A stretch of 64,000 bases of DNA from assembly GCF_053078305.1 (NCBI RefSeq), contig NZ_CP166879.1; one strand, given 5' to 3'. Position 1 is the first letter of the stretch. The number at the start of each line of letters is the position of its first letter. Below the pieces are notes generated by a model. The model saw nothing but the letters and a program-made list of their open reading frames with translations. It searched no databases and was not told the origin of the DNA. The translations under genes were made by a program, and so were the position numbers. Below, piece by piece: positions 1 through 64,000 of this stretch.

Positions 1-403
1 GGAGTCTTGCCCTGACGGCCTCCAGGTTATTCACCCGGGCTTCACTTTCCCTCAGCATGGCAGAGCTCCGGGTATCATCCAGTGTCAGCAGTACCTGACC
101 TTTCTCAACAATATCGCCTTCCCTGACCTCAAGTGATTTCAGTATACCCGGGTCAAGGGTCTGTATAACCTGCTCCCTGCTGCCGGGAATAATACTCCCC
201 TGACCTCGGGTCACTTCATCCAGAGGACTGTTCCATGCCCAGATAACAAACGTCACTACCAGTACCAGCAGAAAAATCACCATCAGGAAAAGGGCATGAT
301 GCTTTTCCTGCTGAAGAGCTGCCTGTACATCTGTCAACAGCGCCAGGTCTGACTGCCTGACCACCTCTGACGACGCTTTATTCCGTTCCGTTTTTTCTGT
401 CAT
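1..403 (-). CDS. Type I secretion membrane fusion protein (HlyD family), N-terminal part; gene runs off the window start
   Basis: Minus-strand ATG at 403 (plus cat 401-403); translation MTEKTERNKASSEVVRQSDLALL... followed by a single TM segment (LFLMVIFLLVLVVTFVIWAW) and the start of a periplasmic domain, typical of HlyD-type adaptors; lies directly downstream of the ABC transporter gene. Confidence 0.7.
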   Translation of the reverse strand, partial: MTEKTERNKASSEVVRQSDLALLTDVQAALQQEKHHALFLMVIFLLVLVVTFVIWAWNSPLDEVTRGQGSIIPGSREQVIQTLDPGILKSLEVREGDIVEKGQVLLTLDDTRSSAMLRESEARVNNLEAVRARL

Positions 404-462
404 ATCCCTGCGGTCCACAAACTGTTAAACATATCTGCTCTTTTTTCTTATCCGGTTGACGT

Positions 463-2610
463 TCAGGAAGCTGCCGGTCTGCTCTCTTCACTCTGCTGTT
501 TCCCTGACAGTCTTTTCAGTATTTCATCACGGGGACCGTCCATCATTACCCGCCCTTCATTCATCACGACAATACGGTCAACAATATTCAGAACCTGCAG
601 ACGATGTGTCACCACCACCATTGTGCGTCCCCGGCTCCAGTGGCTCAGACCTTTCAGAACAACAGACTCAGTCTGCAGGTCCAGACCTGTCGTGGGCTCA
701 TCAAGCAGTACCACCCGGGGAGACCCCAGTACCATTCTCGTCAGGGCAACCATCTGCCTCTGTCCTCCTGACAGCCCCTGACCGCCTTCCCCTGTCTGCA
801 TATCAAGTCCGCGGGGATGATGCCGGATAAAACGGTCAAACCCGAAACGTCCGGCTGCATTAATCATATCCACATCCGACAGGCTTCCCGGCAGACGCGA
901 AAGCTGCAGATTTTCACGCAGAGTTCCCAGAAAAAGCCGGGGATTCTGTTCCAGAAGAAACACTTTATCCCGGACAAAACAGGGGTCCAGTTGCTGCATC
1001 GCAACCCCGTCAAGAGTAATTTGTCCCCTGTTCTGACGGTACAGCCCCACCATCATTTTCAGCAGCGTCGATTTACCACAACCTATTGAGCCAATAATAC
1101 CCACCCGCTCTCCGGGCCGGATACAGAGCGACAAACCGCACAATGCGTCGGGTAATCCGGGCTTATAAGAAAAGGAGACATCACTGAAACGAAACTCTCC
1201 CTGGATATCCTTCACTGTCAGATAATGTGTCTGACTTTCCCGCTCCACCGGACGGCGGACAATGTCATTCACCCCCTGCATGGCCAGGCGGGCCTGCTGA
1301 AAACGGGTGGCCAGTGATGCTATCTGACCAAGCGGTGCCAGCGCACGACCGGAAAGAATAACTGCGGCAATCAGTGCCCCCATGGTGATTCGGTTATGTG
1401 GGTCATCACTGTGAATAAGGTACGTCCCCAGAATGACCAGCAGAACAGTATTCAGTTGCTGAACTGCTGTGGAAAAGCAGATTATGACATTACTGGTATT
1501 TTTTACCCGTATGGACGAGCGGGCGACACTGGCTGTATATCCATCCCAGCGGCGCTGGACCCAGTTAACTGCATTATTCAGCTTCAGGGTTTCTATTCCG
1601 TCCAGTGCCTCCACAAGTAATCCCTGGCGCTGCGATGATTCCCGCATGGAGGCATTAATATGACGCGAAAGCGGTCGCTGCAGTAATATTCCTGCCAGAA
1701 TCACCAGCGGAACCAGTGTAAGAGGAACAACAGCAAGCCAGCCCCCCACAAGCCCGATGACACCAATGAAAAGCAGGATAAACGGCAAATCCACAAAAGC
1801 CAGCAGCGTGGCGCTGGTCATAAACTCCCTGACAGACTCATATTCCCGCAAATTGCTGGCGTATGAACCGGAAGACGCCGGCCTGTCCGACATTTTCACT
1901 GCCATCACCCGCCTTAACAGTGCTGAGCTGATAATCAGGTCTGCCTTCTTACCCGCAATATCCGTCAGATAGCTCCGGATTAACTTTGCAGCACACTCAA
2001 ACAGAACGGCTGCAATCACCCCGATACTCAGCATCCATAACGTTTCCCAGGAGCGATTGGGTATGACCCGGTCATAAACGTTCATGACATACAGGGAACT
2101 GACCAGCGCAAGAAAGTTAATGATAAAACTCGCAAGAATGACCTGTCCGTAATATGGCCTGAACCGCCACAGTACCCGCCAGAACCATGCCCCGGTCATG
2201 TCATACTCCGGCAGTTCCGAACGGCGATCCTGTGTTGCCTGTGGCTGAACAAACCAGCAGTAACCTGAATAAACAGCCATTAATTCATCGTGAGAAAGTG
2301 TCTTACGGAGTCCCCCGGGCTGGAGTACATGATACTGCCGGGCCAGGCCGGCACCCTCAATACGCACCACCACAATGGCTTCCTGTGCATTCAGTAAAAG
2401 AAGCACAGGAACCGCAAGTGAAGGAATATCTTCCGGAGCCCGCCGGGAAAGATGATTATCGAACCCTTCACTGCGAAGAAACTCGCCAACAGAACGAAAA
2501 TCAATCCCGGAGACATCTGTCCGGACTGTACCGGCAGCCAGCGTCTCAGCAGATACAGGTGTACCCAGTAATGCCGTTACCTGTGATAATCCTTCAAAAA
2601 TACTCTTCAC
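463..2610 (-). CDS. Type I secretion ABC transporter (permease/ATPase) with N-terminal C39-like domain lacking the catalytic cysteine
   Basis: 715 aa; Walker A GSIGCGKST, ABC signature LSGGQRQ, Walker B VLLDEPT; six-TM core; no Cys in the first ~120 residues; apparent GTG start with AAGGA upstream. Confidence 0.9.
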   Translation of the reverse strand: MKSIFEGLSQVTALLGTPVSAETLAAGTVRTDVSGIDFRSVGEFLRSEGFDNHLSRRAPEDIPSLAVPVLLLLNAQEAIVVVRIEGAGLARQYHVLQPGGLRKTLSHDELMAVYSGYCWFVQPQATQDRRSELPEYDMTGAWFWRVLWRFRPYYGQVILASFIINFLALVSSLYVMNVYDRVIPNRSWETLWMLSIGVIAAVLFECAAKLIRSYLTDIAGKKADLIISSALLRRVMAVKMSDRPASSGSYASNLREYESVREFMTSATLLAFVDLPFILLFIGVIGLVGGWLAVVPLTLVPLVILAGILLQRPLSRHINASMRESSQRQGLLVEALDGIETLKLNNAVNWVQRRWDGYTASVARSSIRVKNTSNVIICFSTAVQQLNTVLLVILGTYLIHSDDPHNRITMGALIAAVILSGRALAPLGQIASLATRFQQARLAMQGVNDIVRRPVERESQTHYLTVKDIQGEFRFSDVSFSYKPGLPDALCGLSLCIRPGERVGIIGSIGCGKSTLLKMMVGLYRQNRGQITLDGVAMQQLDPCFVRDKVFLLEQNPRLFLGTLRENLQLSRLPGSLSDVDMINAAGRFGFDRFIRHHPRGLDMQTGEGGQGLSGGQRQMVALTRMVLGSPRVVLLDEPTTGLDLQTESVVLKGLSHWSRGRTMVVVTHRLQVLNIVDRIVVMNEGRVMMDGPRDEILKRLSGKQQSEESRPAAS

Positions 2611-2614
2611 TTAT

Positions 2615-3883
2615 TTATCTGTCCTTCTGCCCTGTTACTTTTTCTTCTGCACCAGAAAGATTCACTCCGCTCCATTTCAGGAGCATTCCCTGGGAATACA
2701 GATAATCCAGCATTCCGTGGAGCATCTGATCCTCTGTCTGAACCCGGGAAAGCCCGACGCTGTACAGTTCGTTTTCTGCATTCAGTAATTCAATCAGTGT
2801 TTTTCTTGCCACCCGGAACTGAAGACGATAAAAGTCCACAACTCTGGCAGAGGCCTGCTCCTGACGTCTGAGCGTTTCCATTTCCATCCGACTTTGTCTG
2901 ACCGTTATCAGCGATAATCGTCCGGTTTCATCAATCATTCGGGCAACAGAGTCCAGTCGTCCGGTAGCTGCAGCTATCTGCGCGGCCTTTTCACTGACAC
3001 CATAACTGGCATTACGGTTGAACAGGTCCCAGGACAGACTGACACCTATCTGCCTGTCATCCCGGGTCACTGATCCCGTTAAATCCACCCGGGGATACCG
3101 GGCAAGCTCCTGCGCTTTCAGCGCCGCTTTTTTACTCTCTACATCAGCCTGACTGGCAAGCCACGACGGATTCCCTTTCTGAGGCGTCTGCGTAAAATCA
3201 GTTAACAATCTGGACTCTGTCATCCGGGAAAAAGGATTTTCAAGATCGGCTTCGGTTACCGGATTTGTGGTCCAGGTCGAAAGTTTTCCCAGCGTGGTTT
3301 TGAGCACTCGGGTGCGGGTATTTATCTGCTGCCGGACCATCAGCCTGCGGGCTTCGGCCTGAACAAATTCAGATTCCCGCCCGGTATCGTGAATACTGAT
3401 GGTGTTAAGATCATTAAGAATTGCGTTATGCCGGGAGAGACTCTGTTCAAGTACCGCAATGGATTGCTTTTCCCTTAGCGCATCAAGATATAATGAAACA
3501 AAGGAGCGAATTGTTTCCTCGCCAGCCTCATCAACTTTATAACGGTAATACTCGGCTTCCGACTCACTCCGGCTGACATCCGCCTCAATAGCTCCCGAAG
3601 CGAATATATTCATTTCACCGCGGATACCGGGCAAAATATCTTCAGAGTCGTAGTCATAGTCGTAGCGGTGACTCTGGGAAAGGAGTTTACTGCCTGTTGC
3701 TGTGACGACCGGCCAGTGTGCTGAACGAGCCTGCTCCACACGGGAACGGGCAGAGGTGGCTTCTGCCCTTGCCTCCATCACTGATGGATCATGAATGAGA
3801 GCATCCCTCAGGAGGGCCGGCAGTGGAGAAGCGAACACGTTGTGGACAGAGAAAAGAAAACAGAAAGATAATATTCTCTTCAC
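2615..3883 (-). CDS. TolC-family outer membrane factor of the type I secretion system
   Basis: 422 aa with N-terminal signal peptide; encoded immediately upstream of, and tightly coupled to, the ABC transporter gene; GTG start preceded by GGAGG. Confidence 0.75.
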   Translation of the reverse strand: MKRILSFCFLFSVHNVFASPLPALLRDALIHDPSVMEARAEATSARSRVEQARSAHWPVVTATGSKLLSQSHRYDYDYDSEDILPGIRGEMNIFASGAIEADVSRSESEAEYYRYKVDEAGEETIRSFVSLYLDALREKQSIAVLEQSLSRHNAILNDLNTISIHDTGRESEFVQAEARRLMVRQQINTRTRVLKTTLGKLSTWTTNPVTEADLENPFSRMTESRLLTDFTQTPQKGNPSWLASQADVESKKAALKAQELARYPRVDLTGSVTRDDRQIGVSLSWDLFNRNASYGVSEKAAQIAAATGRLDSVARMIDETGRLSLITVRQSRMEMETLRRQEQASARVVDFYRLQFRVARKTLIELLNAENELYSVGLSRVQTEDQMLHGMLDYLYSQGMLLKWSGVNLSGAEEKVTGQKDR

Positions 3884-4564
3884 CCGAACCTCCGGGACAC
3901 GCGGGAAATATAATCAGGCATCATGATGCAACCGGGTAAAATATTGAGTAAAATTGAAATGCAGAGACACCGGAATTGATCCAAGCTACCGCCATTATCT
4001 TCCGCGCTGACAGAAGATAATAAAAATGTGAGATACTTCAATTTTATTGAAAACCTGAAAAACCCTTACAATCCTTGCAGTTTATGAAGAAAATTTTCAC
4101 AAAGTAAATTTAAAAATAAACAAATTAAATGTAATATAATCGGGGGAGGATTAACCATCGATGATTGCCGGAACAAAAAACAATATAAACCAACAAGATA
4201 GAAAATCATCACAACAAAGGGAAAGGTCTGTAGATAAAGAGTGGGATGGACTTCTTACTTCATATCACATAATTGATATTTTTTATCCTGCAAACTCCAA
4301 CGGCATTATGTATGACTTAGCCTCAGGCAATTATCACAGGCAAAAAAACAATATATTGTAAGCTTCATAGAATTTGGAACTTTATATAATAAATAATTCT
4401 GAGTTTTTTATCACCATTATATTAACAAAATTAATGTATTCCAGAGATTTCACATTAGTCTCCAATTTTTCAGAAGAATCTATTTACCTGGCAGGAAAAG
4501 TCATCTGGTGTTTCGCCGGAGTGAGGGGTACAGGCAATAGCGGACATAACCATTTGTTCTTTTT

Positions 4565-5300
4565 CTAAGCAGCCATCTGATAATATTTTATCCTGAAGGC
4601 TGTCGGGGAGATATTCCCCAGACGAGAGTGACGACGCTGACGATTGTAGAAAATCTCAATGTATTCCCGTATTACTGAGATGGCCTCATCCCGGCTTTTA
4701 AAACGATAGTGGCTCAGACTTTCATTTTTCAGCGTTCCCCAGAAGCTTTCCATCGGAGCATTGTCGTAACAGTTAACTTTACGCGACATTGATATTTTCA
4801 GACCAAACTGCTCCTGTATGGCCCTGTAATCGTATGCGCAGTACTGTGAACCACGATCGGAGTGGTGGATTAGCCCGGTAGGTGAGCGCTGGTTCCTGAG
4901 CGCCATAAACAGGGCTTTACCTGTCAGCTCTTTTGTCATGCGCTCTCCCATGGCGTAGCCGACAATTTCGCACGTATAAACATCTTTGACGCCAGCGATA
5001 TACAGCCATCCTTCCGGGGGGCAACATACGTTATATCTGCAACCAAGACCTGATTAGGTGCTGTAGGCGTAAAGTTCTGATTCAGGAGATTCGGCGCAAC
5101 CGGCAGATTGTGACCAGAGTTCGTGTTCGCCCTGAACTTGCGTTTCAGCTTACAGTGCAGCCTCAGCTCCTTACGAAGACGTGCCAGTCTGTCACGACCG
5201 ACGATAATTCCGTTATCTGCCAGCTCCGTCTGGAGCAGCTAGGTTCCATATGTTTCGCGTGTGCGGATATGTGCCACCTTAATCTCCAGTTTTAGCCGCT
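4565..5300 (-). mobile_element. IS3-family insertion sequence remnant (transposase OrfB C-terminal fragment, upstream frame broken)
   Basis: ORF 4565..4951 encodes an integrase-core C-terminus (HHSDRGSQY...CYDNAPMESFWGTLK...FYNRQRRHSRLG); no intact orfA or continuous orfB upstream; right boundary approximate. Confidence 0.6.
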
Positions 5301-5503
5301 CATCACTTTGTTTTCTGTCTGAGGGTCATGCTGTACTCAGTCGTAATAACCGATCCTGTATACACCAAGTACCCGACACATCGCTTCAATACATAATCGC
5401 ATCTGAATCGTTCACCGATTCGCGGCATTTTTCAAGGTAGTTGTCGCCATTGTTCGACTAACTGATCGACATTACAGCCTAGAGCCTAGCTGGGGGCTGT
5501 GCA

Positions 5504-5530
5504 CAAAAAAGCCCCGGACATTCCGGGGCT
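5504..5530 (-). terminator. Rho-independent terminator downstream of the lipoprotein gene
   Basis: Minus-strand hairpin AGCCCCGG-AATG-CCGGGGCT followed by TTTTTTG, just 3' of the stop at 5541. Confidence 0.6.
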
Positions 5531-5540
5531 ACACTGCATA

Positions 5541-6314
5541 TTAACGAACGCTCTGTCCGGTTATTTCAACCCTGCGGTTGGGGCGCAGACATTCCTTCAG
5601 TGCTTCGCCCTCCACATCCGGGCAGAACACCACTGGTGCATCATATCCACGGCCCGTTGCATGTATCCTTTCAGCCCTGAATCCCCGGGCAATAAACCAC
5701 CCCCTGACTGATTCCGCCCGTTTCTCTGACAGGAGCCGGTTATACGCCTGCCCGCCAAGATGGTCCGTAAATCCTTCTATCTTCACCCCGACAACATGAC
5801 CCGCCTGAAACTTCTCTGCCACACGGGAAAGTGCATCACGCCCCCTCTCTGTCAGAGTCCATGAATCAAAATCAAATAATATATCACCGGGGACTGACTC
5901 CCTGTATTCTGCTGTCTCTGCCTCCGGCAGACAGTTTTCCGGCTTCCAGTAGAAAGAGCGGGCATCCATGTTCCGGTCAAACAGTATCTTGTACTGGCAG
6001 GTATAATCCCCCTCCGGTCCGGTAAAGTTGAACAGGTAATCCCATTCCCTTACACCAGACATCCCTTCAGCAAAGTGTGGTCTCCCCGCCAGCTGATAAA
6101 TCTGGTCCTTATTCATACCCGCCTTTATCTGACGTAACTTTTCTGGCAGTGGCCACGAACCTTTCTGTGTTCCGTCATGATTAAACTTCACCTTCTCCGG
6201 AGAAGGCCATACCACTTCTTCCGTCGTTCCTTCATCCGTGACATGACTCAGATTTCCACATCCTGCAAGCATCAGGGACAGCACACCCGTCATCATCATT
6301 CGACTAAATAACAT
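5541..6314 (-). CDS. Outer membrane lipoprotein with BamE/SmpA-like N-terminal domain and OmpA-type peptidoglycan-binding C-terminal domain
   Basis: Lipobox LMLAGC; OmpA-like motifs (GFTDHLGGQAYNRLLSEKRAESV, NRRVEI); AAGGAG RBS; sits 25 bp downstream of the adhesin gene on the same strand. Confidence 0.8.
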   Translation of the reverse strand: MLFSRMMMTGVLSLMLAGCGNLSHVTDEGTTEEVVWPSPEKVKFNHDGTQKGSWPLPEKLRQIKAGMNKDQIYQLAGRPHFAEGMSGVREWDYLFNFTGPEGDYTCQYKILFDRNMDARSFYWKPENCLPEAETAEYRESVPGDILFDFDSWTLTERGRDALSRVAEKFQAGHVVGVKIEGFTDHLGGQAYNRLLSEKRAESVRGWFIARGFRAERIHATGRGYDAPVVFCPDVEGEALKECLRPNRRVEITGQSVR

Positions 6315-6338
6315 TACATTTCTCCTTGCTTTTCCCTG

Positions 6339-9300
6339 TTACCACTGCCAGCCCACACCGGCACCGACGGAGAAATTACCCCGGGTGTTCTGACCTGCAT
6401 TCAGTTTCATTATCATCTTACCGTTATCGGAGATTCGGGACACACCTATTGCAATGGCGCTTTCACCACCATATCCACCGACACCCAGCCCCATCAGACT
6501 TTTACCCGGCAGATAGGCCTGAGGTATCCCGCTCATGGCCGCAGCCGATGCGCCAACACCACGGATATCCCGGTTAAGCTCTTCCACCCGGTAGCTCAGC
6601 TGACTGAATTTATTCCCGAGAGTGTTTATCGCCTGTGTATTTCCGGCAACCTGACGGTTAGTTGCATGCAACTGACTGCCATTGACGGCATCCGTTGAAT
6701 TCGCAGACAACACACCCGGTGCCACTGACTGCAGCTGACGCTCCTGTCCCGGCTGACCAAAAGAAACCACCGCAGTATCACTTCCGGTACGTCCCGCAAC
6801 AGCCTGACCGTTCAGGGCATAAGTCCCGGTATTCGCGCGGCCAGCACGGGCATGGCTGCCAACTGCAACAGAGCCGGCAGCAGCCTGACGCGTGACTTCA
6901 GCACCATTACCCATGGCAATGCTGTTTTGTCCCCGGGAAACGGCTCCCTGTCCGACAGCAATGCTGTCACGTCCTTCCGCTTTTGCTGCCTGACCGGAAG
7001 AGGCTGCTTTAAAATACTTCGTGCCTTCACGGTTCAGCATATTCACTGCATCAGCCACATTATCCGGTGTTTTATGTACACCACCATTCACCGTTGTCTT
7101 ACCGCCACCTGCAGTTGTCAGCTCACTGAAGGTGTCAGGAGCCAGCGCTGCTTTTCCGTCTTTCCAGACAACATTATCACCGCCAGCAATTCTGGCTGCA
7201 GATGCCAGCTGGCTCCCGTTAACCGCATCCGTGGATACCGGTGACACATTTCCGGCCGCCACATTTGTCAGAACAAGAGGCTGCTCACTGCTTATTCTGA
7301 CACGGGCCGGCTCAGCCGGCGTCATTGTCAGTTTCCCGGTCGCAGCATCTTCGGTCTGTGTGTAAAAACGACCTCCAATATTGACAAGCGGGTTCCCCTG
7401 GCTGTCGGTGTACTCCACCGGAATCCCCGTCACATCAATCTCATAGCTGTAATTTCCCTTGTCATCCTTACTGATGGCTGAAACCCGGGTATTCTGTCCG
7501 TGGCGGACTTCAACTGTCTGGGAAGAAACAGCAACAGCCTCATCACCGGATTCAGTCTTCAGTGCCCAGGTCGTTGCTGCCGTTGCCTGACTGATTTCAC
7601 GGTTCAGTTGTGAAACGTTAACGGCGTCCTGGTCATTCACCCCGTCTTTCACGCCGGAAATAACCCGGCCAGCCGCATCAATACCGTTCACAGTCACTGA
7701 CGGGCCATCCTTGATGGTCAGCCCGTTTTTATCCATCCGGGTTCCGCCGACAGAAACGCTGCCGTCATCTCCCAGGCGAATGTTATCAGCGAGTCTGACC
7801 GTCAGGCTCCCGTTCTGAACAGTCGTGCTGATATTCTGCCCGTCACCACCAACCGTGATATGCTTCCCGAGAGACGTGTTCACCTTGCTTCCGTCATCCG
7901 CCTGCAGACCAAAGCCGGTATTCACCAGTGCCGCACTGCTGTCACGGAGAGCATTTTTCAGGTCACCGATATTGGCCGCATTATTCAGAACATCTCCACC
8001 GGCGTCAGCAAGCGCAGTGCCGTTCAGACCACTGGCCACACTGGTTATCTGATTTCCACCGTTATTCAGGCCGGAGCCGGTAAGGGAAACCGTATTCCCC
8101 TGACCACCGCCCGCAGCAGGTGTTGTGATTGTGATGCCTTTATCATTAACTGTTGTTATCTGCCCACCTGTACCAAAAACCGCGCTGGCCAAATCACGGA
8201 GGTTTCTGGTCATCCTCACCAGAAGCCCGCCATTATCATTATCAACCCGGATATTGCCGTCAGTCACTTCAGCATTCTTCTCTGCACCACCTTTGATGGT
8301 CAGTTTTTCATTCAGTTTTTTATGAATAACCTTTCCGTCATCACCCTCAAAAGAAAGACCGTCATTCATGGTCGCCAGCTCTTCTGCCGGTGATTTTCCA
8401 TCCGGGGTATAAGTCAGACGTGTCTTCGTGGTACCGGCAGCATCTGTTAATCCACCTTTGCCTGCATTAACAGCAATGGTTGCTGACGCAGACTTTCCAC
8501 CCGCAGCAGGCGAGGATGTCAGTTTAATCGTGCCATCCTGACCATTCAGACTCACAGCCTCCTTACCATCAGCCCCGTTAACTTTGATGCTGCCGGGAGT
8601 ATTATTGCTCCCAACGCTCAGGTCATTATTCAGGGATATTTTTAACCCCTTATCCCCATTGGTGATGGCTGTGGTGGTGATATTGCTGTCCCCGGATACT
8701 TTAATCGCCTGCCCAAGAGACTGTTTCACTTCCTTATCATCAGAGTCTTTCAGTGCGAAACCTGCACCCTGCATACTGGAGGACACACCATCAATTGCCG
8801 TTTTCAGGTCTGCAACACTGGCGGCATTTTTCATCTCTTTATCAGTATTCGTTAACGTCGAAAGTTCCTTACCTTCCAGTCCACTTGCCACACCACTGAT
8901 AACAACACCATTTTGTCCGGCACCATTACCGCCTGACAATGTCAGCTTATTACCTTCGGATGAGAGCGTTACACTTCCGTTATTTCCTTTTCCATTCAGC
9001 TGAACACTGCTGAATGACGGAGTATCAATAACAGAGAATGTAAAATCACCACCACTTTGTTTCACGCTGAGATTTTTACCGGCTTTCAGCGTAACCATAT
9101 CACCGGGTTTTATCAGTGTTTCTGTTCCCTGACCATTTCCCTCGATAACACCACCGGTATCTTTATCCGCTTTAATTTTCCAGCCAGACTGGTTTATGGC
9201 ATCAGCAATGTTTTTCGCAGTAACAAGTTTATCGCCATCACCATTGTTTACTGTAATCTTCCCGTTACCACCATTTACAGGCAACGAAGCTGTCTCTGCT

Positions 9301-10670
9301 GAAATCTCCAGTTTATCTCCAGCCACCTGGGTTTTTATTGGGCCTTTGCCAGTGATTTCGACATTGTCACCAAGACTCTTCGTCAGCGTCTTACCATCTC
9401 CACCTTTAATTTTGATGGCATCATTTTTTATTTCATTTTTCAGCGTTGTTCCGTCAATCGTCATTCCTTTATCATTAACAGTAACTGCAATATCTCCATC
9501 ACCTTTAACAGTTAAAGTGTTACCATTCTTATTATCCTTCCCACCATTAATAGTCGCAGAACCTCCCTTATCATCCTTTAGCGTCCACGTCGGATTAATG
9601 GCATCAAGGTCATCTTTCAGTGTCTTCGCTATCGCATATAACTGACTACCGTTAATGGCATCTGTACTTGTGTCAGAAATCGCACCCGCCCCCACGTTAA
9701 CAATCTGACGCTCTTTACCCGCATCACCAACAGATACTACTGATGCTGCGTTATTTCCGGCAAAGCCACTATATGTGACTTCCGCGCCTCTTTTAGTTCT
9801 GACCTTAGCCTCTGTTACTTTTTGTGCCTGCTTATCCCTGGAGTCAGCGCCGATGGACACGTTCCCCTTTGCGACAGTAACGGTTGCTCCATGCCCCAGG
9901 GCAACCGTTTCATTCTGAGCGGCATTTGCCTCTGAACCAACAGCAAGAGCATCGTTTTTATTTGCAGAGGACTGACTACCAACGGCCAGAGCATTACCGG
10001 CATTAGCCAGCGCATTAAAACCAACCGCAGTCGCCATATCCCCTTTAGCTTCCGCCGTGGCTCCAATTGCATTCGAGGCCATCCCCTCAGCAGAACTCAC
10101 CGAACCAAGCGATACTGACAATTCGCCTTTAGCAAAAGTTCTGCTGCCCAGCGCAATACTGCCATCCCCCTGCGCTTCCGATGCAAGATAGCCATTCTCT
10201 ATTTTTTCCCGACCATAAGTCTTACCATGCAAAGGAGTTAAATCATCCCCACCAATAACAATAGCCCCCCATCCGGTAGCTTTGGTATCGCCACCTATTG
10301 CAATTGACTGTTCTTTAGTTGCTTTCGTTTTCGCTCCTATCGCAATAGACTCGCCTGTGTACAAACCTTCCTTCGTGCTAATGTCACCTCCAGCCTCTGC
10401 ACTGGTACCAATCGCGATAGAGTTACGTCCTTCAGCCACCGGTGATTTATGGTCGAAATTAATTCCCTTTGATTCATCTTTTGCTGTAAATTTCGTTGTA
10501 CCTATTTCAATGCTCTTCCAGTCATCGCCATAGACATCATGGCCAAGGCTGGTTTCATCAACTTCAACAGTTAACTTATTTGTATCTGCCTGAGCACTGA
10601 CCTGTGATATGGATGCCGGATTAAGAACAAGTGATATGGCTATACAGATATGTTTTTTTCTGAGGTTCAT
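6339..10670 (-). CDS. Trimeric autotransporter adhesin (type Vc, YadA-like anchor)
   Basis: 1443 aa from ATG at 10670 (AAGGAG RBS); repeated neck/head motifs (DAINGSQL, DAVNGSQL, NVSQLN); C-terminal anchor ending GNFSVGAGVGWQW. Confidence 0.9.
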   Translation of the reverse strand: MNLRKKHICIAISLVLNPASISQVSAQADTNKLTVEVDETSLGHDVYGDDWKSIEIGTTKFTAKDESKGINFDHKSPVAEGRNSIAIGTSAEAGGDISTKEGLYTGESIAIGAKTKATKEQSIAIGGDTKATGWGAIVIGGDDLTPLHGKTYGREKIENGYLASEAQGDGSIALGSRTFAKGELSVSLGSVSSAEGMASNAIGATAEAKGDMATAVGFNALANAGNALAVGSQSSANKNDALAVGSEANAAQNETVALGHGATVTVAKGNVSIGADSRDKQAQKVTEAKVRTKRGAEVTYSGFAGNNAASVVSVGDAGKERQIVNVGAGAISDTSTDAINGSQLYAIAKTLKDDLDAINPTWTLKDDKGGSATINGGKDNKNGNTLTVKGDGDIAVTVNDKGMTIDGTTLKNEIKNDAIKIKGGDGKTLTKSLGDNVEITGKGPIKTQVAGDKLEISAETASLPVNGGNGKITVNNGDGDKLVTAKNIADAINQSGWKIKADKDTGGVIEGNGQGTETLIKPGDMVTLKAGKNLSVKQSGGDFTFSVIDTPSFSSVQLNGKGNNGSVTLSSEGNKLTLSGGNGAGQNGVVISGVASGLEGKELSTLTNTDKEMKNAASVADLKTAIDGVSSSMQGAGFALKDSDDKEVKQSLGQAIKVSGDSNITTTAITNGDKGLKISLNNDLSVGSNNTPGSIKVNGADGKEAVSLNGQDGTIKLTSSPAAGGKSASATIAVNAGKGGLTDAAGTTKTRLTYTPDGKSPAEELATMNDGLSFEGDDGKVIHKKLNEKLTIKGGAEKNAEVTDGNIRVDNDNGGLLVRMTRNLRDLASAVFGTGGQITTVNDKGITITTPAAGGGQGNTVSLTGSGLNNGGNQITSVASGLNGTALADAGGDVLNNAANIGDLKNALRDSSAALVNTGFGLQADDGSKVNTSLGKHITVGGDGQNISTTVQNGSLTVRLADNIRLGDDGSVSVGGTRMDKNGLTIKDGPSVTVNGIDAAGRVISGVKDGVNDQDAVNVSQLNREISQATAATTWALKTESGDEAVAVSSQTVEVRHGQNTRVSAISKDDKGNYSYEIDVTGIPVEYTDSQGNPLVNIGGRFYTQTEDAATGKLTMTPAEPARVRISSEQPLVLTNVAAGNVSPVSTDAVNGSQLASAARIAGGDNVVWKDGKAALAPDTFSELTTAGGGKTTVNGGVHKTPDNVADAVNMLNREGTKYFKAASSGQAAKAEGRDSIAVGQGAVSRGQNSIAMGNGAEVTRQAAAGSVAVGSHARAGRANTGTYALNGQAVAGRTGSDTAVVSFGQPGQERQLQSVAPGVLSANSTDAVNGSQLHATNRQVAGNTQAINTLGNKFSQLSYRVEELNRDIRGVGASAAAMSGIPQAYLPGKSLMGLGVGGYGGESAIAIGVSRISDNGKMIMKLNAGQNTRGNFSVGAGVGWQW

Positions 10671-11307
10671 ATATACCCTCTTTTCTCCTTTATTTTCTTC
10701 CACTCAGTCGGAATAGCATAAAAATCATGCATGAATATTATGTAAGGTGGACTACCTTCATTTCTTCAGCATCCATTTTTTATAAAGCCAGAAGTGAACA
10801 AAACGGGAACCATTAAAAAGCAGACAAAAGGCAATAAAGTGATTTATAATAATGCAAACATAAAACATATTAAGTTTAAGTAAACTACCCGACATTACGC
10901 GTTACAGCAGAATGCAGGTACACTACCTGCCATTGCCTGACGCACTGGCGAAGGCAGTAAAAATGAGATACATTTCACTTCGCAGCAAAAAAAACGAAAT
11001 CCTGCAATTTTTCTGATTTTACTGACAGAAAAGCCCGAGAGTTAAATTTAAATAACTTAAAAGATTCTGTGGTATAATCAGGTTCATACAGGCCTGATTG
11101 TTTCACAGGAAATTAAATCTTTTAAATCAACAGGCTATGGAGGTGTAATGGTGATGAATTGTGTAAAGATAGAGTGTGAGTATAACTGGAGTAATAAAAC
11201 CAAATTAAAATTATCAATATTTAACAAATGTAATTTATTAAGTTTATTTTTATCAAAATTAAAAGCATTACAACCTGGAAGCTGACGTTACTGATTACTA
11301 TACTGGT

Positions 11308-11330
11308 ACCTGAGGCGCACGGCCTCAGGT
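11308..11330 (-). terminator. Possible stem-loop terminator downstream of the TonB-dependent receptor gene
   Basis: Inverted repeat ACCTGAGGC-GCACG-GCCTCAGGT immediately 3' of the stop at 11344; weak U-tract on the minus strand. Confidence 0.35.
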
Positions 11331-11343
11331 TATCTATATTCTC

Positions 11344-13392
11344 TCAGAAGGATATTCTTACATTAGCCCAGTAACGACGTCCTTCATCGACCTGCCAGTT
11401 ACCATCAATGGTATCGATATCTTCGCTCTTTCTGTCTGTGACGTTAAGTACGGCAAAATTAATCAGCGTGCCTGGCAGGAACTGGTAATTCATACCAATA
11501 TCCATAGAAGTGAATCCATTACGAACACGGGGAACCTTGGCACCATTTCTTTGTGCTGCCCAGATTTGTTTTCCTGTATAATTCAGAGATGAATAAAATG
11601 TAATATCCTGAGTGTAATCCCATTCCAGTTTTGCATTGGCTGCATGTCTGGGAGTTCTTTCCAGAGGTTCCCCTTTCAGCGACTTGCCATTGAGACTTTC
11701 GTCATCGCTTTCTCGACGGGAGTCAGTGAATGTATAGTTTGCAGATACACGCCATTTATCATACACAGGAATCTGAGTTGCAAGCTCCACACCTCTGATA
11801 TTTGCCTCACCCACATTATCATAAATAAAAGTGTTTAGCCCAGTGACTGGATCTTTTGTGCCTATATCGTAACTGGTCAGCTTATTTTTAAAATCTGTAT
11901 TAAACAGAGTCGCGCTTGCTGAAAAACCACTGTCATTATTATAAATAATACCGATCTCTTCGGTTACACTGGTCTCCGGTTTCAGGTCCCTGTTTCCATA
12001 CATAATAGAGGCACCACCCTGCGTCAGTGTTCCAAATCCAGGACTGACCTCACGAATCGAAGGGGCCCGAAATGCTTTTGCGATCCCTCCTTTGAGAGTG
12101 AGATTATCGGTCAGGTTATAAACAGCATACAATCTTGGATTCCAGTAACTGCCATAGATTTCATGGTTATCGAGGCGCAACCCTCCAGTCAGGGCGAGAG
12201 AATCCGTTGCAGCATATTCATTTTCTATAAAAACAGCTTTCTGTTTAACTGAAACAGACTGTGTTTCTGTCGTTTTTTTACCTGTGGCTGAGTCATCACG
12301 GAGTTCTGCATGCTGAAATTGACCTCCGATGGTCAGCACATTTTCCGGCAGAAATGCCGTCACTTTTGCATCTATGATCGTGTTGGTTATTTCCGGTTTT
12401 CTTGACTCGTAATTAAGATCCCAATGATTATATTTATCTTTTTTACCAGATTTAACCTCACGAATAACTTTCTCCTGATAAACAGCAATTTCAGGATGCA
12501 GTATTTCGCCCTGGGCATTCCATGCTGCTACCCAGTGACTACGTGAGTTATGTGTTTCTCTTTTACTGTTTGGTTGTTTAAGATTTCCCCGCATAGTCCA
12601 GGCATCAAGAGAATCACCAGGTGTTAATGTATGTTCCTGGTTATTTTTTCCGTATTCAAAAACAAACTTCTGGCTTTCAGTCGGAGTAAACTGGAGTGTT
12701 GCCGTTATATTCTTATTATCTTTTGCTGGTGTTCCCTGAGAGATACTATCTTCCTTGCGATAGTTCATTCCTCCATATAACTGAAGACCAAGTTTATCCT
12801 TAACCAATGGGCCTGACAGGTAGAAGTCATTCGTGGTTGAGTTACCAAATTTCCCATGTTCCTGAATAATTCCCCCAAGCCCAAGTACGCCATCCCATGT
12901 CTGGTTATTAACAGGTTTGGTTATGATATTAATAACTCCTCCGATAGCATCGGAACCATACAGGGAAGACATAGGGCCACGTATAACTTCAATACGCTCA
13001 ATTGCTTCCACAGGAGGGATAAATCCGGCTTCAAAACCGCCGCTGCCGTTTGGTCTGGATTCCCGACCACTCTGACGTCGTCCATCGACCAGAATCAATG
13101 TATAATCGCCACTTAACCCACGTATACTGATATCCGGTTTTTCATTCCCACCGGTGATACTAATCCCTTCAACATCTTTTACCGCATCGACCAGGTCTGA
13201 AACCGGTTTTTTTTGCAGTTGCTCTGAAGTAATGACTGAAACACTGGCCGGTGCATTTCTGAGTTGCTGAGTGAAGCCGGAGGCAGTAACAACAAGCGTA
13301 TCTTCTTTTTTATCAGAACTGGCATAACCTGATGATATGACTGCAGAACATATCACGGCAATGCCCGGAGCAATGATATATTTGTTCTTCAT
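11344..13392 (-). CDS. ireA: TonB-dependent outer membrane siderophore receptor, IreA-like
   Basis: 682 aa from ATG at 13392 (RBS AAGGGA); signal peptide, plug and beta-barrel features, C-terminal aromatic residue; N-terminus matches my recollection of E. coli IreA; Fur box upstream. Confidence 0.8.
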   Translation of the reverse strand: MKNKYIIAPGIAVICSAVISSGYASSDKKEDTLVVTASGFTQQLRNAPASVSVITSEQLQKKPVSDLVDAVKDVEGISITGGNEKPDISIRGLSGDYTLILVDGRRQSGRESRPNGSGGFEAGFIPPVEAIERIEVIRGPMSSLYGSDAIGGVINIITKPVNNQTWDGVLGLGGIIQEHGKFGNSTTNDFYLSGPLVKDKLGLQLYGGMNYRKEDSISQGTPAKDNKNITATLQFTPTESQKFVFEYGKNNQEHTLTPGDSLDAWTMRGNLKQPNSKRETHNSRSHWVAAWNAQGEILHPEIAVYQEKVIREVKSGKKDKYNHWDLNYESRKPEITNTIIDAKVTAFLPENVLTIGGQFQHAELRDDSATGKKTTETQSVSVKQKAVFIENEYAATDSLALTGGLRLDNHEIYGSYWNPRLYAVYNLTDNLTLKGGIAKAFRAPSIREVSPGFGTLTQGGASIMYGNRDLKPETSVTEEIGIIYNNDSGFSASATLFNTDFKNKLTSYDIGTKDPVTGLNTFIYDNVGEANIRGVELATQIPVYDKWRVSANYTFTDSRRESDDESLNGKSLKGEPLERTPRHAANAKLEWDYTQDITFYSSLNYTGKQIWAAQRNGAKVPRVRNGFTSMDIGMNYQFLPGTLINFAVLNVTDRKSEDIDTIDGNWQVDEGRRYWANVRISF

Positions 13393-13413
13393 AAATTTCC
13401 CTTTTCTAAAATC

Positions 13414-13432
13414 GTAATGATAATGATTTGCG
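13414..13432 (-). promoter_or_regulatory. Fur box upstream of the ireA-like gene
   Basis: AATGATAATGATT core matches 12 of 13 positions of the Fur consensus core AATGATAATCATT, 22-40 bp upstream of the start codon. Confidence 0.5.
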
Positions 13433-14158
13433 TTAGCAAGAAAAAATTTACAATGAACAGAAAGGAAGGTAAATAACATTTAGCTCATTCAGGTAACACT
13501 TTGAACCTGTCCGACTTGATGAGAATCAGCCCCTTTCTACGAGGGACTCCTTACTGTATAATTTATAGTCCTGTCGAAGAGGTAAAATCTTTCAACCGGA
13601 TATCTCCATAAACAGCATTCCAGTAAATCAAGCAAGAGTGAACAGGAGACTGGTGCTGTTTATTACGGTATGCTTGTCCGATGTGGTGGAAAATAAAAAT
13701 GGGCGACTGACCAGATATGGGAGTCTCCGGTCAGTCATTCGCTTGTAGATGCAGGACATAAGCGAACCAAGGCCCACTGCTTCTGCGCAAAAGCAAGGGG
13801 GAGTTTACCCTGGTAGATTGAGTTTCGCGTCACTGACCAGTCAGAGCTTCAGACTCATCTTACACCACTAACCCCCTTACCACTCCTGAATCTTCCCTCG
13901 GCAACAGCCAAGACAGTATCGTACTGTTCACCACCATCTTTTCCCGTGAATGACAGTAAGTGCAAAGCCCCAATATAAATCAGTACTTCCGATGACAGAC
14001 AGTGAAGGCGTAAGGTGAAATATGCACGTAAGGCAGTATGACTTTCCGTGAGACAGATGCTGTCCAACGTGGGATATTTAATGCGGGTTAACATCGTTGT
14101 CAGAGCCGCATGGGTGAGCTGTTGCTACCCCCCTGGAATTTCCACCACGGAGGCCAGC

Positions 14159-15245
14159 ATGAACAACAATAACATGTTGTACGTCGAATTAGATGTTCAC
14201 AAAGAATCGATTACTGTCTCCTATGCTATCAATTCAGAACCTGTTGAACTGATGGGTAAAATTAGCACATCACCTACTGACATTCATAATCTTTATCAAC
14301 GTATCAGGTCAAAGTCATCGCAGGTCAGTATCGTTTATAAAGCGGGACCCTGTGGTTATGGACTTTATCGTCGGCTGGTGAAATCCGGTTTTGACTGCAT
14401 GGTCTGCGCCCCCTCACTTATCCCGAAAAAACCGGGGGAGCGGGGTAAAACCGACACCGTGATGCCATCAGACTTGTGCGTTCACTGCGTGCAGGAGATC
14501 TTTCTGCTGTCTACGTATCCGGCGTTGAAGATGAGGCATTCCGGGATTTGGCCCGGGCATGGGCATCTGCCCGCGATGATTTACGGCATGCAAGGCAACG
14601 TCTGAAATCGTTTCTTCTGGTTCATGGGGTCCATTATGTCGGGCGAGCAGATTGGGGCCCTGCACACCGACACTGGCTCAGCAAATACTCATTCGAAAGT
14701 CCCTGGCGACAATTAGCTTTTGACGAACACCGTTGTACAATAGAAGACCGGCAGGCACAATGTGAACGGCTGGAATCCGCCCGAAGGAGGCCGTTACCGA
14801 ATGGAGGCTGTATCCGGTAGTAGAGGCGCAGCAAGCCATGCGAGGGATTCAGTTTATTACTGCGGTTGGATTAATTTCTGAACTGGGTGATCTGACCCGT
14901 TTTGAACATCCACGACAACTGATGTCATGGTTTGGTATCACGCCATCAGAATATTCATCGGGTGGAAGCAGACATCAGGGCAGCATTACCAAAGCCGGAA
15001 ACAGCTATGCCAGAAAGCTATTGGTTGAGGCAGCGTGGAGTTACCGGCATCCGACACGCATCAGTCCGGCAATACAAAAAATCAGGAAAATTTACCCCGC
15101 CCCGTCATTGACAGAGCATGGGATGCTCAACTCAGGCTTTGCAAGAGGTCTCGAAAACTTCAGGCCAAAGGAAAGAATGTCAATATTACAATTGTCGCTG
15201 TCGCACGTGAGCAGGTGGTTTTATCTGGGATATGGGGCGGGATAG
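14159..15245 (+). pseudogene. IS110-family transposase pseudogene (at least two frameshifts)
   Basis: Transposase-like translation is split over three frames (ORFs 14048..14605, 14476..14820, 14838..15245) with consecutive segments MLYVELDVHKESITV..., ...AVYVSGVEDEAFRDLARAWA..., ...FITAVGLISELGDLTRFEHPRQLMSWFGITPSEYSSGG... Confidence 0.7.
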
Positions 15246-15368
15246 CCACGTTTGTCGCACAATAACCACAATGTCACAAATAAAGAATGAGGATAACCAG
15301 TTCCCTGAAGGTGACGTAGCTCAGAACAAGAGTAACTCATGTTAGCTGTCTGGCGATGGCTGAAGTGG

Positions 15369-15686
<318 letters not shown>

Positions 15687-15693
15687 CTAAGAG

Positions 15694-16371
15694 TCAAGAC
15701 GTTATCGGGATGCAGTTAACATGCCTGTTTTGATTTCGTAGTAATGTATAAACTTCGCGTGAGATATAGCGCTTCAGACAGCGTATTGCTTCCATTTTTG
15801 TATGTCCTTCGGCTACTCGCCTGGAGACATATTCCTTTGTTTTATCGTCAGTTTGTAAACATCCTATAGTGATGATGTAAAGTGCACTATTTGCAACACG
15901 CTCCCCACCCCGATTAAGTCGGTAATGGTTCGTTTTTCCAGAAGATAGGGGAAACTGGCTGACACCGCACAACGCCGCAAAACCTGATTCGGTTCTTAAC
16001 CGTTAGGGATTGTCTCCGGCAGAGATCAACAACTGCAAAGCGCTTTCGTATCCAACAGCATTACGTTTAATCAGTTCAGGTGCCAGTTCATCAACAATTG
16101 CCGCAATCATGACATCCAAGTTGGTGATTTCATCATGAAACTCGAAATAGCGTCGAACAAGGGATTTCAATGTAATGCGATAAACGTTGGTAACATTACT
16201 GTATTCACTGGCATCAGGCCTCCAGGATCCCAGAGTCCTGATAAGTTGCATATGTGTCATATTTCTGAGTTGTTCGAGTAATTCATCCGGTGCAGAGATA
16301 ATATAGGAATGGATAATCTGGAGAGCGCCTCTGCGGGCTGATATTGCGGTTTTGCGGCAAATTTTTAGCAC
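15694..16371 (-). pseudogene. Second transposase remnant in two fragments (IS110-family-like C-terminus)
   Basis: ORFs 16003..16371 and 15694..15972; the latter ends ...ANSALYIITIGCLQTDDKTKEYVSRRVAEGHTKMEAIRCLKRYISREVY, a pattern typical of IS110-family C-termini; broken frame. Confidence 0.45.
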
Positions 16372-16422
16372 CCGCTACTACGCCAAATACCTGAAGTAGA
16401 AATGGATGTGTCACGAACGGTA

Positions 16423-16456
<34 letters not shown>

Positions 16457-16576
16457 AACTTTTCATCCGTCGTTGACAGGATGCGTTAGCAGCACACATC
16501 CGGCTCTGCGCGGGGAATAGCCGGAAACGGCTATCCCTACCACAATAGCTAACTTTGCAATAATCCCCTTTTGAGC

Positions 16577-17608
16577 TCATGTACTCTGACGTAATTCTAT
16601 CTGGTAGTTGAATTGCACGATACGCGACTCTTCTGATTCATCATGATTATTATTCAATAGTCCAATCAGCAGCTTACCCGTCTCTGTCCCCATTTTTTTG
16701 TAGTCAATACGGATGGATGTCAAGGTTGGGTGTGTTTGATCGCAACTGTCTGAACCGTCAAGACAAGCTACAGCGATATTTCCAGGGATTTTTAACAAAC
16801 GCCGCTGGCACTCAAACATGATACCCAGCGCAATCTCTTCGTGGCTGCAAATCACAGCATCCAGCTCTGGTTGTCGCAGTAATATCTCGTTTAATGCGTA
16901 ACGCCCCAATTGCAAACTTGCGGCACCCGGCATGGTGATAACAAGATCAGAGTTCTGGTAATAGCTCAGCATTGCTTTATGCCAGCCGTTCAGTTGCTGA
17001 CGTTGCAGGCGGTTGTCCATATGCGCACCGATAAATCCGATATTCTTATAACCCTGTTCCAGCATATGTTCGGTCAGTTTATGTGATGCTTCAAAAAATG
17101 CTGTTTCGATGGTAATTTGAGCCGGACTGAAAGGGGAACCGACAACGTTAATGGTAGGTATATTTGTTTTCTCGAGTATCTGGTGAGTTTTATCAGCCAA
17201 CTGAGAACCAAAAATAACTAACGCCGCCGGGTTACCTTGAAGAAGCGTCATCAGGATTTCAGCTTCTTTGAGCTGATTATACTCATGACACCCAAGCAGT
17301 AGCTGGAATTCATTTTTATTAAGCACCTGCTGCAACGACTGCATAAAGCGGGAGCTGGTTTTATCTGTCAGGGAAGGAACCAGTACGGCGACTGTATGAC
17401 TGTGACCAGATGCAAGGGCGCCAGCAGTTCTGTTGGGAATATAACCCAACTCTTCTACGGCCTGTTCTATCTTTTCCCTCAGCTTGTCAGAAACCTGTTC
17501 CGGTGTTCTCAGCGCGCGGGAAACGGTCATGGTTCCGACACCTGCAAAGTTAGCGACCTCCTGCAGCGTCACCCGTCCGGTACCACGGCGCTTACGTGTT
17601 TTTCCCAT
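16577..17608 (-). CDS. LacI/GalR-family transcriptional regulator
   Basis: 343 aa; N-terminal HTH (VTLQEVANFAGVGTMTVSRAL) plus periplasmic-binding-protein-like sugar-binding core; divergent from the PTS operon. Confidence 0.9.
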   Translation of the reverse strand: MGKTRKRRGTGRVTLQEVANFAGVGTMTVSRALRTPEQVSDKLREKIEQAVEELGYIPNRTAGALASGHSHTVAVLVPSLTDKTSSRFMQSLQQVLNKNEFQLLLGCHEYNQLKEAEILMTLLQGNPAALVIFGSQLADKTHQILEKTNIPTINVVGSPFSPAQITIETAFFEASHKLTEHMLEQGYKNIGFIGAHMDNRLQRQQLNGWHKAMLSYYQNSDLVITMPGAASLQLGRYALNEILLRQPELDAVICSHEEIALGIMFECQRRLLKIPGNIAVACLDGSDSCDQTHPTLTSIRIDYKKMGTETGKLLIGLLNNNHDESEESRIVQFNYQIELRQST

Positions 17609-17753
17609 TTCGACTCCATGGATAATTACAACCAGCTGTTTTCATTACTTTTATTTTACCATTACTCTTTCCAGTTTTTGCCCACGGTAGCAAATATCCT
17701 GTTGCATTGTATATGCAGGAACCGAATATAGCCAAAGCATGGCGGCAGAGAAA

Positions 17754-17801
17754 TGATAGCGCTATCACAAAGATCGGTAGCGTTATCAGATAGCGCTATC
17801 A
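17754..17801. promoter_or_regulatory. Three tandem LacI-type palindromic operator sites in the divergent promoter region
   Basis: TGATAGCGCTATCA (17754-17767, perfect 14-bp palindrome), CGGTAGCGTTATCA (17775-17788), GATAGCGCTATCA (17789-17801), between the regulator gene and the PTS EIIA gene. Confidence 0.55.
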
Positions 17802-17878
17802 AATGCGACAATCATCACATTAATTAATGCGTAAAATATCTACTCTCCTGTTAATTATCATCGGGAGTTATCAGTCGC

Positions 17879-18322
17879 ATGTTAAAAAATCTATTAAATA
17901 CAAAGGTCGTTCAGGTCGTGGAACAGGTCAAAGACTGGCGGGAAGCCGTGGCGATTTCATGCCGACCGTTGATTGAAAACGGTTCTATCGAACCACGTTA
18001 TGTTGATGCGATCTATCACTCTCACGACACTATCGGTCCGTACTATGTGGTTGGCCCTGGTATTGCGATGCCTCATGCGCGCCCGGAAGAGGGGGCTAAC
18101 AAGCTGTCATTAGCACTGACCCTGATCCCTTCAGGTGTGAATTTTGATGCCGATGAAAACGATCCAGTGAAATTACTGATTGTGCTGGCTGCAACCGACA
18201 GTACCAGCCACATTGAAGCGATTTCTCAACTCGCCAAGTTATTCGATAACGAAAAAGACATACAGGCTATTTTGACGGCCAAAACGACGCAGGACATTTT
18301 GTCTGTTATTGCGCGCTATTAA
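17879..18322 (+). CDS. PTS enzyme IIA component (ascorbate/mannitol-fructose type)
   Basis: 147 aa; phosphorylatable His region (GPGIAMPHARPEEG); first gene of a IIA-IIB-IIC operon. Confidence 0.85.
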   Translation: MLKNLLNTKVVQVVEQVKDWREAVAISCRPLIENGSIEPRYVDAIYHSHDTIGPYYVVGPGIAMPHARPEEGANKLSLALTLIPSGVNFDADENDPVKLLIVLAATDSTSHIEAISQLAKLFDNEKDIQAILTAKTTQDILSVIARY

Positions 18323-18337
18323 TCCTGAGGAACATTT

Positions 18338-18625
18338 ATGAAAATTACAGTGGTTTGCGGTAACGGCTTAGGCACCAGCCTGATGATGGAAATGAGCATT
18401 AAAAGCATTTTGAAGGATTTGTCCGTCAGCGCTGATGTTGATCATGTCGACCTGGGCTCCGCGAAAGGGACGCCGAGTGATATCTATGTCGGCACCAAAG
18501 ACATTGCCGAGCAGTTAGTCGCGCAGTCTGTCGCAGGCAAAATCGTCGCACTGGAAAATATGATTGATAAGAAAGCCATGAGAGAACGTTTATCCGTGGC
18601 ATTAACCGAATTAGGCGCACTGTAA
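18338..18625 (+). CDS. PTS enzyme IIB component (ascorbate family)
   Basis: 95 aa; N-terminal active-site Cys motif KITVVCGNGLGTS; RBS TGAGG. Confidence 0.85.
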   Translation: MKITVVCGNGLGTSLMMEMSIKSILKDLSVSADVDHVDLGSAKGTPSDIYVGTKDIAEQLVAQSVAGKIVALENMIDKKAMRERLSVALTELGAL

Positions 18626-18637
18626 GCTGGGGGCGAT

Positions 18638-19894
18638 ATGGATTTCTTTCGTTTTTTGATGAGCGATGTACTTTCCGAACCCGCAGTGCTGGTCGGTTTA
18701 ATCGCCCTGATTGGCCTGATTGCACAGAAAAAACCGGTAACCGAATGCATTAAAGGTACCGTCAAGACCATTATGGGGTTTGTGATTTTAGGCGCAGGGG
18801 CGGGTTTAGTTGTGTCGTCACTGAGTGACTTCGCAAACATTTTCCAGTATGCCTTTGGTATTCAGGGTGTAGTGCCGAACAATGAAGCCATTGTTTCCGT
18901 AGCGCAGAAAAGCTTCGGGAAAGAAATGGCGATGATTATGTTCTTTGCGATGGTTATCAACATTATGATTGCCCGTTTCACACCGTGGAAATTTATCTTC
19001 CTGACCGGTCATCACACGTTGTTTATGTCGATGATGGTAGCGGTAATTCTGGCAACAGCAGGCATGACCGGCATTACGCTTATAGCCGTTGGCTCTTTGG
19101 TTGTTGGCGTGGCAATGGTCTTTTTCCCGGCTATTGCGCATCCGTACATGAAGAAAGTGACCGGTTCTGATGACGTTGCCATCGGCCACTTCTCAACATT
19201 ATCTTATGTATTGGCCGGTTTCATCGGCAGCAAGTTTGGTAATAAAGAGCACTCGACTGAAGACATGAATGTGCCGAAAAGTCTGCTGTTCTTGCGCGAC
19301 ACGCCGGTTGCTATCTCTTTTACCATGAGCATAATTTTCCTGGTGACGTGCCTGTTTGCGGGTGCAGATGCGGTGAAAGAGCTTAGCGGTGGTAAAAACT
19401 GGTTCATGTTCTCTATCATGCAATCCATTACCTTCGCAGCTGGCGTGTACATCATTCTGCAGGGTGTGCGCATGGTGATTGCGGAGATTGTCCCGGCATT
19501 CAAAGGTATTTCAGACAAGCTGGTTCCGAATGCCAGACCTGCTCTCGATTGCCCGGTCGTCTTCCCTTACGCACCTAACGCTGTACTGGTTGGTTTCCTG
19601 AGTAGCTTTGCTGCAGGTTTAATCGGTATGTTCACGTTGTATTTGCTGAACATGATCGTGATTATTCCTGGTGTGGTGCCGCACTTCTTCGTAGGTGCAG
19701 CTGCAGGGGTATTCGGTAATGCAACGGGTGGACGTCGTGGTGCGATTTTGGGTGCCTTCGCTCAGGGCTTGCTTATTACCTTCCTGCCAGTATTCTTATT
19801 GCCTGTGCTGGGTAACATTGGTTTTGCTAACACCACCTTCAGTGATGCTGACTTTGGCGCACTGGGTATTTTGTTAGGGATTATCGTTCGCTAA
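18638..19894 (+). CDS. PTS enzyme IIC permease (UlaA/SgaT family)
   Basis: 418 aa polytopic membrane protein immediately after IIB. Confidence 0.9.
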   Translation: MDFFRFLMSDVLSEPAVLVGLIALIGLIAQKKPVTECIKGTVKTIMGFVILGAGAGLVVSSLSDFANIFQYAFGIQGVVPNNEAIVSVAQKSFGKEMAMIMFFAMVINIMIARFTPWKFIFLTGHHTLFMSMMVAVILATAGMTGITLIAVGSLVVGVAMVFFPAIAHPYMKKVTGSDDVAIGHFSTLSYVLAGFIGSKFGNKEHSTEDMNVPKSLLFLRDTPVAISFTMSIIFLVTCLFAGADAVKELSGGKNWFMFSIMQSITFAAGVYIILQGVRMVIAEIVPAFKGISDKLVPNARPALDCPVVFPYAPNAVLVGFLSSFAAGLIGMFTLYLLNMIVIIPGVVPHFFVGAAAGVFGNATGGRRGAILGAFAQGLLITFLPVFLLPVLGNIGFANTTFSDADFGALGILLGIIVR

Positions 19895-19907
19895 TATTTT
19901 GATGACA

Positions 19908-19960
19908 TTAATATCCTCCAGGATTTCAGGAACGTGGAGGATATTAATTCCTCTTATTTT
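19908..19960 (+). terminator. Rho-independent terminator after the PTS operon
   Basis: Perfect 13-bp inverted repeat TTAATATCCTCCA...TGGAGGATATTAA followed by a T-rich tract. Confidence 0.7.
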
Positions 19961-20260
19961 CTCCATTTTTCTTTCTTCCAGTCAGGACTGCATCTGATTA
20001 ATCGTAAGCGCTCCGGGAAGTACGTCGCGTAAGGATTATTTTACAGCTGAGAAGTTTCAGTGCAGCAGTTCATGCACACGGTTCGACGGCTAGTCATTGA
20101 TCTTCATAATTACCTCGCGTAAAAAACGGGGTAAGGCCGCTCATCCAGCGTCATCTCCACAGGTAATAATTCAACGCCAATGCCAGAAGAGTTCCTTACC
20201 GGAAGACGCCGTGATATACGCCCTTTGATCGTAAGCGTCAACGGAGCACCGTATTGACGC

Positions 20261-21853
20261 TTATTTATTGGTGAGTACTACGTTCCATGGCAAGAGTTCA
20301 TCAACTCGGTTGGAAGGCCATTCCGGCAGTACGCTCAGGATATGGCGCAGATACGCTTCCGGATCGATACCGTTCAGACGGCAGGTGCCGATCAGCCCGT
20401 ACAACAGTGCTCCACGCTCGCCGCCGTGATCGCTGCCAAAGAACATAAAGTTTTTCTTTCCGAGACAGACTGCACGAAGCGCTCTTTCCGCAGCATTATT
20501 ATCCGCCTCCGCCAGACCGTCATCACTGTAATAACAGAGGGCATCCCACTGATTCAGTACATAGCTGAACGCTTCGCCCAGTCTGGATTTTTTCGACAGC
20601 GTACCATTCTTCTCCACCATCCATTCATGCAGCGACGTCAGTAACACTTTGCTTCGCTGCTGCCTGACGGAAAGACGCTCTGACTCCGGTAATCCCCGTA
20701 TTTCATCCTCGATGGCGTACAGTTCACTGATTCGCTTCAGGGCTTCTTCTGCCTTCGCACTTTTGCTGCTGATGTATACATCGTGGATTTTTCGCCGGGC
20801 ATGGGCCCAGCACGCAACTTCTGTCAGTGCACCACCTTCACGTTCTGCACTGAACAACCTGTCGTAACCTGTGAACGCATCCGCCTGCAGGATACCCCGG
20901 AAGGGGCGGAGGTGTTGCTCCGGGTGTTTCCCCTGCCGGTTCGGCGAGTACGCGAACCAGACCGCTGGAGGAGATGACGAACCCACATTGCGATCATCCC
21001 GGACATACGTCCAGATACGCCCTGTTTTCGCCTTTTTCTGACCCGGTGCCAGTACCTTTACCGGTGTGTCATCAGTGTGAACCTTGCGGGTGTTCATTAC
21101 ATAACGGTACAGGGCATCATTCACCGGTGTCATTAACTGGCAGCACGCGTCAACCCAGTTGGAGAGTAAGGCCCGGCTCAGTTCGACACCCTTGCGGGCA
21201 AAGATTTCACTCTGACGATACAGTGGCAGATGTTCGCAGTATTTTCCCGTTAACACGCGGGCAAGTAATCCGGGGCCCGCGATACCACGCTCTATCGGGC
21301 GGGACGGCGCCGGTGCTTCAACGATGCAGTCACATTTTGTACAGGCTTTTTTTACCCGTTCTGTGCGGATCACTTTCAGGGCGCTGCTCACCAGTTCCAG
21401 TTGTTCTGCACTGACTTCCCCCAGATAATCCAGCTCACCGCCACACTCCGGGCAACAGCTTTCTTCAGACTCCAGACGGTGTATTTCACGGGGAAGGTGT
21501 GCCGGTAACGGACGACGATGGCGCGACTGTCGCAACTGGCGGGGAACCTGTGGATCGTCTTCCCGCCCACTGTAACGATCGCTGTCCTGTTCGCGTTGTT
21601 TCAGCAGGGCCTCAGCCTGTTCAACTTCACGACGCAGTTTTTCAGAACGGGTACCGAACAGCATCCGGCGCAGTTTTTCTATCTGAGCCCGCAGATGTTC
21701 TATTTCCCGTTCATCTTCTTCGATCTTTTCTTCGGCACGTGCCAGTGCAGAGCGCAGGAAGGCCTCCGTCTCTTCAACCAGACTCAGTTGCTGGTCTTTC
21801 TGACGGAGCTGGCTTTCCAGTTCTGCAATGCGAATGAGGTATTTCTGACTCAT
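20261..21853 (-). CDS. IS66-family transposase (TnpC / Orf3)
   Basis: 530 aa; N-terminal coiled-coil/leucine zipper and zinc-finger-like CxxC pairs (CPECG, CTKCDC) typical of IS66 transposases. Confidence 0.9.
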   Translation of the reverse strand: MSQKYLIRIAELESQLRQKDQQLSLVEETEAFLRSALARAEEKIEEDEREIEHLRAQIEKLRRMLFGTRSEKLRREVEQAEALLKQREQDSDRYSGREDDPQVPRQLRQSRHRRPLPAHLPREIHRLESEESCCPECGGELDYLGEVSAEQLELVSSALKVIRTERVKKACTKCDCIVEAPAPSRPIERGIAGPGLLARVLTGKYCEHLPLYRQSEIFARKGVELSRALLSNWVDACCQLMTPVNDALYRYVMNTRKVHTDDTPVKVLAPGQKKAKTGRIWTYVRDDRNVGSSSPPAVWFAYSPNRQGKHPEQHLRPFRGILQADAFTGYDRLFSAEREGGALTEVACWAHARRKIHDVYISSKSAKAEEALKRISELYAIEDEIRGLPESERLSVRQQRSKVLLTSLHEWMVEKNGTLSKKSRLGEAFSYVLNQWDALCYYSDDGLAEADNNAAERALRAVCLGKKNFMFFGSDHGGERGALLYGLIGTCRLNGIDPEAYLRHILSVLPEWPSNRVDELLPWNVVLTNK

Positions 21854-21883
21854 GACCGTTTTTATAATGCGGTCAGGATTTTT

Positions 21884-22234
21884 TTACAACATTGTCAGTG
21901 AGTTACGGCGGGATGTTTTTGGCTGACGCCAGTCCAGCTTATCGAGGAGCATTGCCAGTTGCGAGCGGGTAATGGATACCTTGCCGTCACGTACCGCAGG
22001 CCAGATAAACTGGCCTTCCTCCAGGCGTTTAGTGAACAGGCACAGACCATCAGCATCAGCCCAAAGAATTTTAACGGTGTCACCCCGTCGGCCACGGAAG
22101 ATAAACAGGTGACCGGAGAAGGGATTATCATTCAGCACATGTTGTACCTGTTCTCCCAGTCCGTTGAAGGATTTACGCATATCGGTAACGCCGGCAACGA
22201 GCCAGATACGGGTACCTGATGGGAGTGAGATCAT
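21884..22234 (-). CDS. IS66-family Orf2 (TnpB) accessory protein
   Basis: 116 aa, MISLPSGTRIWLVAGVTDMRKSFNGL...; overlaps orf1 by 4 nt. Confidence 0.9.
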   Translation of the reverse strand: MISLPSGTRIWLVAGVTDMRKSFNGLGEQVQHVLNDNPFSGHLFIFRGRRGDTVKILWADADGLCLFTKRLEEGQFIWPAVRDGKVSITRSQLAMLLDKLDWRQPKTSRRNSLTML

Positions 22235-22656
22235 CTTCCCCTCCCGGTCAGTTCACGGATCAACACCGTGAGCAGCTCTGGCGATGGATTTTCCAGCGTC
22301 ATGTTACCGTGACGGAATTCCACCTTGCAGGAGCTGGCACTGACTCTGGTCTGAGAGGTAGTGGATAAAGATGGCGCAATGGCCACCACAGGTTCTTTCT
22401 GCTCATCCGGCGTTATTTCTACAGGTAATAATTCAACGCCAGTGTCAGAAGAGGTCGTTACCGGAAGACGCCGCGAAACACGCCCTTCGTTCTGCCAGAG
22501 CCTGAGCCATTTGAACAGGAGGTTATCATTGATATCGTGTTCCCGGGCGATACGGGCAACAGAGGCTCCTGGTTGCAAAGCCAGTTTAACCATTTGAAGT
22601 TTAAAATTATTTGAAAATGATCTGCGGGGTTCTGCGGATAATGTTTTTTGCTCCAT
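22231..22656 (-). CDS. IS66-family Orf1 (TnpA) accessory protein
   Basis: 141 aa, MEQKTLSAEPRRSFSNNFKLQMVKLALQPGASVARIAREHDINDNLLFKW... Confidence 0.85.
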   Translation of the reverse strand: MEQKTLSAEPRRSFSNNFKLQMVKLALQPGASVARIAREHDINDNLLFKWLRLWQNEGRVSRRLPVTTSSDTGVELLPVEITPDEQKEPVVAIAPSLSTTSQTRVSASSCKVEFRHGNMTLENPSPELLTVLIRELTGRGR

Positions 22657-22708
22657 AACAGGCGTCCACTAGTTTGAAAAGGTGGGCACCTACGTTACCA
22701 ATACTGGC

Positions 22709-23003
22709 TTAATGGCTACATACGGCAGTCGGTTTACGCTTACCTTTGATCAGCCAGAGCCTGAGCCATTTGAACAGAAGATTATCATTGATATCATGCT
22801 CCCGGGCAATACGGGCAACAAAAACCCTTGGTTGTAAAGCCAGTTTAACCATTTGAAGTTTAAACTCATTTGAAAATGACCTGCGGGGTTCTGCGGATAA
22901 TGTTTTTTGTTCCATAACAGGCATCCACTAGTTTGAAAAGGTGGGCACCTACGTTACCAATACTGGCTTAATGGCTACATACGACGGTCGGTTTACGCTT
23001 ACC
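22709..23003 (-). mobile_element. Partial tandem duplicate of the IS66 end (5' part of orf1 plus terminal repeat)
   Basis: Sequence 22925-23003 nearly repeats 22657-22745; ORF 22709..22924 encodes a truncated Orf1 copy (MPVMEQKTLSAEPRRSFSNEFKLQMVKLALQP...). Confidence 0.7.
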
Positions 23004-23045
23004 AGAAAACTAATAGTGCTATATGCAATTTTTAATATTCAGACT

Positions 23046-25727
23046 TTAGCCTGACAGGCCTGACAAAAACGCGCCCAACTTCCCTTCTATATCACTGTCT
23101 ATAGTACGTAATCTTAGCAATGGCAGACCACATTTCTTCAGTATACTGTTTTTAAGTTCATCACGTTCAGCCTGGACACTGGTCAGATGATAGCCTCCAT
23201 CCACTTCAATAACCCCTAATGGAGTCTTCCCGACCTTATAGTAAACAACAAAGTCACAACTGGCCCGATTACGCATGAATAACAGTTCACGGTGAGTAAA
23301 ATCTCCCCGCTCCAGCAACACCAACTGATTCAGCGCTATTTGTGAATGAAACATCATGCTCCGATAACTATCCTGCGACAGGATATCCCGCAACAGGCAG
23401 GCCACAATCTGTTCTGACTTAAAGCGTGAATCATCTGAATTCAATCTACTATTCAGTCGTTCCAGTGATTTGTCATACTCACTGTACAGCAAATCAAATG
23501 CTGATATCACCGGGCTCTCGAAAATCTCTCCGTCATCAGCGTAGTATCTGATGTAACGAATCAGTGCCGCAATATGTCCAGCGTGGCGTTCAAATACATC
23601 ATTACCAGTCACCAACGTAAATTTGTTTCGGGCCCTTGAAACAGCGACATTCACCAGTTCAGGATTATCAACAAACGCGATATTCCGACTTTGCTGGCTG
23701 CTGCGTTTCTTATCCAGCACAGTGGAAAACACAATTTCATCGCACTCCCGTCCCTGAAATTTATGCACCGTCGATTTCACAAAATCAGCGGGCAGCACTG
23801 TTTCAGCCAGATTAACCTGTGCATTATATGGGGCGATATATCCCCTGCTACTTTCCTCATCCCAGTAATGTCCTTCCAGAGATTCAAGCTCCCTGAGATT
23901 TGAAAAATTACGGGTATGGTTTCCTTTTGCCGTGATGATCAGAGATAATGAGGCTTCACCTGAATCAAGCGTTAGCGGTATCAGAGCATTATCATAAAAC
24001 TGCTTATTACAAAATTGAATGATTTTAGGATGACAGCGATAATGCTCTTTAAGAAGAGTTACTGGCACCATATTCCTGAACGACATACAAACCGAATCAA
24101 GTAGACTATATTTCTCACAATTATAGTATTCTGCCGGTGGAGATGGGCTGTTCGGGAGTAATACAGGAACATGTGGAAGTTGCTTTCGATCCCCTACAAC
24201 GATTACATTACGGGCACATCCTAGTCCCAGAATGCCCGGAACAATATCCTGCTGTGAGGCTTCATCAATAATCACATAATCAAGAAGAGCCCCCTTACCG
24301 ATAGAGTTAATAATAGAATGCGTGCTGCTACCAATAACCGGAAAACGCTTTATAAAACGGTTAAATTCATCCCTGTATGTCTCTGCCGAGAATGAATTTC
24401 TTGTTGAAATATTTCTTCGCAGATGTTGTTTTAAATAAAGCACAGACCATGATGTCAGGCGCTCCAGTAAAATTTTAAAATCAGATTCCTTTAATACTTT
24501 CTCATATTCATTCAAAGAAATTTGTTTTTCCCGGATGGATTTTTCATAATAAGAAAGCTGAAGAGAAGTAAATAGTGCCAGCCTTCTCTCCGGAATCACC
24601 AATGGTTTGACTTTCAGTATCCTGAAGTTTAACAACAAATCAATTCTGTTTCTGAATCCAATCCGCCTGTCAGAAAGGTAATGAATATAAGCCATCAGGT
24701 CAGTTGTTTTTCGTGAGGAAAGTCGGTATTTGTGAGAAAAAAGCTCCTCCGGTCGAAGATTCTGACTCTGCCATTGCTGCAGGTATTTATACTCAACACT
24801 CAGTTCATTAATTTCTGCTTTTAACGAAGCAACCTGGTTGATAGCATTCAGGTGTTTTTTCACTTGTTGAAGTACATCATCAATCATATTTGCAGACGGT
24901 GAGTCAGGTAAGACTTCCTCAGAACGCGAAATCGACGTTGAAAAAAACTGTTGTCTGTTCTCCGTACTTCCCAGTCGTGCCACCACATATCCCAGTCGTT
25001 GTTTGTCCATTTTTTCATAAACATTACTGACAGCTGAGTTATTATTGGACAAAATTGCCACTGTTTTATTCTGAATTAATATATTGGCAACAATATTGAG
25101 AATAGTCTGTGTTTTACCTGTCCCAGGTGGTCCTTCAATAACTGAAATCTGTGAGGAAAATGCCCGTTCAACCGCCATTAACTGACTCTCATTCAGGCCA
25201 AACGGAAAAATCAACCCCCATGGCGAATCACGTTTTTTACTCTGTCCTGAACAGTATGCATGCAAGGCGGTATCCGGATGAGGAACTATTTTCTTTATCT
25301 GTCTGAGGATATTCTCATCGATATTTTTATTATTACCTCGAGCATAAAAAACACGTTCGTCAGCCACCCTGCACAAGTAATTAAACACGGCATGCTCTGT
25401 AAATGCTGAACACTGTTGAAAGTCAAGTCCGGTCGTTTTCATGATGTAGGGTCGTTCGCTCTCACGGTAATAAACAGCAGCATATTTATCACCATAGATA
25501 ATAACCCGTTCAGCCCGGGATGTTACAGCGTTCCCTTTCCTTTCGAGGAAAACATTTCGCAAAATTACAGTTGGCGTTATCTGACATACAGAAAGCGGAC
25601 GAGTATATTTTTTCCCGCTGCGAAAATGACAGGTCAGCATAACCTCTCCGTCATCATTTCCAGCCCACAGAGTCCAGTCGGTAATTTTATGAGTCTTATT
25701 TTCACCGTCAACACAAATCGTGACCAT
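23046..25727 (-). CDS. Superfamily-1 helicase fused to a C-terminal PD-(D/E)xK (DUF2726-like) nuclease domain; candidate defence protein
   Basis: 893 aa; Walker A GPPGTGKTQT, Walker B/motif II VIIDEASQ, further SF1 Upf1/DNA2-like motifs (VGDRKQLPHV, HYRCHPKIIQF, STVHKFQGRECD, VAVSRARNKF); C-terminal VIEVDGGYH...ERDELK...GLPLLRL; N-terminal ~180 aa unassigned. Confidence 0.75.
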   Translation of the reverse strand: MVTICVDGENKTHKITDWTLWAGNDDGEVMLTCHFRSGKKYTRPLSVCQITPTVILRNVFLERKGNAVTSRAERVIIYGDKYAAVYYRESERPYIMKTTGLDFQQCSAFTEHAVFNYLCRVADERVFYARGNNKNIDENILRQIKKIVPHPDTALHAYCSGQSKKRDSPWGLIFPFGLNESQLMAVERAFSSQISVIEGPPGTGKTQTILNIVANILIQNKTVAILSNNNSAVSNVYEKMDKQRLGYVVARLGSTENRQQFFSTSISRSEEVLPDSPSANMIDDVLQQVKKHLNAINQVASLKAEINELSVEYKYLQQWQSQNLRPEELFSHKYRLSSRKTTDLMAYIHYLSDRRIGFRNRIDLLLNFRILKVKPLVIPERRLALFTSLQLSYYEKSIREKQISLNEYEKVLKESDFKILLERLTSWSVLYLKQHLRRNISTRNSFSAETYRDEFNRFIKRFPVIGSSTHSIINSIGKGALLDYVIIDEASQQDIVPGILGLGCARNVIVVGDRKQLPHVPVLLPNSPSPPAEYYNCEKYSLLDSVCMSFRNMVPVTLLKEHYRCHPKIIQFCNKQFYDNALIPLTLDSGEASLSLIITAKGNHTRNFSNLRELESLEGHYWDEESSRGYIAPYNAQVNLAETVLPADFVKSTVHKFQGRECDEIVFSTVLDKKRSSQQSRNIAFVDNPELVNVAVSRARNKFTLVTGNDVFERHAGHIAALIRYIRYYADDGEIFESPVISAFDLLYSEYDKSLERLNSRLNSDDSRFKSEQIVACLLRDILSQDSYRSMMFHSQIALNQLVLLERGDFTHRELLFMRNRASCDFVVYYKVGKTPLGVIEVDGGYHLTSVQAERDELKNSILKKCGLPLLRLRTIDSDIEGKLGAFLSGLSG

Positions 25728-26235
25728 ATTCTCACTCAGTAATTATCATTTAACTTACGGAAAATTGTTATGAAACTCCCGATATTTACCCGGTAAAATA
25801 CTTGTCATTGTTTGAAGCCCTCCCTAAAAAATGACCAGGCATTTGATAACCCGGTGTATTTCTCCCGATATGAGCTCCGGAGGATTTTCCACAACTCCGG
25901 GTGTGTTAACATATTCCCGCCGGCCATATATACATTGAGTTCAGTCATAACAGTCAATACCAGGATTACAGGAACGCGATGCTGATACGCTGGTTATTGA
26001 ATACTGGTAGCCCCTAACTACTAATTCATCACGATACTCTGTACTTACTGTTTTTTACAACCATTCCCCCAGGTAAAAGAGTCCATTTATCATGCCCCTC
26101 TTTAACGCCTGCCAGCATAATTTAAGAATGGATACCGTGGGTGGAATTAACAATACCTGCTCAGGCCAATGCCATGTAACCGCCTCACTGAAAAAGCCAG
26201 ATCATCTAACCAGGTACAGACCAACATCGCAAAAA

Positions 26236-26385
26236 TTACCATGTAGCACGAACTGCTGTCATATTTCTGTTCAGGTATGCCGCTATTTCGCGGGTTTTCT
26301 TCACGCCATAATGCGTTTCAAGGTAGCGAACATCTTCGATTGTCCATGGTGTGCGCGCTCTTCCGGGGGTATTTTCCATTTCCAT
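26236..26385 (-). CDS. Small hypothetical protein (49 aa), possible DNA-binding protein; below the ORF-track length cutoff
   Basis: Own translation of the minus strand: MEMENTPGRARTPWTIEDVRYLETHYGVKKTREIAAYLNRNMTAVRATW; starts 15 nt downstream of the vasL-like stop; no homology support. Confidence 0.3.
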   Translation of the reverse strand: MEMENTPGRARTPWTIEDVRYLETHYGVKKTREIAAYLNRNMTAVRATW

Positions 26386-26400
26386 GTTTTATCTCAGCCA

Positions 26401-27765
26401 TTATGGCTGCCTCTCCTGATTGCCTGTGTGTTCCATCTGATAACGATTAATCAGCTGATTCAGTGCCATTTCAGCCTGTTTTTGCTGCTGTTCACTGCCA
26501 TTCTGATTACGGGCTTCATCATAGCGACGTAACTGCTCTTCTGCCGGGATATGCCGGTTAAAAGCCTGCATGATGCCAAACACCTCCGTTTTCAGTTCAC
26601 TGACCGTCATGTATTTTCCCCGCTGTTCATCCAGACGGTTCAGGCGCTCAGCCAGCTGCTGTAAGCGGGTCATGCCTTCGTTCCAGCCCGTCATCGCCTC
26701 TTCCGGAAGCGCTCGGCTCCTTACGCTCTTCTGCCAGTTATCCACCATTTCCTGAACACGGGGATTGTCGGGGAAAAGTCCCCTCAGTTGCTGCAGCAGC
26801 TGCGCACTGCGTTGCAGGTTGTATGCCGGCGGTAGTTCTGTCAGTCGCGTTATCTGCTGACCGGAAAGGGTTATCCACTCTGACGCATGATTTAACAGTG
26901 AGGGTGTTCTGCTGAGTTGCGCCATCTGGTCTGCTGAAAGCACATCCGGTAGTGGTGCCAGCAGCGCCCTGAGTTGCTGCTCCGCCGATGATGGCTGTGT
27001 CAGAAACTGCCATCCCGGAATGACCACGCTGACAGTCAGCAATGCCGCACAGACACCAGCCACAAACGGTTTCAGAAACGTGGGCGGGGATTTCTGAAGG
27101 GAGGGTGTGGGTTCTGCTTTTGTTTCAGAAACAACATACACCAGACGGGAGTACGGCAGGGGCTGATGTTCCTGTACATCCGGAGCATCAGACCGGAGTG
27201 CCTGAGCCGGAAGGGTTACCGGCGACGATACTTCACCCTGCACAGGCTGATTCTCCAGACGGGTGATATATCCCTTCACCATGGCTTCCGGTAAAGCCAC
27301 TTTACTGCTCTGTTTAAGTTCATGCCGGGCCAGTATGTCACTCAGCGTTTTCAGGCATGTTTCTGTCTGATACAGCAGGGGCAGATTGTCACGCTCATCC
27401 GGTGGCATGGCCCGGAGCGTTTTTTGCAGACGACTGAACAGACCGGTAATAATTTCCAGCCGGGCGTGGGTATTCAGCGGCCACATCACTGACCAGTGAT
27501 GCCGGGTCAGCGCCACAATCAGAGCCAGCCCTTCATTCAGACCACTTAACCCTGCTGTATGCATCCGGGCGATGGTGTACCAGGATACCGTCTGTAATTC
27601 CACGCCATTGTGTTCATACAGACGCAGGCAGAGCGTCTCCACATAACGCCAGTCCACATCCGGACGTGCCGGGTGAGTCAGCTTGCTGATTTCATCGCGC
27701 AGGGCAGCATAATCCGGTAATGACCGGGGGTCATTACCTGTTTTCAGTTTTACTTCAGAAGTCAT
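26401..27765 (-). CDS. T6SS-associated ImpA_N-domain membrane protein (VasL-like)
   Basis: 454 aa; N-terminal domain resembles the TssA N-terminus (DYAALRDEISKL...VSWYTIARMH versus TssA ...ATWYIWARL...) followed by one TM segment and a periplasmic region. Confidence 0.65.
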   Translation of the reverse strand: MTSEVKLKTGNDPRSLPDYAALRDEISKLTHPARPDVDWRYVETLCLRLYEHNGVELQTVSWYTIARMHTAGLSGLNEGLALIVALTRHHWSVMWPLNTHARLEIITGLFSRLQKTLRAMPPDERDNLPLLYQTETCLKTLSDILARHELKQSSKVALPEAMVKGYITRLENQPVQGEVSSPVTLPAQALRSDAPDVQEHQPLPYSRLVYVVSETKAEPTPSLQKSPPTFLKPFVAGVCAALLTVSVVIPGWQFLTQPSSAEQQLRALLAPLPDVLSADQMAQLSRTPSLLNHASEWITLSGQQITRLTELPPAYNLQRSAQLLQQLRGLFPDNPRVQEMVDNWQKSVRSRALPEEAMTGWNEGMTRLQQLAERLNRLDEQRGKYMTVSELKTEVFGIMQAFNRHIPAEEQLRRYDEARNQNGSEQQQKQAEMALNQLINRYQMEHTGNQERQP

Positions 27766-27819
27766 CGGCAGATTCAGTGTTGCTGTATCAAATCATAATT
27801 AATATTCCCGGAAAGAGCG

Positions 27820-28128
27820 TCAGTGTAATACCGGTACCCGGGAAAGGTATTCCACCGCACGGATGATTGCCGGTGTCACATCCCACCGCCGCTTCAGAAC
27901 CGCCAATAACTCACTGAGTGTTCTGATATAACGTTCAGTGAACAGTCGCTGCCCGTCCCTGGTTAAATGAAAACCGGACTGATTACAGGTAATGGTAATA
28001 TGGCAGGCATCATTACCAATATATACGGCTTCCTGTGGCCTGAATCTGACATTCCAGTGCCAGGAATACGGAGCATGATTCAGATAAAAAAGGCGCATCT
28101 GGATGTCATTAAATAACGGGTTCATCAT
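27820..28128 (-). CDS. Hypothetical protein within the T6SS operon (102 aa)
   Basis: ATG start; between tssE and the vasL-like gene; no recognisable motif. Confidence 0.5.
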   Translation of the reverse strand: MMNPLFNDIQMRLFYLNHAPYSWHWNVRFRPQEAVYIGNDACHITITCNQSGFHLTRDGQRLFTERYIRTLSELLAVLKRRWDVTPAIIRAVEYLSRVPVLH

Positions 28129-28177
28129 TCAGCCCTCGTTTATGTCTGTTAAGCACACGGATAAGGGGAACCATAAA

Positions 28178-28627
28178 TCACCCCCTGAAAGTCATCACAT
28201 TATCCACAAACTGCTGTTGCTTCAGATATCGCAGTAACACCCTGCCCTCCGGCATAAAAGTTGTTCCGTAACGAACCAGTCCTGCATCTTTAAGTTCTGC
28301 ATCAATGACATAATGCAACTCACCAGGCTGAGTCTGTTCCTGCATCGTCACCCCGACACGCTTAATACGTGGCTCATACTTCAGCAGAACATCTGAAAGC
28401 ACACACATCAGTTGATGCGCCGTTCCCGGCATTCCCTGCAGAATGCTTGTCATATCCGGCAGACCATAATCCGGAAGATGTTTAAGGCTTCCGGCCCGGG
28501 TATTCAGAATACGCTGCATGTTATCGAGCACCGAAAGAATAACCTGCTCTTCCTCACTGACCTGGTTTAACTCCAGCCCGCCAGCGAAATTGCCATAGAG
28601 AATTTCATAAAGGGAAGGACGCGGCAT
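28178..28627 (-). CDS. tssE: T6SS baseplate component TssE (gp25-like)
   Basis: 149 aa from the internal ATG (ORF-track start is an upstream GTG); conserved SVLDNMQRILNTR...DYGLPD region. Confidence 0.8.
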   Translation of the reverse strand: MPRPSLYEILYGNFAGGLELNQVSEEEQVILSVLDNMQRILNTRAGSLKHLPDYGLPDMTSILQGMPGTAHQLMCVLSDVLLKYEPRIKRVGVTMQEQTQPGELHYVIDAELKDAGLVRYGTTFMPEGRVLLRYLKQQQFVDNVMTFRG

Positions 28628-28629
28628 CA

Positions 28630-29166
28630 CTATTTATCCTTCACCGGTAACAGCGTCAGGGTGTTACCGGATACTTCAATAAGACGGGGCGTGTCCGGCT
28701 CAAGCTCATCCCGGCTCAGCACCACCCGCCAGGTATTTTTCTTCCGGTCAGGCTCCAGAAACATTGCTGCCACACCGGTAAATTTCGCCGCATCATCCAG
28801 AGGCATATCCACGGCCACTGAACCACCTGGCTGCAGCCATACATCTTTCTGTGCAATGATATCGCCTGCCAGAATTTCACTGTCCCCCGTAAAAAGCGCC
28901 TGATAATCCGCGCTGTCAAAATTCCGGTTGTCTTTAAGCTGATAAATCCGCACCACAACCGACAGGGGAATACCGGCAGCACTGGTGTTAATGGCCTCCC
29001 TGGCACGAATATCAAGGTGAAGTGTTTTTATCTGTCGGTAAAACAGGGATTTCGTGGCAGATACCGTACCGTCTGCCACTCTTTGCGTCAGGCCACACCC
29101 TGATAACGACAGGGAAAACAACGCAATAATCAGACCGTAACCAGTCTTACCAGCGATAATCGCCAT
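28630..29166 (-). CDS. tssJ: T6SS outer membrane lipoprotein TssJ
   Basis: 178 aa; lipobox LSLSGC; size and operon position typical. Confidence 0.8.
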   Translation of the reverse strand: MAIIAGKTGYGLIIALFSLSLSGCGLTQRVADGTVSATKSLFYRQIKTLHLDIRAREAINTSAAGIPLSVVVRIYQLKDNRNFDSADYQALFTGDSEILAGDIIAQKDVWLQPGGSVAVDMPLDDAAKFTGVAAMFLEPDRKKNTWRVVLSRDELEPDTPRLIEVSGNTLTLLPVKDK

Positions 29167-30247
29167 TTTCCTGAGCCTCCTTACGTTGATAATGTTCCTG
29201 AACCCGCTGATAACGCCCCAGACTGATGGTCATTACGCGTGCCGCTGAAGTCGTTATCTTTGCCTGTGTTCTCATTACAGCCGTGCGCCCCAGTTGCGGA
29301 CTACCGGCTGCCGGTCGGCAACTGAGCCGGACATCCGGCAACAGTGAACGCTTAACACAAAGTTGCAGACGTACATCCAGACGGCTTCCCGGATAAACGT
29401 GCAACAACGCCAGCAAATCAGAATACAGCTGCCCGCCCGGTAACCAGCCCTGTACCTCGCTGCCCGTCTGTGTTGAAAGCTGTAATAACACCTGTCCGTT
29501 CACATCCGTAGCATGATCGCCCATCACCGGGTGACTCTTCAGACTGACCGGGTGATGAACACGCATGGTCAGCGGCGCTTTCAGCGGGATCCGTCGTCGG
29601 TCATGATGCCAGACACGGGCCTGTGTTCCGGGAGCCAGCAGCGTTACCAGTGATGTCAGCCCTTCAGCTGTTCTTCCGGGTAATAACATCAGGGGCAATA
29701 ACGCCAGAAAACGCGATACCGGCGTGGCAATATTCTGTGCACATCCGGGGATCCCCAGTCTGGCCAGGCCAAGCAGATACTGAGACGTTTTATCCTGCCC
29801 TCCCGGCTCAAAGGTGGCCGGGTACGAATACTTACGCCAGATACGGTAATACTGGGTGATCAGACGATGACTGAATATATCGAGAAAATCCGCTGCGGCC
29901 TCATGGCCTTCCCGCTGCTGTGCAATATCACTGATATAGTGTGCCGGCAGCGGAGACGTGACCCCGTAAAGTCCCATAAACGTCACCTGTACAGTGGGTT
30001 GCAGATGGGATTCTTCAGGAATTACAGCGTCTTTTATTTCACTCGCAGGAAACCCCATTCCCGGGTATGGACAAAAGAGGACCGCTTCCTGACGGGCCTG
30101 CCAGCCACTGCCAATGGGAGGCTGGTCTGGCTGGATTTGCTCCAGCAACTGACAGAAGCGATAAAAATTAATATACGGAAGCTGTTTCCGGTAACGGGTA
30201 ATTAACCGGGCAGGCGCGGATTGTGATTTTCTTTCCACCGGATGCAT
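29147..30247 (-). CDS. tssG: T6SS baseplate component TssG
   Basis: 366 aa; overlaps the tssF 3' end; position and length typical. Confidence 0.75.
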   Translation of the reverse strand: MHPVERKSQSAPARLITRYRKQLPYINFYRFCQLLEQIQPDQPPIGSGWQARQEAVLFCPYPGMGFPASEIKDAVIPEESHLQPTVQVTFMGLYGVTSPLPAHYISDIAQQREGHEAAADFLDIFSHRLITQYYRIWRKYSYPATFEPGGQDKTSQYLLGLARLGIPGCAQNIATPVSRFLALLPLMLLPGRTAEGLTSLVTLLAPGTQARVWHHDRRRIPLKAPLTMRVHHPVSLKSHPVMGDHATDVNGQVLLQLSTQTGSEVQGWLPGGQLYSDLLALLHVYPGSRLDVRLQLCVKRSLLPDVRLSCRPAAGSPQLGRTAVMRTQAKITTSAARVMTISLGRYQRVQEHYQRKEAQENGDYRW

Positions 30248-39793: not shown

Positions 39794-41476
39794 TTAAACA
39801 CCAGACATCATAACTTTAGTATTTTTTACTGCGTTATCATTCAATCGCTGCTGATCATCCATGTACCATACAGAACGAATCCAGCGATCATTTGGTTTAT
39901 TCGGAAAAACGAACGCCTTATTACCTTTAGGACCAAAGCGATGGATAAAAATCTCTCCCGTTGTAGGATCCACCCATAAATTACCATCAGACTCAATATT
40001 CCAGTTGGCAGAACAATGGGTGTATTTTCCGATAATATACAACTCTTCCTCAGTAAAAGCCTGAGGCTCTTGCCCCAAACGTACCGCTTTTCCCTGAGCA
40101 ATGGCTTTATCAACAAAAGGAATTAATTCAGGAGATAAATTCATATCTGGATTTTTGGGGTCAATTGGAGCAAACAATACCCCTGCTTCCTGAGCAGCAT
40201 CCAGCATCACACGCAGGCAAACATTAGCCCAGTCATTAGGTACTGCCATACGCTCAAAAAATACTGCGGCTCCCACCTGCTTTTGTATCACGCCAGCCCG
40301 ACGTTGATTGCTGTTGTTCACACCTACGGAACGAATTTTGGTGGTTAGTTTTCCATGAGGCAAAATATGTTTTAAGGCTGGCAGAGTCATCAACATTTTT
40401 CTGGCTTGCTCTGCATTACGGTATACTCGCGTATCTGTTTCTCTGGTATCGTCACTGACAATTTCAAATGCCGGGCAACTCAGAAACAGACTTTCATTTT
40501 CCTGCAGAGGTGAACCTACCGGATTGTAACCACCTCCAATATCTGAATGCGCCCCTGGTAAAGCCAGTTCGGGCCACATACCTTTAATACTGTTCAGGCT
40601 GAAATTATATCGGTATTCATTCATTGCAGTAATCTGGAAAACTTTCTTCGCGATGGAAGGACGCAATTCCAGCTTTACTCCCGGGTTGCTACGTCCATTA
40701 ATATCGAAGAAATTACTGATTCCACCAATAGCTGCGACAGTATCAAAAAGCCCCAGAAAACGGACTTCACCCGAAGGTTTACCATCATAAAAATCGCCTC
40801 TGAGCCCTTTAGCAATAGCTCTGGCTATAGCAGGATCCTGTTCCATAACCCGATTAGCAAAGTGCCTTGCCGCCGCTGCTCCCCGGCTAAAACCAAAAAC
40901 ATCAAACTGGATTTTTGCGATACAAAAATCAGGATTTAAATTGAACCCCATAAATTCTGATAACGCTTGGGTGATTCGTTCCATTGCCTCGTCGGTTTTC
41001 GTCACCACACCTTCAAATATATCCAGAATACTGGTGCCTAATCCCATGCCAATGACTGAATCTGCTTCACCAGCCGCAGTCCCTATCCCGGAAATGTAAG
41101 TCTGAATTTGTGCTTCAACCTGACTTTCCAACAAAGTCTGATCTGCTACGTAAAGTGAATTTAGCCAGTGGATATTGGAATAATATCCACGATAACTGCC
41201 ATTCGAGATACTGTTCTTGTTAATTTCTTCAAGAAAGTCCTCACAGCTTTGTGCATCTTTTTGATTTACCCCCTGTCTGGCTGCACTACACTCATTAAAT
41301 TTCATCAGACGAGATGCTGTATTCTCCCGATTGTTTCCGGTACCATCGAAAAATATACCAATGGTTAAAGTCACACCCCGCGCCGGTTTTTTCTTTGCAA
41401 CAACAACTTTCCAGTCATTATGAATACTGGTTTTATGGGTGGCATCTGTTACATCATATCCCTGATATTTTGTCAT
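39794..41476 (-). CDS. T6SS phospholipase effector, Tle1 family (DUF2235 alpha/beta hydrolase)
   Basis: 560 aa; hallmark motifs GIFFDGTGNN and GFSRGAAAARHF (GxSxG); start overlaps the vgrG stop (ATGA). Confidence 0.85.
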   Translation of the reverse strand: MTKYQGYDVTDATHKTSIHNDWKVVVAKKKPARGVTLTIGIFFDGTGNNRENTASRLMKFNECSAARQGVNQKDAQSCEDFLEEINKNSISNGSYRGYYSNIHWLNSLYVADQTLLESQVEAQIQTYISGIGTAAGEADSVIGMGLGTSILDIFEGVVTKTDEAMERITQALSEFMGFNLNPDFCIAKIQFDVFGFSRGAAAARHFANRVMEQDPAIARAIAKGLRGDFYDGKPSGEVRFLGLFDTVAAIGGISNFFDINGRSNPGVKLELRPSIAKKVFQITAMNEYRYNFSLNSIKGMWPELALPGAHSDIGGGYNPVGSPLQENESLFLSCPAFEIVSDDTRETDTRVYRNAEQARKMLMTLPALKHILPHGKLTTKIRSVGVNNSNQRRAGVIQKQVGAAVFFERMAVPNDWANVCLRVMLDAAQEAGVLFAPIDPKNPDMNLSPELIPFVDKAIAQGKAVRLGQEPQAFTEEELYIIGKYTHCSANWNIESDGNLWVDPTTGEIFIHRFGPKGNKAFVFPNKPNDRWIRSVWYMDDQQRLNDNAVKNTKVMMSGV

Positions 41477-43992
41477 TCTGTTTCTCCATGAATTTTTACC
41501 TTCCCAAACTCAACTTTTACTACTGACGGAATGGAGGTGTTGACTGGCGCTGTTTTACCATTTTCATCGGTGATCCCCTGTAGAATATCACCTTCAGCCG
41601 TTGTTAATCGATAAGGCGTCGAAGGTTGCGGCACTCCCGCTTCATCGGTAAGAATAAAACCGCCACCAAACCCTCGCGGCATTTCAACAGACGCAATATC
41701 AAGACTTGTTGGTCCCATCTTCTGCATATTCGTGCTTTTTAACAGGATCTGTCCCGGGCATCCCAGCTCAATATTTCCACCGCTTAGTTTGATATAAGCT
41801 CCACCACATGCCAGTATCAGTTCCTGATTAGCAGAAACAGTCACTTTGCCCTCAGAACTTTGAATATCAAGATTCTGTTGGGAACTCATTGACAAATCGT
41901 CACTTTGAGCCTGAATATTTACCCGCCCTTTTGCTGCTAACAGTTGCATCCCCTGGTTTCTGCTCAACAGGCTAACAGCACCTTCTGCTACAACTGTAAA
42001 TGACTGCCCGGCACTAATATCAGTGTTATCTCCCGACATTATGCCCACGCTTTCACTACCCGAAGCAATTCGTAACGCCCGTGCACTAACCATGCCAATC
42101 CCATCAGGAGCATGCAACAGCATTCCCGGCGCAGTGAGATCTGTTAGCGATGAATTCAACCGTTGCTGACAACTTATATCTCCCTGAGTAGCATTTGCAG
42201 CAGTTGCGGCCTTCGCCATACTTCGGGCCAGAGATAATGCCAGCTCCAGTTGGCGGATAGCTTCATTCATATCCAGCATCTTTCCTTGTGCCTGAGGCTG
42301 CATATCTGCACTGATAAATATTCCTTTTCCTCCCCGGATACTTATCCAGTCATCAGTCCTCAGCTCAGCGCCTTCTCCCCTGAGTTTCCGGGAGGCATTA
42401 ACGTTATGACCAAGATTAAGTTGTGTCTTACCGCCAAACTCGGTACTGATCTTGATATGCTCCTCACCGCGTTTGTCCTCCATCCGCAACTTGTTATTTG
42501 CCGGCGTACGGATAACATTGCGCGTACCGTTCTTATCGGTAACGTGATCAACATGACGTGAATCATGCAGGGCATGCGCGATATAGGGGCGATCCGGATC
42601 ACCTTCCTCAAAGGCAATGGCCACTTCCGTTCCCTGAATCAGCGGAAAATGAAAACCATAAGCATCACCACTGTAGGGTTTGGCCAGACGTACCGGCATG
42701 CTTTCCTGTCCCGGATTTTTATCATCACGGTCAGCATCAAATTTCACCCGGTACATACCTGATGCATCCTGCCAGGCGTAGATATCCCCTTCTTTTGCAC
42801 TGGTCACACGGGCCGTCATGGTACCGGTAACTTTCGGACGCGGCAGTAAAGGAGGACGCCAGCAGATAACTTCACTGTAAGGAACGCCCTTCAGTACAAC
42901 CTGCAGGGCATCCTTGCGACTTGCAGAAAAACCGACACAGGTAAGCAACACCGGATTGCGCAGCAGCGCAGGCAACGTCGGCGGAAGACTGTCGGTGATA
43001 GTCAGAACCTGAGCAGGTGCCAGCGTGGCGTCTGTACTGTTGCCGGTTATCCGCACCTGCTCCGCCAGATAACGTTCATGACCAAGGCGGGCATAAAAAT
43101 TGGCCGTCTCCGGCACCGGGTCGATTTTATCCCCCCGTTCCAGATGACGGAAATGGTAGTGGTACACCTCACCATAGTTAATTCCGTCACCATCACCATG
43201 CGTCATGTCTGCCGGGGCGGACTGCAACAGATATTGTGCTTCACGATGGTTATAAGCCTTTGTGGTGACACTGGCCTCTGCCACATTGTGCGTCACATTC
43301 AGCCCCCACACTGAATCCGCTCTGTTATCATTCATTCCGGACGGACTGTTTATCGCCAGCGTCTTATCAAACGTCAGCGCAGCCTGGCTGTCACCAAAAT
43401 GCACTACTTCCGTCTGCGTGTCCGGTTGCAGGGTGAAAAAATAAAAAATCCCCACTTCAGCCAGCAAACGCTGAATAAATTGCAGGTCACTTTCCTGATA
43501 CTGGTTAATTTGTTCACGCTTCGGATACGTTTTTTTGAGACGGAACTCAAACTCCCAGCCTTTCAGGCCGTGCTCCTGGAGAACCTCTGTCACCACCTCC
43601 GGCACCGATTTGTTAACGAAAAATCGGTGAGAACGATGCTGCCTGTCCAGTAGTTTAATAAATGGTTCCAGTATCACCTGGTATTTTGCCTGGTCGGCGG
43701 AGCCCGATATACGACGAAAATCTGTAATGACACCATGTACTACTTTCTGGCTCACCTGCTCCTTAAGCCCTCCCGTACCCATTGTAAATGTGGCTGATTT
43801 ACGCAGCAGCAGCCCGGCATCCAGGTCGTTGTCAGTACTGGTAAAATTGATGATGTAATAATAGGTCTGACTCATCTCCTCCCTGCCGCTGAAATGCTCA
43901 ACATCCAGTGGTGACGGGCAGGAGGGAATAATTAAATGGTAACGATTCAGGGAAGCAGAGATAGTTTTTGAAAGTGTATCTGTCAGACTCAT
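41473..43992 (-). CDS. vgrG: T6SS spike protein VgrG with C-terminal extension
   Basis: 839 aa; GGAG RBS; longer than the ~650-aa core, consistent with a C-terminal effector-binding extension. Confidence 0.9.
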   Translation of the reverse strand: MSLTDTLSKTISASLNRYHLIIPSCPSPLDVEHFSGREEMSQTYYYIINFTSTDNDLDAGLLLRKSATFTMGTGGLKEQVSQKVVHGVITDFRRISGSADQAKYQVILEPFIKLLDRQHRSHRFFVNKSVPEVVTEVLQEHGLKGWEFEFRLKKTYPKREQINQYQESDLQFIQRLLAEVGIFYFFTLQPDTQTEVVHFGDSQAALTFDKTLAINSPSGMNDNRADSVWGLNVTHNVAEASVTTKAYNHREAQYLLQSAPADMTHGDGDGINYGEVYHYHFRHLERGDKIDPVPETANFYARLGHERYLAEQVRITGNSTDATLAPAQVLTITDSLPPTLPALLRNPVLLTCVGFSASRKDALQVVLKGVPYSEVICWRPPLLPRPKVTGTMTARVTSAKEGDIYAWQDASGMYRVKFDADRDDKNPGQESMPVRLAKPYSGDAYGFHFPLIQGTEVAIAFEEGDPDRPYIAHALHDSRHVDHVTDKNGTRNVIRTPANNKLRMEDKRGEEHIKISTEFGGKTQLNLGHNVNASRKLRGEGAELRTDDWISIRGGKGIFISADMQPQAQGKMLDMNEAIRQLELALSLARSMAKAATAANATQGDISCQQRLNSSLTDLTAPGMLLHAPDGIGMVSARALRIASGSESVGIMSGDNTDISAGQSFTVVAEGAVSLLSRNQGMQLLAAKGRVNIQAQSDDLSMSSQQNLDIQSSEGKVTVSANQELILACGGAYIKLSGGNIELGCPGQILLKSTNMQKMGPTSLDIASVEMPRGFGGGFILTDEAGVPQPSTPYRLTTAEGDILQGITDENGKTAPVNTSIPSVVKVEFGKVKIHGETE

Positions 43993-44070
43993 ATTGTTAA
44001 CTCCATGTCTGTACCGGTATTGAACTGCAATTATATAATGATGACCGTTAAGCTTTATTTTCAGAGAGAA

Positions 44071-44298
44071 TTACTGATAATCATCCCATTCATCGTAAAT
44101 ATATGCATATGCAAATCGATACATCAGATAACCGACAAAAAATAACGCAACAGAGAGCCCTCCCCACAGATATTTAAATTCAGCAGATGAGAGAAAAAAG
44201 AACCAGACTGTAAATACAATACCCGACGCACCTAACCCCATACCTGCGCCACGGATAAATCGGGAAAGCATTATAAGTAATGTTCTTTTTATCTTCAT
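44071..44298 (-). CDS. Small two-TM membrane protein (75 aa), unknown; possible immunity protein
   Basis: Internal ATG at 44298 overlaps the stop of the upstream gene (ATGA); hydrophobic (GMGLGASGIVFTVWFFFL, LSVALFFVGYLMYRF); AT-rich. Confidence 0.5.
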   Translation of the reverse strand: MKIKRTLLIMLSRFIRGAGMGLGASGIVFTVWFFFLSSAEFKYLWGGLSVALFFVGYLMYRFAYAYIYDEWDDYQ

Positions 44299-44936
44299 AA
44301 ACCACCGAAAAAATATTCGCATATCCGGTCAAACTCAGCCGAATTTCGGTCTGCGACAATACAGGCTCGTTCAAACGGGCGCACAATATCTTCAACAAGA
44401 AAGTACAAAAGATCCAAATCCCCCTGAGCTTTCAGCTTATCATGCAACACCGGATTTCTGTCTTTCAGAAAACGGGATGTGTAAATCGCACGCGATGTCT
44501 CTGCGCCAACAGATAATAACAACCCGGCAAAACTCCCTGCAAAAAAAGCAGCCAGCCCTCTGGATACCAGAACCTCTCCCAGTTTAACCCCGGTCAATTC
44601 AGCAAATGCCATTCTACCTGCCAGATCTCCTGAAACGTTCTTCACAATGGAGCCTGTTTTTTCCATATTGATCCGGGATACAAAGTCTTCAAGACAAATA
44701 CTGATAATTTTCCCAATAATATCACGGCTGAAAATGCCTTTTTCTACCAGTCTGGCCATTCTGAATTTGTCATTCTGGTTTTCCCGCCTATGCCCGGTAT
44801 CTATAAAATCATATCCCATATAACCGAGACTGACTGGCAAAGATATGAGTCCCTTCCCGACGGCCCCCAGAAACCCATCCCCATTAATATTTACGGCCTC
44901 CAGCATATCCCGGGCAATTTCTTTAGCACTGTCCAT
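44295..44936 (-). CDS. Hypothetical protein (213 aa) between clpV and vgrG, unknown function
   Basis: ATG at 44936 chosen just downstream of the clpV stop; AT-rich; no recognised domain. Confidence 0.5.
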   Translation of the reverse strand: MDSAKEIARDMLEAVNINGDGFLGAVGKGLISLPVSLGYMGYDFIDTGHRRENQNDKFRMARLVEKGIFSRDIIGKIISICLEDFVSRINMEKTGSIVKNVSGDLAGRMAFAELTGVKLGEVLVSRGLAAFFAGSFAGLLLSVGAETSRAIYTSRFLKDRNPVLHDKLKAQGDLDLLYFLVEDIVRPFERACIVADRNSAEFDRICEYFFGGL

Positions 44937-47610
44937 ATATGCTTTCCTGCGGATAATCGCTATTGATTCCATCAAACGCTATCACAATACCATCCTCATC
45001 ATTCCACGTCAGAGACAGGTACGTCGGATGCTGTCTGGCAGCAAGATAGCTGAGCAACTGCCGGCTCAGTACCGGCAGCAGTTGCTGGTTCAGCAGACTC
45101 TCCACATTCCGGGCGCCCGTATCCGGCAGCAGGCAGGCGGATGTCAGGGCATCGTACACACGTTCATCAACCGATGTGCTCAGCCCATAATGGCAGTGCA
45201 GGCGTTCGCAGACCTGTGCAAGCTTCATCTCCACAATGGTGCGCATGGCAGACTGCGTCAGCGGACGGTAAATCACGGTCCGGAAACGGGCAAGCAGTGC
45301 TGGCTGGAAGTGGTCGCGCAGCAGTGGACGGATAAGCTCATGCAGCTCCGATTCCGTTGTCTCCGGCTTTTCGCTAAGTTGCTGCATCAGAAGGTCACTG
45401 CCCAGATTGGAGGTCATCAGAATGACCGTATTACGGAAGTCAATTTCACGCCCCTCACCGTCGCGCATAAAGCCCCGGTCAAACACCTGGTAGAACAGAT
45501 TCAGCACATCCCGGTGGGCCTTTTCCACTTCATCCAGCAGCACCACGCTGTAAGGGCGTTTACGCACAGCCTCCGTCAGAATACCGCCCTGACCGTATCC
45601 CACGTACCCGGGCGGTGACCCCTTAAGCTGGGAAACCGTATGGGGCTCCTGGTATTCCGACAGATTGATGGTAATCAGTGATTTTTCGCCGCCGTACATC
45701 ACGTCTGCCAGCGCCAGTGCCGTTTCGGTTTTTCCCACACCACTGGGACCGACCAGCAGGAACACCCCCTGGGGGCCGTTACCGGATGTCAGACCCGTTT
45801 TCGCCGCACGCAGACGCTGCGCAATGGATTCCAGTGCCACGTCCTGTCCGACCACCCGTCTGCCGATATCCTTTTCCAGATGCAGCAGTTCCGTCTGTTC
45901 GTCCTTCATCAGGGAAGATAACGGCACCCCGGTCCGGTCCGCGACCACACCGGCAACGGTGCGTACGTCAACATCCACACTGAGCAGGGGCTGATTCTGC
46001 TGAATGTCGTGCAGTGCCTGCTGCAGGTGATGTGTCTCACTCTGGCGGGAAATATCGCTGCGGCTTTCAAGTAACTCACCGGTGAGTTCGCACTCCCGGG
46101 CGTACTGCTGCTCCAGGTCATCACGTGCTGTCATCAGCTCGTTCTCTTCCTGCTCAATGGCAGACAGACGTTCGCCGTGATTCTGATGACCAACGGCAAT
46201 ATCTTCCAGCAGTGCCTGTTTTTCCATACCGAGGGAAGCGAGCTGTGAACGGATACGGGTCAGCTGTTCCGGCACCGTGTCGAGGCTCATACGCACACGG
46301 GCAGCAGCAGTATCGAGCAGGTCAACAGCCTTGTCCGGTAACTGGCGTTCTGTCAGATAACGGCGCGACAGCGTGACGGCAGCACGTACCGCCTCATCGG
46401 TGATATGCACGTTATGATGTTCCGCATAACGGGATTTCAGGGAGCGCAGCATCAGACAGGCCGTCTCATCATCCGGCTCGTCCACTCTGACCATCTGAAA
46501 ACGCCGCTCCAGAGCCGCGTCACGTTCCAGGTATTGTTTGTACTCAGACCAGGTGGTGGCGGCAATGGTACGCAGTTCACCCCGCGCCAGCGCAGGCTTC
46601 AGCAGGTTGGCCGCATCCGCGCCGCCGGCCTGATTACCGGCCCCGATAAGGGTATGGGCTTCATCTATAAACAACAGTACAGGAGCCGGTGACTGCTGCA
46701 CGGCATCAATCACGTTTTTCAGGCGCTGTTCAAATTCACCCTTCACGCCGGCACCGGCCTGCAGCAGGCCGAGGTCAAGGGTGCGCAGGGTGACGGGTCT
46801 GAGTGATTCCGGTACGTTACCTTCCGCAATACGCAGGGCGAGCCCTTCCACCAGAGCCGTTTTCCCCACACCAGGGTCCCCCACCAGAATCGGGTTGTTC
46901 TTGCGGCGGCGGGAGAGAATATCCACCATCTGACGGATTTCCGTATCGCGTCCCGATACCGGGTCAATTTTCCCCTCTCTCGCGCTGGCCGTGATGTCCC
47001 GGGTGAATTTATCCAGAGCACTCTGTAACACAGGCGGCAGGTCACCTGACGGTATACCCGCCGTATCCGCACCGACGGGACGCCCGATAAAGGTCACATT
47101 GTCTCCCTGAGGCAGCACAGGCTCTGCATCCTGTAATCTCTCCGGACACTCATCAGACTGCGCATCCAGCAGCGGGGACAGACGCTGCAACTGGCTATGA
47201 CTCAGTGTCAGCAGCGGCCACAGCCCGTCACAGCGAACCAGGTGCGGATTTTCCGTCAGGGCACCCAGCAGATGCACGCTGCGGATATGTTCTTCTCCCT
47301 GTAATGAGGCCACCATCCAGGCCTGTTTCAGCAGGGCATTCAGGGACGGCGCAAGCTGCGGGCAGCTGCGTACGCTACGGGGCTGGTTATCCAGCCAGCC
47401 GAGCAGCGACTGCCATATCGCGTCCATATCCCAGTCATAACGCCGGCCCAGCACGGTAAGGTCTCCTTCGCCCTGCTCCAGCAGTTTCAGTAACCAGTGC
47501 TCCGGGGTGATTTCCGCATGGGCCCGGGTCTGGCAAAGGGAGGCTGCGCCTTCCAGTGCACGGGCACAGTAATGATTAAGACGGCGTAACAGAGCTGCCG
47601 GATTTTCCAT
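44923..47610 (-). CDS. clpV: T6SS AAA+ ATPase ClpV (TssH)
   Basis: About 895 aa from the internal ATG (ORF-track start is GTG at 47619); two AAA+ modules with Walker A motifs GDPGVGKT and GPSGVGKT. Confidence 0.9.
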
Positions 47611-47730
47611 GTTATTCACTCACTGTCAGAAGACCTTCAGACACGCTACCGCCCTTCGCCATAACCCGGGCGCATCAGGTCTGTGTTCAGGACTGAGAAT
47701 TCTTTCTTCAGCACCCGCCAGCAGATACTG

Positions 47731-47770
47731 AAGAAAAAAGAAAAATGACGGACAGGATACCCTGCCCGTC
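47731..47770 (-). terminator. Stem-loop with U-tract between hcp and clpV (terminator or attenuator)
   Basis: Minus-strand GACGGGCAGG-GTAT-CCTGTCCGTC (one mismatch) followed by ATTTTTCTTTTTTCTT, directly after the hcp stop. Confidence 0.5.
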
Positions 47771-47778
47771 CGGGAGAA

Positions 47779-48270
47779 TTACGCAGTGGTACGTTCATTC
47801 CACGCGTCAGAATGAATGATGTTACCGTCCTTATAAGTCCAGGTGATTTTCTCGTAGCGCAGCTCCACCTGCTCAAGGTGGTTATGCTTCTCGTAGGCGG
47901 GATTCTTGATGTCGTGCATGACCGGGTTAACCTTCACCACCTTCACGTTCTCAAGCTTCGTATTGAAATACTCCACTTCCTGACCGGCATCATTGATTCT
48001 GTACCACTTAAACTCAGCAGACTTCAGGGTCTGCCCCGTGGTCACCGCCTTGTAAAGGTAGGGGCTGGAAGAATCAATTTCCTTGGTAAACAGGAACGGC
48101 GTGTGAATACGGGTACCGGTCAGCTTACCGGTATTGTTATCCGTCGGAATGTAAAGGCAGTGCTCCTGAGCCACCACTTCAATACTGCCCTCACGGTCCT
48201 TCACATCCACGGAGCCTTTAATATCCGCTCCGCCATCATCCTGCAGCCACAGATAAACAGGAATTGCCAT
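47779..48270 (-). CDS. hcp: T6SS tube protein Hcp
   Basis: 163 aa from ATG at 48270 (RBS GAGGGAG); MAIPVYLWLQDDGGADIKGSVDV... typical Hcp; the ORF-track 5' extension was rejected. Confidence 0.9.
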   Translation of the reverse strand: MAIPVYLWLQDDGGADIKGSVDVKDREGSIEVVAQEHCLYIPTDNNTGKLTGTRIHTPFLFTKEIDSSSPYLYKAVTTGQTLKSAEFKWYRINDAGQEVEYFNTKLENVKVVKVNPVMHDIKNPAYEKHNHLEQVELRYEKITWTYKDGNIIHSDAWNERTTA

Positions 48271-48304
48271 AAAGTTACTCCCTCTCGTTGTCTTACGCGC
48301 CCTG

Positions 48305-50005
48305 TTACGGCGCCCGGGTGATGTCCGGCAGACGACAGGCATCGGCCTGCGGTACCAGACTGATTTCAACACGGCGGTTACGCGCTCGCCCTTCCGCCGT
48401 CTCATTCGGAGCCACGGGACGACTCTCACCATATCCCTGTACGGCAAAACAGCTTTGAGGGATATCGCCCGTATCCCGCATCCAGTCGCGAACGGCCTCT
48501 GCGCGCTTCAGTGACAGGGCCTGGTTGCGCTGCGGGTCACCCGTATTGTCCGTGTGACCACTGACCACAATCAGCCAGCCCGCTTTTGCCTTAATATCCA
48601 CCAGGGCATTCACCAGCCATTTTGTGGCGCCCGGTTTCAGCGTCCATTTACCGGCATCAAACAGCGCCAGGCTGTTAAGGCGAACCGTTTTCGGCGTCTG
48701 AGTAACTTTCTGTATCACCGGACGGGGAGGCAGTGGTGCAACCCACTCACCAGTCGCTCGCTCAACCGGCGGTATCAGCCACATTCCCTGATACAATCCC
48801 AGTCCGTAACGCTGCGGCACACCATGTTGCTGCCAGTCGTTCAGTAACTGGCTGTCAGCCTGAAGACGTTGCAGTGCAGTTTTTTTCGATTCAGATGAAT
48901 ATCCGCGCATCCGGTGCCAGGCCGTCAGGTGTTCCCCCACACTGCGAACCAGTCGCTGGTTATTCATAAAAGACGCCAGCATAGCCAGCAGAAGAAAAAC
49001 ACCGACAATCAACCCCGTCTGGCGACAAAGTCTGTGCCAGTGACTGAGTCCTCGATGACGGGGGATACCGGACAGCAGAATATCCGGCAACGGCAGTACC
49101 TGTGATGACACGCCGGCAGACGGTGGCAGTGCAGTGAGGGACGTCAGTTGTTGTTGCCAGATATTACCGGGTCGGGCAGCAACCGACGTCAGACAGAATC
49201 CGACGGCAACCGGCCGGAAATAAAGGTGCTCCTGCCGGCAAATATCTGTCAGGGCATCAGTAACCCGGTTGTACCAGGACAACATGGCATTCAGCCATAA
49301 CAGTTCACTGACGCACCGGAGCCTGGACGCTGCATCACACGCCAGCAGCCATTCCTCTGCCGGAATGGCTCCGGCTTCCGTCAGGCGTATGTGCATTCCC
49401 GACAGGTCCGGTGTCAGTGAAAACCAGTGTGCAGAGTGCTTATTTAAGGATGTGTTTTGTGGTGACGGCCCTGAAACCATCAATGTCACCAGCACCGGCG
49501 GCATGGTATTCAGCCACTGCCGGCACTGCATGACTGCACGCTGCCAGTTCCGCAACCACGACAGGAAAGCTTCATCTGAGGTATGCTGCTCCGGTAAAAG
49601 TCCCAGCATGACCACGACCTGGCCACACAGGGCCGGACGGCTGTACGACAACCGCTCTGCCAGTATTCTCATCTGCTCCGGCGTATCCACACGAAGATAC
49701 CATCCCGATGCTGTTTCCCGGTATGCCTGACCGGGTTCGAACCACGCATCTGAGTTTCCGGCAACAAGCAGCACATGCCCCTGAAAATACTCAGGCGGCA
49801 GACCGTCATCGCCGGCATTCTCCGGGATATCACGACGGGAAGACAGACAACGCCACTGATACCACAGCACAAGCCCCGCCACCACGACTGAAACCAGGGT
49901 CAGTATTATCTGGTTTACTGCAGACAGTGGCAGGAATCCCGAAATCAGCCACAGTGTCAGGAACAGACTCAGTATTGTCAGCCAGAGACGGGAACGTACG
50001 TGCAT
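48305..50005 (-). CDS. tagL: T6SS accessory inner membrane protein with C-terminal OmpA/MotB-type peptidoglycan-binding domain (TagL-like)
   Basis: 566 aa from ATG at 50005; N-terminal TM segments; C-terminal OmpA-like motifs (VSGHTDNTGDPQRNQALSLKRAEAV, NRRVEISL). Confidence 0.7.
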   Translation of the reverse strand: MHVRSRLWLTILSLFLTLWLISGFLPLSAVNQIILTLVSVVVAGLVLWYQWRCLSSRRDIPENAGDDGLPPEYFQGHVLLVAGNSDAWFEPGQAYRETASGWYLRVDTPEQMRILAERLSYSRPALCGQVVVMLGLLPEQHTSDEAFLSWLRNWQRAVMQCRQWLNTMPPVLVTLMVSGPSPQNTSLNKHSAHWFSLTPDLSGMHIRLTEAGAIPAEEWLLACDAASRLRCVSELLWLNAMLSWYNRVTDALTDICRQEHLYFRPVAVGFCLTSVAARPGNIWQQQLTSLTALPPSAGVSSQVLPLPDILLSGIPRHRGLSHWHRLCRQTGLIVGVFLLLAMLASFMNNQRLVRSVGEHLTAWHRMRGYSSESKKTALQRLQADSQLLNDWQQHGVPQRYGLGLYQGMWLIPPVERATGEWVAPLPPRPVIQKVTQTPKTVRLNSLALFDAGKWTLKPGATKWLVNALVDIKAKAGWLIVVSGHTDNTGDPQRNQALSLKRAEAVRDWMRDTGDIPQSCFAVQGYGESRPVAPNETAEGRARNRRVEISLVPQADACRLPDITRAP

Positions 50006-50007
50006 GG

Positions 50008-50661
50008 TTATCCCTGCCCGGTAAGCCGTGCCACCTGGTCTGCGAGCACAGAAGAAAGCACACACCAGAGACCAGCCAGCGTCATAATACCCGCCACCCA
50101 TGACAACCAGTACATCGTTCTGCCAGCACGGTACCCCGGTGCACGCACCACCACCGGCGCATCCTGTGCGAAAGTAAATGCAGGAACACGCGCTGTCAGT
50201 GCGCGTATTACATCTTCGCGACGCTCATCATCCTGCGACCGGTACTGACCGGTAAAACCGAGCTGAAGCGTACGGCAGAGGCATGTCAGTACCGCCACAT
50301 CCGGCGCTGGTAATTTCAGTTGCTCACGAATACGCTCCCAGAGCTCTTCACCGGCATTGAGCGTACCAAAAAAATGAGCCTGCAGCGGGTCCTGCTGCCA
50401 GGTGTGCCAGCCATCGTCTGTTTTTTCGCGGTTCAGCACACTCTCGTCCAGCAGGGCACAGAAGGCATACAACATGGTGTCACTGTTTTCCTGACTGAAT
50501 CCTGCTTCGGCCAGCTCTTCACGCGCCTGCGTCACCAGCTGACAGGCACGGCGATACAGGGCCTTACCATCCTCAACCGGTTGTCCGCTGCGCAGCTGGC
50601 AGACCATCAGCCAGCCGGGATAAAAAATCTGTTCAGCCCGGGAAATAACTGGTTTATTCAT
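50008..50661 (-). CDS. tssL: T6SS membrane complex protein TssL (DotU-like)
   Basis: 217 aa from ATG at 50661, overlapping the tssK stop (ATGA); C-terminal TM anchor. Confidence 0.85.
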   Translation of the reverse strand: MNKPVISRAEQIFYPGWLMVCQLRSGQPVEDGKALYRRACQLVTQAREELAEAGFSQENSDTMLYAFCALLDESVLNREKTDDGWHTWQQDPLQAHFFGTLNAGEELWERIREQLKLPAPDVAVLTCLCRTLQLGFTGQYRSQDDERREDVIRALTARVPAFTFAQDAPVVVRAPGYRAGRTMYWLSWVAGIMTLAGLWCVLSSVLADQVARLTGQG

Positions 50662-51995
50662 GTCCGCAGCACCGCAAAAAGTTCCAGTTTCACATCTCCC
50701 AGCGATGCCGGGGTGTAGAAAGTACAACGCCCCGCGTCCAGCATCGCCCGGGCCGCATCCGTACTTAAATCCAGCGCGAAATACTGGTTTTCCAGCCGGA
50801 GCGGAATGGCCGCCGGTACATGCGTAACCGGACGGATAATGACCCCGCTCAGCGCCACATTCACCACCTCAGACACATCATCGGGGCTCCCGGCTTTGCA
50901 TAGCTGCGGAAACTTCGTCTGCAGTTCATGCCCGGGCATGGAAGAGCGCACTGAAAGCCAGAAATCCGCTCCTTCGCGCAGGCGCGCATCGTGTAATGCC
51001 CCCTCCCACATCACACCTTTTTGTTTCAGTTCAATGAAGACCACACGGGAAGGCAGGCTTGCCTCCAGCAGCTGGTTCAGCAAAGAAAGCAAGGGTGGAA
51101 ACACATTTTCAGGTGTTTCATGACGGTATGCCGGAACCGCATCCACATTATGCTCAAGCGAGAATGTGAGCAGGGAGCCTGCCAGCCGGGCAAGCTCCCT
51201 GTACAACAGTTCCGGGTGGCGGTAAGGCATGTCAAGCAACTCTTTCAGAACAGGCTCCGCACTGTTCAGGGCATTCAGCAACCAGAACAACGACACGTCC
51301 GCCACTGCAAAATCCGCAAGACGGGCATTGTTCTCCCGACGCATGGACATCAGTCGCTGGCGACGCGCCTGCAGGTGATGAAGCAACTCCGCAAGCTCAG
51401 TCATCAGCGAAGGACTGGCAGACAGCGTCAGCAGAGGGGGAATAAAACGCGGGTCCCTGCACCACTGTCCCTGTGCATCACGAACAAGACGGGTAACGGG
51501 ACAGGTCAGCCAGGCAGCATTTTCCTGATGAGCCATGCGCAGAGTCAGGTTATGCCGCAATACCGCCACTTCGCTTTGCTCATGCCCGGCCAGCTCCTGC
51601 ACATTCACCCTTTCTGATTTCCAGCGACGCGGACGCCCGCTCTCACGGCCATCATCAAGGTTGCCACCGTTAGCATTCAGTAACGGTAGCGCCAGCACAA
51701 TATCCACCAGGGAACGATCAGAAACCGTCGATAAATCACAGACCGGAGGCAGATTATCCGCACGTTCCGTATCAATAAGCGTTCCGTCCGGGAAACGAAC
51801 AATCAGACGGGTGGCATTCAACCGTGAAAGCGGTAACAGAGAGTCATCAAACTCTGCAGCCACCACGCCCCAGGGATGCGCCAGCCCCATTCGGGCAACG
51901 CTGTCTGCCAGATGAACATCCCAGGCAGCCTGCTGCTGAAACTGCTGGGGCATCAGAAAAGCCCCGTCTTCCCACAGTGGACGATAAATCTTCAT
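50658..51995 (-). CDS. tssK: T6SS baseplate protein TssK
   Basis: 445 aa; position between tssC and tssL. Confidence 0.85.
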   Translation of the reverse strand: MKIYRPLWEDGAFLMPQQFQQQAAWDVHLADSVARMGLAHPWGVVAAEFDDSLLPLSRLNATRLIVRFPDGTLIDTERADNLPPVCDLSTVSDRSLVDIVLALPLLNANGGNLDDGRESGRPRRWKSERVNVQELAGHEQSEVAVLRHNLTLRMAHQENAAWLTCPVTRLVRDAQGQWCRDPRFIPPLLTLSASPSLMTELAELLHHLQARRQRLMSMRRENNARLADFAVADVSLFWLLNALNSAEPVLKELLDMPYRHPELLYRELARLAGSLLTFSLEHNVDAVPAYRHETPENVFPPLLSLLNQLLEASLPSRVVFIELKQKGVMWEGALHDARLREGADFWLSVRSSMPGHELQTKFPQLCKAGSPDDVSEVVNVALSGVIIRPVTHVPAAIPLRLENQYFALDLSTDAARAMLDAGRCTFYTPASLGDVKLELFAVLRT

Positions 51996-52010
51996 TTCCC
52001 GACGCCTGCC

Positions 52011-53549
52011 TTACGCTTTTGCCTTTGGCATCTGCGAAACCAGTGACAGACTGACGTCCATACCTTCCACCTGGAAATGTGGTACAGCATAGAGTTTCAC
52101 GCGGAAAAATCCCGGGTTGTCTTCGATGTCTTCCACCACCACTTTTCCGTCACGCAGCGGATGCGAGGCCTGCAGTTCATCACCCGGATCGGTCATCTCC
52201 GTCACCAGACCCCGGATCCAGTTATTCAGCTCCAGCTCAAGCAGACGGCGATCTTTGGTGGTACCGATATTTTCCCGCTGAATCATCTTCAGGTAATGCG
52301 CAATGCGGGACAGCAGGAAGATATAGGGAAGACGGGCATTAATACGGCTGTTCGCCGTTGCATCCGGCGTATCGTACAGTGCCGGTTTCTGGGTGGAGTT
52401 AGCGGAGAAGAAGCAGGCATAATCCCGGTTCTTGTAGTAAGAGAGCGGAATAAAGCCCAGATTAGCGAATTCAAACTCCCGAGTTTCCGGAATCATCACC
52501 TCTGACGGAATTTTGACCTGATTACCGGTTCCCAGATCATACAGATGGATCGGCAAATCCTGCACCGCACCACCGGCCTGAGGACCGCGGATCTGAACAC
52601 ACCAGCCGTTGGTGACAAAACTGCGCACCATATTGGCCGCAAAAGCAAAAGACGCATTTGTCCAGAGATACTTATGATGATCCGGACCTTTCACCTCTTC
52701 AACATAGTTAAAGCTGCGGACAGGTACGGTATCAGGACCATACGGCAGGCGTCCCAGAACACGTGGCATCACCAGACCAATATAGCGGGCATCATCCGTT
52801 TCACGGAAAGCGTTCCACTTGATGTACTCGGCACGCTCAAAGTGATTGCCAATATCCTTAATGGCGGCCACCTCTTCCATCGTATCCTTCCGGAAGAAAG
52901 CCGGGCCAACTGAACCAATAAATGGCATATGCGCGGACGCAGCCACCCGGGAAATATTTTTCAGCAGCGCCACATCCTGCGCAGACGCATCAAACTCCCA
53001 GGCAGAAATCAGGGCTGCAATGGGCTCACCACCCGGCGTATCGTACTCCGCCACATAAGTCTGCAGATAAAGACCACTCTGAATAATTTCCGGCGCATCC
53101 TCAAAATCCTGGCGCAGATCGTCTTTGGACAGATCCAGCAGCTCAATTTTCACATTACGGCGGAAGTCCGTTTTATCCACCAGAGACTTCACGCCCCGCC
53201 ACAGGGATTCCACTTTCTGAAATTCCGGATGATGAAGCACGGCATCCAGCTGACGGCTGATCTGATAATCAAGCTCTGCAATATGATGGTCAATCAGCGC
53301 CTTATCGAGTTTCTCCACCGGTGCTCCCGCTTTCGCCAGGCATTCCATAAACACCTGCATCCCTGCGGTCAGACGTTCATCTGCTGATGCCTCTGACATG
53401 GCCTGCGGATCCTGCCAGATATCCAGCGCACTCAGGGCTGATACCGGATTCAGATTAATTTTTTCAAACAGGGAAGCATATACGCTGTCGCCGGAATGCG
53501 TTTCAGAAACCGCATTTCCCGCCACATTATTTTCTTTTTGTACAGACAT
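52011..53549 (-). CDS. tssC: T6SS sheath large subunit TssC (VipB)
   Basis: About 512 aa from ATG at 53549 (alternative ATG at 53555; the ORF-track GTG at 53579 overlaps tssB). Confidence 0.9.
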   Translation of the reverse strand: MSVQKENNVAGNAVSETHSGDSVYASLFEKINLNPVSALSALDIWQDPQAMSEASADERLTAGMQVFMECLAKAGAPVEKLDKALIDHHIAELDYQISRQLDAVLHHPEFQKVESLWRGVKSLVDKTDFRRNVKIELLDLSKDDLRQDFEDAPEIIQSGLYLQTYVAEYDTPGGEPIAALISAWEFDASAQDVALLKNISRVAASAHMPFIGSVGPAFFRKDTMEEVAAIKDIGNHFERAEYIKWNAFRETDDARYIGLVMPRVLGRLPYGPDTVPVRSFNYVEEVKGPDHHKYLWTNASFAFAANMVRSFVTNGWCVQIRGPQAGGAVQDLPIHLYDLGTGNQVKIPSEVMIPETREFEFANLGFIPLSYYKNRDYACFFSANSTQKPALYDTPDATANSRINARLPYIFLLSRIAHYLKMIQRENIGTTKDRRLLELELNNWIRGLVTEMTDPGDELQASHPLRDGKVVVEDIEDNPGFFRVKLYAVPHFQVEGMDVSLSLVSQMPKAKA

Positions 53550-53575
53550 CAGCATGCTCTCTCTTAATCCGTTAA

Positions 53576-54073
53576 TCACACCTGTTCCGGCACCAGTGCA
53601 CTCAGTTCGTCACGTAAGGCCTGACTCAGTTCGGGATCCCGCAGAATTTTTTCCAGTTCTTTACGGAAAGTGGCGTTATCCAGCAGATTCGCCTTCAGAT
53701 CCCGCAGAAGGCTGCGCATGGCCAGCATGGCTTTAAGACGGGGAATTTGTCGGGCGATCTGCTCTGGCGTGAAGTCGTTCATATTGCGGAAAGTCAGGCT
53801 GATGCTTTCTTCAGAGCCATCACCGGCAAGCGTGTTCTCCACATTCAGGCGTACTGACGGCGAGATATCAGCCAGAACAGCATTAAAGTTATTTTTATTA
53901 ACATCCATTTTTATGCGCTCTGACAGCGGGCGCTCTTCCTGTCCGTTACTGAAATCACCGGCAACCAGCAGTTTGAGCGGAAGCTCCACTTTCTTCTGCC
54001 CACCACCTGTATGTAGGTCTAATTTCAGATTCACCCTTGCCTTCGGGATCTCATTCTGAAACGAACTGCTCAT
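53576..54073 (-). CDS. tssB: T6SS sheath small subunit TssB (VipA)
   Basis: 165 aa from ATG at 54073 with AGGAG RBS; the ORF-track start at 54097 has no RBS. Confidence 0.9.
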   Translation of the reverse strand: MSSSFQNEIPKARVNLKLDLHTGGGQKKVELPLKLLVAGDFSNGQEERPLSERIKMDVNKNNFNAVLADISPSVRLNVENTLAGDGSEESISLTFRNMNDFTPEQIARQIPRLKAMLAMRSLLRDLKANLLDNATFRKELEKILRDPELSQALRDELSALVPEQV

Positions 54074-54167
54074 GACGTTCTCCTGTGAAACCTGCATCCC
54101 AGGGAGCCCATCGCCACAGAAGGCCTCCCCTTGTGCACTGATTTAATTTCACCCATTATAGGACGAA

Positions 54168-54226
54168 GATCTGCAAATTCTCAATATGACAGACATATCG
54201 ATCGTTTTAATGCCAATAACCAGATC
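54168..54226. promoter_or_regulatory. Cluster of three GATC (Dam) sites in the AT-rich region upstream of tssB, candidate T6SS promoter control region
   Basis: GATC at 54168, 54200 and 54223 within 60 bp, about 100-150 bp upstream of the tssB start. Confidence 0.35.
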
Positions 54227-54571
54227 TTTATTCTGATACATATCACAAAATCAGCATTTATCAAAACTTATATCCAGGAGTAATACAAAAATGCAGAAAA
54301 TTATTCCGGTTAGTGCTTTTGATACAGATGGTTATACCGAATGATTACCAGCAATGACATTCACGAGGAGTGATGATTCGGCAGCATTTAAGGGCATATC
54401 AGAAAAAGAGAAGGACATGAAAGAGGAGAGCAATAAAAGACACGGAAAATAAAGAAGAGAGAGAAAATATTTTTTAAAAACAGAAAATTAACAACGCACA
54501 TCAGGAAACGTCGTCTCCTGATTCAGTGATACCACATGAAAATTTAGTGAACGGTTACCGTTCTGAAGTCT

Positions 54572-54781
54572 ATGTCAGAAGATATTCCATTACCAAAAAT
54601 CAATCAGCGATACAGAGACGATCATGGCGCGCTTGTCACCGTGACCAGTGTTGAGGAAACCCGGGTGGTGTTTATGCGGGACGGCTATCCGCATCCCTGC
54701 ATGCGGCCGATGTACAACTTCCTGGGAAAATTCAAACCCGAACCCCGGAAAGAACCCCCTGCCGGCAATCACACTGCCTGA
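54572..54781 (+). CDS. Small hypothetical protein (69 aa)
   Basis: ORF only; no motif recognised. Confidence 0.4.
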   Translation: MSEDIPLPKINQRYRDDHGALVTVTSVEETRVVFMRDGYPHPCMRPMYNFLGKFKPEPRKEPPAGNHTA

Positions 54782-54800
54782 TGGCAGCATAATCCACTTA

Positions 54801-55034
54801 TTAATTCTCATCCCCGGAGACAAGCCCAGAAAACCACTCCGGGTGTTCACTGTATGCCGTGTTCAGCGCATCCCAGGAAACGTTGATATAAAAGCTGTCC
54901 TGCAATTTGCGGGTAACAATTTCTGCCACCCGGTTACGGTTATCCGCCTGTCCGGCATAACCTCTCTCTGCCAGCCACTCATTCAGTTCATGTTCCGGAG
55001 ACAGATTGATAATATCGTAATCGGACCTTGCCAT
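54801..55034 (-). CDS. Small hypothetical protein (77 aa)
   Basis: ORF only; acidic, no motif recognised. Confidence 0.4.
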   Translation of the reverse strand: MARSDYDIINLSPEHELNEWLAERGYAGQADNRNRVAEIVTRKLQDSFYINVSWDALNTAYSEHPEWFSGLVSGDEN

Positions 55035-55122
55035 TCCCGTTTCCTTAGCACATGTTTTCAGGCTCGGGGATAAAGAATGTCGTACTGCTGCTGCCAGAGC
55101 AATATTCCCCCTGATGGTCGAA

Positions 55123-55782
55123 TCAGAGATAGTAGGCCGGTACTTTGCGGGTTGTTCCCGTCAGATTATCATGCACCTCCGCGGTCGTTGTCACCACCGG
55201 CATTCCGCTCTTTCTCAACCTCAGGACATCAGCCGCAATACGCTGACTGCCGAACCAGAACAGGCCGTCCAGTGCAGTCACCAGCAACCCCGCCTCCAGC
55301 GCATGCTTCAGCCGTTCACGGGGCGCTTTCACTTCCCGGGCAATCTGCTGGTATGGCGATGATGTGTTATCATTCCCAATCACCCGGCGAATACGATGAG
55401 ACAGATGATACCGGTATGTATCCGGCACACCGGAAAGGCTGGCCTTCAGGCTGTACACGCAGCCAAAGCGTTTATCGTTGAACACCACATTTTTCTGGCT
55501 GATATCCCATTCTTCACGCAGCGCGGCAATCAGTTGTGGTGTCCGGGTAAGCAACAAGCGAAAAGGCAGTTCAAAACTGGTGACGTAATCCACATTCAGC
55601 AGTGCAATACGCAGCCGTTCTTCCGGCCCGGCCTCTGTCTGCCGGCACTCCTCCAGAACATCCTGCCACTGCTGGTGAAGGCGTGGAAGTTCATTCAGTT
55701 CAGTAAAACTGTATTTATCCGCAAGATAGTCAATTCGTGTACGCATACTGAAAAGAATTCCGTATAAAGATTCAGCTGGCAA
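55123..55782 (-). CDS. Hypothetical protein
   Basis: ORF-track start is TTG; the first ATG (MRTRIDYL...) is at about 55746; no motif recognised. Confidence 0.4.
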   Translation of the reverse strand: MPAESLYGILFSMRTRIDYLADKYSFTELNELPRLHQQWQDVLEECRQTEAGPEERLRIALLNVDYVTSFELPFRLLLTRTPQLIAALREEWDISQKNVVFNDKRFGCVYSLKASLSGVPDTYRYHLSHRIRRVIGNDNTSSPYQQIAREVKAPRERLKHALEAGLLVTALDGLFWFGSQRIAADVLRLRKSGMPVVTTTAEVHDNLTGTTRKVPAYYL

Positions 55783-55834
55783 AACTTTATCAGTCTGTAA
55801 AAACTAACGGAAGAGTCGATATTTCTCCCGTCCA

Positions 55835-56344
55835 TCACCGGATGATTGTTGCAATACCCCGTGGCATCAGAGACTGAACAGCCGTTTTTAACGCCACGTA
55901 TTGCCCTGATGAACCAGGCCGGGCAACCCGAAAACATCTTTCCACCCGGCATTGTCCGCCAGCACTTATCACCGACCAGGTCTGTTGCAGTAAATCCACC
56001 AGTTGCGCACATTCTTCATCAGCCATGACGCCGACTCGCGGATGGCAAATACTCGTCTGGCTGAGCAGCAACAGACATCGTATCTGTGCTCCTTCATGTT
56101 GTTCCCGCAACCAGCGTAATACCACCGGCGCTGATGGGCTGACCGTGTGATTATGCTCCGTAATACGTTCGTGTACCCGTCGGTGAAAGGAACTACAAAA
56201 TGTCTGAATCTGTTGACCATAGATTCCTTCTGCCGAATAGAGCGTGAAGTGAAATGCCAACAGATTTGGCCAGTGGTCCACCGCCTGCTGAACAAAACGC
56301 CGGATTTCCCCCGGCTCTGAAATTAAGGCTTCGGTTATTTGCAC
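55835..56344 (-). CDS. Hypothetical protein (169 aa)
   Basis: ORF only; no motif recognised. Confidence 0.4.
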   Translation of the reverse strand: MQITEALISEPGEIRRFVQQAVDHWPNLLAFHFTLYSAEGIYGQQIQTFCSSFHRRVHERITEHNHTVSPSAPVVLRWLREQHEGAQIRCLLLLSQTSICHPRVGVMADEECAQLVDLLQQTWSVISAGGQCRVERCFRVARPGSSGQYVALKTAVQSLMPRGIATIIR

Positions 56345-56789
56345 GAAATGTTCCTTTTCAACCCCTGTTGAATTTTGTCAAGCCGGTGCAGACACAGTAA
56401 AGCGCGCATCAACACCTGAAAGGTACGATACAAACACAAGTTACAAACAATAAGAACGGAAGGACAATTAATCAGTGAGGAATAATAACTAAATTAACCA
56501 AAAGAATGTTACTGACAATACTACCAATACTTAAATAGCAATATATTAATTAATGTAAGAACAGATGCCCGGTAAGACATATACACAATACATCCACAAA
56601 CACACTCTTTTCATTAAATCAATCACCTGATTAAACCATGAAAGTGTGATGTAAGTCAAAATTACTGACACTATCAATTGATAATGATTATCTCTATCAT
56701 TATCGTGAAATTCGAGAATGAAAGGAGAAGTAGTCATTATAAGCCTTTTATAAATCGTCATCATCATAGTAAAGTAGAACACTTTTTAT

Positions 56790-57260
56790 ATGAGTTACTA
56801 TATGAAAATATACTGGACAAGAAAACGCATTCCTGAACTTTCAGCACTTCCACCTTCATTAAGAAAGAAAAATTTTACTGACGCATATAATGCAGCATCT
56901 TCTCATATCGAATACTGGATAGGTGCTGGCGTCTCATTTATCTCGATGATGATTTTATCCAGAGTATATGACTTTCTTTTACCCGCCCAAGATACTTTCC
57001 CGGGTGATATCATCAGAAGTTTATGTGTTGTGTGTCCATCCATATTAATCTGGTTTCAGTTTTCGGTATATGTCATGAGGAAATATTACAGACATATTCT
57101 GGTGCGAGGAAAAGAAACCGAAACCATTTCAGAAAGGTTGATACGTGAGGCTGATACACGAGAATATGAACTATGGCGTCCGGTCCGTCGCTTTTTCTCC
57201 ATTATTTTTCTCATTATTCTATTAGTTTGCATTCATTCACTGATAACAACTATAAAATAA
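56790..57260 (+). CDS. Integral membrane protein of unknown function in the microcin locus (156 aa)
   Basis: Predicted TM segments (VSFISMMILSRVY, LCVVCPSILIWFQFSVYV, FFSIIFLIILLVCIHSLI); AT-rich. Confidence 0.5.
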   Translation: MSYYMKIYWTRKRIPELSALPPSLRKKNFTDAYNAASSHIEYWIGAGVSFISMMILSRVYDFLLPAQDTFPGDIIRSLCVVCPSILIWFQFSVYVMRKYYRHILVRGKETETISERLIREADTREYELWRPVRRFFSIIFLIILLVCIHSLITTIK

Positions 57261-57357
57261 AAGTTATGGCTGTTCTGATACAGGAAAATAAACGTTCATT
57301 CTATGGTTACCTCTTCCTATTATAGAAGAATTTTAAACGACAAGTAAGGGAATATAA

Positions 57358-58044
57358 ATGGAAATAACAAAAAATAAAAATGCAACTATAAAAAAACAGT
57401 CATCAGTCGGCTGCTTTTCAATGTTTACCTTATCATTTTCTATTACCTTTATTCCTGTATTCCTTACAAACAGGCAGGAACTTATATCCAGGGGACTTCT
57501 TGTTCCAGCATTATTTCTTGCTGAATTTCTAATTCTTGTTCCACTGTATTTTATTTTCTTCCGAAAAAGAGAAGGATTAGGAAGAGGCTCTTTTCGACTG
57601 GATGTTTTTTTTACTCTTTTCTCTTTAATAATGATTATTCAGTTATTTGTCCCTTATCTGCTGGCAGTGAGGAAAACGGAAGAATGGATGATCTCGCAAA
57701 TGTCTTTTTCCGGGGCCATTTTATGGATTAATATATTTTCTTCCGTACTTCTTGTTCCTGTATATGAAGAGATTGTATTTCGAGGGTGTCTTTTTAACTC
57801 TTTTAAATTCTGGTTTAATGACAATATTTACATCTCTGCTATTGTAACATCAGTCATATTTTCTGCATTACATCTACAATATACTGACTTTCGTACATTT
57901 TTGATGCTCTTTCTGATATCGTTAGTTCTTATCAGTGCAAAAATAAAGTCGAATGGCCTGTTAATGCCCATATTACTTCACATGGCGATGAATGCAGTCA
58001 TAACAGGAATACAATATACGTTACAATATCACATAACAGTCTGA
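57358..58044 (+). CDS. CPBP-family (CAAX protease / Abi) intramembrane metalloprotease, MceF/McmM-like microcin accessory protein
   Basis: 228 aa; the three CPBP motifs are present (YEEIVFRG, FSALHLQY, LHMAMNAV); polytopic. Confidence 0.8.
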   Translation: MEITKNKNATIKKQSSVGCFSMFTLSFSITFIPVFLTNRQELISRGLLVPALFLAEFLILVPLYFIFFRKREGLGRGSFRLDVFFTLFSLIMIIQLFVPYLLAVRKTEEWMISQMSFSGAILWINIFSSVLLVPVYEEIVFRGCLFNSFKFWFNDNIYISAIVTSVIFSALHLQYTDFRTFLMLFLISLVLISAKIKSNGLLMPILLHMAMNAVITGIQYTLQYHITV

Positions 58045-58489
58045 AATTGTTATTATGAGATATCTATAACACCTGAAGTTGGAAAAAGAAGCAAATAATT
58101 CCTTATAAGGGATCGTTTACTAATATATTTAGATAATCTCATATTTGTTTATGATATACATCTGATTAAGATATAATGGATTATAAATTACTCAAAGATG
58201 AACAAATATCTTCGCCTTTTCTCGTAGAAAGAGACTTGAAACTTATAACACATCTATATAAATGTGATTTAAATCACGGTTTGCAGTAAAAGCAATTGGT
58301 ATAATTCATTGGTATTCCTATTATTTTATCTATTGCGCGAACTATTTTACAACAATAAAAAAGATATACAAACAGCAAGAAGTAAAAATATTCGGATAAA
58401 TAAAAACTTTTGCTACCTTGGTTTCTATAGTCTTTATTTCTAAGTTTTTCATAAGCACTCAAAGACTCATGTATAGGGATGGTTTAATA

Positions 58490-58654
58490 ATGAAACTATT
58501 TTTTTATTTCTCGTTGTTCTTTATAATACAACTTATAAATTCAGACTTAGACACATTAACCCTTTATCTTTTCATAAAGAAAATAATTCTTTCGTTACTT
58601 GCGAGTGTACTGTTTTTATTTGTTTTATCTTTCTTTAATAAAAAGAGGAAATAA
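58490..58654 (+). CDS. Candidate microcin immunity protein (54-aa two-TM peptide)
   Basis: MKLFFYFSLFFIIQLINSDLDTLTLYLFIKKIILSLLASVLFLFVLSFFNKKRK; stop is 1 nt before the microcin precursor ATG; the ORF-track TTG extension was rejected. Confidence 0.55.
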   Translation: MKLFFYFSLFFIIQLINSDLDTLTLYLFIKKIILSLLASVLFLFVLSFFNKKRK

Positions 58655-58655
58655 C

Positions 58656-58979
58656 ATGAGAAATATAACAACCGATGAACTTGCTTTAATACATGGTGCA
58701 GGATTAGATAAAGATGCATCCGTTGCAATAGGTACTGCGGCTGGTAGTTTTTTAGGTAAAGCAACAAAAATCCCTGGTGCGGATATAGCAGGAAGTGCAA
58801 TTGGAGGATATATTGGAGGAGTTATTGCTGATGGTTCAAATAGGACAATAACAATACCATCAAACGGTATTAACTATAATCCGGGTATAGGACTTGGAAG
58901 TTTTAATCCAAACTACAATGGAGGTTTATTAAACTCAGGATTTAACTCATCAACATCCTCTTCTAGTAGTGGAAGTTGA
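58656..58979 (+). CDS. Class IIb (siderophore-type) microcin precursor with double-glycine-type leader
   Basis: 107 aa from ATG at 58656 (RBS AGAGGA, 6-nt spacer); leader MRNITTDELALIHGA-G; Gly/Ala/Ser-rich, Cys-free core; C-terminus NSSTSSSSSGS; export and modification genes adjacent. Confidence 0.8.
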   Translation: MRNITTDELALIHGAGLDKDASVAIGTAAGSFLGKATKIPGADIAGSAIGGYIGGVIADGSNRTITIPSNGINYNPGIGLGSFNPNYNGGLLNSGFNSSTSSSSSGS

Positions 58980-58988
58980 TTAATTTCT

Positions 58989-59025
58989 AAAGCAGCATAG
59001 CTTATTATGCAGCAATGCTGCTTTT
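58989..59025 (+). terminator. Hairpin terminator between the convergent microcin precursor and exporter genes
   Basis: AAAGCAGCAT...ATGCTGCTTT 10-bp stem ending in a T-tract. Confidence 0.45.
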
Positions 59026-59039
59026 AGTGATATATTATC

Positions 59040-61142
59040 CTAATTTGTAATTCTAAAAATCCGATCAACTGTTCTTAAAGTTGTCTCTCTATGTGCAATA
59101 ATCACCCGGGTGATATTCATCTTTTTTATAGCAGCATTCACGAAACGTTCACTTTCTGTATCAAGAGAACTTGTAGCCTCATCCATAAATAATATTCCAG
59201 GTTTCCGGTATAAAGCTCGGGCAATGAATATACGCTGTTTTTGACCGCCGGAAAGACCTTCCCCCAGTTCACCTATTAACGTTTCATACCCCATTGGCAT
59301 TTTCATTATCACATCATGAATATGACTTGCTTTGGCACATTCTGTCATCCATTCGTCGTCTGTTTCTTCTGCAAACCCACAGATATTTTCACGAATTGAT
59401 CCTGAAAATAGCCGGTCGTCCTGCATAACACAGGCTATCATACGGTGATAATTATTTATTCCAAGTTGACGTATATCCGTGCCATTAACCAGTACTTTTC
59501 CACTATCTGGTTCAAACAGTCCACATAATACTTTCATTAATGTGGTTTTTCCGGCACCGGAGGCACCAGTTATAGCCACACTTTCTCCCGGAGCCACAGA
59601 CAAATTCAGACCACTGAATACCTGTGCTGACTGGCTGTCATACCGGTAGCTTAAATCAGTGGTTTCCAGTGAAACCGGGCTCATGTCAGCAACGATTTCA
59701 ATTTCCGGTTTCTTTTCTTCCTTTTCATGTAGTGCAATATCTGCAATGCGCTCATTATGCAGACTCATTATTCTCAGTTGAAGAAGAAAACTGGTCAGCG
59801 AAGCAACCCGATCCGAAAACTGCCCACGAAAAGAACCAAATGCCACAAACATCCCTATTGTCATCTGATTATCGATCACAAGGCTTGCACCCAGCCATAA
59901 AATCGCCACCTGATCACAGGCGGCAACAAAAGTATTTATCCCCCCGAAGAGCAAATCCATCCTGGTTAACTTAATACCTGAATTGATCGCATCTATTTTC
60001 AGGTTAAGCCAGTGTGTTCCCCGAATCCCAGCCATACCCTGGATTTTTACCGTGGCAATACCATACAGGCTTTCCATAAAATAGGAGCTGGCCCGGGCCC
60101 CCCTGACAAGAGTTTCTTCCGATATTTGCCGGTAATAGCCGTATGTCACCAGACGAATAAGAACGTAAACCATGGTAAAACCGAGCACTATCCAGGTAAG
60201 ATATCCTCCATATAACAGCATCATCACAAAAACACCCACAACCATAATACTGTCCATGATTGCCCCAACAACACAGGTAGTAAAGGTGGCCCTCAAAGTG
60301 TCAAGGGAGCCAAAACGCGACTGGATATCACCTAATTTACGGCGTTCAAAAAACGCCAGCGGCAGTCTGAGAAGATGGTTAAACAGACCCGACTGCCACT
60401 GTATATTGATGAGCGTGCTCATAACCAGTGAGGACCATGCACGCAGCATACTCACCGCGGCCCTGAGCAATATAAAGAACATCAGGCCAGCAGAAATAAG
60501 CGTCAGCAGCCCTCTGTCCCCCGCCGGAATCGCATGATCCATAACCAGCTGAGTTCCCACCGGCATTACCAGATTGATTGCTTCAATTACAACTGACAGA
60601 CAGAAAATTTTCGCCAGTGTTCTTTTAATACCGTAAATACTGTTAATCAGTGAACGGAGACTTATGCGGGTCTGCTGGGTTTCCGCCAGGAATTCACTTC
60701 CGGGCCAGACCTCAAGTGCAATGCCCGTAAAATACCGGCTCATTTCCTCCCGACCGAGATATCTTCTGCCTCTGGCCGGATCATGCAGTACATAACGGTT
60801 ACGCTTTACGCTGACCAGCACGACGAAGTGACTGAAATCCCAGTGGAGAATACACGGCATTTTGAGGGCACCAAGTTCATCCAGCTCCAGTGAAAGAGCC
60901 CGGGTGACCATCCCCAGCTGCTCCGCTATTCCATTGATTCCTGCAAGGTTTGCTCCACGGGCCGAGAGATTAAACTTCCGGCGAAGAGATATCAGGTCAA
61001 TATTCTTACCAAAATGACCGCATATCATTGCCAGGCAGGCCAGTCCACATTCAGCGGTCTCCGTCTGATGAATAACCGGAACACGACGTCGCCAGCGCAT
61101 ATCAAGCTGATTTATAATTTGTCTGAAATTCCCGTTAGTCAT
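59040..61142 (-). CDS. Microcin ABC exporter with catalytic C39 peptidase domain (CvaB/MchF-like)
   Basis: About 700 aa from ATG at 61142 ([11 protein letters not shown]...); C39 active-site region [16 protein letters not shown] retains Cys; Walker [10 protein letters not shown], signature LSGGQKQR; closely resembles CvaB from memory. Confidence 0.9.

Positions 61143-64000: not shown

What the first reader, a model, noticed from the sequence alone, without database searches (positions are those of the whole stretch)
56790..58044. Two membrane genes upstream of the microcin pair: CPBP protease and an unknown 156-aa membrane protein
CPBP (Abi) proteins are recurrent in bacteriocin loci as immunity or maturation factors, and all three catalytic motifs are intact here. 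The upstream 156-aa membrane protein has no recognisable motif and could be a second immunity determinant, for example for a microcin gene no longer present.
Basis: partly seen in the sequence, partly recalled or inferred. Interest (0 to 1): 0.45.

Follow-up and report, generated by a model that had tools for sequence, protein, structure and literature searches.

The report
Known microcin-island genes mcmT and mcmM
The two membrane genes are real but already named: mcmT (a small 3-helix membrane protein reported to protect against several microcins) and mcmM (a membrane protease). Together they form the conserved edge of the E. coli siderophore-microcin island, and their exact roles are still poorly tested.

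Summary
Both ORFs exist as described. The ORF at 57358-58044 encodes a 228-aa, 7-segment CPBP/Rce1-like protease with all three catalytic motifs. It is 96% identical to the protease that sits next to mcmA in E. coli ATCC 25922, so it is McmM, the E. coli counterpart of Klebsiella MceF. The ORF at 56790-57260 (the start conserved in homologues is ATG 56802, giving 152 aa) is McmT. A 2019 review, citing a 2009 thesis, describes McmT as a 156-aa, 3-TM protein from Nissle 1917. [quoted passage not shown] The "microcin pair" downstream is the published microcin Ec W (EcWI/EcWA), which replaces the MccM cassette. New here:
- A strong Fur-box-like site (17 of 19 positions) overlaps a promoter-like site about 100 nt upstream of mcmT.
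- mcmT is under purifying selection and is present in about 19% of complete E. coli genomes. It is often an orphan, as in O157:H7 (ECs_1374).
- McmT belongs to a wider unnamed family of small membrane proteins, and most of its members lie outside microcin loci.
- McmM/MceF-type proteases flank class IIb microcin exporters in Salmonella and Klebsiella without McmT.

Novelty is low.

The parts
56678..56706 (+). Promoter-like site (TTGATA-17 nt-TATCGT), proposed promoter of mcmT(-mcmM)
   Evidence: Consensus scan, 9 of 12 matches. The number of such sites in the region is no higher than in shuffled sequence, so it is only suggestive. It is identical in ATCC 25922, O157:H7 and strain 04-00955.
56680..56704 (.). 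Fur-box-like site. 56680-56698 matches the consensus GATAATGATAATCATTATC at 17 of 19 positions, and an overlapping second copy at 56686-56704 matches at 15 of 19.
   Evidence: It is the only site with 3 or fewer mismatches in the 64-kb window, against 0.07 expected. It lies 104 nt upstream of ATG 56802. No such site is found upstream of McmT homologues outside the E. coli island, or upstream of the Salmonella and Klebsiella CPBP genes. In the MccE492 cluster, boxes with 68-74% identity bound Fur in vivo (PMC6071977).
56802..57260 (+). mcmT: a 152-aa (156 aa from the alternative ATG at 56790) inner-membrane protein with three TM helices, predicted N-in/C-out
   Evidence: ORF. 96% identical to the gene upstream of mcmM in ATCC 25922 and equivalent to ECs_1374 in O157:H7 Sakai. 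Literature description of McmT. dN/dS 0.09-0.43. Topology. AlphaFold model with pLDDT 83, made of three long helices plus an N-terminal amphipathic helix.
57346..57351 (+). Shine-Dalgarno-like AAGGGA, 6 nt upstream of the mcmM ATG
   Evidence: Read directly from the sequence. No terminator-like site was found in the 97-nt mcmT-mcmM spacer.
57358..58044 (+). mcmM: a 228-aa CPBP (Rce1-like) intramembrane glutamic protease, counterpart of Klebsiella MceF
   Evidence: Pfam PF02517, E 2.4e-17. Motifs and 7 hydrophobic segments. 96% identical to the CPBP next to mcmA in ATCC 25922. 62-63% identical to the Klebsiella CPBP beside the microcin exporter. The Ec W paper places Ec W "between mchF and mcmM".
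58018..59054 (.). Swapped microcin cassette with no homology to the MccM-type island. It begins inside the last 27 nt of mcmM and ends 15 nt inside the 3' end of mchF.
   Evidence: blastn of the window against the ATCC 25922 locus: homology covers 55219-58017 and 59055-60500 only.
58490..58654 (+). ecWI: the 54-aa immunity peptide of microcin Ec W
   Evidence: Same length (165 nt) and same 1-nt spacing to the microcin gene as published (PMC12999681). Sequence.
58656..58979 (+). ecWA: the 107-aa precursor of class IIb microcin Ec W (leader ending in GA, serine-rich C-terminus)
   Evidence: ORF and translation. It matches the published description: 107 aa, at the MccM position, in reverse orientation. 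Databases call it a hypothetical protein.
58989..59024 (.). Hairpin between the convergent ecWA and mchF genes, a likely bidirectional terminator
   Evidence: Inverted repeat I10, 14-nt arms, 93% complementary. Terminator-like hit at 59009-59021.
59040..61160 (-). mchF: the C39-peptidase ABC exporter. It is followed on the minus strand by mchE (61135-62409), mchD (62562-63014) and the 3' part of mchC (63040 to the window end).
   Evidence: ORFs. RefSeq annotation of the 99.8%-identical locus in strain 04-00955. HlyC domain in MchD.

Best explanation
The two genes are mcmT and mcmM. They form the conserved left border of the E. coli MccH47/MccM-type siderophore-microcin (class IIb) genomic island. 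In this island variant the MccM cassette has been replaced by the Ec W cassette.

Shown here:
- Gene identity, the intact protease motifs, the membrane topology and purifying selection.
- The pair is kept together in every island variant examined.

Inferred:
- mcmT and mcmM are transcribed together from a Fur-repressed promoter. They would therefore be switched on under iron limitation, together with microcin maturation and with the catecholate receptors through which microcins enter.
- McmT is a small N-in/C-out three-helix inner-membrane protein. It acts as an auxiliary, non-cognate protection factor against TonB-dependent microcins. This function rests only on a thesis cited in a review.
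- McmM is a 7-TM glutamic intramembrane protease. It is an accessory, non-essential factor that acts proteolytically at the inner membrane on a microcin or an immunity-related peptide, and so modulates immunity rather than providing it.

The cognate immunity to Ec W is supplied by EcWI, not by these two genes.
For: Identity:
- McmM is 96% identical and McmT 96% identical to the pair next to mcmA in ATCC 25922.
- The Ec W paper places that cassette between mchF and mcmM.
- The review describes McmT as a 156-aa, 3-TM protein from Nissle 1917, with a homologue in O157:H7 next to mchA. That arrangement is what O157 FRIK2069 and Sakai show, with ECs_1374 next to ECs_1370.

Protease:
- Pfam match and all three motifs are present.
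- Orthologues at 51-63% identity lie beside class IIb microcin genes and the C39 exporter in Salmonella and Klebsiella.
- dN/dS between the Salmonella and Klebsiella copies is 0.23.

Iron control:
- A unique 17-of-19 Fur box overlaps a promoter-like site 104 nt upstream of mcmT.
- Weaker boxes were functional in the MccE492 cluster.
- There is no terminator-like site in the 97-nt spacer between the two genes, and mcmM has its own ribosome-binding site.

Real gene: dN/dS is 0.09-0.43, and mcmT is present in 1027 of 5426 complete E. coli genomes.
Against: - The only functional data for McmT come from an unpublished thesis that used a multicopy plasmid. Cross-resistance to four microcins with different targets could be an overexpression artefact.
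- Ec W is reported active against EDL933, which carries mcmT. Chromosomal mcmT is therefore not a general shield.
- McmT homologues in Salmonella, Kosakonia and others lie outside microcin loci and lack the Fur box.
- McmM orthologues in Salmonella and Klebsiella have no McmT next to them.
- The review states that no evidence was found for McmM in MccM/MccH47 immunity. Other papers label McmM as an "export" protein without testing it.
- The promoter-like site is no better than chance expectation.
- Co-transcription and Fur binding are untested.
Confidence: 0.6

Rival explanations
1. McmT is a general-purpose small membrane protein that was carried into the island by chance. The reported resistance would be an overexpression artefact: for example, membrane or proton-motive-force perturbation could lower TonB-dependent uptake of any microcin. 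On this reading McmT has no dedicated microcin role.
For: - Relatives occur as lone genes in ordinary chromosomal neighbourhoods: P0129 and P0139 and Kosakonia, between an Lhr-type helicase gene and an inositol-monophosphatase-like gene.
- Others sit directly after P4-type integrases with no microcin genes nearby.
- A wider family of roughly 100-aa, 2-TM proteins shares the N-terminal MKIYWTxKSIPEL motif.
- Protection was reported against four microcins with different inner-membrane targets.
- EDL933 carries mcmT but is inhibited by Ec W.
Against: - The E. coli copy alone has acquired a strong Fur-box-like site.
- mcmT stays linked to mcmM in all E. coli island variants, even in decayed remnants.
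- It is under purifying selection among E. coli alleles, with dN/dS 0.21-0.43.
Confidence: 0.22
2. McmT and McmM work as an obligate pair. McmT would be the substrate, adaptor or regulator of the McmM protease, and the two together would form a two-component immunity or maturation device.
For: - The genes are adjacent on the same strand with a 97-nt spacer and no terminator-like site.
- They are kept together in the EcW-type island, the MccM-type island and decayed remnants.
- The cytoplasmic N-terminus and loop of McmT are its most conserved parts, which suggests a protein-protein interface.
Against: - McmM/MceF orthologues in Salmonella and Klebsiella have no McmT neighbour.
- McmT homologues elsewhere have no CPBP neighbour.
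- About 600 E. coli genomes keep an intact mcmT although mcmM is cut by IS1.
- McmT alone on a plasmid was reported to be sufficient for resistance.
Confidence: 0.1
3. McmM (with or without McmT) is part of the microcin export or maturation machinery, as some papers label it.
For: - Massip et al. group mcmM with mchE and mchF under "export".
- The CPBP gene is always adjacent to the microcin cassette and the C39 exporter.
Against: - No experiment is cited for that label.
- The review reports only an immunity-related effect for MceF, and none for McmM.
- Leader cleavage and export are already accounted for by the C39-ABC/MFP pair, MchF and MchE (established knowledge of class II microcins).
- From my own knowledge, not checked here: heterologous MccH47 systems work without mcmM.
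Confidence: 0.08

Closest known systems
McmM of E. coli CA46/CA58/Nissle 1917 (MccM/MccH47 island) and MceF of Klebsiella pneumoniae RYC492 (MccE492 cluster)
   Same: - 228 aa, 7 TM segments, CPBP motifs.
- 96% identical to the ATCC 25922 copy next to mcmA.
- 62-63% identical to the Klebsiella CPBP beside the exporter.
- Same position at the edge of the island, next to the variable microcin cassette.
   Different: The last 8-9 codons differ because the left breakpoint of the Ec W cassette lies inside the 3' end of mcmM. The neighbouring microcin is Ec W rather than MccM.
McmT of E. coli Nissle 1917 (Bravo-Vazquez thesis 2009; Baquero et al. 2019, PMC6795089)
   Same: - 156-aa ORF with 3 TM segments, immediately upstream of mcmM.
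- A homologue in O157:H7 lies next to the mchA glycosyltransferase, exactly as the review states.
   Different: - The Nissle sequence itself was not retrieved. ATCC 25922, which has the same type of island next to F1C fimbrial genes, served as a proxy (96% identity).
- The conserved start codon gives 152 aa, not 156.
CPBP/Abi bacteriocin immunity proteins (McsI of microcin S; PlnI, SkkI and similar proteins of Gram-positive bacteria)
   Same: Same protease superfamily, with the same three motifs, encoded beside a bacteriocin gene. McsI is cited as the MccS immunity protein.
   Different: - For McmM no immunity role was found.
- Cognate immunity here is provided by a separate small peptide, EcWI.
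- Sequence relatedness to McsI was not tested.
Cognate class IIb immunity peptides (MchI, McmI, MceB, EcWI, MchS3)
   Same: Small inner-membrane proteins encoded in the same island. McmT is reported to protect against MccH47 and MccM.
   Different: - McmT is larger (152 aa against 54-95 aa for most of them).
- It is not adjacent to, or translationally coupled with, a microcin gene.
- It has no detectable similarity to MchS3.
- It has homologues outside microcin loci.

Membership tests
CPBP / Rce1-like intramembrane glutamic proteases (Pfam PF02517) | Profile match above the curated threshold | tested here: met
   63.4 bits against a cut-off of 22.4, E 2.4e-17, residues 122-214. Sub-threshold matches to several NCBIfam CPBP equivalogs.
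CPBP / Rce1-like intramembrane glutamic proteases (Pfam PF02517) | The three conserved motifs EExxxR, FxxxH and HxxxN/D, on transmembrane helices | tested here: met
   E137-E138-IVF-R142, F168-SAL-H172 and H208-MAM-N212, with 7 hydrophobic segments. The motifs are conserved in the Klebsiella orthologue.
CPBP / Rce1-like intramembrane glutamic proteases (Pfam PF02517) | Proteolytic activity | not testable with these tools
   This needs biochemistry or catalytic-site mutants.
McmM/MceF orthologous group of class IIb microcin islands | High identity to the CPBP gene adjacent to mcmA/mcmI in an MccM island | tested here: met
   212 of 220 aligned residues (96%) are identical to WP_000426105.1 of ATCC 25922, which lies next to mcmA and mchF.
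McmM/MceF orthologous group of class IIb microcin islands | Position at the island edge, next to the microcin cassette and the 3' end of the C39-ABC exporter gene | tested here: met
   Seen in the window, strain 04-00955, Salmonella L009-L011 and Klebsiella L012-L014. The literature places Ec W "between mchF and mcmM".
McmT (Baquero et al. 2019 / Bravo-Vazquez 2009) | A protein of about 156 aa with 3 transmembrane segments, encoded in the MccH47/MccM island | tested here: met
   156-aa ORF (152 aa from the conserved ATG), three hydrophobic segments, upstream of mcmM in the ATCC 25922 MccM/H47 island.
McmT (Baquero et al. 2019 / Bravo-Vazquez 2009) | A homologue in E. coli O157:H7 in a region that also holds the mchA glycosyltransferase | tested here: met
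   FRIK2069: a 152-aa gene, IS1-cut CPBP, cut esterase gene and an intact glycosyltransferase gene. Sakai: ECs_1374 and ECs_1370.
McmT (Baquero et al. 2019 / Bravo-Vazquez 2009) | Sequence identity to the cloned Nissle 1917 gene | not tested
   The Nissle record was not retrieved. ATCC 25922, which carries the same type of island, was used as a proxy.
McmT (Baquero et al. 2019 / Bravo-Vazquez 2009) | Confers resistance to MccH47 and MccM | not testable with these tools
   Literature claim only.
Cognate class IIb microcin immunity peptides | A small TM peptide encoded directly beside its microcin gene and co-expressed with it | tested here: not met
   mcmT ends 1229 nt upstream of ecWI, with mcmM in between. 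EcWI (58490-58654) fills the cognate role. There is no similarity to MchS3.
Pfam DUF6170 (considered for McmT) | Profile match above the threshold | tested here: not met
   McmT itself has no DUF6170 hit. Only two distant relatives gave sub-threshold hits, E 0.06-0.17 against a cut-off of 27 bits.
Fur-regulated promoters | A match to the 19-bp Fur box that overlaps promoter elements | tested here: met
   17 of 19 positions match at 56680-56698, overlapping the -35 hexamer and spacer of a promoter-like site. It is unique in the window.
Fur-regulated promoters | Fur binding and iron-dependent expression | not testable with these tools
   This needs a Fur titration assay, a reporter fusion or a gel-shift assay.

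The most novel reading that the evidence does not exclude
McmT would be a Fur-controlled, broad-spectrum resistance factor recruited from a widespread, uncharacterised family of small membrane proteins. It would act on a step shared by catecholate-receptor/TonB-dependent microcins, such as energy transduction or inner-membrane insertion, and not on any single toxin. It survives as an intact orphan gene in roughly 600 of 5426 complete E. coli genomes, including O157:H7, O145 and O111. It could therefore shape which pathogens resist probiotic strains such as Nissle 1917.
Probability: 0.15. Interest if true: 0.55.

Novelty: already known. Interest (0 to 1): 0.25.

Why it matters
Siderophore-microcins are being developed as narrow-spectrum antimicrobials and as the active principle of probiotics such as Nissle 1917. 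An accessory gene that gives cross-protection against several of them, and that survives as an orphan in about a fifth of complete E. coli genomes including major Shiga-toxin-producing lineages, would bear on the resistance of target pathogens.

The function of the CPBP protease kept at the edge of every class IIb island in E. coli, Salmonella and Klebsiella is still open. The literature variously calls it an export protein, an "activity protein" or a negative regulator of immunity.

This analysis adds three testable leads: a probable Fur-controlled mcmT-mcmM operon, the family and genomic distribution of McmT, and the exact breakpoints of the microcin cassette swap. As a discovery, however, the finding is not new.

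Tried and rejected
- **Family searches for McmT.** Pfam, NCBIfam, PADLOC and PHROGs gave nothing usable.
- **McmT related to the MccI47 immunity protein MchS3?** Rejected: BLASTP E 0.12, hhalign probability 0.35%.
- **McmT equivalent to MceE of the MccE492 cluster?** Rejected from the literature: MceE resembles MchS4, not a 3-TM protein.
- **Apparent divergent homologues P0020, P0022 and P0023.** These turned out to be frameshifted E. coli copies.
- **McmT on true plasmids or with colicin/microcin plasmids?** Not found. The "plasmid" hits are mislabelled chromosomal fragments.
- **Conserved neighbours of distant McmT relatives.** None emerged. The genome-contig scan returned only 3 loci because its search patterns were narrow.
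- **Literature on ECs1374 and on the Ec W peptide sequence.** No hits.
- **Rfam scan of the whole window.** No RNA family matched.
- **Repeats in the region.** Only chance-level matches, apart from the terminator hairpin.
Full report
**Observation.** They lie in a 27-37% GC stretch that begins near 56250, after 47-58% GC DNA carrying type VI secretion genes.

The 228-aa product is a CPBP/Rce1-like protease (Pfam PF02517, E 2.4e-17, 63.4 bits against a cut-off of 22.4). It has seven hydrophobic segments and all three motifs: E137-E138-xxx-R142, F168-xxx-H172 and H208-xxx-N212.

The 156-aa product has no Pfam, NCBIfam, PADLOC or useful PHROG match. It has three hydrophobic segments. Lys+Arg counts are 7 in the N-terminus, 0 in loop 1 and 11 in loop 2, which predicts an N-in/C-out topology. 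RefSeq annotation and all homologues begin at MK(I/L)YW. The likely start is therefore ATG 56802, giving 152 aa.

The gene is real. dN/dS is 0.09-0.26 against homologues at 53-64% identity, and 0.21-0.43 among E. coli alleles.

**What the locus is.** The 2.6-kb region is 99.8% identical to a chromosomal locus in E. coli strain 04-00955 and others. The annotated order in that strain is:
- type VI secretion genes;
- four small island genes (a DUF4222 protein, a 77-aa protein, an ECs1377-family protein and a 169-aa protein);
- the 152-aa hypothetical protein, the CPBP protease and a 107-aa hypothetical protein;
- mchF, the mchE-like HlyD-family gene, the mchD-like acyltransferase gene and the mchC-like gene;
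- mchB, mchI and mchS3;
- an esterase gene and a glycosyltransferase gene.

This is the MccH47-type siderophore-microcin island.

In E. coli ATCC 25922 the same two genes (each protein 96% identical) lie next to mcmA and mchF. The protease is therefore McmM.

The downstream "microcin pair" is the published class IIb microcin Ec W. The paper describes a 107-aa precursor in reverse orientation "between mchF and mcmM". It is preceded by a 165-nt immunity gene, with one nucleotide between the two ORFs (PMC12999681). That is exactly 58490-58654 and 58656-58979 here.

A blastn comparison against ATCC 25922 shows homology over 55219-58017 and again from 59055. The segment 58018-59054 is therefore a swapped cassette. 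Its breakpoints lie in the last 27 nt of mcmM and the last 15 nt of mchF. This explains why the McmM C-terminus differs.

**The 156-aa gene is already named.** Baquero et al. [quoted passage not shown] According to the review:
- It was cloned from Nissle 1917.
- A homologue exists in O157:H7, in a region that also holds mchA.

I see that arrangement in O157:H7 FRIK2069. The 152-aa gene is intact, the CPBP gene is cut after 84 nt by IS1, the esterase gene is cut, and the glycosyltransferase gene is intact. In Sakai the corresponding genes are ECs_1374 and ECs_1370.

The same review says that McmM (228 aa, 7 TM) resembles MceF. It adds that no evidence was found that McmM is needed for MccM or MccH47 immunity, and that MceF negatively regulates MccE492 immunity. 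Other papers label McmM as an "export" protein or a "microcin M activity protein" without testing it.

**Distribution.**
- mcmT covers at least 80% of the query in 1027 of 5426 complete E. coli genomes.
- mcmM does so in 418 genomes.
- The whole region including Ec W does so in 116 genomes.
- About 600 genomes therefore carry an orphan mcmT. Most belong to the IS1-deleted type seen in O157, O145 and O111.
- Decayed mcmT-mcmM remnants also occur at a second site, near the hsd genes.

**The McmM family.** Orthologues at 51-63% identity are found in Salmonella and Klebsiella, with more distant relatives (31-53% identity) in Citrobacter, Serratia, Hafnia and Pantoea. Where I looked, the gene lies beside a class IIb microcin/immunity pair and the C39-ABC/MFP/MchD/MchC block, and there is no McmT:
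- In Salmonella L009 the neighbours are a 96-aa serine-rich microcin and a 55-aa immunity ORF.
- In Klebsiella L013 the neighbours are a frameshifted MccM-like gene and an McmI-like ORF. This fits the literature on MccM remnants in strain RYC492.

The protease is thus a conserved fixture next to a variable cassette slot. dN/dS between the Salmonella and Klebsiella copies is 0.23.

**The McmT family.** A word-indexed search found only E. coli alleles, a 61-64% identity group and Salmonella proteins at 51-58% identity. An exhaustive profile search found 66 proteins (E up to 0.001). They include 141-155-aa three-helix relatives and many two-helix proteins of about 100-112 aa. All share the N-terminal MKIYWTxKSIPELxxLP motif and the IWxQFxIYxMRKxYRHIL end of helix 2.

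The genomic contexts are not microcin loci:
- In Salmonella and in the 64% identity group, the gene follows a P4-type integrase and is followed by small two-helix ORFs.
- In Kosakonia it lies between an Lhr-type helicase gene and an inositol-monophosphatase-like gene.
- Other relatives are lone genes among metabolic genes.

No fold relative was found for McmT, although the model built from 22 sequences is confident (pLDDT 83). McmT is unrelated to MchS3.

**Regulation.** The only site in the 64-kb window that matches the Fur consensus within 3 mismatches lies at 56680-56698 (17 of 19 positions; 0.07 expected by chance). An overlapping second copy lies at 56686-56704. The site overlaps a promoter-like TTGATA-17-TATCGT element, 104 nt upstream of the mcmT ATG. 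It is identical in three other E. coli lineages, although the whole upstream region is 99% conserved, so this adds little.

The site is absent upstream of McmT homologues elsewhere, and upstream of the Salmonella and Klebsiella proteases. In the MccE492 cluster, boxes with only 68-74% identity to the consensus bound Fur in vivo (PMC6071977).

There is no terminator-like site in the 97-nt spacer before mcmM, which has its own AAGGGA ribosome-binding site. I infer an iron-repressed mcmT-mcmM operon. This has not been tested.

**Mechanism.** Gene identity, motifs, topology, selection and linkage are shown. The rest is inferred, or taken from the literature.
- McmT is most likely an auxiliary, non-cognate protection factor against TonB-dependent microcins.
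- McmM is most likely an accessory intramembrane protease that modulates immunity or membrane-inserted peptides.
- Cognate Ec W immunity comes from EcWI.

Several points count against a strong protective role for McmT:
- The data come from a multicopy plasmid in an unpublished thesis.
- The reported protection spans microcins with different targets.
- Homologues lie outside microcin loci.
- Ec W is reported active on EDL933, which carries mcmT.

**Verdict.** Both genes are already known by name, so novelty is low. The small additions are the Fur box, the family and genome distribution of McmT, and the cassette breakpoints.

Noticed in passing
window 58490-58979: The downstream microcin pair is the recently published class IIb microcin Ec W (EcWI 54 aa, EcWA 107 aa). 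Public databases still label it a hypothetical protein. The full region occurs in 116 of 5426 complete E. coli genomes, whereas the paper reported 29 genomes with exact matches.
   Followed up: yes
window 58018-59054, compared with L002 9661-10401: The exchange of the MccM cassette for the Ec W cassette has sharp breakpoints, inside the last 27 nt of mcmM and the last 15 nt of mchF. The two convergent gene ends appear to act as recombination anchors for swapping microcin cassettes.
   Followed up: partly
window 54572-56344: A four-gene module lies between the type VI secretion genes and mcmT: a DUF4222 protein (+ strand), then on the minus strand a 77-aa protein, a 219-aa ECs1377-family/HTH_39-like protein and a 169-aa protein. 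It travels with mcmT in O157:H7 and, in part, in ATCC 25922. Its function is unknown, and it has no PADLOC hit.
   Followed up: partly
window 52011-54097: The type VI secretion sheath genes tssC and tssB directly abut the microcin island. GC content falls from about 56% to about 30% between roughly 54000 and 58000.
   Followed up: no
L004 8462-8686; L020 940-1337: In Salmonella and a related group, the McmT homologue sits directly after a P4-type integrase. It is followed by conserved small two-helix ORFs of 60-74 aa that look like orphan immunity peptides. In Salmonella a remnant of an integrase C-terminus follows.
   Followed up: partly
L009 7967-8478: In Salmonella enterica, a 96-aa serine-rich class IIb microcin-like ORF and a 55-aa membrane ORF lie between the McmM-like protease gene and the mchF-like exporter gene, on a plasmid-like or island segment that also carries ccdAB and an integrase gene.
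   Followed up: no
L013 685-1222: In Klebsiella pneumoniae, a frameshifted MccM-like gene (MRKLSENEIKQVSGGDGNDGQAELIAIG...) and an McmI-like ORF lie between the MceF-like protease gene and the exporter gene.
   Followed up: partly
L027 5607-6674; L028 5941-6297: Some E. coli carry decayed remnants at a second chromosomal site: truncated mcmT plus mcmM in L027, and only a truncated mcmM in L028. The site lies next to type I restriction genes and a beta-helix/MFS cluster, and has no microcin genes.
   Followed up: partly
P0020, P0022, P0023: Three apparent distant McmT homologues are frameshifted translations of E. coli-like mcmT. One of them comes from an assembly (GCA_002230785.1) with very sparse gene calls, which suggests contamination or a low-quality assembly. 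Separately, an E. coli mcmT contig is filed under a Collinsella MAG (L024).
   Followed up: no

Follow-up and report, generated by a model that had tools for sequence, protein, structure and literature searches.

A near-identical allele of the class IIb microcin Ec W and its immunity peptide in the microcin M position of an MccH47-type island

Two adjoining genes at positions 58490-58979 of the 64,000-nt stretch of DNA analysed here (the window) encode microcin Ec W and its immunity peptide in a form almost identical to the published one, a pair that is already known and not new. We put at roughly 90% the probability that this interval holds the ecwI and ecwA genes of Ec W as a class IIb microcin module, that the module occupies the microcin M slot of an MccH47-type island on the chromosome, and that it acts through the steps proposed below. 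The features of the module and of its surroundings are collected in Table 1.

Table 1. The ecwI-ecwA module and neighbouring features, in window positions
Feature	Position	Strand	Basis
CPBP/Rce1-like intramembrane protease gene, in the mcmM position of the Ec W paper	57358-58044	+	PF02517 E 2.4e-17; NCBIfam CPBP models
ecwI-ecwA cassette, ~1.04 kb, 29.7% GC, replacing mcmI-mcmA of the classic MccH47/M island	58018-59054	.	blastn
ecwI, immunity peptide, 54 aa, allele I16/F28	58490-58654	+	ORF and translation
Shine-Dalgarno-like AGAGGA, 6 nt 5' of the ecwA ATG	58644-58649	+	read from sequence
ecwA, microcin Ec W precursor, 107 aa, allele S31, WP_072010583.1	58656-58979	+	ORF, ATG start
ecwA leader, codons 1-15	58656-58700	+	
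ecwA core	58701-58976	+	
Hairpin then U-run, between convergent ecwA and mchF	58983-59031	+	terminator-like site 59009-59021 and T-run
mchF, C39-peptidase/ABC exporter	59040-61160	-	TIGR03796 E 6.5e-144; TIGR01193 E 4e-98
mchE, HlyD-family membrane-fusion adaptor	61135-62409	-	TIGR01843 E 1e-29; annotated HlyD family secretion protein
mchD, HlyC-family acyltransferase (MceI-type)	62562-63014	-	PF02794 E 3.3e-11; same position in classic cluster
mchC, C-terminal 320 codons, continuing past 64000	63040-64000	-	frame open to window edge

Results

Sequence features of the gene pair

A preliminary description of this DNA had placed two open reading frames in the interval, both of which are present, and had read the second as a precursor with a double-glycine-type leader, a Cys-free Gly/Ala/Ser-rich core and a C-terminus of SSSSSGS, all of which the product displays; the CPBP protease, C39 exporter, HlyD adaptor and HlyC-family acyltransferase that it named as neighbours were likewise recognized by Pfam or TIGR models. 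The EcWA leader (MRNITTDELALIHGA) is 15 residues long, ends in GA and is followed by Gly, and its hydrophobic residues at -4, -7, -12 and -15 together with Glu at -8 form the pattern expected of such leaders. The 92-residue core, 8.8 kDa when unmodified, contains 19 Gly, 15 Ser, 9 Ala and no Cys and ends in NSSTSSSSSGS, while its two GxxxG runs, G26-G30-G34 and G46-G50-G54, are compatible with membrane-helix packing. All four sequence features by which Mortzfeld et al. (PMC11634061) recognize class IIb microcins are found here, namely a signal peptide that ends in GG or GA within the first 15 residues, fewer than two cysteines, a Ser-rich C-terminus with a final Ser, and an open reading frame with a membrane segment less than 200 bp away, in this case the 54-aa frame that ends 1 nt upstream of ecwA.

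The product of that upstream gene (MKLFFYFSLFFIIQLINSDLDTLTLYLFIKKIILSLLASVLFLFVLSFFNKKRK) has two hydrophobic stretches with a short polar turn between them, the N-terminal one averaging 1.8 and the one near residues 31-48 averaging 2.6 on the Kyte-Doolittle scale over 15 residues, and it ends in NKKRK. A single base separates its TAA stop (58652-58654) from the ecwA ATG at 58656, so that the genes abut and, contrary to what had been proposed, do not overlap; the sole reading of ecwA that overlaps ecwI is a mechanical open reading frame begun at an upstream TTG (58599). The hairpin and U-run beyond ecwA are likely an intrinsic terminator, with a predicted RNA fold of -18.8 kcal/mol (z -3.0) that 1 of 200 shuffled sequences matched or bettered. 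Upstream of ecwI no Fur box rises above chance, the best site matching 12 of 19 positions and most shuffles reaching at least 12. Promoter-like sites occur about as often in shuffled sequence and are not enriched. An Rfam search gave no match anywhere in the 64,000-nt window.

Other forms of EcWA were encountered in sequence collections. A stop-readthrough version of 114 aa with the tail SGSWLISKAA (P0003; PMC9746304 supplement file 1) was set aside as a likely gene-calling artefact: exactly this tail results if the TGA stop at 58977-58979 is translated as Trp, and the form most likely arose from metagenome-mode Prodigal applying genetic code 4 to low-GC short contigs. An E. coli allele of 103 aa (P0018), found on 13 contigs, carries a 4-residue deletion (one GGYI/YIGG unit, second glycine-rich run).

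Identity with microcin Ec W

Ec W (EcWA/EcWI) of E. coli NCTC10444 was reported by Bhattarai, Bucci and Mortzfeld in 2025 (PMC12999681). That paper presents a 107-aa uncharacterised protein whose gene lies, reversed, between mchF and mcmM where microcin M is otherwise encoded. The protein has a leader of 15 aa that terminates in GA, lacks cysteines and is serine-rich at its end, and an immunity ORF was found manually upstream across a single-nucleotide gap (NCTC10444 3367763-3367927 and 3367929-3368252). The window differs from NCTC10444 3367763-3368252 at 3 of 490 nucleotides (487/490 identical), producing G31S in EcWA and V16I and L28F in EcWI; the two products are identical to the published EcWA (WP_001390454.1) at 106 of 107 residues and to the published EcWI at 52 of 54. 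Both loci have genes of 165 and 324 nt, a 1-nt spacer, the slot between the CPBP gene (mcmM) and mchF, and convergence with mchF, and their flanks are 97.2% identical over 9.9 kb. They differ in that the window encodes Ser at EcWA residue 31 (mature residue 16) and Ile and Phe at EcWI residues 16 and 28, and in that its island adjoins a type VI secretion cluster. NCTC10444 carries a second island besides that of Ec W, with MccH47, MccI47 and MccM.

According to PMC12999681, heterologous expression of the G31 allele together with the maturation and export genes, on plates limited for iron, causes inhibition of E. coli, Klebsiella, Salmonella, Shigella and some plant-associated Enterobacterales; the same paper demonstrates the immunity function of EcWI, as EcWA-expressing cells grow only with it. 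The earlier reading of the pair as a class IIb precursor with an upstream immunity gene, possibly a new or poorly characterised family member, is upheld by this published activity under iron limitation and by the need of producers for the 54-aa peptide. Since a near-identical published pair exists, the class IIb call stands and novelty is lost, as the preliminary description had itself allowed in the event of a match to a characterised microcin. The published G31 peptide was already an in-silico microcin hit in the 2022 cinful paper (PMC9746304 supplement), and a full-text literature search for the leader sequence returned no paper, the sequence being present only in that supplement. By the account of a 2025 Nature Communications microcin survey, four class IIb microcins that it validated were being tested at the same time by the Ec W/eLife group.

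The three allele sites lie at 58746 (EcWA S31), 58535 (EcWI 16) and 58571 (EcWI 28). The exact EcWA of the window is present in the protein collection examined (P0002), and this S31 peptide (WP_072010583.1) is rare, with 7 contigs examined, in comparison with at least 1000 contigs for the G31 peptide (WP_001390454.1). The combination of S31 with I16/F28 occurs in no other locus compared, as four loci (L004-L007) pair S31 with V16/L28 and one (L001) pairs G31 with I16/F28. The occurrence of S31 with two immunity alleles, and of I16/F28 also with G31, implies recombination or recurrent mutation.

These distributions bear on whether G31S and the I16/F28 immunity allele make the window's pair a functionally distinct variant, altered in potency, spectrum or cross-immunity, and not a neutral polymorphism. 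Gly occupies position 31 both in the common allele and in every relative compared (P0019, P0021, P0025 and P0026), the residue adjoins G30 of a GxxxG run, and S31 has been found with both immunity alleles, all of which could be taken as signs of a functional difference. Against this, the substitution is a single conservative change within a Gly/Ser/Ala-rich segment, S31 is rare, and the presence of I16/F28 beside G31 means that toxin and immunity alleles are not exclusively paired. We regard a functionally distinct variant as very improbable.

Comparison with other microcins

EcWA was compared with the MccM, MccH47 and MccI47 sequences annotated in the NCTC10444 island (a 4-sequence database). 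With composition-based statistics no significant similarity to any of the three was found, the best match being MccM at E 0.46, in agreement with the earlier remark that the core is unlike these microcins; the resemblance is confined to leader, tail and composition. Significant similarity of the core to McmA, the mark of the microcin M clade, is likewise absent at this E-value. Microcin M (McmA/McmI) shares with Ec W the island slot, the leader type (MRKLSENEIKQISGG), a Ser-rich tail, ending GSGS, and the mchCDEF machinery, but differs in gene orientation, which is opposite, in a cassette that lacks DNA similarity, and in a core alignment of 34% over 109 columns that is obtained without composition correction and falls to the above E-value with it. 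MccH47, MccI47 and MccE492 have in common with EcWA a 15-aa GG/GA leader, a Cys-poor Gly/Ser-rich peptide, a terminal Ser and the same set of maturation and export genes, whereas the weak matches of MccH47 and MccI47 without composition correction (E 8e-6 and 0.01, respectively, in the 4-sequence database) vanish with it.

Microcin V (colicin V) is a plasmid-borne class IIa microcin with a C-terminal disulfide, and is not known to carry a serine tail or a siderophore modification. In the cinful analysis (PMC9746304 supplement) the Ec W peptide was matched to MccV across 104 aa at 26.9% identity (E 2.4e-5), a match that suggests a distant relationship for the N-terminal Gly-rich core. Gq W of Gibbsiella quercinecans (Mortzfeld et al. 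2024, PMC11634061) is, as PMC12999681 describes it, the closest described relative of Ec W and the founder of the W clade; a 102-aa protein with a class IIb tail (P0038) could be Gq W or a relative of it. A sequence search of the Protein Data Bank returned no microcin chain, only chance matches to beta-propeller repeats at E of at least 0.25.

The island and its maturation genes

Blastn against the classic NCTC10444 cluster (L003) shows homology only at 55219-58017 and 59055-64000. The first of these blocks is 93.6% identical at the nucleotide level and contains the CPBP gene, which occupies the same position in the classic cluster. The right junction of the intervening cassette falls within the last codons of mchF, where the MchF C-terminus reads DRIFRITN here versus DRIISI in the classic cluster, and the GC content is 29.7% across 58018-59054, 43% in mchCDEF and 48% in the window as a whole. 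The closest complete genome, NCCP 13963 (L001), is 99.8% identical over 10 kb, and the island order in related genomes is mchA, mchS1, mchS3, mchI, mchB (MccH47), mchC, mchD, mchE and mchF, followed by the convergent ecwA.

With the RefSeq start, mchF spans 59040-61142 and encodes 700 aa, and near-identical genomes label it 'microcin export peptidase/ABC transporter MchF'. A cysteine near the MchF N-terminus sits at what we take to be the position of the C39 catalytic residue. The mchC fragment, by eye and unscored, reads like the C-terminal part of a 516-aa protein of NCCP 13963, and its position is annotated 'MchC protein' in the classic cluster. We rejected the idea that mchC is truncated in the window; the ORF list shows a 279-aa piece, yet the frame is open to base 64000.

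The strain might secrete Ec W unmodified or unmatured owing to defective siderophore-tailoring genes, with a weak, class IIa-like action or a dependence on iroB/iroD. The glycosyltransferase gene (the mchA/mcmL equivalent) is annotated as frameshifted in NCCP 13963 (L001 24230-25356), beside an otherwise identical island, indicating that some carriers may be unable to modify class IIb microcins, and the window ends inside mchC, with mchA and mchS1 past base 64000. E. coli Nissle relies on iroB/iroD elsewhere in its genome for MccM and MccH47. The abstract of PMC6776366 deals with the interplay of the Nissle microcins and the colibactin (pks) island, and the 2025 Nature Communications paper remarks that some class IIb microcins stay partly active without modification. 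On the other side, the glycosyltransferase is intact in NCTC10444 and in two contigs that themselves carry S31 (L004 and L005), where a 374-aa product is called, and within the window mchD, mchE and mchF are complete and the part of mchC that it contains has an uninterrupted frame. We consider secretion of an unmodified or unmatured peptide unlikely; this strain may make a modified one. The module is linked to mchF, mchE, mchD and the 3' part of mchC in the window, and mchA and mchS1 are present in related genomes.

Several further features of the window were observed. Just upstream of the CPBP gene, at 56790-57260, a hydrophobic ORF of ~152-156 aa is kept in both classic MccM-type and Ec W-type islands; it is annotated as frameshifted in the Ec W island of NCTC10444 and has no NCBIfam match. 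A type VI secretion cluster at 26401-53579 adjoins the microcin island, placing two interbacterial weapons side by side, and by the annotation of near-identical genomes it includes TssB/C/K/L/H, Hcp, VgrG, a Tle1-EAEC phospholipase effector, a Tli1 immunity protein and a PAAR protein. The region 463-13479 matches an annotated type I secretion system (ABC, TolC-family), an OmpA-family protein, a YadA-like adhesin of ~1450 aa and the TonB-dependent siderophore receptor IreA followed by IS remnants, a pathogenicity-island-like context.

W-type relatives and their tails

Salmonella, Raoultella and metagenomic relatives of EcWA share 61-73% identity with it, and in each case a homologous small membrane ORF immediately precedes the gene. 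The Salmonella enterica relative (72% identity) is plasmid-borne and directly follows mchCDEF, and that of Raoultella (61%) belongs to a cluster with a glycosyltransferase, an esterase, mchC and mchD; both, like the metagenomic sequences, count among closer relatives that have not been described. The small upstream ORFs at three W-type loci (L010, L011 and L012) are homologous to EcWI at 33-35% identity, which supplies independent support for its assignment as the immunity peptide. A profile search of 1.84 billion representatives recovered 18 proteins at E <=1e-3, including hypothetical proteins of Serratia, Pantoea and Mixta.

This conservation also disposes of the notion that ecwI and ecwA are chance ORFs in AT-rich intergenic DNA downstream of mchF. 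Such a reading could appeal to the low GC content of the cassette, to RefSeq, which labels EcWA "hypothetical protein" and leaves the 54-aa ORF unannotated, and to NCBIfam, which holds no model for EcWA or EcWI, nor for MchC or MchD. Conservation of the protein across genera together with its upstream membrane ORF, the canonical leader, the Shine-Dalgarno sequence and the terminator all speak against it, as do the activity and immunity described in PMC12999681. With cross-genus conservation and published experiments in hand, chance origin is already refuted and its probability is next to nil.

In the W-type relatives (L010 8001-8330; L011 4046-4378; L012 8001-8330) core residues ~16-95 are kept and the last ~10-15 residues differ. 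The Salmonella plasmid gene ends in GPGGGS, which we call a serine tail, the Raoultella gene in SASNGC, with Cys and not Ser last, the metagenome gene in a Cys-rich YSVSDCCDDCRVRCMC, and P0019 in ANAPFRNNR. At L011 3850-4378 an orphan W-like microcin and an immunity-like ORF lie between a tynA-like copper amine oxidase gene and paaZ/paaA-H, and no class IIb maturation or export genes occur within 8 kb of this pair. Comparison of the sequences suggests modular swapping of the uptake tail, with assembly errors as a possible contributor to the differences, and the core/tail pattern is similar to the modular arrangement of toxin and uptake parts that has been put forward for MccH47 and colicin V. 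A bolder version would make the W toxic core a mobile module that is joined to different uptake tails, serine in E. coli and the Salmonella plasmid, Cys-rich in the tynA-paaZ orphan pair and non-serine in other relatives, and the S31/I16/F28 set of the window one step in microcin/immunity diversification; we think this distinctly doubtful.

Discussion

Proposed function of the module

As an allele of Ec W, ecwA would be expressed as a 107-aa precursor whose leader the C39 domain of MchF would cleave after Gly14-Ala15, with MchE and MchF exporting the 92-aa core together with TolC. Before export, MchC and MchD may couple the carboxylate of the C-terminal serine to a glycosylated derivative of linear enterobactin. 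MchA/McmL, a glycosyltransferase, and MchS1/McmK, an esterase, would probably supply this derivative, and their genes lie past the window edge. The catecholate moiety would then allow entry into target Enterobacteriaceae through TonB-dependent catecholate siderophore receptors, after which the core would act at the inner membrane, and the 54-aa membrane peptide EcWI would protect the producer. For leader cleavage, siderophore attachment, receptor route and membrane target this scheme follows the MccE492/H47/M paradigm, as it is generally known and as the introductions of papers present it; the accessible text of PMC12999681 reports neither mass-spectrometric proof that Ec W carries a siderophore, nor receptor dependence, nor a target.

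Distribution and significance

Of 5426 complete E. coli genomes, 116 carry a 741-nt region of the locus at >=99% identity, in all cases on the chromosome, and many of the carriers are, judged from strain names, Shiga-toxin-producing. A tblastn search of 72,556 plasmids (PLSDB) found none that encodes the Ec W peptide, indicating that it is not a plasmid microcin. As a discovery the pair is of small value, having appeared as an in-silico hit in 2022 and undergone functional tests in 2025, and what the window contributes is a single-residue variant of the Ec W toxin and a two-residue variant of its immunity peptide. Its value lies in annotation, as 2% of complete E. coli genomes carry a locus whose toxin is labelled "hypothetical protein" and whose immunity gene is omitted in RefSeq.
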